A DNA stretch of 64,000 bases from Candidatus Obscuribacteraceae bacterium (GTDB taxonomy: Bacteria > Cyanobacteriota > Vampirovibrionia > Obscuribacterales > Obscuribacteraceae): the NCBI GenBank assembly GCA_044226015.1, contig JBGAHS010000007.1:1-64000 (forward strand), in the 5' to 3' direction. Position numbers and translations under genes: made by a program. Within the stretch, counting starts at the first letter, position 1; each line of letters opens with the position of its first letter. Below the pieces are notes generated by a model, which did no database searches, was not told where the DNA came from, and saw only the letters and a program-made list of their open reading frames with translations. This document shows positions 1-64,000 of the stretch, one piece after another.

Positions 1-248
1 GACACTGGCGGTTTATACGTAGTTGACTGCTCAATACCACAGGTTGGGTATGTGAAATTTCGAGGTTATTTTGCTTTTAGGGAGCTGTATAGTTGCCCAA
101 GTATATTGATGGATGCCGGTTTCCGGACGCTGGTGCTTGGATTGTCTTTAGGAAGGATGAGTTTGAATTTTTTTTTTGATTTGATGATGTTTTTGTTTTT
201 CCTACGCGCTTTGAAACCGTTGTGGTGACTTTTGTCGAAAGTCTCTTC

Positions 249-815
249 AATCTCGAGCGATACCGATTGGATTTATTGAATCTGGATCGATACCGGTTGG
301 AGTTTTGTGGAAAATCTACGCGGAGCACTTGGCGAGCAGAAAAACCAAAGAACTGAATCGATACCGGTTGGATATCGGCTTGAAGAGGGTGGGGGATCCC
401 AGGCTTGGCGGGGTGGTGGCTGGGTAAGCGCGGCGGTGGGACCGCGGTTTATCTAGCTGCAGAATCGTGTGGAATCTCGGTTTATCTATGGCTGCAGAAT
501 CGTGTGGAATCGCGGTTTTTCTGTGGACTTGAGATGGGCGCCATGAATTTCTGGTAAAGGCTGCGCGAATCTCGAGCGATATCGGTTGGATAATCGAATC
601 GGGATCGATACCGGTTGGATTATTGAATCTAGATCGATACCGGTTGGAGTTTTGTGGAAAATCTACGCTAGCACTTGGCGAGCAGAAAAACCAAAGAACT
701 GAATCGATACCGGTTGGAAATCGGCTTGAAGAGGGTGGAGGGATCCCAGGCTTGGCGGGGTTGTGGCTGGGTAAGCGCGGCGGTGGGACCGCGGTTTATC
801 TATGGCTGCAGAATC
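249..815. repeat. Two imperfect direct copies (~220-250 bp, starting ~249 and ~568) containing several GATCGATACCGGTTGG cores
   Basis: Segments 249-467 and 568-815 align closely by eye; core motif occurs ~7 times. Confidence 0.85.
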
Positions 816-879
816 AAAGTTTTTCTCTATACATTGAAACTGCTATTCTAGGATTATCTTCAGGATGTGCCTATAAGAT

Positions 880-2073
880 ATGGATTTCAAGCCGGACACA
901 GAAGAGAAAACACACGTGAATCTGAGGACTCCCGGACTCAGTGAAGAGTCTATAGAACCTGCATGGCTTCCCGTGAAAGAGGTACTGTCGAATTCTGAAG
1001 CACCAAATACGGTATCGGTTAATTCTGCCGTCGACTCTGATACTACGGAATCATCATCTACACAGCCAAAATCTATCAGCTCTAGCTCAGGAGAAGAATC
1101 AAGCTCCATAGTGAAGTCCTATATTCAAGAACCGAGCAAAGGGCCAATTGCCATTCTTGCCACGATGCTGTCTTTCTCGATACTAACGGTGGGGCAAATC
1201 TACATGATAGTTGCTATTGCCGTCGGATCCGCTGAGTTGGCGTCGTCTTTGTGGAAAGTACCTTTGCAGGAAGTAATGTTTAATTGCGGTCCGCAAGATT
1301 CATTTATGGGTGTCTTTGTGCTTGCGGCCACCCCTATTTTCTGGTGGGCGTGGTACCTGCGCCGTCGCAGGCTCTTAAAGTACCTCTGCTACGCAGTTTT
1401 GGGTGGAACTTTGGCGTATCTTCTTAGTGCCAGTCTTGCTTCAATTTCGGTGTTTGCACAATTCACCTTGGCTTTGGTGACCTTTGTGTTGTTGAGTATT
1501 TACCATTTATCGGGTTCCTTTCTTTCCAGATTTCAGCAATACTGGCCGCGGTCCTTTTCAGTCAGCAAGTGGCTTCTAATCTCATACATTCCAGCGATGA
1601 TTTTATTCAGTCTCGAATTTCAAGGGCTGGATTTCTCAGCTGATTCGGTTGGAACTAAGGTCAGTCTGTGGGGTATGTTCGAAACCTTAGGTCTGTTAAT
1701 TGCGTTTTGCTGGCTGCCAGCATTTTTAACAGGACTAAATTCCAGAACAAAACGAATTGCATCTGCGTTAGGGTTATCTGTAATAGGGCAATTGCCTGTT
1801 CTTCTAAGTAGTTTTATTTATTGTGCTAGTTCTGTGGCAATGCTTTTGGCGCTTGCCACCATAGGTGGTGAAAGGCTGTCGCAGTTCTTTTCCCAGATAG
1901 CCCCGCCCGGAATGGAACCTGACTTTATCTTTACTGCAAATAGTATGTACCTGCTCATAGTAAAGCTGATCTCAAGTTTTTCGCTATTTGTTGCAGCGTT
2001 CTCTGGTATAAGCGCTGGAAGTTGTCTGGCTGTATATTTCAATCGTCGCCGGAGTCCATCCAATGAGGTGTGA
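880..2073 (+). CDS. Hypothetical polytopic membrane protein with Ser-rich N-terminal tail
   Basis: 397-aa ORF with many hydrophobic segments after residue ~90. Confidence 0.75.
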   Translation: MDFKPDTEEKTHVNLRTPGLSEESIEPAWLPVKEVLSNSEAPNTVSVNSAVDSDTTESSSTQPKSISSSSGEESSSIVKSYIQEPSKGPIAILATMLSFSILTVGQIYMIVAIAVGSAELASSLWKVPLQEVMFNCGPQDSFMGVFVLAATPIFWWAWYLRRRRLLKYLCYAVLGGTLAYLLSASLASISVFAQFTLALVTFVLLSIYHLSGSFLSRFQQYWPRSFSVSKWLLISYIPAMILFSLEFQGLDFSADSVGTKVSLWGMFETLGLLIAFCWLPAFLTGLNSRTKRIASALGLSVIGQLPVLLSSFIYCASSVAMLLALATIGGERLSQFFSQIAPPGMEPDFIFTANSMYLLIVKLISSFSLFVAAFSGISAGSCLAVYFNRRRSPSNEV

Positions 2074-2216
2074 TTGTTCTGCTGTTGCGCTGCAGCAGTC
2101 GTAGCCGTAGCAACAGCCGTAGTTGTGCCTCAGCAGACTTAGTCGTACCACAGCAGACGTAGTCGTACCACAGCCCAGGCAGGTAAAACACGTTAGAGGA
2201 AGCGGGTAGACTCCTG

Positions 2217-2436
2217 CCACGCAGAACGAGCCATGCAGAACTCGCCACGCGGAACGAGCCATGCAGAACGAGCCACGCGGAACGAGCCATGCAGAACGAG
2301 CCACGCAGAACGAGCCACGCAGAACGAGCCACGCAGAATGAGCCACGCAGAACGAGCCACGCGGAACACGCCACGCAGAACGAGCTACGCAGAACGAGCC
2401 ACGCGGAACGAGCCTCACAGAACCCGCCTCGCGGAA
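2217..2436. repeat. 14-bp tandem repeat (CCACGCAGAACGAG), ~16 copies
   Basis: Directly visible; lies between convergent genes. Confidence 0.95.
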
Positions 2437-2481
2437 CCGCAAAAATAATACTAATGTGCATTAGTGAAGCCTGTGAAACTC

Positions 2482-2516
2482 AAAAGAAAACGCCAGCCCT
2501 GCGGCTGGCGTTTCTT
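2482..2516 (-). terminator. Rho-independent terminator of pruA
   Basis: CGCCAGCC/GGCTGGCG stem with U-tract on the minus strand, ~27 bp after the stop. Confidence 0.75.
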
Positions 2517-2542
2517 GTACAACTTGAGCCTCGCTTCCGTTA

Positions 2543-4135
2543 TTAGATCTTTTCGCTAACAACTTTTCCTTGGCTGAACAACTGTAAGTAGTCTGGACCG
2601 CCAGCTTTGCTGTCGGTTCCGCTCATGTTGAATCCACCAAATGGATGTACTCCAACTAGAGCTCCAGTGCATTTTCGGTTCAGGTAGAGGTTACCGACGT
2701 GGAAATCTTCTGCTGCCTGGTCGAGCTTTTCTCTGCAAGCAGTGTAAGCTGCGCCTGTCAGTCCGAATTCTGTGTTGTTTGCGATTTCGAGCGCGTGCTC
2801 CCAACTGTCAGCCTTGATGAATGCAAGAACTGGTCCGAAGATTTCTTCTTGTGAGATTCTTGCATCTGGTTTGATGTCAGCGATGATTGTTGGTTCAATG
2901 AAGAATCCATTGTCAGCATTCTCGTGTGGCTTTCCGCCAGTCATCAGGCGTCCTTCCTTCTTACCGATTTCGATGTATTCGAGAATCGATTCGTAAGCTG
3001 ATTTGGAGGCGACTGGACCCATGAAGGTGGTCTTCTCTTCTGGTTTTCCAACGCTGAGTTTCTTTGTGCGCTCAACAACTTTCTCCAGCACAGTGTCATA
3101 AACATCTTTGTGAATGATGGCTCTTGAGCAAGCTGAGCACTTTTGACCGCCGAATCCGAATGCTGCTTGAACGATTCCATCAGCAGCCGCGTCGAGGTTT
3201 GCATCATTGTTTACGATGATGCTGTCCTTTCCGCCCATTTCGGCTACGACGCGCTTGATCCAGATTTGACCCTTTTGTGTTTTTGCTGCTATTTCGTTGA
3301 TGCGCAGACCGACTTCTTTCGAGCCAGTGAATGCGATGAAACGAACCTTTGGATGCGCAACGAGGTAATCACCAACTGATGCTCCAGGACCTGGAACGAA
3401 GTTGACCACGCCCTTCGGCAAGCCAACTTCTTCAAGAATTTGGATGAACTGGTATGCGATTGCCGGAGTATCGCTCGATGGCTTCAGTACAACTGTGTTG
3501 CCTGTAACGATTGCTGCTGTGGTCATACCAACGAGAATCGCAAGAGGGAAATTCCAAGGCGGAATCACAAGACCTACGCCCAATGGGATGTAACTGAGCT
3601 TGTTGCGCTCTCCAGCCACAGGAACCAACGGAGCTGGATTCGCGAGGCGGAGCATTTCGTGTGCATAGTAGTCACAAAAATCGATTGCTTCAGCAACATC
3701 ACCATCGGCTTCAACCCAGCTCTTGCCGATTTCGAGAACCAACCATGCTGAGAGTTCATGTCTCTTCGCTCGCATGATATTTGCTGCTTTGAAGAGGTAC
3801 TCAGCTCTATCTTCTGGTTTGACACGTTTCCAGCTTTCGAATGCTGTGAGAGCCGCCTGCATGGCTTTTTCTGCATGCTCAGTGGTCGCTTTCGAGAACT
3901 TACCGATCACTTGTGCCGGGCTGCTTGGGTTCGTTGAAACCAAGAAATCGCTGGTTTCAATGCGTTCGCCATTGATAATCAATGGATATTGGCGACCAAG
4001 CTGCGAACGAACAGTCTTAAGGGCTTCCTTCATTGCCTTTTCGTTCTCAGGCAATGAGAAATCGGTGAAAGGTTCTGTTTTGAACTCGGCGTGTTTCCCT
4101 TTAGCTGCTGTCTCTTTGGGCAAAGTGGTCGGCAT
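2543..4135 (-). CDS. pruA: L-glutamate gamma-semialdehyde (1-pyrroline-5-carboxylate) dehydrogenase
   Basis: ALDH motifs [44 protein letters not shown]; start placed at the ATG after GGAG (ORF is open to 4210). Confidence 0.93.
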   Translation of the reverse strand: MPTTLPKETAAKGKHAEFKTEPFTDFSLPENEKAMKEALKTVRSQLGRQYPLIINGERIETSDFLVSTNPSSPAQVIGKFSKATTEHAEKAMQAALTAFESWKRVKPEDRAEYLFKAANIMRAKRHELSAWLVLEIGKSWVEADGDVAEAIDFCDYYAHEMLRLANPAPLVPVAGERNKLSYIPLGVGLVIPPWNFPLAILVGMTTAAIVTGNTVVLKPSSDTPAIAYQFIQILEEVGLPKGVVNFVPGPGASVGDYLVAHPKVRFIAFTGSKEVGLRINEIAAKTQKGQIWIKRVVAEMGGKDSIIVNNDANLDAAADGIVQAAFGFGGQKCSACSRAIIHKDVYDTVLEKVVERTKKLSVGKPEEKTTFMGPVASKSAYESILEYIEIGKKEGRLMTGGKPHENADNGFFIEPTIIADIKPDARISQEEIFGPVLAFIKADSWEHALEIANNTEFGLTGAAYTACREKLDQAAEDFHVGNLYLNRKCTGALVGVHPFGGFNMSGTDSKAGGPDYLQLFSQGKVVSEKI

Positions 4136-4378
4136 AAAAATTTCTCCCAATAATATTTGGACTGAGTCCTTATTATCCGCAGCATTTTGAGGATCCGGCT
4201 TATCATTCATACTTTTTCAATGAGTCTCCTGACATTCCGAAAGATTCGATATCGCGAACGATCACGGTTAATTTCTGAGGATGAAATTATGCTTCTTGAA
4301 CGCACTTGTTTCGACTTTGGAGTCCAACTTTGGTTTCAACTCATCGGGGATTCATAACTGTGTGGGAATACTCTGGCG

Positions 4379-4649
4379 CCCGAGGCTGAGTAATTTTGAA
4401 TTTGGATCGGTACCGATTGGAAAATCGAACGGCGAGGGCGTCGTTGAAAAGAGGTGCGCTGCCCGAGGCTGAGTAATTTTGAATTTGGATCGGTACCGAT
4501 TGGAAAATCGAACGGCGAGGGCGTCGTTGAAAAGAGGTGTGCTGCCCGAGGCTGAGTAATTTTGAATTTGGATCGGTACCGATTGGAAAATCGAACGGCG
4601 AGGGCGTCGTTGAAAAGAGGTGCGCTGCCCGAGGCTGAGTAATCTTGAA
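4379..4649. repeat. 83-bp tandem repeat, 3 full units plus a partial, cut off at the duplication junction
   Basis: Units start at 4379, 4462, 4545, 4628; each has the palindrome ATCGGTACCGAT and the hairpin AACGGCG-AGGG-CGTCGTT. Confidence 0.95.
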
Positions 4650-7010
4650 ATGCAGAACGAGCCACGCAGAACGAGCCACGCAGAACGAGCCACGCAGAAT
4701 GAGCCACGCAGAACGAGCCACGCGGAACACGCCACGCAGAACGAGCTACGCAGAACGAGCCACGCGGAACGAGCCTCACAGAACTCGCCTCGCGGAACCG
4801 CAAAAATAATACTAATGTGCATTAGTGAAGCCTGTGAAACTCAAAAGAAAACGCCAGCCCTGCGGCTGGCGTTTCTTGTACAACTTGAGCCTCGCTTCCG
4901 TTATTAGATCTTTTCGCTAACAACTTTTCCTTGGCTGAACAACTGTAAGTAGTCTGACCGCCAGCTTTGCTGTCGGTTCCGCTCATGTTGAATCCACCAA
5001 ATGGATGTACCCAACCAGAGCTCCAGTGCATTTTCGGTTCAGGTAGAGGTTACCGACGTGGAAATCTTCTGCTGCCTGGTCGAGCTTTTCTCTGCAAGCA
5101 GTGTAAGCTGCGCCTGTCAGTCCGAAATTCTGTGTTGTTTGCGATTTCGAGCGCGTGCTCCCAACTGTCAGCCTTGATGAATGCAAGAACTGGTCCGAAG
5201 ATTTCTTCTTGTGAGATTCTTGCATCTGGTTTGATGTCAGCGATGATTGTTGGTTCAATGAAGAATCCATTGTCAGCATTCTCGTGTGGCTTTCCGCCAG
5301 TCATCAGGCGTCCTTCCTTCTTACCGATTTCGATGTATTCGAGAATCGATTCGTAAGCTGATTTGGAGGCGACTGGACCCATGAAGGTGGTCTTCTCTTC
5401 TGGTTTTCCAACGCTGAGTTTCTTTGTGCGCTCAACAACTTTCTCCAGCACAGTGTCATAAACATCTTTGTGAATGATGGCTCTTGAGCAAGCTGAGCAC
5501 TTTTTGACCGCCGAATCCGAATGCTGCTTGAACGATTCCATCAGCAGCCGCGTCGAGGTTTGCATCATTGTTTACGATGATGCTGTCCTTTCCGCCCATT
5601 TCGGCTACGACGCGCTTGATCCAGATTTGACCCTTTGTGTTTTTGCTGCTATTTCGTTGATGCGCAGACCGACTTCTTTCGAGCCAGTGAATGCGATGAA
5701 ACGAACCTTTGATGCGCAACGAGGTAATCACCAACTGATGCTCCAGGACCTGGAACGAAGTTGACCACGCCCTTCGGCAAGCCAACTTCTTCAAGAATTT
5801 GGATGAACTGGTATGCGATTGCCGGAGTATCGCTCGATGGCTTCAGTACAACTGTGTTGCCTGTAACGATTGCTGCTGTGGTCATACCAACGAGAATCGC
5901 AAGAGGGAAATTCCAAGGCGGAATCACAAGACCTACGCCCAATGGGATGTAACTGAGCTTGTTGCGCTCTCCAGCCACAGGAACCAACGGAGCTGGATTC
6001 GCGAGGCGGAGCATTTCGTGTGCATAGTAGTCACAAAAATCGATTGCTTCAGCAACATCACCATCGGCTTCAACCCAGCTCTTGCCGATTTCGAGAACCA
6101 ACCATGCTGAGAGTTCATGTCTCTTCGCTCGCATGATATTTGCTGCTTTGAAGAGGTACTCAGCTCTATCTTCTGGTTTGACACGTTTCCAGCTTTCGAA
6201 TGCTGTGAGAGCCGCCTGCATGGCTTTTTCTGCATGCTCAGTGGTCGCTTTCGAGAACTTACCGATCACTTGTGCCGGGCTGCTTGGGTTCGTTGAAACC
6301 AAGAAATCGCTGGTTTCAATGCGTTCGCCATTGATAATCAATGGATATTGGCGACCAAGCTGCGAACGAACAGTCTTAAGGGCTTCCTTCATTGCCTTTT
6401 CGTTCTCAGGCAATGAGAAATCGGTGAAAGGTTCTGTTTTGAACTCGGCGTGTTTCCCTTTAGCTGCTGTCTCTTTGGGCAAAGTGGTCGGCATAAAAAT
6501 TTCTCCCAATAATATTTGGACTGAGTCCTTATTATCCGCAGCATTTTGAGGATCCGGCTTATCATTCATACTTTTTCAATGAGTCTCCTGACATTCCGAA
6601 AGATTCGATATCGCGAACGATCACGGTTAATTTCTGAGGATGAAATTATGCTTCTTGAACGCACTTGTTTCGACTTTGGAGTCCAACTTTGGTTTCAACT
6701 CATCGGGGATTCATAACTGTGTGGGAATACTCTCTGGCGCCCGAGGCTGAGTAATTTTGAATTTGGATCGGTACCGATTGGAAAATCGAACGGCGAGGGC
6801 GTCGTTGAAAAGAGGTGCGCTGCCCGAGGCTGAGTAATTTTGAATTTGGATCGGTACCGATTGGAAAATCGAACGGCGAGGGCGTCGTTGAAAAGAGGTG
6901 TGCTGCCCGAGGCTGAGTAATTTTGAATTTGGATCGGTACCGATTGGAAAATCGAACGGCGAGGGCGTCGTTGAAAAGAGGTGCGCTGCCCGAGGCTGAG
7001 TAATCTTGAA
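4650..7010. repeat. Second copy of a 2361-bp tandem duplication (first copy 2289-4649)
   Basis: Near-identical sequence offset by 2361 bp, including the 14-mers, terminator, pruA and 83-mers. Confidence 0.95.
4904..6494 (-). pseudogene. pruA: Frameshifted duplicate of pruA (probably an assembly or consensus artefact)
   Basis: Broken into ORFs 5649-6569, 5456-5794, 5050-5568, 4983-5279 and 4822-5031 by single-base indels, mostly in homopolymers. Confidence 0.85.
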
Positions 7011-7131
7011 TTTGGATCGGTACCGATTGGAAAATCGAACGGCGAGGGCGTCGTTGAAAAGAGGTGCGCTGCCCGAGGCTGAGTAATTTTGAATTTGGAT
7101 CGGTACCGAGTGGAAAATCGAACGGCGAGGG
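6740..7131. repeat. 83-bp tandem repeat, ~4.7 units
   Basis: Units start at 6740, 6823, 6906, 6989, 7072. Confidence 0.95.
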
Positions 7132-7422
7132 ATCCTCAACTTCTTATGGAAGGTTAATCCTCCATGGTAACCGATCAGAGGGTAAGTAGTTTTGAAGTAA
7201 AGAGCAAGGCATTTCTTATGTCGCTGCTTCCGCCTGTGTTTTTGCCACTCTTCGACCAACACTTAAAACCGACCAAACTAAAAAAGACCGAACACCTCTA
7301 ATGGGCGTCCAATGGATATGCAACACTCCTAGAAATAGACCCCATCAGATCACTTGTTCGCCGGCTTAGGAAGGGCTATTTTAAAGACGAGACAATACAT
7401 ATCAAGACGAGGTGGAAGGCTA

Positions 7423-8238
7423 ATGCAGCAGTACCACAATCTTATCGAGCAAATTTTAGATCACGGTGAAAGTCGCGAAGACCGCACTGGGACTGGGACT
7501 ATCTCGTTGTTCGGTATGCAAGCAAAATACGATTTGCGAGAAGGATTTCCACTTTTAACTACAAAAAAGGTTTTGTTCGGAGCTGTAGTTCGGGAATTGC
7601 TCTGGTTCTTACGGGGCTCGACAAACATCAACGACAATCTGACTCAGCACACTCCCATATGGGACGCATGGGCTGACGAGCATGGAGAGCTGGGGCCGAT
7701 TTACGGCTATCAATGGAGAAAGTGGCCGAAATATATCCAAGTCGAAGGCACGGAGCTCTTTCGCAGAGAGCACGTCGATCAAATTCAAAATCTGCTTGAT
7801 GAAATCAAAAACAATCCCAACAGCAGAAGGCTAATTGTTAATGCCTGGAATGTTTCAGATGTAGATAGAATGGCACTTCCGCCCTGTCATTTGCTCTTTC
7901 AGTTCTATGTAATTAACGGAAGGCTCGACTGTCAGTTGTATCAACGATCCGCTGATATGGCACTTGGAGTGCCGTTTAACATCGCTAGTTATGCGCTTCT
8001 GATGTTGATGATAGCTAACGAGTGTAACCTGACTGCAGGAATTTTCACGCACACCATCGGTGATGCGCATATTTATTCGAACCACGTGGAAGGGCTTCGC
8101 AAGCAGCTTCAACGAGAATCGAGACCGCTGCCGCAAGTGAAAATCGCAAAGAAACCTATTTTCGAATTGAACTTTGAGGACTTTGAATTGGTCAACTACG
8201 ATCCGCACCCGTTCATCAAATTCCCCGTCTCCGTCTAG
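7423..8238 (+). CDS. thyA: Thymidylate synthase
   Basis: [49 protein letters not shown] 7423 follows GAGG. Confidence 0.97.
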
Positions 8239-8256
8239 TTTTGGAGCTTCATCGCC

Positions 8257-8793
8257 GTGAAATTCAGTATCGTCGTAGCCGTAGATGAAAAACTAGGTAT
8301 AGGCAAAGATAACACGCTTCCCTGGCGGATCCCAGCCGATTTAAAAATGTTCAAGACAATCACAACGCGCTCCAGAAATGGAAAGCCAAATGCTGTGATC
8401 ATGGGACGAAAAACGTGGGATTCACTTCCGCCCAAAGTAAAGCCCCTGCCTGATCGCATCAATATCGTGGTAAGCCGACAACGCGACCTCGCTCTTCCTG
8501 ACGGTGTATTACTATCGCCTTCTCTTGATGAAGCTTTGCGGAAATGTGATTCACTGGAAGTTTCGGAGGCTTTTGTACTCGGTGGTTCACAGCTTTTTGA
8601 CCTTGCCTTGGGACACTCCGATCTCGAATTTGTCTATCTGACGGAGATTTACGCCGATTTCGCCTGCGATGTGTTCTTTCCTGAATACAGGGGCAAGTTC
8701 ACAACTCAATCGAGTTCAGACATGCAAGTTGAAAATGGGGTAGAGTACAAGTTTAAGGTACTTGAGCCGAGCTCTATGGCAATCAAAAGCTGA
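8257..8793 (+). CDS. folA: Dihydrofolate reductase
   Basis: GIGKDNTLPW, VIMGRKTWDS, PLPDRINIVVS; directly after thyA. Confidence 0.95.
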   Translation: MKFSIVVAVDEKLGIGKDNTLPWRIPADLKMFKTITTRSRNGKPNAVIMGRKTWDSLPPKVKPLPDRINIVVSRQRDLALPDGVLLSPSLDEALRKCDSLEVSEAFVLGGSQLFDLALGHSDLEFVYLTEIYADFACDVFFPEYRGKFTTQSSSDMQVENGVEYKFKVLEPSSMAIKS

Positions 8794-8810
8794 CCGTATT
8801 TGGAGTTTAA

Positions 8811-9203
8811 ATGAGCATTTCCTGCAAAAGAATAGTATTTAGCCTTATTTCGTTGTTGTCTGTTGCCTCGTTGATTTGCCCAGTTGGCGCTGCTGGACTC
8901 AAGGGCGACGTAAAGCGTGGGAAGAAAGTTTTTCAAGACATGCAATGTGCCATTTGTCATGCCAATGGTGGAAACAATTTGAACCCGGAGAGACCGCTAA
9001 TTGGGGATGGCTTCCTGAAGAGGTATCCACCGACCAACAATGCTGCTATCGAGAAAGTTATCAGAGAGGGCATAAAGAGCAAGGGAATGCCCGATTTTGG
9101 AAAAGACAAAATGAGCGACCAGGACCTGGCTGATGTTATCGCTTACATCCGTAGTCTCACTCCTTCAAAAGGCGCTCCAGCAGCTGCTGCGAAGAAGAAG
9201 TAA
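8811..9203 (+). CDS. Monohaem class I cytochrome c, c6/c553-like
   Basis: Signal peptide, CAICH haem motif, HANGGN-NPE, distal Met in GMPDFG. Confidence 0.88.
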   Translation: MSISCKRIVFSLISLLSVASLICPVGAAGLKGDVKRGKKVFQDMQCAICHANGGNNLNPERPLIGDGFLKRYPPTNNAAIEKVIREGIKSKGMPDFGKDKMSDQDLADVIAYIRSLTPSKGAPAAAAKKK

Positions 9204-9219
9204 ATATAAGGGTCAGTTT

Positions 9220-9807
9220 TTGAACGAACGATTGACGCCTGAATTGCTGATCAGAGCCTATTCCATGGGTATTTTTCCTATGGGGGACAGCAATGATCCA
9301 ACAGCGGCAGTTAAATGGTACGCTCCGGACCCCCGTTGCATTTTCGATCTCGAGAATTTTCACATACCCAAGAGACTTGCCCGAACTTATCGCAAGGGAA
9401 AGTTCGAGTACAAAATAGATAACTCATGGAATGAGGTCTTGGCTTATTGTGCGGCGCGTTCTGACACCTGGATAACCGATGAGATTTTTGACGCTTACTC
9501 CGACCTTCAAAAGATGGGAATGGCGCACAGTGTCGAGGCTTATTACGAGGGAGAACTTGCTGGAGGCTTATATGGCGTCAGCATTGGTGGCGCATTTATG
9601 GGTGAGTCCATGTTTCACCTGGTGACTGATGCTTCAAAGTGCGCACTGGTTTTTCTTGTGGAACGAATGATAGAACGCGGTTTCACGTTGCTAGACTGCC
9701 AGTTCATAACGAAACATCTTGGTACTTTTGGGGCTGTCGAAATTTCGCACGAAGAGTATGTGCAGCGCTTGCAAAAGGCATTGGCGCAGGACTGCAAGCT
9801 TAATTGA
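9220..9807 (+). CDS. aat: Leucyl/phenylalanyl-tRNA--protein transferase
   Basis: AYSMGIFPM, PDPR, TWIT, AHSVE, GGLYGV, GESMF, DASK, DCQF; TTG start inferred. Confidence 0.93.
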   Translation: MNERLTPELLIRAYSMGIFPMGDSNDPTAAVKWYAPDPRCIFDLENFHIPKRLARTYRKGKFEYKIDNSWNEVLAYCAARSDTWITDEIFDAYSDLQKMGMAHSVEAYYEGELAGGLYGVSIGGAFMGESMFHLVTDASKCALVFLVERMIERGFTLLDCQFITKHLGTFGAVEISHEEYVQRLQKALAQDCKLN

Positions 9808-9891
9808 TGCGGTAACATAACAGGACGAACACTCAATTGGTGATCCCTGAACGAACGCAATCGTTATAGATCCCCGGACAGAACACAATCT

Positions 9892-10147
9892 GATCGAATC
9901 TGGATCGATACCGGTTGGGGGATCGAATTTGGATCGATACCGGTTGGGTGATCGAAACTGGATCGATACCGGTTGGGTGATCGAAACTGGATCGATACCG
10001 GTTGGGGGATCGAATCTGGATCGATACCGGTTGGGGGATCGAATCTGGATCGATACCGGTTGGGTGATCGAAACTGGATCGATACCGGTTGGGTGATCGA
10101 ATCTGGAGCGATACCGGTTGGGTGATCGAAACTGGATCGATACCGAT
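9892..10147. repeat. 29-bp tandem repeat (TGGATCGATACCGGTTGGGKGATCGAAWY), 8 full units plus partials
   Basis: Units start every 29 bp from 9901 to 10133; no unique spacers. Confidence 0.95.
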
Positions 10148-10216
10148 ACAGCTTCCCTAAAGCAAAAAGCGCGACAACCACTATCGCGCTTTATTCATTT
10201 GCTCATGCTCAAAAGT

Positions 10217-10492
10217 CTATGCGCTCTTTGTCATGTAACGCATAGCAGTCCCAAAGGAATTTTGGAACTTTTGAGCCTCTTTCATCAGATCCTTGTCTGG
10301 ACCACCAAGTAGTCTTGTTTCCGGGAACTTGCTCAGGTCTTCCAGTTTAGAAAGACTCCCAATCTGGCTATCACTTTGCGGCGTCATTTCCGACAACAAA
10401 CGCGTAGCGTCCAAATCTGGCGAACGCGTAGCCGGAGCATCAGGGACGCTGTCTCTTACTGGAGTCGAGTCTTTACCCGTTTCATCAACCAT
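10217..10492 (-). CDS. Small hypothetical protein
   Basis: ORF from ATG 10492, followed by a hairpin and U-tract near 10165-10192. Confidence 0.45.
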   Translation of the reverse strand: MVDETGKDSTPVRDSVPDAPATRSPDLDATRLLSEMTPQSDSQIGSLSKLEDLSKFPETRLLGGPDKDLMKEAQKFQNSFGTAMRYMTKSA

Positions 10493-10662
10493 AACGAAAC
10501 CTTGCCTTTGGGATACCGAGGTCTGCTTCCTATTTATACCCGTTCCAACTGGGTGCAAAACAAAACTTAGCACAAGAGTTAATCTGCTAATTTGTTTTTT
10601 GAACCTCGGTCGCCGAATAACGGATGTCCGAAAGATATCTGCTCAGACCCTGGAATTGCTCA

Positions 10663-10734
10663 AACGATACCGGTTGGGTGATCCAAACGGGACTAAGCCG
10701 AACGATACCGGTTGGGTGATCCAAACGGGACTAA
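10663..10734. repeat. Two copies of a 38-bp unit with the CGATACCGGTTGG core
   Basis: Copies start at 10663 and 10701. Confidence 0.85.
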
Positions 10735-10773
10735 CCTGACCCCAAATAATCACCGTAAGAACGAGATTCGCCC

Positions 10774-11367
10774 CTACATCCCCGGCGCTGAATTCAATTC
10801 TTCAATCGATTTTGTCAGCGAGTCACGCAGATGCTTTTGCCGAATGGGTCGTGACTCGGTTAATAAAGGCTTGATTCCCGGTGCAAAAGCAGCAGAAGCC
10901 GCCCCAAAACCCAGGTATTCACAAGCTTTTATCGATACTTCGCTGCACAATGCATCGAGGCTTGTGCAGTCTGAATGAAGGTCCATCACACTCATCGCGT
11001 CCGGCGCACCAATCAAGTAGTCGCTAGCATACAGCGCTAATTTCAGATAGTTCATGAGCCAAGCTGGCATCAGGTCGCCGCCCTGGTCCGCCGCATCCAG
11101 ATGTATCCAGATGCAAAGTAGCTCCTTCACCGCAGGAAGAAACTCTTCTTCCGAAAAGTTTTTCGAGGCAAGCGCTGCCAGATCCGCGTCTTTTATCTTG
11201 GTTGCCAATCCACGAACAGCAATGAGGCGCTCTTTCAGTCGAGCGGAAACTGATATCCCCATTTGAGATACGTAGAAATGAACGCGTTTATAGCGCTCGC
11301 TGCGAGTTTTTGGATTTAGCGCGGGTGAAACGTAAAACCGCGTATCCCCGCCGTCAGCTGCTTCCAT
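10774..11367 (-). CDS. Hypothetical helical protein
   Basis: 197-aa ORF starting 33 bp after the YceI stop, same strand. Confidence 0.7.
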   Translation of the reverse strand: MEAADGGDTRFYVSPALNPKTRSERYKRVHFYVSQMGISVSARLKERLIAVRGLATKIKDADLAALASKNFSEEEFLPAVKELLCIWIHLDAADQGGDLMPAWLMNYLKLALYASDYLIGAPDAMSVMDLHSDCTSLDALCSEVSIKACEYLGFGAASAAFAPGIKPLLTESRPIRQKHLRDSLTKSIEELNSAPGM

Positions 11368-11400
11368 CGATGTGGATCGGGTCCCCGAAGAACTGATCAG

Positions 11401-12096
11401 CTATTTGGCAGGCTTTGCAGCAGGCTTAGGTGCTTCTTTAGAACTCTTACTGCTTCCGCCCTCGACTTGATTATACGCTGTAGCTGAAACTGTGACGATT
11501 ACTGTATCAGCTAGCTTCTGAAAAACAATTTCCGGTCGTTTGATGTCGTGGTCTTTGAATGCTATTGGAAAGCTTGCCTTGATCTGAATCAAGTCGCAAC
11601 CCTCGCGCTTTTGTTCGGTCGCCGGGCATTTGCTGAAGTAAATGACATCAATCGGAACCTGTTTGCTTACCGTTTTTCCGTGCAGAGAAAAGGTGCCATC
11701 GGCTTTTAGCGTTACTTTTTTGCCCGGTTCTAGCTTCTTTGGCGGATTGATAAGCTTGTTTAGTTGGAAAGTGGCTTTGGGAAATTTTTTTGTTTCCAGG
11801 AAATTGTCTCTCATGTGCTCATTGCGCAGAGGAATTCCTGTGTCGATTGAAGCTAAATCTACATCGAACTTTGCTGCGACCGGTTTTGTCAAATCCGTGC
11901 TGTCATCGATTGTTAGCGACCCTGTAATTTTGCTGGTCTTCCCTTCGATGAGTTCTAACGGTGCATCCGAATTAAAACTCGCAAAATCACGATTTTTTTC
12001 GTCTGCAATTTTGAATTCTCTAGGGGCAGCGCTTGCTGCAACTGCACTCAATGCTAGAACTGTGAGAAGGGATGCCGCTGTTAGATTTGCTCGCAT
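11401..12096 (-). CDS. YceI-family periplasmic lipid/polyisoprenoid-binding protein
   Basis: Signal peptide; DLASIDTGIPLRNEHMR, FLETKKFPKATF, GTFSLHG; ATG 1 nt from the upstream stop. Confidence 0.9.
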   Translation of the reverse strand: MRANLTAASLLTVLALSAVAASAAPREFKIADEKNRDFASFNSDAPLELIEGKTSKITGSLTIDDSTDLTKPVAAKFDVDLASIDTGIPLRNEHMRDNFLETKKFPKATFQLNKLINPPKKLEPGKKVTLKADGTFSLHGKTVSKQVPIDVIYFSKCPATEQKREGCDLIQIKASFPIAFKDHDIKRPEIVFQKLADTVIVTVSATAYNQVEGGSSKSSKEAPKPAAKPAK

Positions 12097-12097
12097 T

Positions 12098-12943
12098 TCA
12101 ATTTCCTTTTTTGATCGATCCGACAAAAATGTTGTCTTTCTGCAATTCTTCAATCAGACCTAAGAATTCTACAGTAATACTTGCTGGATCCGACTCTGCC
12201 GTTAAGCTCAATGTGAGCTTGAGCAAGTCAAGGTAAGATTGGCTCGTGTGTGCGTTTTCCACAATTGCAGCGCTTGCTTCGCCCAGTTCGATGAATCTTG
12301 CCTGATCTGTTTCTGGATCTCTGTAAATCACCATGTTGCAGTCTGACTTCGCGAATTTCCTTCGAACACTCTTGCATTCGTCTATATAACTTGCGATTTC
12401 ACCAATAGGATATGCAAACCGGCAAAGCGTCAGCGTTTGATTGACCAGAGGCGCAAATGCGCTCATTGATTCCAGACTGTCGATGCTCACTTTCTCTCCG
12501 CGGTTTATATCGCGGGGATCTTCCAGTTTCTCTAATTCCAACCATTCGTATTCAGCTAGTTCAGCCAACCATGGGAACTTCTTCAAGAAATCCAGGCGCT
12601 CTTCTTTCAAATACTTCGGAAAATTAGCGCAAATTTTGTTGAAATCAAAGTGTTTCGAAGGATATGCCCTGTAATAATCAGCGACCAGTTCTTCCCAGTC
12701 TTTGTTCACAGCTTTTGCGCAAAATGGAAAAATCCTATTAGCCATTCCCTGGTGTTCATAACCTATTGACCTACCATAGACACTCGCGCCTTTGCGGTCG
12801 AGTTGTGCAATGATTTTTGGGTCGAATTTTCGCACCATATCTGGTGCCTCTTCGATTGGCTCATCAGAAAGTAGCCATTCCCGTGATTCCTGATCCAACC
12901 AGAGAACAGACATTGCTTTCTCGATATCCTGGAATGTCGGCAC
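12098..12943 (-). CDS. MNIO partner protein (DUF2063 / HvfC-BufC-like)
   Basis: IFPFC, WEELVADYY, FPKYL, WLAELAEYEWLEL; GTG start overlaps the DUF692 stop by 1 nt. Confidence 0.85.
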   Translation of the reverse strand: MPTFQDIEKAMSVLWLDQESREWLLSDEPIEEAPDMVRKFDPKIIAQLDRKGASVYGRSIGYEHQGMANRIFPFCAKAVNKDWEELVADYYRAYPSKHFDFNKICANFPKYLKEERLDFLKKFPWLAELAEYEWLELEKLEDPRDINRGEKVSIDSLESMSAFAPLVNQTLTLCRFAYPIGEIASYIDECKSVRRKFAKSDCNMVIYRDPETDQARFIELGEASAAIVENAHTSQSYLDLLKLTLSLTAESDPASITVEFLGLIEELQKDNIFVGSIKKGN

Positions 12944-13890
12944 TAGCGTTTTCCTTTCTTTGTGGACACTAGTTCAAGACTCGATGCCATTCTTGCTTCC
13001 GTGCTCTTTGCTCCAGCACTAGTCGCACTCTTTAGATAGTGATTGTTCTTATTCGCTATCTTCCTGAGCTGTTCTAGCTCGGCGATTATCTCGGAAAATT
13101 CGGGGAAGTTTTGATCACGCTCTAACATGATGCCTTTAACATCTGCATCTTTATGCTGCAAAACGAAATCGAGCAACTCATAGACAGGGTCAATAATCGG
13201 CGCACCGTGCGTGTCAATAATGTAATCGCCAATCTTCTTGTGACCAGCCACGTGAATCTGCACAACCCTATCCATCGGGATTTTGCTCACAAAATCCCGA
13301 GCATCAAACTTCAAATTTATAGAATTGACGATGACGTTATTTACGTCCAGAAGCAGCCCACAATCAGCTTTTTCAAGTATTTCACTGATGAATTCGGTCT
13401 CGGGCATCTCACAGCCAGGCATATACATGTAAAACGAAATGTTCTCTAGCAAAAACGGTCTGCCAATGAAGTCCTGAACTCGTTTGATTCGTTCAACGAT
13501 GTGATTGCTTATCTGCTTGTTGAACGGCACTGGAAGCAAATCTTGAATGTAAACGCTGTCGATGCTTGTGAAACACAGGTGGTCGCTCCACCAGGGCGCA
13601 TCAATTTCGTCGAGCAAATTTTTTAGTAAACGCAAATAATCGAAATTCAGATCATCGCCGCTGCCGATGGATAAATTGAGTCCATGGGTGATGATTGGAA
13701 ATGCGCCTTCAGCGGCACGAATGCGCCGTCTAGCCTCACCGCCGATTTCGATGTAATTTTCTGGAGCAATCTCCACGAAGTCTATTAAATGGGAATGGGC
13801 GAAGGTCTCCTTCGACATTTCCCTTCGCAACCCCAAGCCGATTCCCAAAGGATTCAGTTGAGATTTTTGTTGCTGAAAGAATGTTGCCAT
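12943..13890 (-). CDS. DUF692-family multinuclear non-haem iron oxidative enzyme (MNIO)
   Basis: GLGLR, EIAPENY, HGLNLSIG, WSDHLCF, DLLP, LENI, LLDVNN, IHVAGH, IDTHG, LERD. Confidence 0.95.
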   Translation of the reverse strand: MATFFQQQKSQLNPLGIGLGLRREMSKETFAHSHLIDFVEIAPENYIEIGGEARRRIRAAEGAFPIITHGLNLSIGSGDDLNFDYLRLLKNLLDEIDAPWWSDHLCFTSIDSVYIQDLLPVPFNKQISNHIVERIKRVQDFIGRPFLLENISFYMYMPGCEMPETEFISEILEKADCGLLLDVNNVIVNSINLKFDARDFVSKIPMDRVVQIHVAGHKKIGDYIIDTHGAPIIDPVYELLDFVLQHKDADVKGIMLERDQNFPEFSEIIAELEQLRKIANKNNHYLKSATSAGAKSTEARMASSLELVSTKKGKR

Positions 13891-13943
13891 TTAGACCTTC
13901 GCCCCCAGATCTTTCGATCAAAGAAGATGAAATAGAATCGAGC

Positions 13944-14261
13944 TTATTTCTTTTCTTCAGCTGCTTTGCAGGACTTTTCGCCAGCTTTACAGCTCTTTTC
14001 GCCAGCTTTACAGCTCTTTTCGCTCTTCTTGCAGGACTTTTCGCCCTTCTTGCAGGACTTTTCGCCTGCTTTGCAAGATTTTTCTTCTTTCTTCTCTTCT
14101 GTTTTCTTCTCTTTCTTTTCTTTCTTAGCTAGCTTCTTTTCGGTCTTTTCAGCTGCTGGTTTGTCGCCTGCTGCTGGAGCATCATCTGCAAAAGCTGGAG
14201 CGCTGATGCCGAGTGCTGCGATTAGAGCTGCTGCGAGTTGAACTTTAGAGAAATTTTCCAT
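13944..14261 (-). CDS. Secreted Cys-repeat RiPP precursor candidate (6x EKSCK)
   Basis: Sec signal ending AFA, K/E-rich linker, six 7-aa EKSCKx[G/S/A] repeats encoded by 21-bp repeats; RBS GGAG; 53 bp upstream of DUF692. Confidence 0.88.
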   Translation of the reverse strand: MENFSKVQLAAALIAALGISAPAFADDAPAAGDKPAAEKTEKKLAKKEKKEKKTEEKKEEKSCKAGEKSCKKGEKSCKKSEKSCKAGEKSCKAGEKSCKAAEEKK

Positions 14262-14314
14262 GTACGTAGTCTCCTACCTTTAATTTTAGTTGACTGTATA
14301 AACCACTCAAACCG

Positions 14315-14358
14315 TCTCTTATAAAGTTGTCATAATGACAACCCGTATATATAAGAGA
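14315..14358. promoter_or_regulatory. Nested inverted repeat upstream of the MNIO operon (candidate operator or leader hairpin)
   Basis: GTTGTCAT-A-ATGACAAC (14326-14342) flanked by TCTCTTATA/TATAAGAGA. Confidence 0.45.
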
Positions 14359-14778
14359 AACTGTGTGCCATGGTAGTCGTTTCAGATTAAGAAGACCGCA
14401 GAACAAGGTTATGGGAATGTAAAATCATGGATTCGCTGCTCTAGCCTAATGTCCTAGTCTCAACAATTGGTAATTTCTTCAGATTTTGAGCTGAAAAAAG
14501 AGAAGTAAGTAGCTCTTAATTGTCAAAGTCAAGAGCAAATAAAATTTTGGCAATCGCATTCCTTATATATGCAGTTTGTGTTCACTCAAAAATTTCTCAA
14601 AGAAAGTAAAAGACAGAATTTGCTTCTCGTCTAATCGTGATATCGCAATCAAATGTATGCATAAATTGACTCTCTTCGCTTGGATCCACATTTGAATGTT
14701 CTATCAGAATTTTGGGATGAGCACTTGTTGCTATGAAATTTCCAAAATTGATTCAATGAACCTGGTGAACCAAAAGCG

Positions 14779-15108
14779 ATGCGATGTATCGAATGCAATG
14801 AGACGCTGCGCCCGGCACATGAACGGACGTTATCGAATGCGATGCGACAAAAAATTTTTAGGCAAAGGATGAATTGCAAGACACCAAATAGAAGCGCTGC
14901 GAAACCAGTTGGACCAGAAACAAGAAGGCAAAGTGCCACAGTGCATAACACGAAATTGAATTCATTCAATTCATCTGAGCCACAGGTTGAAAGAAGTACA
15001 GTCATTCATCTGGGTAACGTGAATCCATTCGAACTGGATATCGAGAAAGAACTGCAGAAAAGAGAAATGCTGCGTCAAACTTTCCGAGCAATCCTTGCTC
15101 CGGTGTGA
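14779..15108 (+). CDS. Possible hypothetical protein
   Basis: 109-aa ORF divergent from the MNIO operon; no recognisable family. Confidence 0.3.
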   Translation: MRCIECNETLRPAHERTLSNAMRQKIFRQRMNCKTPNRSAAKPVGPETRRQSATVHNTKLNSFNSSEPQVERSTVIHLGNVNPFELDIEKELQKREMLRQTFRAILAPV

Positions 15109-15625
15109 AATTCTACGTGACACTCGTGTGGAGGCTTAGAGTGAAAAGTCCAAGAGATCGACTTGATGAAGGCCGAAACTCGAATGTGTAGCGACTGGTC
15201 GAAATTTTGATTGAGTGATATTAGCGAGAATTCAAATTCCTGATGTGACACCGACAGATCCTCAAGATGTGACACCAATGGATCATCAGAATACTGAACA
15301 ACCGATCGGGATAACCGGCTCAAGTCAAATTGCGCTGACACCTTGCACCCAAATGGGCAACACGATCAGACGGATACATAAAAAGGCTTAGTGACGATGA
15401 GTCGCATTTCGAATCTCGATAGCTTGACTGGCCCACAGACCTCAAGAAATTGAATAGTGCTTAGCGAGAATGTCGAGTTGGAGAAAGCGAATGACGAAAG
15501 TCAAAACGGAGATACGCAAAGCATAATCAGCAGAAGTCGAATCGGTGATCGCAAAGCAGAACTCAAAGGAGATACGCAAAGCATAATCAGCAGAGACGTC
15601 GAATCGGTCGCCGCCCATTCAAGCT

Positions 15626-15656
15626 AAAAGCCGATTGCATGAACCGCGCAATCGGC
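15626..15656 (-). terminator. Terminator after the second precursor
   Basis: GCCGATTGC/GCAATCGGC stem with U-tract on the minus strand. Confidence 0.55.
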
Positions 15657-15681
15657 CTGAATCAACCTTAGAAGAGCGAAT

Positions 15682-15981
15682 TTAGTTAGCTTGTGGAGCT
15701 TCTTCCTTTTTCTCCACTTTCTTCTCTTCCTTCTTCTCTTCCTTCTTTACTTTCTTCTCGGCGTGTTTCTTTTTAGCAGCACTTGCTCCTTTCTCATCTT
15801 TTCCGCAAGAACCTTTACCGCATTTCGATTCATCAGCTAAGTATCTTGGACCACTGTGCTCAACCTTTCCTAGCGAGCTATTTTGGTTGACATCTGGCGT
15901 ACTGGCAATCGCGAGTGTACTGCTGCTAACACCTGTCGCAGCAAGGATCGCCAACAGCTCGGTCTTCGAAATCTTCTTCAT
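15682..15981 (-). CDS. Secreted low-complexity peptide, HvfA/EGKCG-like RiPP precursor candidate
   Basis: Signal-like N-terminus, DESKCGKGSCGK motif, K/E-rich tail, RBS AAGGAG. Confidence 0.75.
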   Translation of the reverse strand: MKKISKTELLAILAATGVSSSTLAIASTPDVNQNSSLGKVEHSGPRYLADESKCGKGSCGKDEKGASAAKKKHAEKKVKKEEKKEEKKVEKKEEAPQAN

Positions 15982-16366
15982 GAACATCTCCTTATTGGAT
16001 ATAAGCAATGTATATACACGCTATTCACATAGGCTTGCTTCTATGTACCCGAATTTTGAAATAGAAACGTGAACATTTCAGTTCGCTAGCAAGAAAAATC
16101 GTGTTGCAATTCGAAATTTTGAGATGCACTTAATCGCTTGAATCAAAATGTCATCGATTGCTTCGAATCCTACATGATATTGGGAGACGATTTTTCTAAG
16201 AGAAGGCGCAAAATTATTTTAGCGTCAATAAGAATTCAAGGTCTAGAAAAGCCTATGCTTAGACCTTTTGCGTTCTCGCAGAGCTCACTGACTCAGCAAA
16301 CATTTGAGTAAGCACTTCTTTTCAGTCCTAAGCATGATTGACGACACCGATCCATTAAAGCAAAGC

Positions 16367-16398
16367 AAAAAAGAAGGACTCACTTTCGTGAGTCCTTC
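16367..16398 (-). terminator. Rho-independent terminator
   Basis: Perfect 11-bp stem GAAGGACTCAC/GTGAGTCCTTC plus U-tract. Confidence 0.85.
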
Positions 16399-16421
16399 CA
16401 ATGATCTTAAAGACGATGTCT

Positions 16422-17054
16422 TTAGCCTTCAGAAGATCCGCCGTTATCACCTGCCATCGGCGCAGAAGCTGCTGCCTTAGGCTTACGTGATGTTGTGCGC
16501 TTCTTTGCTGGCTTCTTAGCTGCTGCCTTCTTTGGAGCCGCTTTCTTAGCTGCTGGCTTTTTAGCTGCTGCTTTTTTAGCTGCTGGCTTTTTGGCTGCTG
16601 CTTTCTTAGTGGTCTTCTTAGCTGCTGCTTTCTTAGGAGCTGCCTTTTTAGCAGTAGTCTTTTTAGCTGCTGCTTTCTTAGGAGCTGCTTTCTTTGTGGT
16701 CTTTTTAGCTGCTGCTTTCTTAGGAGCTGCTTTCTTAGCTGCTGCCTTCTTTGGAGCTGCTTTCTTAGCTGCTGCTTTCTTAGGAGCTGCTTTCTTTGTG
16801 GTCTTTTTAGCTGCTGCTTTCTTAGGAGCTGCTTTTTTAGCAGTTGCTTTCTTAGCAGTTGCTTTCTTAGCTGTAGCTTTCTTTGCTCCTGCTTTTTTAG
16901 CCGGCGCTTTCTTAGCTGCTGCTTTCTTTGTTGTTCTCTTCTTGCGGGTAGCCTTCTTAGGAGCCGCATCTCCACCTTCAGCTTCGTCTGCTACAGCTGC
17001 TGCTGGGGAAACTCCTTTTCGAGCTTTTCTTTTCTTTGGCTTAGTTGCTGCCAT
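16422..17054 (-). CDS. Histone H1-like Lys/Ala-rich DNA-binding protein
   Basis: Many [15 protein letters not shown] pentapeptides; RBS GGAGG; own terminator. Confidence 0.85.
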
Positions 17055-17711
17055 TAACGTTCCTCCTACTTATATATAGTATGGCTTGGCAAAATTCTTG
17101 GATGAGCTATCAAATTTACGACACTAATCGAGCCGACTATGTTTGGAACCCTCTCAGAACAATTTTGCTTGTGCCACCACTCTTAGTGAGAGCATTCACT
17201 CTCGTTGATCACACCACACATAAAATAGGTTACTTTCAATCTGAAGAAATTGCAAGACCACCCACCTCTGAAAATGATCCATTCCCAGTTTCGTAATTCT
17301 TCAATCGAGCAAAACAGTACTCTGTGAAGAATGGCTTTATATGCGCTTCTTCGAGTGATACCTTATCTGGTGAATGCTCTAAATTTGAGCTGAAAATCCC
17401 AAAAAAAAAATTTTTGAGATTTTTGCACTTTCATTTCCATCGAGTTACAGCTTGTCCTCAAGCAAGTCGAAAAAATGCTTGAAATTTTTTGCGTAAATGT
17501 TGATCAAGAGCCAGAGTTCGCAAAAAAATACGCAATCATTTCCAAACTCTGCTTCAAAATTTTGATCTACATTGATGACCTTCAACTCATTCACGAAATG
17601 TTTACATCTAATAATCCCAGAGACCAAATTTCTGAGGCTTTTTTGTCGTGATACTGTTGGTGATACCACTTCGTGTTTGGTCGAAATCCCAGACCGCTTA
17701 CTGTGCAAGCC

Positions 17712-18698
17712 TTATATGTGTGTGCCGCCGGCGTAACCAAACGCAGATCTGAAACCTTCAGTTTGAACAGATTTCAAATCCGCAAAGTCAATGACGTCAT
17801 GGTCGATTAACCTTTCGTATTCGCCCGGTAGAGTACAAGGTGCTGGATTGCGGCCTGGGTTGTCTGTGCAAATAGCGATGGCGACCCCAGCTTTGCGACA
17901 CCTATCGAAGACTGTTTTGAGTTTGTGAAAGTCCTTGAGAACACCAGTTTGTCTGTAGCTGGTTGGACAAACTTCCAAAGTGATTTGCTTTTTCGCCAAT
18001 TCTTTTAGCATTTCTGGTTTGTCCATAGCGATGTGTATGCCATGTCCAATTCTGTCGAGGACCGTGAAATATTGGCTGTGTACGTTATCTATGCTTGTCT
18101 CTCCAAGATGCGCAGTCGTTTTGAGTCCTGCGGCTCTTGCTTTAGCGAGAAGCTTGACCCAGACCTCCCACTTCTCAGGTTCAATTTCTGGACCGGCAAG
18201 ATCTATTCCAACAACTGGCCCGAGATTGTCCTTTGCTACTTTTAGAATTGCTTCGTTCAAATTCTGTGGCAACCTGCGATCGAGGCAGAGTATTTGCTTA
18301 ACGGTGATCGGGTATTCTGCTGGACGAAGATTTGCTGTAATGACTTCGACTATGTCGGTCATCTGACTAATACGTTTTGCAGGTGGCAAATTTTTGTCTG
18401 TGCGGAAATATGGGTTGTACCTAATCTCCATGTATTGCAAATTTTCAAAGGTGTAGGCCCCGCGGCAGAGCCGTAAACAGAAGTAGGGCAGGTGTTCTAG
18501 GCTTTGAAGTTCTTCGACGAGGCTGTGGATTTTGACAAACTCTTCCAGCGAGTTGCATGGTCGAGTGAACCAATTTAGGAAACCATCATAGTCTGGAAAA
18601 AAGTTCAGAATGGCATGATCATTCTTCTGGAGAAATTTGTAAATGATTCTAGGGTGTAAAGCGCCTCCGAGATGGCGATGCAAATCTGCATAAAGCAT
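17712..18698 (-). CDS. add: Adenosine deaminase family protein
   Basis: DLHRHLGG, GIDLAGPE, AHLGE, RIGHG, LEVCPTS, CTDNP. Confidence 0.88.
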   Translation of the reverse strand: MLYADLHRHLGGALHPRIIYKFLQKNDHAILNFFPDYDGFLNWFTRPCNSLEEFVKIHSLVEELQSLEHLPYFCLRLCRGAYTFENLQYMEIRYNPYFRTDKNLPPAKRISQMTDIVEVITANLRPAEYPITVKQILCLDRRLPQNLNEAILKVAKDNLGPVVGIDLAGPEIEPEKWEVWVKLLAKARAAGLKTTAHLGETSIDNVHSQYFTVLDRIGHGIHIAMDKPEMLKELAKKQITLEVCPTSYRQTGVLKDFHKLKTVFDRCRKAGVAIAICTDNPGRNPAPCTLPGEYERLIDHDVIDFADLKSVQTEGFRSAFGYAGGTHI

Positions 18699-18886
18699 TT
18701 GTGGTTTGCTCCAATCTGAACTGTTGTCTTTTTATATACCTCTGACCGAGGTTAACCTAAACCGTTAGCCCTTTGACTGAAAATGCAGCGAAGTATCAGG
18801 CTTGAGCTCATTAGCGCCAAAAGTGACTGCTACAGCTGTTTTTGGGAGTATGCTTCCTTATTCGGAGGGGAAAGAAAAGAATTCGC

Positions 18887-21800
18887 TCAAAGCCAATTAA
18901 TCGCGTTTTTGCAGCGGATGATTCCTTCTTCATCATTGCAGCGCTCATACATTGATTTCGCTTCTGACCAATTTTGAACCGACTCAAAACACTTGCCGGC
19001 TCTCTTCCAATTCTTGCTCTGCTTAAAACAGTCTGCAGCTTTGCTCATCTCTCCGTTCTGCTCATAAATCTCAGCAGCCTCGGAAAATAGTTTGCATTTT
19101 TCAAGACTGTCTGCTTGTTTGAGAAACATCATGCATTCTTTGTAGTATCCGGCAGCAGCTTTGAAGTCCTTCTTCAATTCCAGTAACTGAGCGGCTGCAG
19201 AGACTTTTTTGTTCTCAAAACACCATGAGAGAAGTTGCCTGAAGTTGGCTTCATCTTTTGAGCGTATTTTGGAATTGCTCGAAATAAGTTCAAACGCTTG
19301 CGTGACTTGCCCTGATACCACATACAGTTTGGCTGCTTCAAACGATTTGTCGATTTTGGCCAGGCAGTTTGCCGCCTGTAAATTGTTATCGGCTTGAACG
19401 TACAGTTTTGATGCCTGAAGATAATCACCTTTTTTCTCGGCAGCCAGCGCAGCCTCCGTTATTGCTCCTGATTCCAGATAGTTGAGTATCGCATTCTCAA
19501 AATCAGAAAGCTTGTCATAGCATCGTGCCGCAATCAGCTTGTTATCACAGGCTTTTGCGAGTTCGAGTGCTTTCTTGTAATCAGTCGCCTGCTCTGATGC
19601 CAGAGCCGCGTCATTTAATCGTTTGGCTTTCTCGAATTGATCTGCTGCTTCACCGTAACTTTTGATTTTGATAAACAGCTCGGCAGATTTGAGATGTTCT
19701 CCAGCCTCAGCATATGCAATCGCCGCATCTTCAATTTTGTTTGATCTCAAGAAATAGTCCGCAGCTTTTATGTTAAGTTCAGCATCCTTTGCTACGCATG
19801 CAGCATCATCCCATCTGTTAAGCTTTTCGTAAATCACGATTGCTTTTTCAAATTCAGCTCCCCGATGGAAACAATGAGCAGCACTCTCTTCATCTTTGCA
19901 TCGAAGGAAATTGTTGCCAGCTTCTGTGAAGAGTCCTGCTGATTGTTGAAGGACCGCTGCCTTCTTGAAATTGTTTGCTTGCTCATACAAGTTTGCTGCG
20001 ACAGTTGTAAGTCCTGCTTCTTCGCTTGCGTTCGCCGCGTCCTCTAAGTTTCCACACTTATGAAAACACTGGGCTGCCGTTTCCCAGTCTTCACTCCTGG
20101 CGTGCAGAATTCCAGCGCGCTGAAACTCCCCTTGCTTCTCACAGCAACGTGCTGCCTCTGACCACATTTCCAATTTTTCAAACTCTGCAGCCGCTGAAGC
20201 TAGTTGATCGCTTTTCTCATATGCTTGCGCCAGCTCATAATCTAAACCTGCTCTCTTGAGATACGAGATAGCCTGCTCAAATCTATTGAGCCTGACCAGC
20301 GCTTTGCCTTGAGCTGCATAATCGAAACAACGATTCCACAAGAGAAGAGCCTTATCCCTGCATTCGGCTCCAAATGGAGATAGAGCCGCTTCATTATCGG
20401 ACTTTGAAAGTTCAACGAGTACTCTTTCAAAAAGCTCATCTGCTATCTTTCTTTCTAGAAAGATTACATTGTAGTTGGGCATTTCCAGCTCTCGACGAGT
20501 CCAAAAATTTTCCAGACCATCTTTCTGTTCCCTTAGATCTACCAAACCGAAGAAATCAGCGCTGGCAATTTGTTTTGCACTCAAATAAGACAGAAAGTTC
20601 TCATAGTCTTCGTTTGATACCACTAGCAGCAAATTCTTGCGTGCTCTGCTCATTCCCATGTACCAGAGATCACCAATTCGAGCAGAATTGCGCAAAACAT
20701 TCTCAGCCGAGGAAAATGCTCGATATATGATGACATCTTCGAACTCTAATCCCTTACTCTTGCTCAGCGGCAAAATAAAGATCGAACGACTCTTGCTCAA
20801 ACGACGTTGCAAGAAGTCCAGCGACTCAGCATTTTCGACCAGAACTACTAGTGGGTTGTCGCTTTGACTGCTCTCATCTTTCTCCAACAGAAATTGCAAA
20901 AACTCATCATCATTTGACTTGACCAACACTGGCTTTTCGCCAGTTGTCTCAGGAGCCAGTCCCAGGTCTTGCGTTTCAGCTCCAAGCTTACGCAAGAATG
21001 TTGCCAACTTATGTATTTCTTGCGTATTACGATAATTTTTATGCAGTTGAACCTTTTTCAACGCATTTGGTCTGCGTATCTTTTTCAGGATTGTTTGCAG
21101 ATAGGACTCCAGTTCTTGCCAGCGAAACCCTGACCTGCTGATGTTCTGGTTCGTGTCACCGCAAAATAGAGGAAAGCTCGAAAGCTCGGCGCTTTGTGTG
21201 CAATGGTTTTCCCAGAAAAGAAGAATCGACTTCCATTCGAGTTCTGTAAAGTCTTGAATCTCATCGATGACTATCCATAACTTTTTTTGCGCATCAGCAA
21301 GCAGTGCGCTGCTCTTTAACGTCTCATAACTAAGCCGAATCAAATCTGCTTCATCAAGGAAATTCCGTTGCTCGAGTTTCGCTTGATAAAACGAAAAGAT
21401 TTCGAGCGTGTCCTCTAAGCTATCAGGCATTCGTCCATAGTCTCGAAAGATTCTTTCGTAGTCCTCTCGAGAAGACGGAAGTCGCTCACTATCAGGCATA
21501 AACCGACCTTTCAAAATGGAATAAAAAGTTCCATAAAGATCAGCTGCATCAAAGTTTCTGAGCCAGCGAGATTTTTGATTTAGAATCTGTCGAATGATTG
21601 AAAGCGATTCATCTTTATCAATCCAATTTTGTTTGTTTTCTTTGCGTACCTGTTTTTTGAGATAGCGTCGGCAGAAATCCAGATAAGAAAACACTTTGAT
21701 GCCAGAATTGGCAGAACTTTCTTCATCAGTGCCAAGCAGGTTCACTTTGTAAGAGCGACAAACACATGCTAACTCTTCATGATATGTGAATAGGTAAATG

Positions 21801-22444
21801 AGATCGTCGGGTTGCTCTTCATATGTTTGCAGCGCGAAAAACAGTGCCAGTGTGGTTTTTCCTGTTCCCGCAGGACCTTGAATCAGGAAGCACCTTTCCT
21901 TTTCCGCAAGCAGATCTTCTTGTTCTTCACTCAGTCTAAGATATCGGTCGAGACTCTTTTCAAATTGAAGGTGTCTGGATGGATCCAACAAAAGATATTG
22001 AGGCACCCGAAACAACTGCATTTCAGTAGGTGAGGAATCTTTCAAAACTTCAATCGCGATGGCATTAGCCCTGGCGTTGGCTTGCGATTCACTTTCTTGA
22101 AGATTTTCCTCATTCAAAACTTCAAGCCTGTTGGATTTTAAAGTGCTGCGATCTGCCCGCTCATAAGCTTTGTCATGATGATTGATTTCATGAATAATCA
22201 GAGCAATCGTATTGCTCTCTTTAATCATCGAGAATATCAAACGAAAATCGCGACTCATTCTCGCTGAATACAGTCTTTCGCTTTTTCCCTGCAATTTTTC
22301 GACGTTCAGCCCGGGAATCTCAAAACGCCCGTCCCTTAGTTTTGATACAAGCTCCCAGAATTTACGATGCAACTGCGCTTGCACAACCTTGTTCAGAGAA
22401 GAGCGCACATGAGGGCTTATATAGACAGTGGCAAAACTAACCAT
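18887..22444 (-). CDS. UvrD-like SF1 helicase with N-terminal RelE-like domain and C-terminal TPR/SNAP-like repeats
   Basis: LSEEQ, GPAGTGKTT, IDEIQD, GDTNQ, NYRNTQEI, SKGLEFEDV, YMGMSRAR; ~480 aa of helical repeats. Confidence 0.88.
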   Translation of the reverse strand: MVSFATVYISPHVRSSLNKVVQAQLHRKFWELVSKLRDGRFEIPGLNVEKLQGKSERLYSARMSRDFRLIFSMIKESNTIALIIHEINHHDKAYERADRSTLKSNRLEVLNEENLQESESQANARANAIAIEVLKDSSPTEMQLFRVPQYLLLDPSRHLQFEKSLDRYLRLSEEQEDLLAEKERCFLIQGPAGTGKTTLALFFALQTYEEQPDDLIYLFTYHEELACVCRSYKVNLLGTDEESSANSGIKVFSYLDFCRRYLKKQVRKENKQNWIDKDESLSIIRQILNQKSRWLRNFDAADLYGTFYSILKGRFMPDSERLPSSREDYERIFRDYGRMPDSLEDTLEIFSFYQAKLEQRNFLDEADLIRLSYETLKSSALLADAQKKLWIVIDEIQDFTELEWKSILLFWENHCTQSAELSSFPLFCGDTNQNISRSGFRWQELESYLQTILKKIRRPNALKKVQLHKNYRNTQEIHKLATFLRKLGAETQDLGLAPETTGEKPVLVKSNDDEFLQFLLEKDESSQSDNPLVVLVENAESLDFLQRRLSKSRSIFILPLSKSKGLEFEDVIIYRAFSSAENVLRNSARIGDLWYMGMSRARKNLLLVVSNEDYENFLSYLSAKQIASADFFGLVDLREQKDGLENFWTRRELEMPNYNVIFLERKIADELFERVLVELSKSDNEAALSPFGAECRDKALLLWNRCFDYAAQGKALVRLNRFEQAISYLKRAGLDYELAQAYEKSDQLASAAAEFEKLEMWSEAARCCEKQGEFQRAGILHARSEDWETAAQCFHKCGNLEDAANASEEAGLTTVAANLYEQANNFKKAAVLQQSAGLFTEAGNNFLRCKDEESAAHCFHRGAEFEKAIVIYEKLNRWDDAACVAKDAELNIKAADYFLRSNKIEDAAIAYAEAGEHLKSAELFIKIKSYGEAADQFEKAKRLNDAALASEQATDYKKALELAKACDNKLIAARCYDKLSDFENAILNYLESGAITEAALAAEKKGDYLQASKLYVQADNNLQAANCLAKIDKSFEAAKLYVVSGQVTQAFELISSNSKIRSKDEANFRQLLSWCFENKKVSAAAQLLELKKDFKAAAGYYKECMMFLKQADSLEKCKLFSEAAEIYEQNGEMSKAADCFKQSKNWKRAGKCFESVQNWSEAKSMYERCNDEEGIIRCKNAINWL

Positions 22445-22570
22445 AAGAACTATATATTCTACTTCGCGCTCGTCACCTGATACCGAATTTTGCGGTCATT
22501 TGTAAGCTATTAGGGTAAACTAGAGAGAAGGTTTACTACGCGTCCGAGCTTGAGTCTAAGGAGTATGGAA

Positions 22571-22774
22571 ATGAGAAAAGCGTTTATCTTGTCCCTCATG
22601 GGAATGTTCTTGCTGTCAATCAGCAGCCCAGCAATGGCTGATGACAACAAAATGGTTGCTGGCGCTAAGACGCTCGGCAAGGGAATTATGTGGGGACCGA
22701 AGAAGCTCTGGGAAGGAACCAAGAAGGGTTTTGGAGCAATGGGCAACGGTGCCAAGAAGCTTATGGGTAAATAA
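22571..22774 (+). CDS. Small secreted hypothetical protein
   Basis: RBS AAGGAG, signal peptide ending AMA, terminator downstream. Confidence 0.75.
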   Translation: MRKAFILSLMGMFLLSISSPAMADDNKMVAGAKTLGKGIMWGPKKLWEGTKKGFGAMGNGAKKLMGK

Positions 22775-22820
22775 TCTACAATGATTCCTATCGGAGTCGA
22801 GTAGTTACCTGATATTCATT

Positions 22821-22854
22821 AAAAAAGGATTGCCTCTTACGGGCAATCCTTTTT
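22821..22854. terminator. Bidirectional terminator
   Basis: AAAAAGGATTGCC/GGCAATCCTTTTT. Confidence 0.85.
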
Positions 22855-22992
22855 ATTTGCTAATTAGTTTGGCTGAACCAACTAGCTAATTGTCTTGTCA
22901 GCATCTTCAGCAGGAACTGTTTTCGAAATAAATTGAGCTTTGTGGCGTGGTATCACATACGGTGGCTTGATGATCGTGTTGGAATGCGCTCC

Positions 22993-23853
22993 CTAAAGCT
23001 TTGAAGCCTCTTCAACTGTGCTACACAGCAGGTCTTCACTCAAGGAATTCTCGAAGAAATTTAAATGCAATAGAAACTCTATGTTGCCCTGTGGTCCTTT
23101 AATAGGTGAAAAGGTTACGGCTCGTGCATAAATTCCGCAACTTGCTAGATCGCTAATCGTTGTTTTCAAAACCTGCAAATGCACATCCTTCGAACGCACG
23201 ACTCCACCCTTGCCTACGTTTTCAGGGCCCGCCTCAAACTGAGGCTTTACCAACGCAACAATTTCTCCGCTAGCTTCTTTCAAACACACTTTGACTGCGG
23301 GCAGTACCTTGCTCAGTGAAATGAAGGAGACATCGATAACTGCCAGGTCTGCATAATCGCTTTGATCCACTTCTGCATACAGCTGCGCAGTACTTATTTT
23401 TCGAGCATTTGTCCTTTCGATGACTTTTACTCTTTCATCAGTTCGCAACGACCATGCAATTTGCCCATACCCGACATCAATTGAGTAAACGAATTTGGCA
23501 CCGGACTGCAGCAAACAATCTGTGAACCCACCAGTCGATGCTCCAATGTCAAGACAAATGCGATCCTTTGCATCGATCTTGAACTCCTGCAGAGCCTTCT
23601 CTAGCTTAAAACCACCTCTGCTGACATATTTCTGGACCTTCCAAGCACTGGTAAATTCAATTTTTGCCCCTTCTTTTATAAGGGTTCCTGATTTTGTAAC
23701 TTTCTGACCATTTACTAAAACAACGCCACTCATAATGGCTGCCTGCGCTATTTGCCTTGAAGCGCAGTAACCCAGCTCTTCAAGGAGGAGGTCAAGACGT
23801 TTTCCTTTTGGTGTCATTGCTTTACCCAATAATTTACGATCTTTGATCAGCAT
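22993..23853 (-). CDS. tlyA: TlyA-family rRNA 2'-O-methyltransferase
   Basis: S4 domain (RLDLLL), YVSRGGFKL, LDIGASTGGFTD, LVKPQFE, SPIKG; true start may be 23817. Confidence 0.95.
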   Translation of the reverse strand: MLIKDRKLLGKAMTPKGKRLDLLLEELGYCASRQIAQAAIMSGVVLVNGQKVTKSGTLIKEGAKIEFTSAWKVQKYVSRGGFKLEKALQEFKIDAKDRICLDIGASTGGFTDCLLQSGAKFVYSIDVGYGQIAWSLRTDERVKVIERTNARKISTAQLYAEVDQSDYADLAVIDVSFISLSKVLPAVKVCLKEASGEIVALVKPQFEAGPENVGKGGVVRSKDVHLQVLKTTISDLASCGIYARAVTFSPIKGPQGNIEFLLHLNFFENSLSEDLLCSTVEEASKL

Positions 23854-23918
23854 ATATATTCTGGAGCAAAAGTCGTAAAATGATGGAAACTGAATAAGTG
23901 TTGTCTTTACCTTGGCCT

Positions 23919-24002
23919 GGAGCAGACCTGGCTGGATGAAGAAACCGCCTTGAAAGCGGCTGCCCTGTAATGGGGTTGGGGGTTCGAGTCCCTCCTGCTC
24001 CG
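23919..24002 (+). tRNA. tRNA-Ser(UGA) with long variable arm and atypical D-arm
   Basis: Acceptor GGAGCAG/CTGCTCC plus G73, loop CTTGAAA, T-arm GGGGG-TTCGAGT-CCCTC; CCA not encoded. Confidence 0.8.
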
Positions 24003-24010
24003 AGGATTAG

Positions 24011-24042
24011 AAAAAGCGCTTCGCATTTGCGAGGCGCTTTTT
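24011..24042. terminator. Bidirectional terminator
   Basis: AAAAAGCGCTTCGC/GCGAGGCGCTTTTT. Confidence 0.85.
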
Positions 24043-24045
24043 CAT

Positions 24046-26538
24046 TTAGTATTCCGTAAATGTGAATTCGTTTGCTTCTTCGTTTACCTGCACCAACACT
24101 TTGTTTTCCTTGGTGCGGGGTGGCATCGGGAACGGAGCTTTGCTGGTTATGGCCTTCAAAACTGCTTTATCAACCTCATCCATTCCAGAGGCATACTTCT
24201 TCTCAAGATGCGCAACAGATCCGTCTGCTTCGATTTCAAAGTTGTACTGGCAACGATTTGCTCTTTCAGCATCGAGCGGTGCCTTGTATGCCGCTTTTAT
24301 CAGGTTTCCGACGTTCTGTCGGTACGCATCTATTTCTTCGGGAGTGGCTTCATCACTAGCACCATTGGCTGATTGCTGTGCGCCTTCCACCTTTTCTACA
24401 AACATTCGTTCAATTGTATTGACGGTGTTTTTGTAGTCTAGATCGCCAGAATCTTTGAATGGAGTTGCAACCACCAAAATAGATTTTTCCGGGTCTGCTG
24501 AAGTGAAAGCACCTACCAGGGCTACTGTCTCTTTATCGTCTTTGCTCAAATAACGAATAGCTTTCCAGTAGAAATTGTGCACTTCTGATTGACCACTCTG
24601 AATGACTTTTCCTTGAAGTGGTTTCAGCTCGACAAAGGGGGGCTGTTTTGCATTGGACTCAACTGCGCTGCCTACATCTGCATTAGGCCAGGCGACCAGG
24701 ATGATTTTTTGATTGTGTTGTTCTGATTCCATTCCAAAGGAAAGTTTGGGCGCAGTTCGCTCGGAGGTATCTGTAAATTCAAACGGAGGAATTGTTTCAC
24801 TTCGGAAAGAAGCAAGCTTGAGTCCCTGTTTGAGTGCTTCACCTCCAGTCGGAACTTTTGGCTGATTTGATGCAATTGCTGGTTTCTTTACTGGAATTGG
24901 CTGCACAACTGCAGTCGGTCTTGGCGCCATCATGGCTATAAAAGACATCGCCAATCCAATGACAAACATTCCGCCGCCAGCACCCAAAATTTGCAATTTG
25001 CTGAACTTTTGCAGAAATTCTGGTTCGTTGCTAGTTGTTTGTGGCATCTGTTGACTGGGATATTCTCCAGTATCTTTAGATCCAGCAGATTCCAACACAG
25101 CAGCCTGAACTGCCCTGGTTTTCATTCCAGTTATTGTGCCTCTGCCCGACACCATAGTTGGTAATTCTTCTGCTTCGACCTCAATGTTTTCCTCAGCGCT
25201 GGCATGAGCACGCATTCTTTTCGCGCTCATGTCTGACAGCGATCCGATCCAGTTCATCTGGCTCAGTGGAAACGGCGGTGGAGAAGGCAGGTTTGCGGTG
25301 AATTTTCCATTGTGCAGACCAATTAGCCTTCCATCTCTTAAAACGATCGCCCCGTACTTCGCATTCGGCAACGGCATCGTATGCAAAAGCTTTGTCAGCT
25401 GAAGTAGCTGGTTTGAGCCAAAGTAATTCCCCTGGGCAAGCACAGGACTTGTCGAAACTTCGTCCAGATAGAAGCCTTGCAGGTTATCCCAGAACTTCAA
25501 ATCGACATCATGACCTGGGGTTAGCGGTGCGCCCAGTTGGCCCGAGCGGTGGTAGAAGTCTCCTTCTGCAATTCCAACCAGCCCGAGGTGTTTCATTTCC
25601 CAAAGGGCTTGAATCGCTGTATAAGTATCGACAGAGAGTTTCTCCGCTAAATTGGAAATCGAAAGGGCTCCATCAAGATTGTTCCATATGCGCTCCACGA
25701 CCCAGCGAATCTGATTGTTTATCTGGTTCGGATCAATGTTTGGCTTGGTACGCACATAGCGTGCATTCGGACCACCAAGCGCATCAATCATACGAGGAAT
25801 ATCTTGTGTTCGCCGGCTGGCTTCACTGGCAAGCTGGTCGGTTGGCATTTGTATCTCTGGAATACCAGACCAATTTAAGTTGCTAGTGCTCTGCAAAACA
25901 AAATTGCCGCCCGGCTTTCGCCACATCAACTCGCAAACGGCGAATTCATTTTGTAAATTGAGAAACGAAGCTTTTAGAATCTTGTTGCTCTTGATCAGAA
26001 TTCGGCAGAACGGTACTTTACGCTCATCGTAGAAACTGAGCACTCCGTTGCGACCACTCATGATCGCTTTCTGCAATATGTTGCCAGTTTCGCCCTCTCT
26101 CATTCCCCCCGATAAGTCTTGCGCTGAAATGGTCAGAGGTAGAGACAGTGCTCTGTTCAATTCCTGCATCTTTTCAGGAGATAGGTCCGGAATTTCAGCA
26201 TCGATAGTTATAGTTGCTATGTCATTTTCGAAATTCGGAGATTGTGGAGTTATCTCCGTCGTTTGAGAAAGATAAAAATCTCTGGCCGCACGTTTGTTGA
26301 ATTCTGGATGCAGCGAAATAGCTTTGACTGAAAAAGTCAAATCTGGATATGGAAACTTTACAAGTAGTGCCCAAGGAGCATCAGCATAGTTTGCGACAGA
26401 ACTTGCCAGAATGACCATTCGACTTTTTGAGATGATCCAAGCTTGTCCGATAACCTTTTCGGGGATAACAGTTCTGTCAACAACAAATCCCGTAACGTCC
26501 GAAAGTGCTTGTACTGTCTTATCCAAAACCGTTGACAT
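24046..26538 (-). CDS. Multidomain membrane protein: degenerate trypsin-like, DUF4388-like, wHTH, TM and C-terminal TonB_C/TolA-like domains
   Basis: HPEFN..NDIA; NILQ..GRNGVL; LDGALSISNLAEKL; TM near aa 515-540; FEIEADGSV..SGMDEVDKAVLKAI..APFP. Confidence 0.7.
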   Translation of the reverse strand: MSTVLDKTVQALSDVTGFVVDRTVIPEKVIGQAWIISKSRMVILASSVANYADAPWALLVKFPYPDLTFSVKAISLHPEFNKRAARDFYLSQTTEITPQSPNFENDIATITIDAEIPDLSPEKMQELNRALSLPLTISAQDLSGGMREGETGNILQKAIMSGRNGVLSFYDERKVPFCRILIKSNKILKASFLNLQNEFAVCELMWRKPGGNFVLQSTSNLNWSGIPEIQMPTDQLASEASRRTQDIPRMIDALGGPNARYVRTKPNIDPNQINNQIRWVVERIWNNLDGALSISNLAEKLSVDTYTAIQALWEMKHLGLVGIAEGDFYHRSGQLGAPLTPGHDVDLKFWDNLQGFYLDEVSTSPVLAQGNYFGSNQLLQLTKLLHTMPLPNAKYGAIVLRDGRLIGLHNGKFTANLPSPPPFPLSQMNWIGSLSDMSAKRMRAHASAEENIEVEAEELPTMVSGRGTITGMKTRAVQAAVLESAGSKDTGEYPSQQMPQTTSNEPEFLQKFSKLQILGAGGGMFVIGLAMSFIAMMAPRPTAVVQPIPVKKPAIASNQPKVPTGGEALKQGLKLASFRSETIPPFEFTDTSERTAPKLSFGMESEQHNQKIILVAWPNADVGSAVESNAKQPPFVELKPLQGKVIQSGQSEVHNFYWKAIRYLSKDDKETVALVGAFTSADPEKSILVVATPFKDSGDLDYKNTVNTIERMFVEKVEGAQQSANGASDEATPEEIDAYRQNVGNLIKAAYKAPLDAERANRCQYNFEIEADGSVAHLEKKYASGMDEVDKAVLKAITSKAPFPMPPRTKENKVLVQVNEEANEFTFTEY

Positions 26539-26692
26539 TAAATAACCCAGATACGACTTCCAAAATGTTATACCACAATAATGGCAAAGCTTACGTTGTA
26601 CCTAAAAACTACCCTCTTACGCCATCTTCTTAGCAGCTGCGGGAAATTCATAGCTTGGGAGAAATAGTCCGGAAACCTTGTCAGCAGAGACA

Positions 26693-27250
26693 TTAATCTG
26701 CTGAGCCCGCTTCCTGATTCGCAACCGTATATGGTGGCAGATTCTGCGCCCTGCTTGATTGCTTGTCGCTACTGATTGCTGCTGCCCCGCTCGCTTTCAG
26801 GGGTGTTATGAGCTTGCCCGCAACAGCCTTGCTCCAGGACGGGAAACACCAGTTACAGGGTGTCATTCCAGCTTGTCTGGCCTTTTCTTTCTGCTCAAAA
26901 CATATTTGTCTGTGCTTGGCCATTGCCCTGGCAAATTCACATTCAGGTCTGTGGAACTTCATGGACTCAATATTGCCAATAAAATTGCTCAGAGCCCCAC
27001 GGAAATAGTACTCATTTGCTTTCTCTTCAGAAAGTGTTGCATTCTGGCAAATGTTCTCATTTGAAAAACCTGCTTCCGGCAAATTCCAATCAGATTTCGC
27101 TTTCTTCTTTATTGAGCAAGATCCAGCATTTTTTTCCTCAGCATCGCAAACCAATATGCAAGCCAGGTTGATTGCGATTGCCGCAATCAAAGGAGAGGAT
27201 CTTCGTTTATTTGAATACGTCATACTCTTTAGACGGAAATTTTCCGTCAA
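26693..27250 (-). CDS. Ada-type metal-binding domain protein
   Basis: GNIESMKFHRPEC...AGMTPCNWCFP. Confidence 0.75.
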   Translation of the reverse strand: MTENFRLKSMTYSNKRRSSPLIAAIAINLACILVCDAEEKNAGSCSIKKKAKSDWNLPEAGFSNENICQNATLSEEKANEYYFRGALSNFIGNIESMKFHRPECEFARAMAKHRQICFEQKEKARQAGMTPCNWCFPSWSKAVAGKLITPLKASGAAAISSDKQSSRAQNLPPYTVANQEAGSAD

Positions 27251-27351
27251 GAGTTCAATGCCTGTTTGTCAAAATGTTCTCGTGAAATCGCGGTTTTTCT
27301 GAGGGCTTGAGGTGAAATTTGCTGAAGCGCAGCATGAGCAATCTATCAGAA

Positions 27352-27666
27352 TTAACGCAGGCTCAAAACCGACTCACCGGCACACATTTTTCGCTCGATT
27401 CCCTTGACCCAGACTTTGAGTAATTCAAAATGCTCGTTCTGGCGAGCACTCAATTCTCGTGAGTCTTTCAGTTCGTTGTAGTATTTGAGCAGATTACTGA
27501 ATAAACGCATCAGTGCTTCAGATTGAGACTTACCATAACAACAAATATCCAACTCGGGAACGGAAACCATCACCGATTTTCCTTTTTGACAGAGTCTGGC
27601 TGACAAACTGCCCTCGCTCCAGGGAACAGGCAGTGTCCAGAAACTATCGATTTTTTTGCTTGCCAT
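27352..27666 (-). CDS. HicB-like small protein
   Basis: VSVPELDICCYGKSQSEAL resembles the HicB N-terminal signature. Confidence 0.55.
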   Translation of the reverse strand: MASKKIDSFWTLPVPWSEGSLSARLCQKGKSVMVSVPELDICCYGKSQSEALMRLFSNLLKYYNELKDSRELSARQNEHFELLKVWVKGIERKMCAGESVLSLR

Positions 27667-27873
27667 ATTTTTTTTCCATGATCGAAAAAAGAAACGATTT
27701 CGGAGAATTACGTTCTTTTTTCTTGAGGCGCTTAAGCTGCGGTCCTCGGGGTAATCAAGAAGTCTTAGACTAGTATATCCCCAAATTGGAAAATTGGTAT
27801 CAATTTTTCGCGCGAATAGATTTTTTTTCTACCATCTATCCGCCCGTATATGCAAAATGGCTATTTCTGGCTC

Positions 27874-28818
27874 TCAGACAGCGAGGAATGCTTGGCACTT
27901 TTGCAAAACTTCTTGCTCTATTTTTTCCATATCTTCTTCGTCAACATAAAACCAATTGATCTTTTCATTCATCTTGAACCACATCAGCTGACGCCTTGCG
28001 AGCTGGTAGTTATGTCGATCTGCTTGCTCTACAGCTTGCTCGAGTGTGTACTCACCCTGGAAATATTTCACTAGGTCTCTGTAGTTAACGGTATTCATGA
28101 CTTTTTGAGTAGGTCCAAATCTTTTGAGAAGGTCCTCAACTTCAGCAAGTAAGCCTGCCTCAAACTGTGCCTTGAGGCGCTTCTTCAACAAAACCTTCAG
28201 TTTCTCTCTGTCTTTAATTGTTAGCCCTATCCATAAAACATCAAAAGGTTCTTCTGCTGAATCTGCCAATTTTGAAAATGCTTCGCCACTCAAAAGGCAG
28301 ACCTCAAGCGCCCTTATAACTCTGAATAAGTCTCGCGGATTAAGTTTCTCCGCCGCCACAGGGTCCAGTTCCTTCAATCTCTCATGTAATGATCCTGGAG
28401 TTTTATCTTCTTGCTCTTTCAGTTGCGCTCTCAATGCGTCATTTGGTGGAACCTTAGGCATCTTCAGTCCTTCCAGAAGCGCTCGTGCATAAAAGCCTGT
28501 GCCGCCGCAAATAATTGGAAGCTTTCCCCGTTCGCTGATTTCTTTTATTGCGCTTGTGGCGCATTCTGCAAACTGAGCAGCTGTGAAATTTTCATCTGGC
28601 TCAACCACATCTATTAAATGATGAGGAACCGCAGCTTGTTCTGCTTTGCTTGGCTTGGCTGAACCAATGTCAAAATAGCGGTAAACATTTCTGCTATCGC
28701 AACAGATGATTTCACAGGGAATATGTCTGGCAAGAAACAAGCTAAGAGCCGTTTTGCCAGTGCAGGTAGGACCTACGATTGCAACAACTTTTTCTTTGCT
28801 CTGTACTGGACTGTTCAT
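27874..28818 (-). CDS. miaA: tRNA dimethylallyltransferase
   Basis: GPTCTGKT, DSRNVY, GSAKPS, PHHLID, GGTGFY, LARRQLMWF. Confidence 0.96.
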   Translation of the reverse strand: MNSPVQSKEKVVAIVGPTCTGKTALSLFLARHIPCEIICCDSRNVYRYFDIGSAKPSKAEQAAVPHHLIDVVEPDENFTAAQFAECATSAIKEISERGKLPIICGGTGFYARALLEGLKMPKVPPNDALRAQLKEQEDKTPGSLHERLKELDPVAAEKLNPRDLFRVIRALEVCLLSGEAFSKLADSAEEPFDVLWIGLTIKDREKLKVLLKKRLKAQFEAGLLAEVEDLLKRFGPTQKVMNTVNYRDLVKYFQGEYTLEQAVEQADRHNYQLARRQLMWFKMNEKINWFYVDEEDMEKIEQEVLQKCQAFLAV

Positions 28819-28821
28819 TTC

Positions 28822-29445
28822 CTAAAATAATGAACCCAATACTGCGGACAGTCCCTGGATAAATTGCAAAAGCTGAAACCAGGACAACATGGGAGGTACA
28901 AGAAAGACGAGCACCAGGGCTTGCCACGCTTTCATATCGTAGCTGCACTTTATCGCTATGATTTGCAGAAGCAAAACCCAACAAAATGGAATCACCATAA
29001 ACAGCACATGCGCCTTGCCCAAAGCTGCAGAGAGGCAAGAGATAGGCCCCATGAAAATCCAGGGTAGGAAGCTCCACGCCATAGTTACAAATGCAGTTCT
29101 AGACTTTGCGGCACTTGCGCCAAAGCAGAGTCCAGTCAGGCTAACAATGCCCGCTGCCAGCAACCAAATAATTATTCCGGCTGTGACTTCGGTTGGAATG
29201 TTGACTAATGCCCAACTCATCTCTTTTTCTGAGCTCAGACGTAGAGCATCAAGCGCAAACACCAATGCAACCACTCCTACTGCGGCAGGTAAATGGCTCG
29301 CTACATGCTCGCAATCATCTCTCAAATGATTGAATGTTTGAACAGGTGCAAGCAATGTGCCAATAAACGTTTCAATGAAAGTCAGCTTTTGTGCCGAAAC
29401 TCTTGGAACGTTTTGCGGACCTTCAGCGATTAGTTCTTGAGTCAT
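28822..29445 (-). CDS. Yip1-domain membrane protein
   Basis: LLAPVQTF start, ~5 TM segments, operonic with sppA and miaA. Confidence 0.65.
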   Translation of the reverse strand: MTQELIAEGPQNVPRVSAQKLTFIETFIGTLLAPVQTFNHLRDDCEHVASHLPAAVGVVALVFALDALRLSSEKEMSWALVNIPTEVTAGIIIWLLAAGIVSLTGLCFGASAAKSRTAFVTMAWSFLPWIFMGPISCLSAALGKAHVLFMVIPFCWVLLLQIIAIKCSYDMKAWQALVLVFLVPPMLSWFQLLQFIQGLSAVLGSLF

Positions 29446-29455
29446 TTTTCGTACC

Positions 29456-30460
29456 TCATTCCATCAGCCAGAGGGGCTGTTTAGCAAACTTAGATTGCAT
29501 GGAAACTGGTACGACGTTTTCGAGCAAGTTGATTTTTGGTGTATCTAATTTGCTCTCGAGAATTTTCGCAATCGCGCTCATGCCGCGCGTCTCTTCCACA
29601 TCATAATCTTTGTTGTATTGTGCTTTGCAGATTTTTTTGATTTCGACAACTGCGTCATCATATCCACCAAGAGCATCAATCAGTTTTACCTGGAGTGCTT
29701 GCCTTCCAGTGTATACGCGTCCGTCAGCGAGCTTTTTCACTGTCTCTTTGTCTAGCTTTCGTCCATCAGAAACTGCAGTCACAAACTGATCATATGAATC
29801 CATAATCAAGTTTTGCAATAGCTCATGTTCTTCTTTAGTTGGCGCTCGGTCTGAACTACCTATGTCCTTGAACTGTCCAGATTTGATTGTAATTGGATTG
29901 ACACCTATCTTGTTTTCGATTTCAGATAGATTCATCAGGTGCATGATAACGCCGATTGAACCAGTCAGCGTTCCTGGTGAAGCGTAGATCTTGTCAGCTG
30001 CACAAGCTATGTAATAACCACCGCTTGCAGCGACGTCGCCCATAGAAACAATAATCGGTTTTCCAGCTTCATGCACGGCTTTGACAGCAGCGTTTATTTC
30101 CTGGCTCATCGCTACTGTTCCGCCTGGCGAATTAATTCGTAGAAGAACAGCTTTGATATGCTTATCTTTTGCCGCTTTGCGCAGCTGCTTTCGCACTGAA
30201 GTTGAGGAACTTGATGAGTCAAACAGCGAAGACTCACCCTCATCGTTCATGATTGCTCCACCAAGCTTAATGACCTGAATTCGATCTTTTCTGCTGTTGA
30301 AAAGACTGAAAGACTTGTCGCCGTCATCACTAGCTTCTTTGTTTTGTTTGTCTTGCGACGAATTTGATTTACTCAGCAGCGCTATCGGAGCCGCCAACAA
30401 GCAAATAACAAGTAATGACCAGCCCAATGCCATTTGAGCTTTGTTTAAAGTCATGACCAC
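29456..30460 (-). CDS. sppA: Signal peptide peptidase, short (36K) type
   Basis: RINSPGG, SMGDVAASGGYY, TGSIGV, KSGQFKD, DGRVYTG. Confidence 0.95.
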   Translation of the reverse strand: MVMTLNKAQMALGWSLLVICLLAAPIALLSKSNSSQDKQNKEASDDGDKSFSLFNSRKDRIQVIKLGGAIMNDEGESSLFDSSSSSTSVRKQLRKAAKDKHIKAVLLRINSPGGTVAMSQEINAAVKAVHEAGKPIIVSMGDVAASGGYYIACAADKIYASPGTLTGSIGVIMHLMNLSEIENKIGVNPITIKSGQFKDIGSSDRAPTKEEHELLQNLIMDSYDQFVTAVSDGRKLDKETVKKLADGRVYTGRQALQVKLIDALGGYDDAVVEIKKICKAQYNKDYDVEETRGMSAIAKILESKLDTPKINLLENVVPVSMQSKFAKQPLWLME

Positions 30461-30515
30461 TTCCTCTCGATAATTGGACAGGAAGCATTATATCAATGTA
30501 AGACTAAGCAGATCT

Positions 30516-31736
30516 TTAGTAGGTGTGATTCTGAGATCTTTCGTTTTCTGCAGTCGACGTTGTGGCTGGACTACCTAATGGGTTTTTGAAAGGTCCAGCG
30601 GTTTTCGTCGGAGTCTCTTGCGGGCTGCCATTACCACCGACCAGACTGTCAACCGCAGAACGCTCTGCAATTAGCTCTTTGTCGAGTTTGTCAATCGCTT
30701 CTGAACCAGCCAGGTCGCTGAGTTGTTGGTGGTAGAGTTTTGATTGTTCCAGCTTTTCGTCTATATCGCGCTTTGCCTTGCGTAGAGTGTACTCAAGTCC
30801 GACAGCTTCTGTCGGGCTTTTCGCTACAGCCTCTGCTGCCATTGCCTGTAAATCAGCCAGGTCAGCCGTGGCTCTAGAAACTGCTGATTGTTCTTTCTTG
30901 TATTCGCGATAGCTTGAGACCAACTTGTCTGCCGTGTCTCGCACAATTTTGTAGAGAATAGTCGCTTGCTCTTGTGAGATCGCATGCTTCTTTTGACTCT
31001 TTTCGTTGCGATCTTGGAACAGACCTTGAAGCATTCCAGCTCCGCTGCTCATACCCATCAATGCTGCCGGGTTAGCATTCGCCATGCCTCCAGGCATCAT
31101 CATTGGTGCCATATTCATGGCGCTGAATAGTGTCGCACTGAGAATCTTCATCGTTGATGCCATCGCGTGATTTGCATCAGTTGTTGGTTGAAGCTTTTGA
31201 ATAACAAATTGAATGTCTGGGTTGCGCTCGATAGTGCATTGCCAGAGATCACTCAACTGGCGCTTCTCTGCATCCATGATGGTGTCGGCAACTGCATTGG
31301 CTTCTTCATCAGTTTGTTGGATAGGCAAGGGCGCCAGGTTTGGTGCCAGAGATTTTTTGTCTTTAGAAATTTTGTCGCCGAGACTTTTTCCAACTATCGT
31401 TTCGGTTTTTCCGGCAACTGCGTTTTTGTCACCTGTGCCAGCTTTACTCTTTGCGCTGAAGTCAGTTTGTGTAACAGTCGACTTCAGAAGCCCATTCTCG
31501 TCTTCCTCACCGACCACATTTTCATCGCTATTGATACCAATGGGTGCAAGTTTGACAGTTTCCTTTTTCTCGTCGCCAGGAGCGGCAGGGCTGTCGCCTT
31601 CAGACATTTTGTCTGAAACCGGTAACTGGTACAAAAGCTTTTTTGCATCGGCCGGGGCGTTCAGTCCAATAAAGCAAATGCTCAACGCAACGCAGACAGC
31701 CTGCTTGCTTATTGGACCCGCTTTGAAAAATCGCAT
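30516..31736 (-). CDS. Secreted hypothetical coiled-coil protein
   Basis: 406-aa ORF with signal peptide. Confidence 0.8.
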   Translation of the reverse strand: MRFFKAGPISKQAVCVALSICFIGLNAPADAKKLLYQLPVSDKMSEGDSPAAPGDEKKETVKLAPIGINSDENVVGEEDENGLLKSTVTQTDFSAKSKAGTGDKNAVAGKTETIVGKSLGDKISKDKKSLAPNLAPLPIQQTDEEANAVADTIMDAEKRQLSDLWQCTIERNPDIQFVIQKLQPTTDANHAMASTMKILSATLFSAMNMAPMMMPGGMANANPAALMGMSSGAGMLQGLFQDRNEKSQKKHAISQEQATILYKIVRDTADKLVSSYREYKKEQSAVSRATADLADLQAMAAEAVAKSPTEAVGLEYTLRKAKRDIDEKLEQSKLYHQQLSDLAGSEAIDKLDKELIAERSAVDSLVGGNGSPQETPTKTAGPFKNPLGSPATTSTAENERSQNHTY

Positions 31737-31978
31737 TATTTGTGCTCCATTCTCTCAGGCAAATTCAGCCCTAAATCAAAGGCATGAAATTTTCGACGAC
31801 TGACACCACTGATGGTTCCGAGTTATTCTCGTTTCGTTTATGAAATAACCTTCAGCAAAATGCCCACTTTGACCAAGCTGAATATAGCACAACGCTGTTG
31901 TACTACGGAATCCCGAAACCCCTTGTCTAGTCTGTCTAAGCTCTGAAATCTATTGCTTGATAACTATTTGATCATCAA

Positions 31979-34018
31979 TTAGTTTCTTGACATAATCGCC
32001 GCAAGACCCAGTGCTATCAAGGCTACGGTTGTTGCCAACAGGTCAACGGCAGTCCAAGTATATTGTGGATTGCTTATTGCTGGAAGATATGTCATCAACA
32101 TCGGAAGTTTCAAAAGCGCCATAAACACTGCAACACCGCCCATCACCTTTGGAATAGGAGAGGCTGGGGCACTGGGCGAAGCGTAAGAATTTTGGTTTCT
32201 GTTTGGTAGGGAAGAGCCCTTCGACGGAAACGGAGAGTCAAAATCGTCATCGGCCGCATCATCAGCTAGAAGTTTTGAATGAAGCTTGGGTTTCGACGCT
32301 GGTTTTGAAGTCGATTTTATTGCTTCTTTTGCAGCTGGTTCTGGCGCCGGTGCTTCTGCAAAAGGCGCTGGCGGAGGTGCTGATACAGCTTGCTTGGGAA
32401 CGAAGGATGCAGCCGCTGGTGTTTGCGCCTGTTTTTCCTCTGGTGGCACAAATGAAGCAGGGTCTGGAATTCCTGCTGCAAGAGGCATTGACACAGGCAA
32501 AACTGGACTCTGGCTCTGGCTGCTGCTCGAATCAGCTGCGTCGCCGCGCCTGTATCTGGTCATGTCTGGGAAGTCTTCATCAGGAGTCTGATTTTGTACT
32601 ACATTGAACTGCGATGGGGGCGATGCCGGGGGCATTGCTGGTTTTGCCGGAGGCATAGACGGTGCGGCAGGTGCTGGAGAACCTTGCATCGGCTGTTGCG
32701 GCGCTTGCGGCTGCATCTGCTGTTGATGCATTTGCTGCGGATTCATTGGTGCTTGACCAGGCATCCCTTGCGGGTGCCCGCCCATGGCTTGACCAGGATG
32801 TGGCATTCCCTGTTGCTGTGGCATCATCGGCTGCTGCTGCATGGAGCCTTGCGGTTGTTGCGGCATTTGTGGGTGCTGAGCTCCCATTCCTGGCATAGGA
32901 GGCGCGCCCCCAGCTGGACCTTGAGGAACTTGCATCTGATTTCCAGGCGGCAAGGTTGCCAGATTTGCATCTGGTTGAAACGCTGCACCTGCTTGCTGAG
33001 CTGGGTGTGCCGTCGCCATAGCCTGATGGGACGGCGGCTGATGTTGCGGATAATTAGCGGGCTGGTTAGCTGGAGCATGCATTGCTGGCTGCCCATGCAT
33101 TCCTTGCTGTCCTTGCGCCATGCCTGGCGGTTGTTGCGGTTTCGGCTTTGGCGCCCTGCCCGCTCCCGGAGCTTCATTCATCTTTGAACTCAATAGTGGC
33201 GAACGCAAAATATTTGGGTTGTCCTCATCTGCATAAGGATCTTCTTCATACTCATCATAATAATCTTGCCCGCCGCCACCACCTGCAGCTGCGAACATGG
33301 GAGAGCGAAGTCCGCTTCGTCCACCGGTCTGAGCACCGCCACCGCCTCCTCCCAAAATAGGTGAATGCAAACCACCTTTCCTCGGGGCTGGTTCATCGTA
33401 GTAGTCGCCATCGTCATCACCGCCACCCAGAAGTGGCGAATGCAGATGATGCTTACCACTTCCTGCTTGAGGTGGAGGTGTGTCTCCATGAGCCCCCGCG
33501 TCGCCCAGAAGAGGGGAATTCAAATGCTTCCCGCTTGGTGAGTTGCTGTCATGATGCACTCCATGAGAACCGGCATCTCCCAGAAGTGGCGAATGAAGGG
33601 GTCCACCACGACCACCGGTATGTTGCGGAGTTACAAAATCGTCTTCTCCTCCATCACCAAGCAATGGAGAATGCAAATGCTGCCTGCTCTGACCTTGTGC
33701 CCCGCGTCCGCGCTGCGGAGCCGGTGGCTCATCGAAATCATCTTCATCGCTGGCTAAGAGCGGTGAACGTAGTTTCTTTGCGGGTTTTTCTGGTGGACGA
33801 GACTGATTTTGATCTTGATTGGACATTTTTCTTAATCTATCTACTTCTATATTCTCTTGCCCTGACCCCAGCATCGGTGAAGAAAGTTTTGCTCCGGGAG
33901 GTCCTGGTGGTGCCTGTGCTGGTGGACCTCCTGGCGCCGGACCCAGTCGTGCCCCACACTCTGCGCAAAAGCGTGTTTGATCATCATTGATCATTTGACA
34001 TAGCGGGCACTGAATCAC
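31979..34018 (-). CDS. Zinc-ribbon, intrinsically disordered, C-terminally membrane-anchored protein with repeated LxSPLL motifs
   Basis: CPLC..FCAECG; ten motif copies; Q/P/M-rich tract; two C-terminal TM segments; GTG start after AGGAG. Confidence 0.85.
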   Translation of the reverse strand: MIQCPLCQMINDDQTRFCAECGARLGPAPGGPPAQAPPGPPGAKLSSPMLGSGQENIEVDRLRKMSNQDQNQSRPPEKPAKKLRSPLLASDEDDFDEPPAPQRGRGAQGQSRQHLHSPLLGDGGEDDFVTPQHTGGRGGPLHSPLLGDAGSHGVHHDSNSPSGKHLNSPLLGDAGAHGDTPPPQAGSGKHHLHSPLLGGGDDDGDYYDEPAPRKGGLHSPILGGGGGGAQTGGRSGLRSPMFAAAGGGGGQDYYDEYEEDPYADEDNPNILRSPLLSSKMNEAPGAGRAPKPKPQQPPGMAQGQQGMHGQPAMHAPANQPANYPQHQPPSHQAMATAHPAQQAGAAFQPDANLATLPPGNQMQVPQGPAGGAPPMPGMGAQHPQMPQQPQGSMQQQPMMPQQQGMPHPGQAMGGHPQGMPGQAPMNPQQMHQQQMQPQAPQQPMQGSPAPAAPSMPPAKPAMPPASPPSQFNVVQNQTPDEDFPDMTRYRRGDAADSSSSQSQSPVLPVSMPLAAGIPDPASFVPPEEKQAQTPAAASFVPKQAVSAPPPAPFAEAPAPEPAAKEAIKSTSKPASKPKLHSKLLADDAADDDFDSPFPSKGSSLPNRNQNSYASPSAPASPIPKVMGGVAVFMALLKLPMLMTYLPAISNPQYTWTAVDLLATTVALIALGLAAIMSRN

Positions 34019-34331
34019 AAATGTTCTCCTTGGATGTCCAATCGGCGCTGTCAAGAGCGTCTGCGTTCATTAGAGCAATTTACATGCTGGTAATAACTTC
34101 AAAATTTGTTATCGGGCCAGCAAGTGGTTCTCTTCAGGCAGTTAGCAACCACCCATAGCCATTATGCCTTAATTTCATATGTATCGATGGGCAAATCTCA
34201 AAATCTCGTAATTTGTTTGACAAGGGGGTCATGCTAGACTGGCACACACTTCACCTTGACTAGGAGAAGTTTGGGAGAACTTTGAGGCGAAAGTCCCCAA
34301 TTGAATTGAGCTAGAGAGCAGGAGACTATTT

Positions 34332-35309
34332 ATGTCACGACGTGTGGGTCACGTACTTGCAGCATTCCTTTTATTGAGTCAAACCGTGTCTCCAATTTGG
34401 GCCGCTGATTCATCGCAAGTAAATTTCAAGATTTTTTCGCCTCCGGGTGCACAAGCTCCAGCAGCAGAAGAGACCAAACCAGCTGCTTCTGGAAGCGACT
34501 CGATGTGGACAGAAGGAGATGCCAGCACTCAGGCTCCTCCAGGTTCAACCCCAGAAACCCCAGCAGCTGAACCAGCTGCGGCTCCAGTAAGCTCTGAACC
34601 AGCAAGCTCAAGCACACCTACTACCGAAGTTGCTACGCCTAGCAGCACCGAAACCACCAGCACTGACTCAAGTACGAGTACTTCGACTTCAACTGATAGC
34701 ACAAGCAGCAGTACAGAAGAAGGTAAGGACAAAGTTCTCCAGGGCTATATTCGCGTAGTTCCATCAGGCACTAAAGTGCCAATTATCATGGACTCGGCTG
34801 TTGACAGTGACACATCGCAGGAAGGCGATGAATTCGCAGCAAGAACCGCAGAAGATCTCACAATCGACGGCAATACTTGTGTTCCGGCAGGCTCTGTTAT
34901 TAAGGGCAGAATTGCTCGTTTGAACGCACCTAAGCACCTCAACCGGTCAGGGTCCGTCGGCTTAAAGTTTGACACGATAACAACTCCAGACAATCGCCAG
35001 ATTCCTCTTTCCGCAACCCTCGTAGCACGAGGCGGAGTTGTTCATGCTCGTCGCGGTTTGAAAGATGTGGCAATCGACACAGGTACTGTAGTTGCACCAG
35101 CCCTGGTTGGCACCTTGATTGGCGCCGTGGCCGGAGCTTCAAACAGCAGCTCAAGTATTGGCGCCGGTGGCGGAATTCTGATCGGCGCTGCTGCAGGTAT
35201 CGCAATTGGAACAATCATTCTTTGCGCAAAGAAAGGGAAGCGCGTTGATGTGCGACCCGGCGATGAGTTGAAAATTGAATTGGCTGAAGATTTGCGAATG
35301 CCTATGTAA
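34332..35309 (+). CDS. Secreted protein with TrbI/VirB10-like beta domain and glycine-zipper segment
   Basis: Signal peptide, S/T-rich linker, VPSGT..GDEF..VPAGSVIKGRI. Confidence 0.7.
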   Translation: MSRRVGHVLAAFLLLSQTVSPIWAADSSQVNFKIFSPPGAQAPAAEETKPAASGSDSMWTEGDASTQAPPGSTPETPAAEPAAAPVSSEPASSSTPTTEVATPSSTETTSTDSSTSTSTSTDSTSSSTEEGKDKVLQGYIRVVPSGTKVPIIMDSAVDSDTSQEGDEFAARTAEDLTIDGNTCVPAGSVIKGRIARLNAPKHLNRSGSVGLKFDTITTPDNRQIPLSATLVARGGVVHARRGLKDVAIDTGTVVAPALVGTLIGAVAGASNSSSSIGAGGGILIGAAAGIAIGTIILCAKKGKRVDVRPGDELKIELAEDLRMPM

Positions 35310-35347
35310 TCGGCAACAGCAAGTTTCTAAAACAAAGGTTCTAAAGC

Positions 35348-35380
35348 GAGGGCGGCATGCATTGCCGCCCTCAGCGTTTG
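35348..35380 (+). terminator. Terminator hairpin
   Basis: GAGGGCGGCA/TGCCGCCCTC. Confidence 0.65.
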
Positions 35381-35835
35381 TGTAAATGAACATTTCGCTT
35401 CGATAGCAAGAAATTGGGCTATCTTTTGCCTATCTGTTTGATATGGAGAATGCAGGTTTTGCCAGCTCTGACGATGAATGGAACAATTTGATTCCACCCT
35501 CCACTAGGGGAAACCCTGAGAATTTGCCAGGGGCATTACTATCGGTATTTCGGCTCTACGAGTGTGGTAACTGTCGCCAGAATTTTTCAAAATAGAAACA
35601 TCAAGTGACACGCAAACTAGTGCGGATTCTAGTGTAGTTCGATAATATTCAAATGTAGAGTTCTGAAAGGCTGCAAAGTGGGGTTTACTGTCCAAACCAT
35701 TTAAGTTAAGATTAATCGTCTTTGCTTTTTTATTAGTACAGTATCCGGGACTCCCCCTTTTTACCAGCTCTTTCAATCTCCGGCTCTAAGAGCCAGGACT
35801 GTTGTATCCCAGGATAAAACCGAGAGCATATTTCT

Positions 35836-37668
35836 TTGATGACAAGCGCATCCATAAACCAGTCGAAAGACCCGAATACAGCAGCGATGATGTCCATCAT
35901 TCCTGGGTTGGGGCAAATGTATAACGGCGAAAGCAGGAAAGGCATGCTCTTTCTGTTAGTCGCCGCACTTAACGTGGTTCTCTTCATTGGAATGGCCTTC
36001 AACATTCCAATATTGGAAGCGCTTCTCTCGTTCGGCGCAAATTTCCACATGAAGCCGAACAAAATGCTCTTGATTGTGCTCAGAGAAGCCTATCTTGGCA
36101 GCCCGGTCTCTCTCATTTTATTGCTCTTCTTCGTCAGTTTTGTTATTTACGCTGTTCGAGATGCTTACGACCACGCTGCGATGAAGCGTCGTCGCATTTA
36201 TCCAGATTTCGTTATCGAGCTTCCTGAGGCTACAAGTGGTTCGTATATCTTCCACTTCTCGATAATGGTTGCGCTTTTCATCGTTGCGTTTTTCTTTGTC
36301 ATTCCGCCAATGCCGAAGAGCCAGCTTACTGAAATTGAGTTCGTTGATAATCAACCCAAGCAGAAGCAGCTTCAAAAGGTCCAAAGAAAATCACGTCATG
36401 ACTCAGTAAACTCCGGCAAACATGAGCCGAAGAAGCCAGTACAAGCTCCTCAGAATGCCGGTCAGAAAGCTCAGCAGCCGCAACAACATAAGGCACAAGA
36501 AAAGCAAGCTCCAGCAGCTTCTGCGCCCAAGGCTCCGGCACCATCGCCGCAACCACATGCAGCGCCTCCGACACCTCATCAGGCTCCAACTCCTCCGGCT
36601 CCACACCCTTCGCCGTCACCGAGTCCAGCGCCTCCAACTCCTCGGGCTCCATCGCCTATGCCTGTGATGCCCAGAATGAGTACTCCCTCACCTGCAGCAC
36701 CTTCGCCGTCGCCGATGAGAGCGCCTTCGCCAAGTCCGACTGCAATGCCAAGAATGGCTCCATCCCCAATGGCGATGCCTTCAGCGACTCCAATGCCAAT
36801 GGCGGCTGCACCTAAGTCTTTCTCTCCTTCAGCCGTACCAGCAATTGCTCCATCAGCATTGCCCAGAGCCGGAACTGGCGCTGCAATGCCGATGCCGACA
36901 GCTCGTCCAAGTGGTGGTGGCGCAACTGGACTACCAACTTTGGCACCTACTCCTATTGCAATGGGTTCAGGTGGCGCGGGCGGTGGAATGTCGAACTTTG
37001 CTCCCCTGGCTCGATCTGGCGGAAGTCAGGGCGGTGGCAGCTGGAGCGGTCCTACAGCACCAGGACCAGTAGCAGCTAGCTCTGGTGGCGGTGGTGGTGG
37101 CAAATCTGGTGGTGGTGGCGGTGGACCTGTGCCCGTAGCCATGAGCAGCGGCGGCGGTGGTGGTGGACACGGCTCTAGCGGTGGCTCCTCAGGTCCGGCA
37201 CCAGTTCGCGCTGGTCGCGGTGGTGGCGGCAACGGCGGCAATGGATGGTCCTCTGGTCCTATCAGCATTTCGCCTTCTGTTCCTCGTGGTGGTTCCGGTG
37301 GTGATGGAGCATCTGGAAACCCAGATGCGAACAACAACCCTGGTGGCAAGCCATCGGTCGCAGCTAACGCAGATGTTGACTTCGGACCTTACATGGCGGA
37401 CTTGCAAAGAAGAATCAAGCGTGCGTGGTTCCCACCACGTGGTCAAGAATCTCGCCGAGTTGTAGTTATTTTCAAAGTACATAGTGGAGGCGAACTCTCT
37501 GATTTGAGAATTGACAAATCTTCAGGTGTTGCAACTGCCGACCAGGCTGCCCTTGAAGCTGTCAGAAATGCTGCACCGTTCAGACCCCTTCCAAATGGAG
37601 CCCCTTCGGTTGTAGATATTCAGTTCACCTTCGATTACAACGTATTTTCAGGAGGCAGAGGCTTCTAA
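35836..37668 (+). CDS. TonB/TolA-family energy transducer with extra N-terminal membrane domain
   Basis: IPGLGQMYNG N-terminus, several TMs, Pro- and Gly-rich linker, DFGPYMADLQRRIK..APFRPLP..FTFDY; upstream of exbB-exbD. Confidence 0.85.
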   Translation: MMTSASINQSKDPNTAAMMSIIPGLGQMYNGESRKGMLFLLVAALNVVLFIGMAFNIPILEALLSFGANFHMKPNKMLLIVLREAYLGSPVSLILLLFFVSFVIYAVRDAYDHAAMKRRRIYPDFVIELPEATSGSYIFHFSIMVALFIVAFFFVIPPMPKSQLTEIEFVDNQPKQKQLQKVQRKSRHDSVNSGKHEPKKPVQAPQNAGQKAQQPQQHKAQEKQAPAASAPKAPAPSPQPHAAPPTPHQAPTPPAPHPSPSPSPAPPTPRAPSPMPVMPRMSTPSPAAPSPSPMRAPSPSPTAMPRMAPSPMAMPSATPMPMAAAPKSFSPSAVPAIAPSALPRAGTGAAMPMPTARPSGGGATGLPTLAPTPIAMGSGGAGGGMSNFAPLARSGGSQGGGSWSGPTAPGPVAASSGGGGGGKSGGGGGGPVPVAMSSGGGGGGHGSSGGSSGPAPVRAGRGGGGNGGNGWSSGPISISPSVPRGGSGGDGASGNPDANNNPGGKPSVAANADVDFGPYMADLQRRIKRAWFPPRGQESRRVVVIFKVHSGGELSDLRIDKSSGVATADQAALEAVRNAAPFRPLPNGAPSVVDIQFTFDYNVFSGGRGF

Positions 37669-37777
37669 TAAGTTTTAGTGGCGCGACGAGAGTCACCCAA
37701 TTGCGGTAAAATGCGCCTGGTTGAGAGTGTGTAGTTGTAGTAGTGGTTCAGTTTAGTGGCCGTTCTCAGGAGAAACA

Positions 37778-38413
37778 ATGGACAGTAAGTTTTTTACCTA
37801 CTTTATGGAGTTCATGATTAAGGACTGGTTCGCATCCATTCCGATTACCATCTGCTCCATTCTCACGGTAGCCGTCGTTATTGAACGGTACCTCTATTAC
37901 CAGAAAAATCGCAGAGACGTATCAGCGTTCATCCACGCGCTTCAGCGCAATCTCGAACGCAACCAACTCCAAGCTGCACAGGCTGATTGCTCCAGACTTG
38001 GTGGAGTTGTCGGGGAAGTCGCAGAAGAAGGCGTACGTCTGATGGCTGAACAGAAAGAAGACTTCTCGAAAGCATTCGACATCACAGTTGGTCTTGTAAC
38101 CAGAAAGCTTGAGAAAAACCTGGCGATTCTGGGTACGATCGGTGCAACTTCTCCATTTATTGGACTGTTCGGAACTGTGGTTGGGGTTGTATTCACACTA
38201 GACCAACTGGGTGTGGGCGGCGGCGGTACACCGGTTGTAGTAACCGGGGTTGCTAAAGCGCTCATCGCTACAGGATACGGTCTGATTGTGGCGATTATGG
38301 CGGTAATCTTCAATAATACATATACGAATACCGTTAAGCGCTTCAACGATGACTTCCTGCTTTTGAAGCTTCTATTCTTGAGCTTCGTTAGCGCTGAGTC
38401 CCACGAACGCTAA
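37778..38413 (+). CDS. exbB: MotA/TolQ/ExbB proton channel protein
   Basis: LGTIGATSPFIGLFGTVVG, ALIATGYGLIVAI. Confidence 0.9.
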   Translation: MDSKFFTYFMEFMIKDWFASIPITICSILTVAVVIERYLYYQKNRRDVSAFIHALQRNLERNQLQAAQADCSRLGGVVGEVAEEGVRLMAEQKEDFSKAFDITVGLVTRKLEKNLAILGTIGATSPFIGLFGTVVGVVFTLDQLGVGGGGTPVVVTGVAKALIATGYGLIVAIMAVIFNNTYTNTVKRFNDDFLLLKLLFLSFVSAESHER

Positions 38414-38439
38414 GATCAATCAGTACGGGGTGATACGCG

Positions 38440-38871
38440 ATGTCAATTTCCGCTTCGGGTGGATCAAACTTTGAAGAAATCAACGTCACTCCTCTGACTG
38501 ACGTGTTCCTGGTGCTTCTTGTAATCATGATCTTGATTGCTCCGATCATCGATAAATCAGAGTTGAAGATCAAGCCTCCAGATACTCGTAATGCAAAGAA
38601 AGACGAGGAAAGTAAAGGCATCACTATCGACGTGGACAAAGAAGGCAAAATTGCAGTCAATGGTCGTGAGGTTCCTAAGGACTCTCGACCTGAAGTCTTG
38701 CAAGAACTGATGAAAGAGTTTCAGAAAAAGACTGGAAAAGAGGACGTACCAGTCACCGTCAACGCGGATGCTGAAGCTCGCCAAAGAGATGTAGTAGCAA
38801 TAATGTCCGCCGCTGCGGCGGTTGGCATTAAGAGAATGCGTGTTGCCACCATGCAATCTAGCAGCTACTAA
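38440..38871 (+). CDS. exbD: ExbD/TolR protein
   Basis: EINVTPLTDVFLVLLVI. Confidence 0.92.
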   Translation: MSISASGGSNFEEINVTPLTDVFLVLLVIMILIAPIIDKSELKIKPPDTRNAKKDEESKGITIDVDKEGKIAVNGREVPKDSRPEVLQELMKEFQKKTGKEDVPVTVNADAEARQRDVVAIMSAAAAVGIKRMRVATMQSSSY

Positions 38872-39759
38872 ATGTCTTTGAGACTCGGTCTCATTGGTCA
38901 CCCGGTTAGTCATTCATTATCGCCGCCTATGCATAAGGCGGCGTTATCTTTTTTTGGACTGGCTGGCTCTTACGAGTTGCTTGACCTGGACTGTTCCGGC
39001 GCTGAGCTCAAAGCCGCGATTCTCGCTTTGCCAGAGCAGGGCTTCTCTGGTTTCAACATCACCATTCCGCATAAGCAGGTAGCCTTCGAGATAATTGAGT
39101 CTAGCCCCGAAGCTGCAATGCTCGAGGCTGCTAATACTGTTCGCATCGACTCATCTGGCGAAATGTTTGCTCATAATACAGATTTTCCCGGGGTCAGGCT
39201 CGCGCTAGAAGCTGTTTTGAAAGAGCAAAATGTGATCAGCTCGGGTTTATCCAGCGGAAAACTCAAACCCATCGTATTAGGCTTTGGAGGCGCTGCTAGA
39301 GCATGCATTGCCGCTCTGCTTGATCTTGGCGCGCAAAGTGTTTTGATTGGCGTTAGGGATCCAGCAAAAGTTGAAGCAAGTAGTAAGGCGCTTGAGTCTC
39401 GCATCTCATCCTATCTACAACGCAGTTGCCAAATTGAATTGTCTACTTTTGAAGAGCTTCGAACCCGCGATTTGTCTTTGTTGATGAATTGCACTCCAAT
39501 TGGTCTGAGCGCTGAAGAACCCCTTCCTTCTTGGATTTCTCAGGTTTTTTGCCGAGAGAATGCTGAGCAAATCTTCTTCTTCGACACCGTCTACAAGCGT
39601 GATAGGTCTGCGACCTTGCTGATGCAATACGCTCAAAAGCAAGGCATAGCCTGCTGCGACGGTTTGATGATGCTGGTTGAGCAGGCTGCTCTGGCATTTG
39701 AATTTTGGACTCAGCGTCAGATACATTCAAAGCATATGCTGCAAGCGCTGGAATATTAG
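38872..39759 (+). CDS. aroE: Shikimate dehydrogenase
   Basis: GHPVSHSLSP, NITIPHK, AANT, HNTD, GGAARA, DGLMMLVEQA. Confidence 0.93.
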   Translation: MSLRLGLIGHPVSHSLSPPMHKAALSFFGLAGSYELLDLDCSGAELKAAILALPEQGFSGFNITIPHKQVAFEIIESSPEAAMLEAANTVRIDSSGEMFAHNTDFPGVRLALEAVLKEQNVISSGLSSGKLKPIVLGFGGAARACIAALLDLGAQSVLIGVRDPAKVEASSKALESRISSYLQRSCQIELSTFEELRTRDLSLLMNCTPIGLSAEEPLPSWISQVFCRENAEQIFFFDTVYKRDRSATLLMQYAQKQGIACCDGLMMLVEQAALAFEFWTQRQIHSKHMLQALEY

Positions 39760-39834
39760 GGCTCGTCAGCGCAAGTACGCACGGCTATAATAGTAGTGGA
39801 CTCTGGCGATTTTACTAAGGGTACGGGCACGTCA

Positions 39835-40407
39835 ATGATTTGGGATGGATTCCTCTCGCTGGTCTTGGTTTCGTTGTGCTTAGCAGGTTGGAACGTTGGA
39901 TTGATCAACTCGTGGCGTGGACCCATTGCAATGTTGATAGCCACAATAGCTACACAACAGTTCTACATTGATTTCGGAACCTGGATAGCGCAGCAGACTC
40001 TCTGCCAGCCGCAACTTGCAGGTTTCTTTGGCTACACGATGATGTGGTTGGTAGTCGAGATTGTTACCGAGATTATTCTAGGTCTTGTCCTTACCTGGAA
40101 TCGCAAAGAACGCCCGATTCTTTTTGACAGAATCGGTGGCGTCATTTTGGCAGGGGTTAGATGGGCTGTAATCTGCACACTGCCTATGATGGTCATGAAT
40201 CAGACACCAAACAGAATTCCCGAGCCCCCGAAAAAGGAAGACGGGCTCATCAATGAAATGAAGCTGGGCGTCAGCGACTCGGGGCTTTTGAAATTTTTCG
40301 CAGAAATTGGTGATGGAATGAGACCATCATTAGGTTCCTTAGTGCTTTCGACTAAGTCACCGAGTTTCAAACCTAATTGGGATAAACCCAAGGTCGAACT
40401 CAAGTAA
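39835..40407 (+). CDS. CvpA-family membrane protein
   Basis: Four TM segments, DRIGG motif. Confidence 0.7.
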   Translation: MIWDGFLSLVLVSLCLAGWNVGLINSWRGPIAMLIATIATQQFYIDFGTWIAQQTLCQPQLAGFFGYTMMWLVVEIVTEIILGLVLTWNRKERPILFDRIGGVILAGVRWAVICTLPMMVMNQTPNRIPEPPKKEDGLINEMKLGVSDSGLLKFFAEIGDGMRPSLGSLVLSTKSPSFKPNWDKPKVELK

Positions 40408-40430
40408 GGTACAGAGATCTTGCGCCCGAT

Positions 40431-40633
40431 GGGATCCGATTAGAGGTGAGTTAGGATCTCCGCAGCTTCCAGCCTGCATCTAAAACAGGTTCGAAGGGAT
40501 CCGATTAGAAGTGAGTTGGGATCTCATTTGGGAGCACAGTCCTGCAACCTGCATCTAAAACAGGTTCGGCGGGATCCATTTAGAGGTGAGTTGGGATCTC
40601 TTTTGGGAGCGCAGCTTCCAGCCCTGCATCTAG
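40431..40633. repeat. Three imperfect ~65-75-bp repeats with GGGATCC...GGATCTC hairpins
   Basis: Copies start at 40431, 40496, 40571, between convergent genes. Confidence 0.85.
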
Positions 40634-40646
40634 CACAACAGGGAAC

Positions 40647-40994
40647 CTAGAATACGTTATAGCTCTGTCCCTGAAAGAATATTGGAACGAGTTGCATTGC
40701 CAGTCCGAGCTCTCCATCAATGGCGAGCATTCCAGACATTGCTGCTGTCATTGCAGATAACTTACCTTCCATAATCATTTGCAGGTCTTCAGCTGAAATC
40801 GAAATTGTGCAATCGGGCGAAGGAGAGCTGCCATGCTCATATTGTGAGATGTCCAGCGTTCCATTATCTATTTTTGTCAACCAAGGACCATCTTCAATCC
40901 CTGTAATCTGAAGAAGGTATGTTGCTGAAACATTTTGAGCCGCGTTGCTGTTGAAACGCTTTTTCAATTCTTCCATTGGTTGAGCGCTAATCAC
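40647..40994 (-). CDS. SCP2 sterol/lipid-binding domain protein
   Basis: PDCTISIS..GKLSAMTAAMSGMLAIDGELGLAMQL. Confidence 0.85.
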   Translation of the reverse strand: MISAQPMEELKKRFNSNAAQNVSATYLLQITGIEDGPWLTKIDNGTLDISQYEHGSSPSPDCTISISAEDLQMIMEGKLSAMTAAMSGMLAIDGELGLAMQLVPIFFQGQSYNVF

Positions 40995-41173
40995 AATTTC
41001 TCCTTGCGCAGTGCCTGCGCTTCATTTGAAGATAGGGTCATTGACAGAGTATTAAAGACGCTGATTATAACTCAGTCTTAGCGAGCCAAGGCATTATGAG
41101 GAAATTTTTGTTGATTTCTAGTAATGACTTACGTAAACTCGCCCTCTAAAGATGTTCAGCTAAAGGTGCGCTA

Positions 41174-41872
41174 ATGGTTGATAGCAACGAGCAATCTGAA
41201 AAGAAGCCAAATCAATCAAATTGGCAGAAAAATAGACCAAAGCGTCCTCGCGCGTCGATGCAGCTTGTCGACAAGATTTTGCCTTCAGTTATGACTGGTC
41301 TTGGGCTAGACCGACGTATGAAAGAGCATGCATTGATGCAGGTCTGGCCGAGCTTCTTGCCTGTTGCCTTGTCTGAAAAGAGTCGTCCCTTGTTTATGGA
41401 CAATCAGCAAAATCTTGTCATTTCAGCGAGTAACGCTGCCGTGGCACAAGAAATTAGCTTGATGAAAAATAAGCTTTTGCAGAGTTTGAAGATGACGGCT
41501 CGCTCGTTAGGTGTTGAATTGAATGGGCTGCGTGTCGAAATGAAGAACTATCATCAGCCGCTTGAGCCAGAGCTTGCGGAAGCTGCACCGCTTCCGCAAG
41601 CTTCTGAAGAAGACCTGGATCTGGTTGAACTGAACGCAAATGATAAGCAACTCATAGTAGATCTTTCTAAGCAGCTCGCTGAAAATTCAGAATTTGAATC
41701 TGGATTGAAGATGAAAGCTCTCAAAGCTTACGAGCGGCAGCTTCGTCTTGCCCAATGGCGGCGCGTTATGGGATTTCCGGTTTGCCCACTCTGCTCAAAC
41801 CCTGTGCCCAGATTATATGAGCTGGATATGCATAAACTTTGCTTTAGCTGCTGGGCGGCAGCGAAGATTTGA
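41174..41872 (+). CDS. DUF721/DciA-family protein with C-terminal Zn ribbon
   Basis: QVWP..SRP..LVISASNAAVAQEISL; CPLC..CFSC. Confidence 0.75.
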   Translation: MVDSNEQSEKKPNQSNWQKNRPKRPRASMQLVDKILPSVMTGLGLDRRMKEHALMQVWPSFLPVALSEKSRPLFMDNQQNLVISASNAAVAQEISLMKNKLLQSLKMTARSLGVELNGLRVEMKNYHQPLEPELAEAAPLPQASEEDLDLVELNANDKQLIVDLSKQLAENSEFESGLKMKALKAYERQLRLAQWRRVMGFPVCPLCSNPVPRLYELDMHKLCFSCWAAAKI

Positions 41873-41993
41873 ATGCTCTCAAGGTACCTCGTGACTTCTG
41901 TGTTATTATTCAGTCCAAATCTGGAAATGCTGTCCTCTAAAAGTTTTTGCGGACAGGTATTGCGGACACTGTTTGGAGAGCTGAGGTAACCCT

Positions 41994-42683
41994 GTGATTC
42001 GACTGCAAAACGTCTACAAGGAGTACAACGGCAAGCCAGCCTTGATGGATGTGAATCTGCACATTGGGTTGGGTGAGTTTGCTTTTCTGTGCGGTCCATC
42101 AGGCGCGGGCAAATCGACTCTGATGCGACTGCTCTACAGAGAAGAATTGCCGACGCGCGGTACTGTCACCATAGGTGGTGTCAATATTACAAAGCTGTCT
42201 CGCGGGCAAGTTCCACTTTTGAGACGCCGTTTGGGAATTGTGTTCCAAGACTTTAAGCTGCTGCCCAGGCAGACTGTTTTCGATAACGTTGCATATGTTC
42301 TTCGTGCGCTGGGCGTGGATGAGACGGATGTCCGTCGCCGGGTTAACAGCGCTCTGGCGATAGTCAGTCTCGAAGAAAAGGACAATGAATTTCCTGAAAA
42401 CCTTTCTGGTGGCGAACAGCAGCGTGTTGGTATTGCTAGAGCCGTAGTGAATGGTCCACCCGTGCTGCTTGCAGACGAGCCTACAGGAAACCTTGACCCT
42501 CAGACTTCGCTGGAAATTGTGCAGCTTCTTGAGCGCATCAGCCAACGAGGCACAACAGTTTTGATTTCAAGTCACGATTTGCCAATCATTAATGCGATGC
42601 GCAAGCGCGTGATTACGCTCAACAAAGGTCAACTGATTTCAGATGTTGACAGTGGTGTTTACGAACTGGAGGCCCTAAGGTAA
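41994..42683 (+). CDS. ftsE: Cell division ATP-binding protein FtsE
   Basis: GPSGAGKST, VFQDFKLL, LSGGEQQRV, LADEPTGNLD. Confidence 0.95.
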   Translation: MIRLQNVYKEYNGKPALMDVNLHIGLGEFAFLCGPSGAGKSTLMRLLYREELPTRGTVTIGGVNITKLSRGQVPLLRRRLGIVFQDFKLLPRQTVFDNVAYVLRALGVDETDVRRRVNSALAIVSLEEKDNEFPENLSGGEQQRVGIARAVVNGPPVLLADEPTGNLDPQTSLEIVQLLERISQRGTTVLISSHDLPIINAMRKRVITLNKGQLISDVDSGVYELEALR

Positions 42684-42686
42684 GCC

Positions 42687-43556
42687 ATGCGCACCCTCAG
42701 AATCTTTTTTCGTGTGTTGCGAGAAACCACTATAGGACTTCGACGAAGTGGCTGGTCTAACTGGCTCGTGATAAGCATTCTTGCTGTGGCACTCACCATA
42801 TTTGGTGGCGTTCTGCAAACGACTATGGCTATTAAAGACCTGGTCTCTTCCTGGGGCTCTCAGCTTGAGATTTCTGCTTACCTGAAGGAAGGCTTCGAGC
42901 CCCAGAAGGTCGCAAAGGTTGTAAGCCAGATGCCCGATGTGCAGCTGGTCGAAATAGTTCCAAAAGAAGTTGCCTGGGCTGAAATGCAAAGCAACTACAA
43001 AGTGGCGGCCCTCAGTAACCCTCTGCCAAACACACTTCACGTGAAACTATCTAACGTAGCTGCTGTTGAGAAAATCGCGGACAAACTTAAGCTTCTGAGT
43101 TCTATCGAACACATTCGTTTTCCGCTAAAGGTTGCTAGAAACCTCAACAAGGTAAGGCAATTCCTGGAAATCGCAGGTTTCGTGATTACAGGCGCACTTT
43201 CTGCTGCCACGCTTATCGTAATTGGTAATACGATTCACCTGGTTATTCAATCAAGACAACGCGAAATTGAGATTCTCAGCCTCACAGGTGTGAGCCCCTG
43301 GTATATCAAGGGACCCCTGATTCTTCAAGGTGCGAGTTATGGTTGTGCCGCAGCAATTATTGCCGGTTCCTTGCTCTTCGGACTGCACAGTTATATGGAT
43401 CCCTACCTGCACGAACAGCTCGTAAGCTTCTTGCCAATGAATGGGGTAGCTACTGATGTTAACTTGCTTCCTACATTTATCGTAGTGCTTACACTCGGTG
43501 TGGCGGTAGGTGCTGGCGGTTCCGCCTGGACCTCGGGCAAGTACATCAAAATCTAG
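42687..43556 (+). CDS. ftsX: Cell division permease FtsX
   Basis: NPLP, IGNTIHLVIQSRQREIEI; follows ftsE. Confidence 0.92.
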   Translation: MRTLRIFFRVLRETTIGLRRSGWSNWLVISILAVALTIFGGVLQTTMAIKDLVSSWGSQLEISAYLKEGFEPQKVAKVVSQMPDVQLVEIVPKEVAWAEMQSNYKVAALSNPLPNTLHVKLSNVAAVEKIADKLKLLSSIEHIRFPLKVARNLNKVRQFLEIAGFVITGALSAATLIVIGNTIHLVIQSRQREIEILSLTGVSPWYIKGPLILQGASYGCAAAIIAGSLLFGLHSYMDPYLHEQLVSFLPMNGVATDVNLLPTFIVVLTLGVAVGAGGSAWTSGKYIKI

Positions 43557-43743
43557 CAGTTGCATTAGCACAGGCTGACCATCCGTCGTCAATCATAAGA
43601 TTGCCACGAGCCTGCTGATGACTTCTATGTGGAAGCTTTATCATTCCGCGGGCTTTGAGTCTGAGAGCTAACAGGCAAGAAAGAATCAGGACTTTCGCTT
43701 TATGCTGGAAGCCATTTCAGTTCTTGCGATTGCGTGTTTGGTT

Positions 43744-44334
43744 CTACTTTGCGCCTGGCTCTTGAACTGTCATTTTTACGATTTTGTCGCCATCGCGCAA
43801 TGCATTGAGTGTTGGCATTCCGTCGATGACTGTTCCAAATACAGGGTCTTGATAGTCTAGCTTTGGCTGAGCACTCAGGCAAATATAGAACTGGCAACTC
43901 GCGGAGTTTGGATCAGACGTTCTTGCCATAGAGACAGAGCCAAGGTTGTGCGTTAAGCTCGACTTCATTTCCAGTGGAATCTTTCTTTCTTGATGCGTAG
44001 ATGGATCCACATAAACACCAGTACCAGTGCCCTGAGGGTCTCCACCCTGAATTAAGAATCCAGGAACATAGCGATGAAATTTGATGCCGTTATAAAAGCC
44101 TTTCTGCACCAGGTCAATAAAGTTTGCCACCGTAATTGGTGTCTCTTTTCGGTTGAGTGAAAACTTTATAGGTCCCTTGCTTGTCTCCATCGTAACAACG
44201 GGCTCATTTGTCGGACCCGGCTTCTTCGGAGTCAAAGCATTTGCTCCAGAACTATTTGCTAATGCCAGCAAGAGTCCCAAAGCAGCGACTTTTCGCAGAT
44301 TGAAATTGAATGCTCTATTTCTGGACACGTTCAT
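43744..44334 (-). CDS. Cyclophilin-type peptidyl-prolyl isomerase, secreted
   Basis: PITVANF, FHRYVPGFLIQGGDP, SMAR, SASCQFYI. Confidence 0.92.
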   Translation of the reverse strand: MNVSRNRAFNFNLRKVAALGLLLALANSSGANALTPKKPGPTNEPVVTMETSKGPIKFSLNRKETPITVANFIDLVQKGFYNGIKFHRYVPGFLIQGGDPQGTGTGVYVDPSTHQERKIPLEMKSSLTHNLGSVSMARTSDPNSASCQFYICLSAQPKLDYQDPVFGTVIDGMPTLNALRDGDKIVKMTVQEPGAK

Positions 44335-44340
44335 TCCTCG

Positions 44341-45468
44341 CTACTCACCTTTTATTTGAATGCGTCGTTCTTTTTCTTGAGAGTTGATCATATCTTTGAT
44401 CGAGTTATCACTTGGGTCGCCATGTCCGTAAGTGCGAGCCTGCTTTTTATCTGCTTCAGCACTCGCTTTCTTGCTTTCAGACTGATTCACCATTGGTTTC
44501 TGGAACGTACCTTTGCCAGCCGGTGCAACGATGTCTATTGTTCCTACCGGAACTCCCTGAGGATAGGTCTGAATTGGAATGGAAATCTTATCGAAGCTGA
44601 ATTCGTCGCCAGGAAAAAATAGAATTCCGTCGGTGTCTTCGCCCGGCAATATTATTCGTTTTCCGAGCCTTCTGTCCTCAAGCCTTCTGCGCGTTTCGTT
44701 TACACCATACGAAACTGGAAAATCCTTTTTCGAAGTGGAAAAATGATCTTGCAGAATTGGCTCAGCAAGCCCTAATGTTCCAAGTGCTGCGGCTCCGAGC
44801 GCAAGCTTCTGATTCTTCGTATACATGCCACCAGACACCGCCATAGCGCGGTCTTCCGACATGACTCCCAATGCTTTTCCATCTTTCAATGAAGCGGCTT
44901 TTTCAGCATCGACTATTATCGCTGCTGAACTATCATTCTTGATGCGAACCTGCACACCAGTGCAATCGAGGCACGGTTTGTTGTAGGTCAATTCGTCCAC
45001 GAATTGCAAAAACTCTCCTGACGGTCCTTTCAAATTCACATTGGTTTGAGGTGGTGCCGCAAACTGATCAACCCCTAAAGGCAAAGTATCTGGTGGCAAC
45101 AGCTTTTGCGACGGACCAGAGGGTGTGCCAGCTCCAGGAACGCGCTGGTCAGGTGGCGAATTTTGCGGTATAGAAAGGTCTGGACTTAAGGGCGGTGCAT
45201 TCAACTCGGCAGGCGCCGTCTGAAATGGTGTTGATACACCTGGCGTGTAAGGTGCTGGCGGTAGCCTCAACGAAGGCTCACTCTCTGCACTGTTTGCGTT
45301 GTTGTTGACTGCAGAAGTTCCCGGGTTCGGATTTTGCGACTGGGGTGCCGCTGGGTTTCCGGTCGTCGGGTTGGCATTGATTGCCGGGTCTATGACGCCG
45401 CCGGTATTTTGGGCCAGTGACTGCGCACTAGCCGATGCCGAATATAGAAGGACAATGCCCACGAGCAC
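44341..45468 (-). CDS. Secreted Pro-rich hypothetical protein
   Basis: Long ORF; start moved to GTG ~45468 because the extension to 45600 overlaps a tRNA. Confidence 0.7.
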   Translation of the reverse strand: MLVGIVLLYSASASAQSLAQNTGGVIDPAINANPTTGNPAAPQSQNPNPGTSAVNNNANSAESEPSLRLPPAPYTPGVSTPFQTAPAELNAPPLSPDLSIPQNSPPDQRVPGAGTPSGPSQKLLPPDTLPLGVDQFAAPPQTNVNLKGPSGEFLQFVDELTYNKPCLDCTGVQVRIKNDSSAAIIVDAEKAASLKDGKALGVMSEDRAMAVSGGMYTKNQKLALGAAALGTLGLAEPILQDHFSTSKKDFPVSYGVNETRRRLEDRRLGKRIILPGEDTDGILFFPGDEFSFDKISIPIQTYPQGVPVGTIDIVAPAGKGTFQKPMVNQSESKKASAEADKKQARTYGHGDPSDNSIKDMINSQEKERRIQIKGE

Positions 45469-45482
45469 TGAACAGAAAAAAT

Positions 45483-45554
45483 TGGCTCCGACAGGATTCG
45501 AACCTGTAACCAGGCGATTATGAGTCGCTCGCTCCACCCTTGAGCTACGGAGCC
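45483..45554 (-). tRNA. tRNA with CAU anticodon, probably tRNA-Ile2 (lysidine type)
   Basis: GGCTCCG acceptor, TAGCTCA D-arm, GCGA-CTCATAA-TCGC anticodon arm as in Ile2 tRNAs, GGTTCGAATCC. Confidence 0.9.
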
Positions 45555-45614
45555 ATCTGTGCTCTGGATTTTTCATTCTATACCAAACGAGCTTTGCCAT
45601 GTTTACCTGTTGCG

Positions 45615-46970
45615 TTATTTGACTTGAGCAACCGGCTGCATGTACCTCTCTATGAAGTCTGTGGATATGTCACCTTTTTGAAACATTGGATGTGAAAGGA
45701 CTTTTTGATGGAATGGAATCGTTGTGTGAATTCCACCGATCGCATACTCGTCAAGTGCGCGCTGCATTCTTTGTATAGCTTCCTGACGTGTTGCTCCCCA
45801 GCAAATGAGCTTGCTCAGCAATGAATCGTAGTTCGGAGGAATACTGTAGCCCGGGTAACAATGGCTGTCTACACGCACTCCGGGTCCGCCTGGCGCCATA
45901 TAAGCATCTATGCGACCAGGGCTTGGCAAAAAGTTACGTTCAGGATCTTCTGCGTTGATTCTGCATTCGATCGCGTGACCACGGAAAGTTACTTCTTCTT
46001 GAGTCAGAGAAAGTTTGTGCCCTGCAGCAACTCTGATTTGTTCTTTTATCAGGTCAAATCCTGAAATCATTTCGGTTACAGGGTGCTCTACTTGAATTCG
46101 GGTGTTCATTTCCATGAAGTAGAACTTGTTTTCTGCGAATATGAATTCGACAGTTCCAGCTCCCTCATAACCAATATTGTGAGCTGCTTGAACAGCTGCC
46201 TCCCCCATTTTTGCACGTATTTCTGGAGTCAGGGCTGGGCTCGGTGCCTCTTCAATGAGCTTCTGGTGTCTTCTCTGAATTGAACAATCTCTCTCCCCAA
46301 AATGGATGACATTGCCGTGAGAGTCTGCCATAACCTGAATTTCAATATGGCGAATAGGCTTAAGGTATTTCTCGATGTAGACTCCAGCGTTTCCGAAAGC
46401 TGCAGCTGCTTCTGACCCAGCTGCTGTTAGCGCCCGGGAAAGCTCTGCCGCATCACGAGCTACGCGCATTCCTTTTCCGCCACCACCGGCAGTGGCTTTG
46501 ATAATTACTGGGAAACCGATTTCTTCAGCGATTATGAACGCTTCTCGTTCGTCTTCTACAAGCCCCTCTGTGCCTGGAACAATTGGCACATTGGCTCGGC
46601 GCATGATGTCTCGGGCTGTCGATTTATCGCCCATGCTGTTCAATGCATACACAGATGGTCCGATGAATTTGACTCTATGGTCTGCACAAATCTGAGCAAA
46701 ATTGGCGTTTTCTGCAAGGAAACCATAACCCGGGTGAATCGCATCTGCGCCAGTGACAACAGCGGTACTGATGAGCGCTGGTATGTGCAGGTAGCTGCGA
46801 TTTGCTGGTGCCGGTCCGATGCAAAATGCTTCATCAGCAAGCTTTACGTGAAGCGACTCTGAGTCAGCTTGCGAATAAACAGCAACGGTTCGAATACCCA
46901 TTTCGCGGCAAGCTCTGATGACTCGAAGGGCGATTTCACCGCGGTTTGCAATAAGTACTTTCTCAAACAC
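45615..46970 (-). CDS. accC: Acetyl-CoA carboxylase, biotin carboxylase subunit
   Basis: [48 protein letters not shown]. Confidence 0.97.
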
Positions 46971-47014
46971 TTTTTTACTCCCTGTGCGTTAAATCGCACT
47001 GGCAACGACCGAGA

Positions 47015-47506
47015 CTAGACCTTGGGATTCACCATGAACAGTGTCTGTCCATACTCAACAGTGGTGCCGTTTTCAACACAAACTTTAACTACGCGTCCAG
47101 AAATTTCAGCTGGCAGGTCATTCATCAATTTCATTGCTTCGATGATGCACACTGTCTGTCCTGGTGATACCACATCACCAACTGAGACAAAAGGCGGCGC
47201 TGTCGGTGAAGAAGCGCGGTAGAAGGTTCCAACCATTGGAGATGTGATTGGAAGAAGTCCTTTTCCATTGCTTTCATCTTCTGTGGACTTTGCCGCAGCT
47301 GTCGACTGAGACGCTGGCTCATGTGCTGGTGCCTGTGGCGCTACAATTCTGCTCGTTGTCATCGGAATTTCGACAGTAGAAGCAACTAATGTCTTTTCCT
47401 TTTTGATCGTGATCTTTTCTTCGCCTGATTCGATTGAAAGCTCTGTAATGTCCTTCTCTCCAACCATTTCGAGAAGATGCTTGATTTTATCGAGATCGAT
47501 ATCCAC
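47015..47506 (-). CDS. accB: Biotin carboxyl carrier protein
   Basis: SPMVGTFY, EAMK. Confidence 0.96.
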   Translation of the reverse strand: MDIDLDKIKHLLEMVGEKDITELSIESGEEKITIKKEKTLVASTVEIPMTTSRIVAPQAPAHEPASQSTAAAKSTEDESNGKGLLPITSPMVGTFYRASSPTAPPFVSVGDVVSPGQTVCIIEAMKLMNDLPAEISGRVVKVCVENGTTVEYGQTLFMVNPKV

Positions 47507-47541
47507 CGACTTGCCTCACCTTGATTGTAATTACTGCAGAC

Positions 47542-48108
47542 TTAGTTAACTCTCGCTAGATACTTGCGGCTGCGAGTATCAACTCTGATTTTTTCTCCAA
47601 CTTTGATGTGGAAAGGAACGGTGATGATCGCGCCAGTTTCGAGCGTGGCTGGTTTGCCGCCACCAGAGCTGGTATCACCTCTTTCATCAGGTGCTGTTTC
47701 GGAAATGTCTAGTTCAACGGTGTTTGGCAAATCGATACCGATAACATTGCCGTCAAACTTCATAACCGTGATGCCTTCGAGTCCTTCTTTCATGAACTCT
47801 CTTACGCTTCCGATCTGATCGCCTCTGACTTCGATTTGCTCGTATGACTGTTTGTCCATCAATGTGTAGGTGTCATCACCTGTCTTGAAAAGATATTGCA
47901 TTTCGGTCTTTTCAATGTTTGCTGTAGGAACTTTTTCTGCCGCGCGGAAAGTTTGTTCAAGAACGTTGCCAGTTTCTACATTCTTCATCTTGGTACGAAC
48001 GAATGCTGCGCCCTTACCAGGTTTAACGTGCATCGCCTCAACAATTTGCCAAATGCCATTGTTGTACAGAATAGTCACACCTGGGCGAAAGTCGTTACTC
48101 GAAATCAT
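47542..48108 (-). CDS. efp: Elongation factor P
   Basis: HVKPGKGAAFVRTK, KPATLETGA. Confidence 0.97.
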   Translation of the reverse strand: MISSNDFRPGVTILYNNGIWQIVEAMHVKPGKGAAFVRTKMKNVETGNVLEQTFRAAEKVPTANIEKTEMQYLFKTGDDTYTLMDKQSYEQIEVRGDQIGSVREFMKEGLEGITVMKFDGNVIGIDLPNTVELDISETAPDERGDTSSGGGKPATLETGAIITVPFHIKVGEKIRVDTRSRKYLARVN

Positions 48109-48249
48109 ATCTGCTTAATCCTCTCAAATTTCCGTCCGAGTCGTTCTTTTAAATCGGACGCCAAGAAGCTGGCTATATTGCCGGCCAGCAGTGATTCTAG
48201 CATTCTGCTTCTGCCAGCACTGGAAGAGCAGCGATTCTAATCTAAAAAA

Positions 48250-48750
48250 TTAACGCTGCAAATCGGGTGATTCACTTGCTGACAGCTCTTTAACGGTTTG
48301 AACGGCTGGGGGCGAGAGATTCGCAGCGACGCCGAAGAGCGTGTATGTAAAAGCAATAATGAATTTGTAAAGTACTTCGCTGGGCAGGGAAATCTGGCAG
48401 ATTTGCATGAGAGCACTAATGATCAGAATGTTGCCGAGAGCCAGCGATGCAATTCTTACAATCCCATCATATTTTATGGACACCGAGAGAGTCCGCGCCA
48501 AGATTAATCCGGGCACACTAAAGCCAAGGACAACTAGAATCGCAAGCAGCCAATTTGTAGGAACCAGTAGTACATAAAAGAAAAGAGGTAGTAGATAGGC
48601 TCCAACGGTTAGGCGTCGCTTGAAATCTTTGCTCTCAAGTTTGAAATTATCTATGCCTTCAAAAGAGCGTGAGATTCCACGAACGTAAATTGTGTTTTCA
48701 GTCAAAATGCAATTGAATTGATTTTGCTGCTTTGCCAATTGACCCGTCAT
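48250..48750 (-). CDS. Hypothetical membrane protein
   Basis: 166-aa ORF with 3-4 hydrophobic segments. Confidence 0.55.
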   Translation of the reverse strand: MTGQLAKQQNQFNCILTENTIYVRGISRSFEGIDNFKLESKDFKRRLTVGAYLLPLFFYVLLVPTNWLLAILVVLGFSVPGLILARTLSVSIKYDGIVRIASLALGNILIISALMQICQISLPSEVLYKFIIAFTYTLFGVAANLSPPAVQTVKELSASESPDLQR

Positions 48751-48781
48751 GTCGAAAGCCAGAAGGAAAAGTCCAGCAGGC

Positions 48782-49480
48782 TTAGTATTCTTTGTTGACT
48801 TTTTCGTAGTCGCCTTTGAGCCAGCTATAGCCGGGGTTTACGTTGGTGCCAGCGATGTATTCAGCTTCAAAGCTAACCTGCTGCCTTTCGGATTTTGAAG
48901 GAAAAGTCAGCCCCGGGTTGCCGTTTATGTCGTCGAAAACTGTGGTGATAGAACGGCGGAAAGCCGAGTCGCCAGTGCAGTTCATGAATTCTGCTCTGAT
49001 TTCGCGATTTCTCCAAACTGTAATTTTCATGACCGCACGACCTGGAGAGTTAGCTCTCTGGTTCCAAACATTGTAGATGGCCGCAGCCAGCTGTTTATGC
49101 CATTTTTCCCAGGCAAGCACTAGTTCGCGAGAGCCTTTGTCTGCTCCGATGTCGAAACCTTTGGGTAGCCTTGCAAAATCGTCTGATTGAACAGCGCTGC
49201 TTTTTAATTGACCGTCATCAACTTTTCCTGCAAGCGGCGCGCTGGCAAATGCATTGCCATCCACTACTGGAGCGCGGTCGAGCGAAGGTTGCATGGTCTG
49301 TTCTGGGGCGCGTCCTATTCTGTTCTGCTGTTTGTGAATGCGGAAATCTTCTGTTTCAATTCTTCCTTCAAGCGTCTGCGCCACTACCTTTGGTGGCACA
49401 GCTGCGCTGGCTAGTGAAATCAGCATTGCGACAGCCCAGAACAGTCGAGGCAAATTTTGTTTCTTTATGCTTCCAGACAT
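48782..49480 (-). CDS. Secreted hypothetical protein (possible TonB_C-like C-terminus)
   Basis: Signal peptide; coupled to the upstream TPR gene. Confidence 0.7.
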   Translation of the reverse strand: MSGSIKKQNLPRLFWAVAMLISLASAAVPPKVVAQTLEGRIETEDFRIHKQQNRIGRAPEQTMQPSLDRAPVVDGNAFASAPLAGKVDDGQLKSSAVQSDDFARLPKGFDIGADKGSRELVLAWEKWHKQLAAAIYNVWNQRANSPGRAVMKITVWRNREIRAEFMNCTGDSAFRRSITTVFDDINGNPGLTFPSKSERQQVSFEAEYIAGTNVNPGYSWLKGDYEKVNKEY

Positions 49481-49481
49481 T

Positions 49482-50933
49482 CTAATATCCGCCCATCATC
49501 AAACCATAAAGTCCGCCGTACATAGCGCCGCGCATTGCACCTTTGCTCATTCCACCAGGCATACTTCTGTTAGACATAGCACCCATCGCTGCACCAGCCA
49601 GGCTGGAGGTCACTGCACGTTTTAGACGCGTAGAGCCTGGTGCTGTTCCCAAAAACATCGGAACTCCTCCGTTCAGCCCAGGATAGCCCGTTCCTCCAAA
49701 GGAAAATCCCCTTGGTAATCCGTATCCAGATGACACAGATCCAATCATCACACTTCCGGCGTTACGGCGCAAGTAGTCCTCCACTGCCCCAATGTCTGAT
49801 GCGCTGGCCGTCTTGCTAGAGCCATCTGCAGGTAATCCTACAAATGGTGTGACATCGTTACTGCCACCACCGGCGCCGCCAGCTCCAGGAGCTGATGCTG
49901 TTTGTTTCTCGTCCATTTGAGATTGCAGGTCGCTCATCGATTTGACGTAGAGGTCGTTTTTGGGGTCAAGGCTTGCTGCTGCTCTGAGGTGTTTAATAGC
50001 TTCAGCTTCTTTGCCTTTTCCTCTAAATGCCTGTCCCAGAGCGAATTGTGTATTTGCATCATAAGGGTTCTTCTTGGACAGGTACGACAGCTTTTCTATA
50101 GCGTCGTCAAAATTTCCTTTTTTATACGCAGCAGCTGCTTCTGCTGCTATTGTTCTGTCTGCCGCAGTAATAGGCGCTCCGGCTGGCGGAGCTGATGGGG
50201 GCATCGAGCTGGCACTTGAATCGTGTGCCGCGGGCGCCTTAGCTGTTTGTTGTGACTTCAATTTAGATTGAACCGCCGAAAGCGCATCGCGAAGCTCTAA
50301 ATCGCTTGGGTCGCCTTTCAGAGCAGCCGAGTAATAGCGCTGCGCTGCATTCAGATCGCCCTTGCTTTCTGCTATGGCACCCAAATTGTAGTTTGCATCA
50401 ACGTTGCGAAAATCGATTGCTAGAACTTTCAAAAAGGCTTTTTCGGCGTCGGCTGTTTTGCCTGCGGAATAATCTGACATCGCCTGTCTGAGAATTCCCT
50501 TGATTCTATCCTCATTGCCAGCCGGCAGTGGAGCATCAATATCTCGGCTGACCGCCCTGCTTGCAACATCTGCGCTGTCAGGAGCCTGTTTCGGTTCTGG
50601 TGCGAATTCTGAGCGGTCTAAGGTCGGTGCTTCAGGTGGGAAGTATTTTGATGCGGTTTTGCCGCTCATAACTCCATCAATCTCCGCAACTCTCTGTGCA
50701 GTACTTGTGTTTTTTCCAGCCACTTTGCCAAAGAGCTGCTTTTCGACTTTTTGTAGCCGTTTGTCAATGGATGAACCAGTATCGGCTTTTCCGAAAAGGG
50801 TTTCTTCGTACTCAGTGAGTTTCTGATAGACGCTGGTTCCGCTTTGAGCGAATGCCGGTGTCAGCAAAGAGGAAAGCGCTATCGTGATGGCCAGGCAGGC
50901 GCTCAATCTAGAATCTTTTTTGTACGTGGCCAT
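49482..50933 (-). CDS. Secreted TPR-repeat protein
   Basis: Signal peptide ending AFA, TPR motifs (DANYNLGAI, NTQFALGQAF). Confidence 0.85.
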   Translation of the reverse strand: MATYKKDSRLSACLAITIALSSLLTPAFAQSGTSVYQKLTEYEETLFGKADTGSSIDKRLQKVEKQLFGKVAGKNTSTAQRVAEIDGVMSGKTASKYFPPEAPTLDRSEFAPEPKQAPDSADVASRAVSRDIDAPLPAGNEDRIKGILRQAMSDYSAGKTADAEKAFLKVLAIDFRNVDANYNLGAIAESKGDLNAAQRYYSAALKGDPSDLELRDALSAVQSKLKSQQTAKAPAAHDSSASSMPPSAPPAGAPITAADRTIAAEAAAAYKKGNFDDAIEKLSYLSKKNPYDANTQFALGQAFRGKGKEAEAIKHLRAAASLDPKNDLYVKSMSDLQSQMDEKQTASAPGAGGAGGGSNDVTPFVGLPADGSSKTASASDIGAVEDYLRRNAGSVMIGSVSSGYGLPRGFSFGGTGYPGLNGGVPMFLGTAPGSTRLKRAVTSSLAGAAMGAMSNRSMPGGMSKGAMRGAMYGGLYGLMMGGY

Positions 50934-51291
50934 GCTGCTGACTCCATGTTCGCGGAAACTGCGGGAACTGTGCCGGGACTCAACTCTCAACTCTTTTGAT
51001 CGACGATTGACGGTCGACACTGTTCCTCGATATCGCAGAGCTGAGTGTAATTAATATATGCCCGGAAAGGTCCTCTAAAATGTATTCTAATTCCACTTGA
51101 TAAAATCGCGAAATCTTTGAAGCAACCGTTTCCTAACACTTAACGAAACAGCCTTGAGGCTAAGAATTTGTCCCCGAATGTCGCCATTTTTCGACTTTAT
51201 AATCAAAAATCAGGCAGCTGGCTGTGGGACTATTGACGGACCTCTATGCGAAGACGGCAAGTGGATCCATAAAAATTTTCAGAACGTAGCA

Positions 51292-51498
51292 TTTTCGAAT
51301 TGACCACATCCGGCTCCGTACACAAGTGACTGAAACCTGTCGGCGTGATTTAGTCCGGCATGCGTGCAGGGGTCTGGTGCATCAGTTGGCGAGACCGGGC
51401 AGACCAAGTCTGGCATGCCTGGATGGATCCGGCGTACCAGTCCAAGAGTTCGTTAAATCTTTCAGGCGTGAGCAAGTCCGGATAGCTCGATTCGGAAA
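51292..51498 (+). ncRNA. Candidate 6S RNA (~205-nt rod with central bubble)
   Basis: Nested pairings TTTTCGAATTGA/TCGATTCGGAAA, ATCCGG/CCGGAT, GCTC/GAGC, bubble, GACTG/CAGTC, TCCGGCATGC/GCATGCCTGGA, GGTCTG/CAGACC; G-U pairs favour the + strand. Confidence 0.55.
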
Positions 51499-51613
51499 AT
51501 CTAAAGTGAGACAGGAACACTCTTGGCTCAAATGTGGAGCGAGAGTTCTCACGCTGGCTATTAAATTGGAAATCGGCGAAGATGATTTTGTAGCCGTTTG
51601 TGGAGGGTGGTCG

Positions 51614-52090
51614 ATGTTTGGACGTGGACCTGGACGAGGAAAGGGGCGGTTTATGGGTGGTGGACCTGGAAGGCACTGGCTTGAGGATACTTCAATGCTT
51701 CTTCAGGGCATAGAGCTCAGCGATGAGCAGCTCGAGAAAATGGCGGACTTGAGGCATCGTGGTTTCTCAAAAATGGGGCATGCTCGTGTTGATATGATGG
51801 AGCTGCGTCAGCAGCTGTTGCGAGAGTTAGGAAAGGAAACGCTCGACAAATCGCAGATAAATGCTCTGAAAGCAAAAATAAAAGAGCACAAATCTCAAAT
51901 AACAGACTTGATGATTGATCAGATGACTGAATTTGCTGAGATTTTGACGCCAGAGCAGCGAAAGAAGATTCGCTTACGCAAGATAAGACATTTCATGGGT
52001 GCAGGTGAGGAACACGAGCACAGTCACTGGGCGGCTCACGAGGGTCCGCCGCCGCCTCCGCCGCAGCACGAACATCGCCCGCGATTCTAA
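51614..52090 (+). CDS. Spy/CpxP (LTXXQ) family helical protein with His-rich tail
   Basis: LSDEQ and LTPEQR motifs; ATG 51614 after GGAGG. Confidence 0.8.
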   Translation: MFGRGPGRGKGRFMGGGPGRHWLEDTSMLLQGIELSDEQLEKMADLRHRGFSKMGHARVDMMELRQQLLRELGKETLDKSQINALKAKIKEHKSQITDLMIDQMTEFAEILTPEQRKKIRLRKIRHFMGAGEEHEHSHWAAHEGPPPPPPQHEHRPRF

Positions 52091-52094
52091 AAGA

Positions 52095-52126
52095 CAAAGA
52101 AGGGATGGCGAGCCATCCCTTCTTTG
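52095..52126. terminator. Terminator hairpin
   Basis: CAAAGAAGGGATGGC/GCCATCCCTTCTTTG. Confidence 0.8.
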
Positions 52127-52151
52127 CTGTGGTTGGGTTGTGCAGGTAAAA

Positions 52152-52361
52152 CTACCACTTGCTGAGTGCGTATGGAGCTTCTTCGTCAATTAGCTCTCCG
52201 AATACGTCGTTCAAGCAAGAAAAATCTTTGTTGGGCTCTGTTTGGGACTGACTGCTTACATCACTACCCTGTGGACGTTTAACAACTGGCATCGGGGGTG
52301 GTGGCGCTACGTTCTCCTTTGAACTCTGCGCAAAAGAAAATCTCTGAAGTAAGCTGAACAT
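52152..52361 (-). CDS. Small hypothetical protein
   Basis: ATG after GAGGA (MFSLLQRF...), converges on the terminator. Confidence 0.5.
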   Translation of the reverse strand: MFSLLQRFSFAQSSKENVAPPPPMPVVKRPQGSDVSSQSQTEPNKDFSCLNDVFGELIDEEAPYALSKW

Positions 52362-52588
52362 CGTTTGGTCCTCATTTCCTCGGTTGCTTTCGATGTGAAC
52401 AGAATAAGTTTTGATGTGGTCTGATTCGGGACGTATTTGGGTCTTTTTTGGGGCGAACAATTAAATCGAAAATGTTGAAAGTGCCCGGTGATTTCACCGA
52501 GCACTTCGCTGCACTATATATGGTGGCAATGTACATCTCTGACGCGATAACGCCCGAGCCAAGTCATTCTTAGCTCATGAGGCGCTAT

Positions 52589-53635
52589 TTAGCGTGAGCT
52601 AAGAGACTTCTGGAAAAGCCCTTTTGCGACAGTGTTTGCAATCCTTATGGCTGCATCAATGTCTGACGATTCAATACCGTAATGTGTGACAAGCCTTATG
52701 CCCACATCATCAGAAAATGCCAGTAATCCTGCGGCGCACAACTCTGCGCAAAGTTGCCTTGTTGAAACTGTCGGATTTGCAGAGCCAATGAAAACCATAT
52801 TTGTCTCGCAGTGGAGTATTTTGATGCCTTCGATTTTGCTGAGTCCGTCTGCAAGAAGTCTGGCGTTTTCATGGTCTTCTTTCAATCGGTCTACCATCGA
52901 TTTGAGCGCTACAATTCCTGCTGCTGCGACAATGCCAATTTGCCGCATTCCTCCGCCAAGCATCTTTCTGGCACGGCGTGCTTTGAGAATGAATTCTCTT
53001 GTTCCACAAACCATCGAGCCGGCTGGTGCGGCCAGTCCTTTGCTCAAGCAGAATTGAACGCTGTCTACATGTTGAGTAATCGAACTGGCAGGTACGTCGA
53101 GAGCGACTGCTGCGTTAAATAAGCGTGCGCCATCAAGATGCACGAGCATGTTGTGCTGCTCAGCTAGCTCTTTGACTTCTTGCATGTATTGAAGCGGTAA
53201 AACACGACCATACCAGGTATTTTCAATTCCTATGAGCTTTGAGTGAGCGCAATGAATATCGTCTTCATTTATCAGGTCTTCGATTTCTTGAATGTCCATG
53301 CTTCCATCATCTTTTGTTGGAACTATTCGTGAATGAATGCCACCCACTTGTGCGATGCCACCCTGCTCATGAATATGAATGTGACTTAAGCTGCCTAAAA
53401 TCGCTTCGTCGCCGCGGTTGCAGTGCGCTAGAAGAGAAACAAGGTTTCCCATTGTTCCGCTCGCCACAAAGAGAGCCGCTTCTTTCCCTGTCATATTGGC
53501 TGCTAACTCTTCCAGTCTATTTACTGTCGGGTCTTCGCCGAAAACATCATCGCCAACTTCGGCTCTCATCATCGCTTCGCGCATTTGTGGAGATGGATGG
53601 GTGACTGTGTCACTTCGCAAATCTATTTTGTTCAT
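52589..53635 (-). CDS. ltaE: Low-specificity L-threonine aldolase
   Basis: DLRSDTVT, VGDDV, SGTMGN, HLDGARLFNA, CLSKGL. Confidence 0.95.
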   Translation of the reverse strand: MNKIDLRSDTVTHPSPQMREAMMRAEVGDDVFGEDPTVNRLEELAANMTGKEAALFVASGTMGNLVSLLAHCNRGDEAILGSLSHIHIHEQGGIAQVGGIHSRIVPTKDDGSMDIQEIEDLINEDDIHCAHSKLIGIENTWYGRVLPLQYMQEVKELAEQHNMLVHLDGARLFNAAVALDVPASSITQHVDSVQFCLSKGLAAPAGSMVCGTREFILKARRARKMLGGGMRQIGIVAAAGIVALKSMVDRLKEDHENARLLADGLSKIEGIKILHCETNMVFIGSANPTVSTRQLCAELCAAGLLAFSDDVGIRLVTHYGIESSDIDAAIRIANTVAKGLFQKSLSSR

Positions 53636-53661
53636 TTCTTTGACCTTAACTCGCTTTAAAC

Positions 53662-54885
53662 CTAACTGTGAACTGCTTCCTTCTTATGTGTTTCTTGTTC
53701 GTTCAAAATTGATTTTCGTCCGGCTCTGACATAACGCTTTAGGAGTGGAGCTGGTCGGAATCTTTCGCCGTATGCATTGAATAATGTCGTCAATTCTTCC
53801 AGGCATCTATCAAGCCCAATATCTTCAGCCAGGGCAAGCGGTCCCTTTCTCATCCCAAGCCCAGCGACAAGTGCTGGGTCGAGGTCTTCAACTGCGCAAA
53901 CGTGCTCTTGCAGCGCAATGAATGCTTCGTTGATCATTGGAAGAAACAATCTTTCAGCCTGGAATTTGGCTCCGAAACTATTCGTTTTCTTCTTGATCAT
54001 TTCGACCAATTCTTCATTTACCCCTGCGCGTTTTCTTGTTTCGGCATCATACATATAGAAGCCTTTGCCCGTTTTTTGACCCAGCCAATTTTTGTGCACC
54101 ATTTCTTCAAGAATGGGGGCGGGCTTAAATCTTGAGCCGTATTCTTGGAAATTGAATTGGGCGACTGCAAGTCCGATGTCGGCTCCATTCATGTCGCGGA
54201 GTGCTAATGGACCTACAGGCATTACGTATTCAACTGCTGCTTTGTCGATTTCTTCAATACCCGCTACTGCTTCTTCAAGGCACCAGAGAGCTTCCGTCAT
54301 GTATCTGCCGAGCAATCTGTTTACAAGGAATGAAGGGCATTCATCTACGCGCACTGCCAGTTTGTCGAGAGACTGTCCGAATTGAATCGCTCGATTTACA
54401 GTGACATCTGAAGTTTCTAAACCTGGAATTACTTCCACCAGCTTCATGATATTTGCCGGGTTGAAAAAATGAAGCCCCACCACTCTGTCTCTGTGTTCAA
54501 TTGCTGAGGCAATTTCTGAGATGGATAGGCTTGAGGTATTGCTGGCAAGTATTGTGTCTTTGCGGCAATGAAGTTCGAGGTTTTTGAATACGTCTATCTT
54601 TACTTCAATCTTTTCCAGAACTGCTTCGACTACCAAATCAACATTTGAAAGAGCCGAAAACTCCGTTGCCGTTGTAATGAGTTTTCTTCGCTGGTCTGCT
54701 TCGGTCATCGGTAAGCCCTTCTTGACAAGCGATTGCAATATCTTGTCAATTCGCGAAAGCCCGTTTGTGAGCGCCTTCTCATCAATATCTTTCAAAATAA
54801 CGCAGTAACCGTAGTTGGCAAGTGCCACCGCGATTGATGCTCCCATTGTGCCGGCACCGATGACCGCAACTCTGGAAATGTCCAT
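53662..54885 (-). CDS. 3-hydroxyacyl-CoA dehydrogenase with duplicated C-terminal domain
   Basis: GAGTMG, VEAVLE, SNTSSL, GLHFFNP, GQKTGKGFY. Confidence 0.92.
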   Translation of the reverse strand: MDISRVAVIGAGTMGASIAVALANYGYCVILKDIDEKALTNGLSRIDKILQSLVKKGLPMTEADQRRKLITTATEFSALSNVDLVVEAVLEKIEVKIDVFKNLELHCRKDTILASNTSSLSISEIASAIEHRDRVVGLHFFNPANIMKLVEVIPGLETSDVTVNRAIQFGQSLDKLAVRVDECPSFLVNRLLGRYMTEALWCLEEAVAGIEEIDKAAVEYVMPVGPLALRDMNGADIGLAVAQFNFQEYGSRFKPAPILEEMVHKNWLGQKTGKGFYMYDAETRKRAGVNEELVEMIKKKTNSFGAKFQAERLFLPMINEAFIALQEHVCAVEDLDPALVAGLGMRKGPLALAEDIGLDRCLEELTTLFNAYGERFRPAPLLKRYVRAGRKSILNEQETHKKEAVHS

Positions 54886-55194
54886 CCTACAACTCCTTCG
54901 GGCTTTTATATCCGTCTCTTTACAATTCAATTGTTACTTTACATTTGTAATTTAATTGCTCTTAGAAACCAGTGTGCTGGATCTCGTCAGAACAAAAGTC
55001 ACTAACATACGATAGCCTTGAATACCCATGAATAGGGGTTTTACGCCGAATAGATTTAATCACTTGATAACTATGTTTTTTTGAAAAAGGGGATAGCTTT
55101 TTTGTAGTGATTCGTTACAATGTAAATGTTGAATATTTGATTAATCGGTTTGGTTGTTTTGGCTAATTAGCTTGCTGATGCAGGGAGGCGGGCT

Positions 55195-55572
55195 ATGTTC
55201 GTTTACTTATTGATCGCGTCTGAATTGGCGATTTTATACACCGTGTTCTGGTACCTCTACTTAAGAGAACCAAGACAAAGTCACAAAATCGCAGGAAATA
55301 CTTGGGGAGCCTATAACGGAGCCCAAAGCACCACCAATGGTGGCGACGCTATGTTCGGTTACGAGATGAGTGCTGCACCATGCTATATGGAACGCGGCCA
55401 ACAAATGCAAGCTAGCGGTGTGAAGCCATTCATGCTGCCAGTGCAAGACGAAATGGTTCTTGACTTGAAGACGAACCACTATGTTCCAGTGAATCGCCCA
55501 CACAGAACCGTGCTAGGCGCACTGATACATCAACTCGACTCTTGTCTTAGCGAGATGAATGTAAGACCTTAG
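55195..55572 (+). CDS. Small membrane-anchored hypothetical protein
   Basis: RBS GGAGG, N-terminal TM segment. Confidence 0.65.
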   Translation: MFVYLLIASELAILYTVFWYLYLREPRQSHKIAGNTWGAYNGAQSTTNGGDAMFGYEMSAAPCYMERGQQMQASGVKPFMLPVQDEMVLDLKTNHYVPVNRPHRTVLGALIHQLDSCLSEMNVRP

Positions 55573-55734
55573 TTTTTCTTCTCATTGCTCCATGACTCGA
55601 TGACTCCAAATACGGTGGCCCGCAGCCTCCGTATTTTTTTTTGAGCTGCTCGCGAATTTCTGCTGAGCGGTAGCTGCTCGCGAATTTCTGCGAACTGATT
55701 CCAGGTCATTTGAACTGCAAGCACCTTCTCCGCT

Positions 55735-56301
55735 TTAGTGCCCGCCTGCCTGCATATTCTTCATCATCGCACTCATGTCGGTTGTCTTGTAACCCGCTGG
55801 AAGCTGGAACAATGCCGAGTTTACCGGACCACCTTTGTAACTAATCAATTTCGAAACAGGCTTGCCATTGCTTATAACCAGCACCGAGCATCCGGTGTCA
55901 GTACCCGTCCAGACTTCAGTAGTTATGCCGTTATTGACGCCTCGTTTTCCAGTGCACGGATGCCCATCGATCACTTTGTTTCCAATCGATTGCCATTTGG
56001 CTGTGGTGTCGTCTTCTGGACGCCCGCTGAAAGGCATTTTCATGATCGTTTTGTTTTGATCATCGATTGAGTACATAACTTTGTTTTGGAAATCTAGAAT
56101 GCTGGCTCTCTTCACACCCGCAACTGTAGTTTCCGAGCGCATGTGTCCTTTTCCATCGTTGTATGTGTGTGAACTTGTATTAGTTCCGACATTGTCCACA
56201 GTTGCTTCGTAAGGCTTGTCCGGATAGGAAGGCGCTGCCATGACTGGAGCCGCGACAAAACAAAGCGCTGTAAAGGAAAGAACAAAATTCTTGCTTCTCA
56301 T
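55735..56301 (-). CDS. Secreted DUF4412-like protein
   Basis: Signal peptide, IGNKVIDGHPC, LFQLPAGYK. Confidence 0.75.
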   Translation of the reverse strand: MRSKNFVLSFTALCFVAAPVMAAPSYPDKPYEATVDNVGTNTSSHTYNDGKGHMRSETTVAGVKRASILDFQNKVMYSIDDQNKTIMKMPFSGRPEDDTTAKWQSIGNKVIDGHPCTGKRGVNNGITTEVWTGTDTGCSVLVISNGKPVSKLISYKGGPVNSALFQLPAGYKTTDMSAMMKNMQAGGH

Positions 56302-56359
56302 TTTTTTCTCCGATTTTTCTTTTGCGATTTTTTAGTTGTTCTGTTTTCGTAGATTTATC

Positions 56360-57040
56360 TCATTTTTCTGCAGGTTCAGGAGCTGGCTCTGTTTTTGCTG
56401 CTGAGTTTTCTTCGACGGATTTGCAGGTGTCGACTACAATTTCAACTCGTCTGTTTTTTGCACGACCCTCTGGAAAGTCGCTGCCATCTGGGTTTTGATT
56501 TCTAGCTACGGGATGTTTTTCGCCTAAGCCTTCACATGTTATTGCCGCTTGGGTGCAAATATGATTTTCAAGCAGCCAGTTTTTCACTTGCTCTGCACGG
56601 CGTTCGGACAACTTCTGGTTGTAGTCATCGCTACCTTTCGAATCTGTATGTCCTTCTACTTTAATCGGATGGACTCCAAGCTTCATAATCATTGGTTTCA
56701 GCACGCTTAGCGTTTCGAGCGCATATTTGTTAAGCGTGGATTTATCAAAATCAAAAAGCGTGTCTGCGCCAACGGTAAATCGCTGCGAGCAGTCCTCTTT
56801 CTTTGTGGAGATGGCTTTGATGCCTCTTGGAACTTGTATTTCACCGGCTTTCTGGATTTCGCCGGGTTTCTGAATCTCGCCTGGAGTTTGCCACTTATTG
56901 TGAAGGTACTTCTTGTCTATGTTTTCCCAGTTCTTGTTTATTCTGTCCACATCATTGCCTTGTGCAAACGCACCCTGGCAGTGGCTCGCGAGCAATAAGA
57001 GCAGTGCAAGGTTTAATCCTTGCTTCAAGCGACATTGCAT
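56360..57040 (-). CDS. OmpA-family peptidoglycan-binding protein
   Basis: LFDFDKS, EGHTD, NQKLSERRA, NRRVEI. Confidence 0.92.
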   Translation of the reverse strand: MQCRLKQGLNLALLLLLASHCQGAFAQGNDVDRINKNWENIDKKYLHNKWQTPGEIQKPGEIQKAGEIQVPRGIKAISTKKEDCSQRFTVGADTLFDFDKSTLNKYALETLSVLKPMIMKLGVHPIKVEGHTDSKGSDDYNQKLSERRAEQVKNWLLENHICTQAAITCEGLGEKHPVARNQNPDGSDFPEGRAKNRRVEIVVDTCKSVEENSAAKTEPAPEPAEK

Positions 57041-57184
57041 TTAACGTTCCCCCAAGCAAATCAGAATTAGTCTGAATGTACCCCGCTATGACATAGACTA
57101 GCCGCTGCAAAAAAATTAGGGTTGCAATGAAGGACAATGGATTAAATTGACGATATCCTTTTTTGAGGACGAAGGGCAAACGGT

Positions 57185-58174
57185 TTGAATTCAGAAAGAA
57201 AGATTCTCGTTTCCATTAAGGGTGTGAAAAAACACTTTCCCATCCGAAAGGGACTTTTCAACAAGCAAGTGGGTGCTGTTCGCGCGCTCGATGGCGTCGA
57301 TTTGACCGTTTATGCTGGTGAAACCATCGGCTTGGTCGGCGAGTCAGGCTGCGGCAAGAGCACACTGGGTCGTGTGATTTTGCGCTTGCAGGAAGCGACG
57401 GAAGGCACCGTGAATGTTGATGGTGTCGATGTTCACACAGCAAGTTCGAAAGCGCTAAAAGAACTGCGACGACACATGCAAATCGTCTTTCAAAATCCTT
57501 ACGCTAGCCTCGACCCGCGTATGACCATTGCCGAGAGCATCGCAGAGCCCCTTGAAGTTCACGGTGTTGCAAAAGGCCCTGAATTGCAAAAGCAAATCAA
57601 AGAGCTGATGAACCTGGTCGGCTTGTCTGAGGCGATGTACGATCGCTATCCGCACGAATTTTCGGGAGGACAGCGTCAGCGTGTTGGCATCGCGCGAGCG
57701 CTAGCCTTAAAACCACGTCTAGTCATTCTTGATGAACCTGTTTCTGCTCTCGATGTTAGCGTGCAGGCTCAGATATTGAATCTTTTGATTGATTTGCGTA
57801 AAGAGTTCAATCTCACCTACATTTTCATTGCGCATAATCTCGATGTAGTGCGATACATAAGTGACAGAATCGCAGTTATGTATCTTGGCAAAATTGTTGA
57901 ACTAGGAGCGTGCGATGAGGTTTATCGTAAGCCTCTTCATCCGTATAGCAAGGCATTGATAAGCGCGGCGCCGATTCCCGACCCTGATGCCGACTTGAGT
58001 TCGCGAATAATATTGCAAGGCGATCTGCCGAGCCCGGCGTCTCCACCGGCAGGGTGCAGATTCAATACTCGTTGTCCTCTGGCAGAAGAGAAGTGTCGCC
58101 AGGACGAACCAGCTTTTAGAGAAATTGAGCCAGGTCACTTTTCTGCCTGCCATTTCGCTGAAAAATTGCTCTAG
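57185..58174 (+). CDS. Oligo/dipeptide ABC transporter ATP-binding subunit (OppF/AppF-like)
   Basis: [36 protein letters not shown]. Confidence 0.93.
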
Positions 58175-58269
58175 CATGAAATTGCTAAAGGCAGACTTGC
58201 AAATTAATATTCCGATGATCTTCAATAGGGAATAACTTCGATAGCTCGTTTTGTATCCGGGTGCGGTAG

Positions 58270-59271
58270 ATGTCCTCTTTTTCACGTCAACTTGCTCTAT
58301 TGTCTTTAACCGCAGGTTTCTTCTTCTCTTCTGCGTCAACGTATGCCGCAGATGTGCGCGGCTGGGTCTTGCTACAAGAACAACCACATACTGGACTTTG
58401 GAATATTTATCTATCTGCGGCAGGAATGGCTGCAGTCAATAAGAAGATGGGCTGCACTCTTGTAACCAAAGCGCCCCAATGGAACGTCGTTATGTACAAC
58501 GACAAGACGAAAGTCTACTTTCTTTCACCCTTGTCAGAATGGAAAGGTGCTTCGTTGAAGGCCGCTTCGTCTGGTAAATCGGCGGCTAAGCAGTCTGCCT
58601 ACAAGCAGATGCTAGTGGAAAAGAAACCAAAGAAATTGCAGGATGGCAAAATTCTCGGACACAAGGCTTCTCAATATTTGACCGACAACCTCGCTTCAAC
58701 TGGATTGAAAAAGGTTGAGTTTTGGGTCACACCAGATGTGCAAGCGCCGCCTGAATTGAAGACAGTCTTTTCGAAAATATATGGTGTAGGACTTTCAAGC
58801 ATGGCTGGACTGCCGCTAAAGGTTTCCTATATCGATGAAAACGGCAAGCGAACTCCTGTATTTAATACACTTGAAATAGCGGACAAACAAATTCCGCTTT
58901 CAAACTTTACCTATCCATCAAGCTACAAACGAGTTGATAGCGAAATCGCTGTTCTCATGGACGAGAAGGGGCGTGAAGCTATGTCTAGCATCATGGACGA
59001 TATTGGCGAAGGGCAAGAAGGCGAAGATGTTAATGACCTCCTTGATGCGCCAAAAAAGAAGAAATACAAGAGTCCTTACCCAAATTCTGGTTCTGCTGAT
59101 GCCACTCCAGATGGTGGCGAAGACAAAGAGCCAAAGGAAAAAGAAGCTTCGGCTAATAATGGCGATTGGTTTAAGCAGATATTGGATGGTATTTGCTCAT
59201 TTCTGCGATCACTCGGTCTGCCTGTGGGCAAGGATGAAAACGCAGAGACTGAGTCTGGCGACGTGCCGTAA
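58270..59271 (+). CDS. Secreted hypothetical protein (DUF4412-like fold possible)
   Basis: Signal peptide, KILGHKA, GLPLKV, FTYPSSYK. Confidence 0.7.
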   Translation: MSSFSRQLALLSLTAGFFFSSASTYAADVRGWVLLQEQPHTGLWNIYLSAAGMAAVNKKMGCTLVTKAPQWNVVMYNDKTKVYFLSPLSEWKGASLKAASSGKSAAKQSAYKQMLVEKKPKKLQDGKILGHKASQYLTDNLASTGLKKVEFWVTPDVQAPPELKTVFSKIYGVGLSSMAGLPLKVSYIDENGKRTPVFNTLEIADKQIPLSNFTYPSSYKRVDSEIAVLMDEKGREAMSSIMDDIGEGQEGEDVNDLLDAPKKKKYKSPYPNSGSADATPDGGEDKEPKEKEASANNGDWFKQILDGICSFLRSLGLPVGKDENAETESGDVP

Positions 59272-59293
59272 CCCTGATTTCGCCCAAGCGTCT

Positions 59294-61279
59294 CTATTGA
59301 TACTCTGGCAGAGTATTAGATTGCGGATTCTCTTTCGCTTTCTGTGCGGCTTCTGCTTCTAGTTTAATGCACTCAGCAAGAGAAGTTTTGATACCAGGAA
59401 GCTTTGGACAGTTGCCACCAATCAGTTCCTGGTACACCTTCATTGCTGTCTCGTAGCTTTCTTTTGCTTCAGCAAAGGTACGCTGTGCATCATCGTAAGC
59501 TTTCTTTGAAGAAACATCTTTTCCCCATTCCATATAGAGATTGGCGAGGTCGACTCTCGCGTCAGCTACTCCGAGTGAATCTTGCCCCTGCGAGTCTTCT
59601 CTGATAGAAACTAGTTTTATTCTTGCATCTTCCGCTTCTGCAAAGTGCCTTTGCTTTTCATAGGTTTCTGCAAGCGCCTGGTACAAAATAATTAGCCCTG
59701 GGTCTGTTGGTCCAATGTATTTTTCCAACTCTTTGATGCCCGCTTTGAGTGCGGTTTCTGGACCCTTCAATACATTTTGTTGTTCAAGATTTCTCAGCTG
59801 CGATACTGGAGTGTAAGCGAGAATTTGCGCTGCTTTGAAGCGCATCACATCTTCAGGCGTGAGTCCTTTCACCTTCTGAAAAAGTTTGCGGGCCGGCGCG
59901 TAGCGCTCTTGCTCTTCGTATATCCATGCTAGCTTTTCCAGAGTGTCTAGATATTTAGGGTCTTCATCGCCATAAAGATCTTTTGCAATTTTTCCAGCTT
60001 CAAAGAAGCGCTTTTCTGCTTTTTTGAGATCGGCTCTACGATAGGCTTCCTGCGCTTCCTTACGCAAATTGACCCACTGTGTGTCTTTATCGCCCATCAT
60101 TATGACGTTCACAACAAGGGCAATTCCAAGAATTCCTGCAGCGCAGAAACCAGCTATTCGTCCCCGTCTGATCCACTTCTCGTTTTTCTTGCGCGCACGT
60201 TTTAACTGCGATTGTATACTCTGAAGTCGTGCACCAAGTGTTCGTGTGTCCTTCGCACCTTCTATCGTCATCAAAATAGCATCGCGAAGTTCTGCCATTG
60301 ATTGGAAACGTGCATCAGGCTCTTTTTCCAGCGCTCGCATTACAATTGCTTCGAGCTTCGATGGAATCTTCAGGTCTGGTCTGGCAACGCTGAATTTTGC
60401 TGGCGGCTCATTTATATGCTTGTGCATCGTCTCAAGCACATGCTCGCCTGAGAATGGTGGTCTGCCGATCAACGACTCATACATTACGCAGCCCATTGCG
60501 TAAATATCCGTGCGCTCATCCAGGGCTTTTCCGAGGAACTGCTCTGGGCTCATGTAGAGCGGGCTTCCAAACAGTTCACCAGTTTGCGTTAAGTTCTGAG
60601 ATTGCTTTCCAGAGTGTGGAAGTAATTTTGCAATACCGAAGTCAACGATCTTGACGAAGTCGGGGTCTTCTCTGTTTTGCACTACCATGATGTTACTTGG
60701 TTTCAAGTCACGGTGAATAACACCCTTGGTGTGGGCGACATGAAGCGCATCGCAGGTTTGAGCGAAGATGTGAATTGCTCGAGAGTATTCCAGTCCGTTG
60801 GAATCATCGATGGTGGCAGAAAGGCTCTTCCCTGAAAGGAAGTCCATGATTAAAAAGGGCTGCCCAGCCTCGGAAATACCAAAGTCGTAAGCCGTAATTA
60901 CGTTTGGATGGTTAATCGCGCTTGCCGCACGAGCTTCTTGTTGAAATCGTTGGATGCTTGCCTGGTCTTGAATTAAGTGCGCATGTAACATTTTGATGGC
61001 GACAGTTCTTTCCATCAAAACGTCGCGGGCTTTGTACACGCAGCCCATACCGCCTTTTCCGACAACTTCTTGAATCTGGTAAGTGTTATTGAGAAGTTCG
61101 CCTATGTACGGGTCTTTGGCCGGAGCCTGAGCTCTGAGTCGCGACGGCAGTGAATTGTCGCAGGCGCAAACAGCGTTTTCACCAACAAGCTCTAACCCAC
61201 ATTCGGCACAAGTTCTAATACTTTGCCCAAGGTTGGTATCGATTTTCTGTTCGCTCTGGGTTTGATCTAACATCTGCAC
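59294..61279 (-). CDS. Hanks-type Ser/Thr kinase with TM segment and TPR domain
   Basis: GKGGMG, VAIK, HRDLKPSN, DFG, YMSPE; TM near aa 375-395. Confidence 0.95.
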   Translation of the reverse strand: MQMLDQTQSEQKIDTNLGQSIRTCAECGLELVGENAVCACDNSLPSRLRAQAPAKDPYIGELLNNTYQIQEVVGKGGMGCVYKARDVLMERTVAIKMLHAHLIQDQASIQRFQQEARAASAINHPNVITAYDFGISEAGQPFLIMDFLSGKSLSATIDDSNGLEYSRAIHIFAQTCDALHVAHTKGVIHRDLKPSNIMVVQNREDPDFVKIVDFGIAKLLPHSGKQSQNLTQTGELFGSPLYMSPEQFLGKALDERTDIYAMGCVMYESLIGRPPFSGEHVLETMHKHINEPPAKFSVARPDLKIPSKLEAIVMRALEKEPDARFQSMAELRDAILMTIEGAKDTRTLGARLQSIQSQLKRARKKNEKWIRRGRIAGFCAAGILGIALVVNVIMMGDKDTQWVNLRKEAQEAYRRADLKKAEKRFFEAGKIAKDLYGDEDPKYLDTLEKLAWIYEEQERYAPARKLFQKVKGLTPEDVMRFKAAQILAYTPVSQLRNLEQQNVLKGPETALKAGIKELEKYIGPTDPGLIILYQALAETYEKQRHFAEAEDARIKLVSIREDSQGQDSLGVADARVDLANLYMEWGKDVSSKKAYDDAQRTFAEAKESYETAMKVYQELIGGNCPKLPGIKTSLAECIKLEAEAAQKAKENPQSNTLPEYQ

Positions 61280-61344
61280 GGCCTGAAACCAGACGTTAAC
61301 AATATTCCCATTAATCTGGCAAAGTCACCTGATCTCTCAAACCT

Positions 61345-63009
61345 TTACCAATCGGGTAATTGCCAGTATCTGACGCTTTTGTCATCAGTGCCGGTGACCA
61401 TGAAATGCCCATCGGGCGAAAATGAAACCGCCCAGACACCACTATTTATTGATTTGAATTCGCCTGAAGCATCGCCCGTTGCAAGGTTCCAGGCTCTGCA
61501 GGTTTTGTCGAGGCTGCCACTTATAGCTTTCGAGCCATCCGCTGAGAATGAAGCCTTAAGGACCCAATCGGTATGCCCCGTCATTCTTTTACTTAAGGAT
61601 TTTGAGTCGATGTCCCAGACAATTATGTTTGTATCTTTGCCAGATGTGATGGCTCTTTTGCCATCGGGAGAAAAAGCTGCTGTCAGAACAGCGTCACTGT
61701 GACCTGTCATATTCGCTATCTCTTTGCCCGCATCGAGATCCCAAACTCTGACAGTTTTGTCGTCTCCTGCTGAGATTGCCTTTTTGCCATCAGGAGAAAT
61801 TGCAATAGCTCTAACTGCTTCTTTGTGACCGTTAAGCTCGAAAACTAAAGTGCCCTGGTCGAGGTCCCAATACCTGATGGCACCATCAAAGCACCCTGAA
61901 ATGCCTCGCTTTGCATCAGAAGAAATGGCAACACAATTCACCATATTGGTGTGTCCGACCAGTTTCTTTATCTCTTTTCCGTCAGCCAATGACCATACAC
62001 GCACAGTTTTGTCGTCACCACCGGTAATGGCAGTCTTTCCTGAGACTGCGCAGGCTGTCACTACCCCATCGTGTCCCACCAATTCTTGCAATTGTTGCCC
62101 CGATGAGAGATCCCAATATCTTGCGGTCTTGTCTTCGCTTGCTGAGAGTGCATGCGTGTTATCATCGCCAAATGCTAGCGATTTCAGCCAACCGATGTGC
62201 CCATTGATACGACGAATTTCAGTCAGATCTTTCACGCTAGTTGTACTTGCTGCTGGTGTCACAGACGGTATCATTGCCGTTTGATCGCTGCCTGCTGTTT
62301 TGACCTCAGGAACGGGACTACTGCTTGAAGTTGTTCCAGTGCTTGTGCTGCTGTCTGTAGCAGGAGTAAGGGAGCCACTTCCTGTCGCCGACGCAGCTGA
62401 GCTGCCAGTTGCCGCTGAAGAATCAGTGGCGGAGGTTGCACCGGCAGTAGTACCCCTCGGATTGTCAAAGTCGTCGCCGTTTTTGGCTTCAGTTTTCTCG
62501 CCTGCTGAACCTGCAGCACTCGGAGTGCTACTTGCGGGAGTGGCTGGGGGAGCGGCTACAGCTGCTGTCTCTCCTGTGGCTGGCGGCGGGGATGCTGGAG
62601 CTGTGGTGCCGGTTGCCGTGGCAGGTGTGGTGCTGGTTGCAGCAGCAGTTGAGCTTGAACTCGCACTCGGCAACTGATTAATGCGCTGTACAATCTTATC
62701 CGCTTCGTCATTCTTATTTTGCTTTCTATAAACTTTTTCGAGCAATGAGAGGCTTTGCTTCAGCATAGATTGTCCACTTGCAAGCTTCTCTGCTTCCGAG
62801 ATTGCTTCTAAGAGATTCTTCTCTGCCCCGACATAATCGGCGTCGTTGAACATCGAGTTGCCCATGTCCTGGTAAGTTTTCCAAATAGCATTTTGTGCTT
62901 GGGCCGGAATGCTAAATGCCAGCGGCAAAAGTGATAAGGTCATTGCTAATACACAAAGTGGCTTATTCACTCGCTTTGCAAAAAGTTTGATTGACATACA
63001 TTTTTCCAA
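61345..63009 (-). CDS. Secreted TPR and WD40 beta-propeller protein
   Basis: Signal peptide, ~7 GH...WD repeats, S/T/A-rich linker. Confidence 0.92.
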   Translation of the reverse strand: MEKCMSIKLFAKRVNKPLCVLAMTLSLLPLAFSIPAQAQNAIWKTYQDMGNSMFNDADYVGAEKNLLEAISEAEKLASGQSMLKQSLSLLEKVYRKQNKNDEADKIVQRINQLPSASSSSTAAATSTTPATATGTTAPASPPPATGETAAVAAPPATPASSTPSAAGSAGEKTEAKNGDDFDNPRGTTAGATSATDSSAATGSSAASATGSGSLTPATDSSTSTGTTSSSSPVPEVKTAGSDQTAMIPSVTPAASTTSVKDLTEIRRINGHIGWLKSLAFGDDNTHALSASEDKTARYWDLSSGQQLQELVGHDGVVTACAVSGKTAITGGDDKTVRVWSLADGKEIKKLVGHTNMVNCVAISSDAKRGISGCFDGAIRYWDLDQGTLVFELNGHKEAVRAIAISPDGKKAISAGDDKTVRVWDLDAGKEIANMTGHSDAVLTAAFSPDGKRAITSGKDTNIIVWDIDSKSLSKRMTGHTDWVLKASFSADGSKAISGSLDKTCRAWNLATGDASGEFKSINSGVWAVSFSPDGHFMVTGTDDKSVRYWQLPDW

Positions 63010-63034
63010 TCGTGCTGAGATTTCAATTCAGTGT

Positions 63035-63886
63035 TTAGGGCTGCTCGTAAGAAAAGCTGATTTCTGAGCCTTCTGTGTTATACCAGGGTGTTTTGAAAAT
63101 GCCGTTTTTCATTATTTCTCCGTACACGGCAAAGATGCATTGTTCCGGACCGACATTCGCTTCTTCAAGTAAGGGCGCCGTCCACTTTCGCAGTGTCAGA
63201 ATGCGTGGTGCCGCCCCTGTTATAACCCAAATAGGATGACCCAATTTGAGGAAACTCCTTATCTTGGGCTCCCAATGTCGGTGTTGGCGAAAATTGCCGG
63301 TGTCCATTTCCAGAAGTACTCGACTGGGAAGATTGCCCCCAAGAGAAAATTGAATGGTTGCATCTGACTGCTCTTCCATAGTTTCTGGCGTGTTTGACAG
63401 CTCGCGCCAAAACTCGCGTCCCGAAGACCATTTGAGCGCATTTATCGAACCCGTCTTTTCTGCCTCTTCCAGCTTAAGTCTTATGTCCACCAGTCGCAGA
63501 AAGTGCTCTTTATGGTAAAGATGGGGCGGTCCTGTTGGAACTGATTCCCAGGAGATGCCTTTGCTTTGTTCTAAAACTTTTGCGCCAGCTGTGCTCAAAA
63601 AATAAATCAGCTCGGGTCTTCCGCGCCCTTCCATTCTGCCTGAAGTGGCAGCGCCCATATAGCCATATTGTTGAAGTCGGCGCAGCCTCTTGCGTGCTGT
63701 CTCATAACTGATGTCTGGAAAGCATAAGCTAGCAAGTTGGCTACTACTTATAGTGCGATGGTGAAAGAGTTCTTCCAGAGCAGCCAGGTCGCGCTGCATC
63801 AAGACGAGATTCTTCTTTTTGGGCTTCGGTCGAACCGAATTTTTTAGGAGCCCCTTTGGGTCGATGCTTAGCGCCGTTTCGTCCAT
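63035..63886 (-). CDS. Replication-relaxation (Replic_Relax)-family protein
   Basis: RD..L..L..HR..SSSQL..ARKRLRRL wHTH, YFLS..G, H..H, SDA...LEMDTG nuclease-like motif. Confidence 0.75.
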   Translation of the reverse strand: MDETALSIDPKGLLKNSVRPKPKKKNLVLMQRDLAALEELFHHRTISSSQLASLCFPDISYETARKRLRRLQQYGYMGAATSGRMEGRGRPELIYFLSTAGAKVLEQSKGISWESVPTGPPHLYHKEHFLRLVDIRLKLEEAEKTGSINALKWSSGREFWRELSNTPETMEEQSDATIQFSLGGNLPSRVLLEMDTGNFRQHRHWEPKIRSFLKLGHPIWVITGAAPRILTLRKWTAPLLEEANVGPEQCIFAVYGEIMKNGIFKTPWYNTEGSEISFSYEQP

Positions 63887-64000
63887 CGCAAGTGTCCTGC
63901 AGGTACTCCGTTAATGTACCCCGAAATTCACCCTTTCACGTTCGTTTTTTCGAACGCTTTATATTTCAGCTAAGCTTTGAAAAAGAAACGAGACAGCTTT

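Follow-up and report, generated by a model that had tools for sequence, protein, structure and literature searches.

A captophorin-type MNIO locus with two putative precursor peptides and a YceI-family protein in the Obscuribacteraceae

A gene cluster that is conserved among non-photosynthetic relatives of cyanobacteria is assigned here, from sequence, to the captophorin-type (bufferin/oxazolin) MNIO RiPP systems. It lies in a 64,000-nt stretch from a Candidatus Obscuribacteraceae bacterium, referred to as the window, and encodes two putative precursor peptides (A1 and A2), a maturase with its partner protein and a YceI-family protein. The explanation that best accounts for the evidence jointly, with a probability of about 0.72, is that both peptides would be thiooxazole-modified, Sec-exported and copper-binding, and that YceI serves A2. 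The MNIO and its partner likely oxidise Cys residues to 5-thiooxazoles in A1, the core substrate with six Cys-Lys repeat sites, and in A2, a second substrate of the same enzyme with one Cys-Gly pair; both peptides are predicted to exit via Sec and likely bind excess periplasmic copper, while YceI, the companion of A2 across genomes, would act on its behalf. Captophorins form a very large class of RiPPs, and the locus bears on what becomes of the peptide once exported and on the role of an accessory fourth gene.

Layout of the locus and family assignments

An earlier note on this DNA had described four co-oriented, closely packed genes, and the coordinates and strand of these ORFs (A1, MNIO, partner and YceI, all on the minus strand) were verified; that description stood, but it had overlooked a second precursor, an upstream element and a fifth gene. 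The features are:

15682..15981, minus strand: A2, second precursor, 99 aa from the ATG at 15981, taken from the ORF list
14386..14426, minus strand: conserved cis element, ~165 nt ahead of A1
13944..14261, minus strand: A1, 105 aa, the main precursor, whose signal-like N-terminus is followed by a Lys/Glu linker and by six EKSCK repeats of 7 aa each
12943..13890, minus strand: MNIO (DUF692) maturase, 315 aa, PF05114 312.7 bits
12098..12943, minus strand: DUF2063/HvfC-like partner of PME1 type, 281 aa, PF09836 30.6 bits against a cut-off of 27.2
11401..12096, minus strand: YceI-family beta-barrel, 231 aa, PF04264 78.8 bits (ORF 11401-12153)
10774..11367, minus strand: fifth gene, optional, 197 aa, co-oriented, 33 nt past YceI

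The PF05114 and DUF2063 assignments proposed earlier were confirmed by HMM scores above the Pfam cut-offs, as was YceI with its own model. The gap between A1 and the MNIO gene is 53 nt, the MNIO and partner genes overlap by 1 nt, and the gene order is precursor-MNIO-DUF2063, with signal-like N-termini on the precursors. The likelier start of YceI is the ATG at 12096, which has a purine-rich RBS-like stretch and lies 1 nt after the partner stop.

On NCBIfam models the MNIO scored 296.9 bits for HvfB (cut-off 360) and 273.8 for BufB (cut-off 310), and 112, 59 and 52 bits for ApyH, MbnB and ChrH, respectively; the HvfB cut-off was reached by no match in 201 genomes of the class. Its best PDB match was 3BWW (E 3.5e-49), and its His/Asp/Glu motifs, which we take to be the iron ligands, align with those of 3BWW, 8HCI and 7DZ9. 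The enzyme also has R22-R23, D259 at the position of FonB Asp249, and Q260 at the selectivity site. The partner matched the HvfC model NF050145 with E 1e-22 and 81 bits, under the cut-off of 142. Because the enzyme scores far higher on HvfB and BufB than on MbnB, ChrH and ApyH, and because the gene order is conserved, we counted both for the captophorin-type explanation. Thus the earlier proposal of a bufferin/oxazolin-like RiPP with an MNIO and a DUF2063 partner agrees with enzyme, partner and gene order, and the locus has what defines a captophorin (MNIO + PME1), namely a PF05114 MNIO with intact motifs, an adjacent DUF2063 partner and a Cys-rich precursor directly upstream. In the parts of PMC12668002 and PMC11626156 drawn on here, every characterised MNIO+PME1 system installs 5-thiooxazole and generally binds Cu.

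The locus fits none of the named subgroups. DUF2282, which marks Bufferin 1, gave no match in A1 or A2 at E<=0.1. For Bufferin 2 (BUF_6/12Cys), as judged with models other than the authors' own HMM, there was no precursor-model match, the BufB score was below its cut-off, and the enzyme carries Gln260. For Oxazolin / Buf_EGKCG, A1 gave no match, and A2, HvfB and HvfC scores all fell short (A2 18.3 bits against 95). Compared with known systems, the locus resembles the Cys-Lys captophorins (bufferin 2 of Caulobacter vibrioides; WP_157758427.1) in placing an MNIO and a DUF2063 partner after a precursor with a signal-like N-terminus and x-C-K repeats, but A1 is a low-complexity Lys/Glu peptide of 7-aa period without the 6/12-Cys bufferin scaffold, whereas catalogued EKSCKG precursors have a 13-aa period, and the enzyme has Gln after the catalytic Asp where the Cys-Lys group has Asp. 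Among oxazolin HvfABC, fontiphorin FonABC and gonophorin NgoABC, the likeness lies in the enzyme, which scores highest on the HvfB model and keeps the RR pair.

Class, chemistry and probable function are already known, and the novelty claimed in the earlier note was overstated. The Ser-Cys-Lys context, held to fall outside described families, belongs to the ‘Cys-Lys’ precursor group defined by Gadgil et al. (PMC12668002, cited from part of its text), in whose Dataset S2 EKSCK occurs 18 times, in CK-style precursors with EKSCKG repeats among others, and SCKGK 331 times; we found no literature report of a tested EKSCK/SCK-repeat peptide. SCKG, SCKK, GSCK and KGSCG are absent from the two spreadsheets of PMC12452194. 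Nor is the lineage without a described RiPP, since the mel cluster (MelA1/MelH/MelHc) of a Ca. Melainabacteria MAG has been characterised, and its MNIO, when expressed, gave a -4 Da product, according to the portion of PMC13056109 consulted. This cluster comes from the same class of organisms, and the locus would share with it a secreted precursor and the -4 Da change on a Cys motif, but its MNIO belongs to the ChrH subfamily and acts on a 34 kDa protein with a CPACGMG motif, whereas our enzyme reaches just 52 bits on ChrH. Dataset S1 of PMC12668002 lists two Vampirovibrio MNIO-partner pairs, and Obscuribacter is absent from Datasets S1-S2. In our survey, orthologues of the locus were present in 86 of 97 family genomes, and the system is present almost throughout the family (57/58), with 0/69 in another family of the class that was searched.

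The two precursor peptides

A1 has a hydrophobic N-terminus with an A-x-A site (…AFA followed by DD), judged by eye to be a Sec signal. Cleavage placed in this way would give a mature A1 of 80 aa (8688.5 Da monoisotopic) and a mature A2 of 73 aa (7949.1 Da). Its six EKSCK units, already described as 7-aa repeats in a 105-aa peptide, proved to follow an exact period, with Cys at 63, 70, 77, 84, 91 and 98, and it is the sole ORF with three EKSCK in register among the 151,213 six-frame ORFs of the genome. A1 gave no match to bufferin, DUF2282 or HvfA models. Because a protein search with A1 yielded just 5 matches, the family was surveyed through the enzyme instead, and SCK-repeat precursors were found directly upstream of an ERDQ-type MNIO in 74 cases among 95 loci examined, so that the linkage of such repeats to DUF692, suggested as a check in the earlier note, is borne out. 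The site consensus across these 74 precursors is K-[ED]-[GKAS]-[SA]-C-K-[GAS], with EKSCK being the local form of a family-wide KEGSCKG; copy number ranges from 1 to 11, and the period is 7 in 217/275 intervals. Moreover, the residue at -3 from Cys is acidic in 349/349 A1 sites, which matches the Glu read by FonB Arg15/Arg16, and the enzyme retains the RR pair.

A2, found in 36/97 family genomes, has a signal-like N-terminus, one oxazolin-like pair ESKCG-KGSCG (Cys54, Cys59), then a conserved D-x-K-G-A-x-A-A and a Lys/Glu tail. The spacing of its Cys residues is five residues, as in HvfA AEGKCGEGKCG, and two repeats are what FonBC requires; its match to the HvfA model NF050188 is weak. By its sequence A2 would resemble a minimal oxazolin, yet it falls outside Oxazolin / Buf_EGKCG; like the EGKCG / Lys-Cys group it carries a paired 5-mer with Cys-Gly in a charged, probably disordered scaffold, but it has one pair where that group has many, and the locus enzyme is without that group's Phe. 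GSCGTD and CGKGSC are absent from Dataset S2 of PMC12668002. The D-x-K tail was considered as a YceI-specific mark, a role weakened by 1,246 CGADKK matches in the same dataset.

YceI and its association with A2

The protein encoded after the partner is a member of the YceI family by PF04264 and by its barrel fold. Its AlphaFold2 model (mean pLDDT 83.5) has E. coli YceI 1Y0G as best Foldseek match (E 5.6e-12), and the protein begins with a signal-like stretch and carries two Cys in a loop, C157/C168, a pair present in 35/36 locus YceIs. Fold and signal-like N-terminus are shared with the YceI / BcnA lipocalins (1Y0G, 1WUB, 5IXH), but identity over the structural alignments is only 17-23%, the loop Cys pair is extra, and the locus YceI is tied to captophorin precursors and not to cytochrome b561, which was not seen among annotated neighbours. 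The ligands of the homologues (polyisoprenoid, quinone or lipid) are as given in PDB titles. Two ordinary YceIs are encoded elsewhere in the genome, on contigs C11 and C7, and the locus YceI forms a distinct clade. YceI occupies the DoxX slot of EGKCG-group operons, and two precursors of differing motif class would share one enzyme, which also sets the locus apart from that group; the genome's DoxX had no match in 95 loci, and DoxX is dispensable in Caulobacter (PMC11626156). Our search of openly accessible literature found no paper on YceI with DUF692, or on YceI with a RiPP and copper.

Across the 97 genomes A2 and YceI occur together in 35 and are both missing in 59, the 3 discordant cases being at contig ends; among intact loci (n=68), 30 have both, 38 have neither and 0 are discordant. 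As A2 and YceI flank the core on opposite sides, a single deletion cannot remove both. A Cys-Gly precursor adjoins a locus-clade YceI without an intervening MNIO in 8 loci (L204, L206, L208, L244, L246, L247, L248, L261), and YceI was absent from the fetched flanks of two Cys-Gly precursor loci (L060, L062). This joint retention or loss suggests that A2 and YceI may work as a pair.

A substantial alternative, which we put somewhat short of even odds, is that YceI is functionally unlinked to A2, being a general lipocalin of envelope stress that shares its control. The joint distribution would then stem from a handful of ancestral losses, starting from an original operon of A2, MNIO, partner and YceI that gained A1 by insertion. 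The changes behind the pattern number at least 7 on a quick tree, only 3 of them forced by well-supported branches, and with 3-7 independent events the sign test is not significant (p 0.25). Moreover, orphan YceIs of the same clade occur (L223, L224, L252, L254), YceI-fold BcnA (PMC9113575, from part of its text) gives protection from lipid peroxidation with no RiPP involved, and proteobacterial oxazolin precursors often carry the CGADKK tail, while their cluster survey (PMC12452194) mentions none of YceI, EKSC, Obscuribacter and Melainabacteria in its text and two spreadsheets. However, none of the intact loci is discordant, and each joint loss takes two events, A2 and YceI being non-adjacent. 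YceI also stays with the precursor where the MNIO lies elsewhere (G039, G148), and rearranged A2 is still found at the locus, inverted in L240 and downstream of YceI in L242.

We favour a YceI that serves A2, with a periplasmic lipid/quinone carrier as the preferred role; in the proteobacterial DoxX slot, it would deal with redox side-effects that the Cys-Gly peptide causes. A stronger proposal, which we regard as doubtful, is that the locus-clade YceI would be devoted to Cys-Gly thiooxazole peptides as their partner in the periplasm, where it would bind modified A2 or recycle its redox state, next to a Gln-type MNIO making both captophorin kinds; if true, YceI would be the first downstream partner assigned to a captophorin, and the MNIO a naturally dual-specific enzyme. 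A concrete, testable partner hypothesis for YceI arises from the locus, and the family offers a natural experiment in which the same enzyme and main peptide occur with or without the A2 + YceI module.

Substrates, copper and the upstream element

It is improbable, in our estimate, that only one peptide is a substrate: either A1 is modified while A2 is a relic or carries a disulfide and no modification, or the roles are swapped and A1 holds metal via free thiols. A2 sits 1.4 kb from A1 in the window and is without the upstream element, 38/68 loci lack A2 yet have the same Gln enzyme, and the characterised MNIOs covered in the available part of PMC12668002 are selective for the residue following Cys. 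Against the favoured explanation itself, FonBC failed to process substrates in which Cys is followed by a charged residue, and the selectivity site that is Gln here is Asp in Cys-Lys enzymes. In favour of two substrates, C-G-x-G-x-C-G-x-D-x-K-G-A is invariant in the 18 aligned A2 rows, none of the other three MNIOs of the genome has the precursor-MNIO-DUF2063 layout, and second loci of relatives encode a single hybrid precursor in which the A2 motif is combined with SC[KS] motifs (L068, L166, L251). With both peptides as substrates, the enzyme is expected to accept Lys and Gly after Cys, which is relevant to MNIO selectivity and engineering. The idea that Gln260 is adapted to handling two substrates found no support, since single-precursor loci and paralogues have it too; Gln is also at the selectivity site of a fused MNIO paralogue on contig C7 and at 13 loci without detected A1, and is therefore a lineage trait and not evidence of dual specificity.

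We give similarly little credence to a job other than copper detoxification for the same chemistry, such as scavenging or storage of another metal or redox buffering: the annotated genes flanking the locus include no copper transporter or copper regulator, the neighbours are constantly an adenosine deaminase and a histone-like gene, the near-universal presence resembles a housekeeping trait and the upstream element matches no nameable regulator, but Cu is bound by all of bufferins, oxazolin, fontiphorin and gonophorin, and it induces bufferins, which protect against it, in the parts of PMC11626156 and PMC12668002 used here.

The element upstream of A1, GATTTTACA-N4-CATAAC-N17-TTAAT, occurs once in the genome, and its core is present in 58/73 upstream regions from 19/25 genera. 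When the site in the window was left out of the matrix, the element was still the best genome match (28.7 bits, next 17.9), and with the full-length model it was the only one. It is likely an activator site of 11-bp period combined with a -10 element. The 25 genome matches above 13 bits compare with ~50 expected (4 per 1.29-Mb shuffled strand), which indicates no regulon. An RpaB / HLR1 identity was rejected because HLR1, as outlined in the source consulted, is an octamer direct repeat with a 2-nt spacer and thus a 10-bp period. The palindrome GTTGTCATTATGACAAC (14326-14342) was dismissed as an operator, being present in just 1/74 upstream regions, and scans for sigma-70 promoters and terminators gave sites no commoner than in shuffles.

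Two metatranscriptomes from one study contain short contigs that are nearly identical to parts of YceI, of the 197-aa gene and of the A1 end/MNIO start, and one contig (415 nt, depth 44.9) terminates at 13907, just beyond the A1 stop; as these contigs lack a silent-region control, they are not counted as evidence of expression or co-transcription. The 197-aa fifth gene product had no credible Pfam or NCBIfam match, no usable ESM Atlas match and no visible signal peptide. This gene is present in 13/78 family genomes, in three of them as tandem triplets, and lies just downstream of the MNIO locus wherever flanks were examined.

Operon layout and the site motif of A1

The window is the beginning of contig C10 of an 8.19 Mb genome, and the four genes of the operon proposed in an earlier note were all found at the positions claimed, accompanied by a second precursor (A2) that was absent from that description and by a fifth gene.

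15682-15981 (-): second precursor A2, 99 aa, signal-like start, ESKCG-KGSCG
13944-14261 (-): main precursor A1, 105 aa
12943-13890 (-): MNIO (DUF692) enzyme
12098-12943 (-): DUF2063/HvfC-like partner
11401-12096 (-): YceI
10774-11367 (-): fifth gene, 197 aa, directly 3' of YceI, belonging to no known family

PF05114 and DUF2063 both passed the Pfam cut-off in the proposed HMM check, as did YceI. A1 and MNIO are separated by 53 nt, MNIO and partner overlap by 1 nt, partner and YceI are 1 nt apart (taking ATG 12096 as the YceI start), and the fifth gene follows after 33 nt; signal peptides were assigned by eye. The 197-aa gene occurs in 13 of 78 family genomes, as tandem triplets in G045, G077 and G081, and its distribution does not track the A2/YceI pattern.

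The six EKSCK units claimed for A1 are present with an exact 7-residue period, their copies differ synonymously at the DNA level, and A1 is the only ORF in the genome with three EKSCK in register. MNIO orthologues (E<=1e-90) were found in 86 of 97 family genomes, the titled relatives being mostly Ca. Obscuribacterales or Melainabacteria. We examined 94 loci and the window, chosen as the best-scoring matches plus some paralogues from part of the 97 genomes; in 74 of these 95 loci an SCK-repeat precursor abuts, directly upstream, an MNIO of the ERDQ motif type, which bears out the suggested linkage of EKSCK-type ORFs to DUF692 genes. Precursors carry 1 to 11 repeats, with a period of 7 in 217 of 275 intervals, and the context over 349 sites is K-[ED]-[GKAS]-[SA]-C-K, with position -3 acidic in every one. 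Because the commonest form is EGSCKG (n=144) and EKSCK is mostly limited to the window's genus, EKSCK is a local variant of a family-wide motif.

The novelty claimed for the EKSCK or Ser-Cys-Lys context is not supported: Gadgil et al. (PMC12668002) already describe the class and a Cys-Lys category of precursors, and EKSCK repeats occur in their Dataset S2. Nor is the lineage without a described RiPP: the available part of PMC13056109 characterises one from Melainabacteria, and Vampirovibrio enzyme pairs are listed in Dataset S1 (PMC12668002). Tandem precursors are on record for bufferins (PMC12452194, accessible text). In the accessible literature and datasets that we searched, YceI is nowhere connected with these systems, precursors of the A2 type or from Obscuribacter are not listed, and the upstream element described below goes unmentioned.

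Co-occurrence of A2 and YceI

A2 has the same Cys spacing as the oxazolin HvfA repeat AEGKCGEGKCG (PMC11252979, accessible text) and matches the HvfA model weakly; its core C-G-x-G-x-C-G-x-D-x-K-G-A is invariant in 18 aligned relatives. The A2-A1 gap is unusually long here because a 109-aa ORF (14779-15108, +) sits in between on the opposite strand, with no match in the first 34 relative loci nor elsewhere in the genome.

A2 and YceI flank the operon core on opposite sides and travel together across the family, their state changing at least seven times on a quick MNIO tree, with three changes forced by well-supported branches; three of three independent pairs agree, but this is not significant (p 0.25). 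We excluded 27 of the 95 loci because they ran into a contig end, had no detected A1 or carried a fused or paralogous enzyme. Automatic scoring of the other 68 gave both genes in 29, neither in 38 and YceI only in one (L072); the A2 of this locus has one altered residue, and hand correction gave 30 both, 38 neither and none discordant. Genome-wide, with an A2 profile built from 18 of the 97 genomes, A2 was found in 36 and YceI of the locus clade in 37 of 97 (35 both, 59 neither, 3 discordant), and in each discordant genome (G010, G106, G101) the match lies near a contig end of a fragmented assembly.

Twenty further loci of this YceI clade in the class comprise 15 precursor-MNIO-partner-YceI, two precursor-YceI, two orphan YceIs and one truncated locus; their 17 precursors are without exception of Cys-Gly/Cys-Ala type and lack SCK repeats. 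A metagenome search returned 52 loci, many short or distant, including five more in which YceI immediately follows a Cys-Gly precursor, one with A2 after YceI, one with A2 inverted, and an orphan YceI in at least two with good flanks. In G039 and G148 a precursor-YceI pair stands apart from MNIO. The layouts of the further loci, in an unrooted comparison, suggest that A1 was inserted into an ancestral operon of the order A2-MNIO-partner-YceI. Counting against YceI specificity, YceI was not seen at two Cys-Gly loci. None of the 95 loci gave a match to the genome's own DoxX.

The locus YceI is predicted to fold as a YceI barrel; a loop Cys pair is present in 35 of 36 locus YceIs and missing from more distant rows, and a profile search gave distant relatives in a graded series, without genomic context. 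In four second loci (L068 in G019, L166, L250, L251) the only precursor is a hybrid that carries the A2 motif together with SC[KS] motifs; the MNIO there is of the ERDD type and the YceI has no Cys pair. At L248 a Cys-Gly precursor-YceI pair is divergent from two genes resembling, by eye, an ECF sigma and anti-sigma factor, reminiscent of SigF/NrsF control of bufferins. Vampirovibrio-type precursors (L209-L222) are His- and Asp-rich around HKCA/HKCG motifs, suggesting that these residues may be additional metal ligands.

Enzyme selectivity and proposed mechanism

The MNIO scored 297 bits with the HvfB model, 274 with BufB, 112 with ApyH, 59 with MbnB and 52 with ChrH, under the cut-off of each; its closest solved structure is 3BWW. 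In the accessible text of PMC12668002, MNIO-DUF2063 systems are grouped as captophorins installing 5-thiooxazole, Arg15/Arg16, Asp249 and Phe250 of the fontiphorin enzyme FonB are selectivity or catalytic positions, and Cys-Lys enzymes have Asp in place of Phe250. Matched by motif, R22, R23 and D259 of the window MNIO correspond to Arg15/Arg16 and Asp249, whereas Q260 places Gln at the Phe250 position, where those Cys-Lys enzymes have Asp. Three further MNIOs in the genome are all longer or fused, without such precursors nearby:

C7:778519-780966 (G000, the window's genome): 815-aa fusion with a DUF2063-like part
C4:277738-279105: MNIO after a Cys/Gly-tailed membrane protein, which we take to be of TIGR04222 type
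C8:703858-705126: divergent enzyme

By analogy with bufferins (PMC11626156, accessible text) and fontiphorin, MNIO and partner would likely convert each target Cys to 5-thiooxazole in a four-electron oxidation. A1 and A2 would likely be exported by Sec and, once in the periplasm, capture surplus Cu(I)/Cu(II); A1, as a flexible charged chain, would offer six sites, and A2 a single pair. According to the accessible text, the fontiphorin pair FonBC refuses Cys-Lys substrates (PMC12668002), so that A1 processing depends on a hypothetical enzyme selectivity. YceI would most likely carry a quinone or lipid and deal with the redox effects that concern the Cys-Gly peptide; lipid peroxidation is kept in check by proteins of the BcnA type (PMC9113575, accessible part). 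A bolder, hypothetical alternative is that YceI binds A2 directly.

Upstream element and neighbourhood

An element GATTTTACA-N4-cATaAC-N17-TTAAT (14386-14426, -, in the window) is found in 58 of 73 loci, covering 19 of 25 genera, at a distance of roughly 110-175 nt upstream of A1. It is present irrespective of A2 and was not seen before A2 itself. The element occurs once in the window's genome. It contains a repeat with an 11-bp period that overlaps the -35 position and looks like a candidate activator site of the OmpR/PhoB type.

Two intergenic arrays of one 83-bp tandem repeat unit (4378-4649 and 6739-7131, 98% matches) and two related 29-bp repeat arrays (566-648 and 9891-10145) contain no spacers, which rules out a CRISPR-like identity. 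Two genes form a conserved upstream neighbourhood of the locus across the family:

16422-17054 (-): histone H1-like HC2 protein
17712-18698 (-): adenosine deaminase-family protein

The N-terminus of a 1185-aa protein at 18887-22444 (-) weakly resembles RelE/HigB; the protein also has helicase domains of UvrD-like type and a long tail of TPR/clathrin repeats. It may serve in defence or as a sensor, and some relatives within the genus encode similar proteins at this position.
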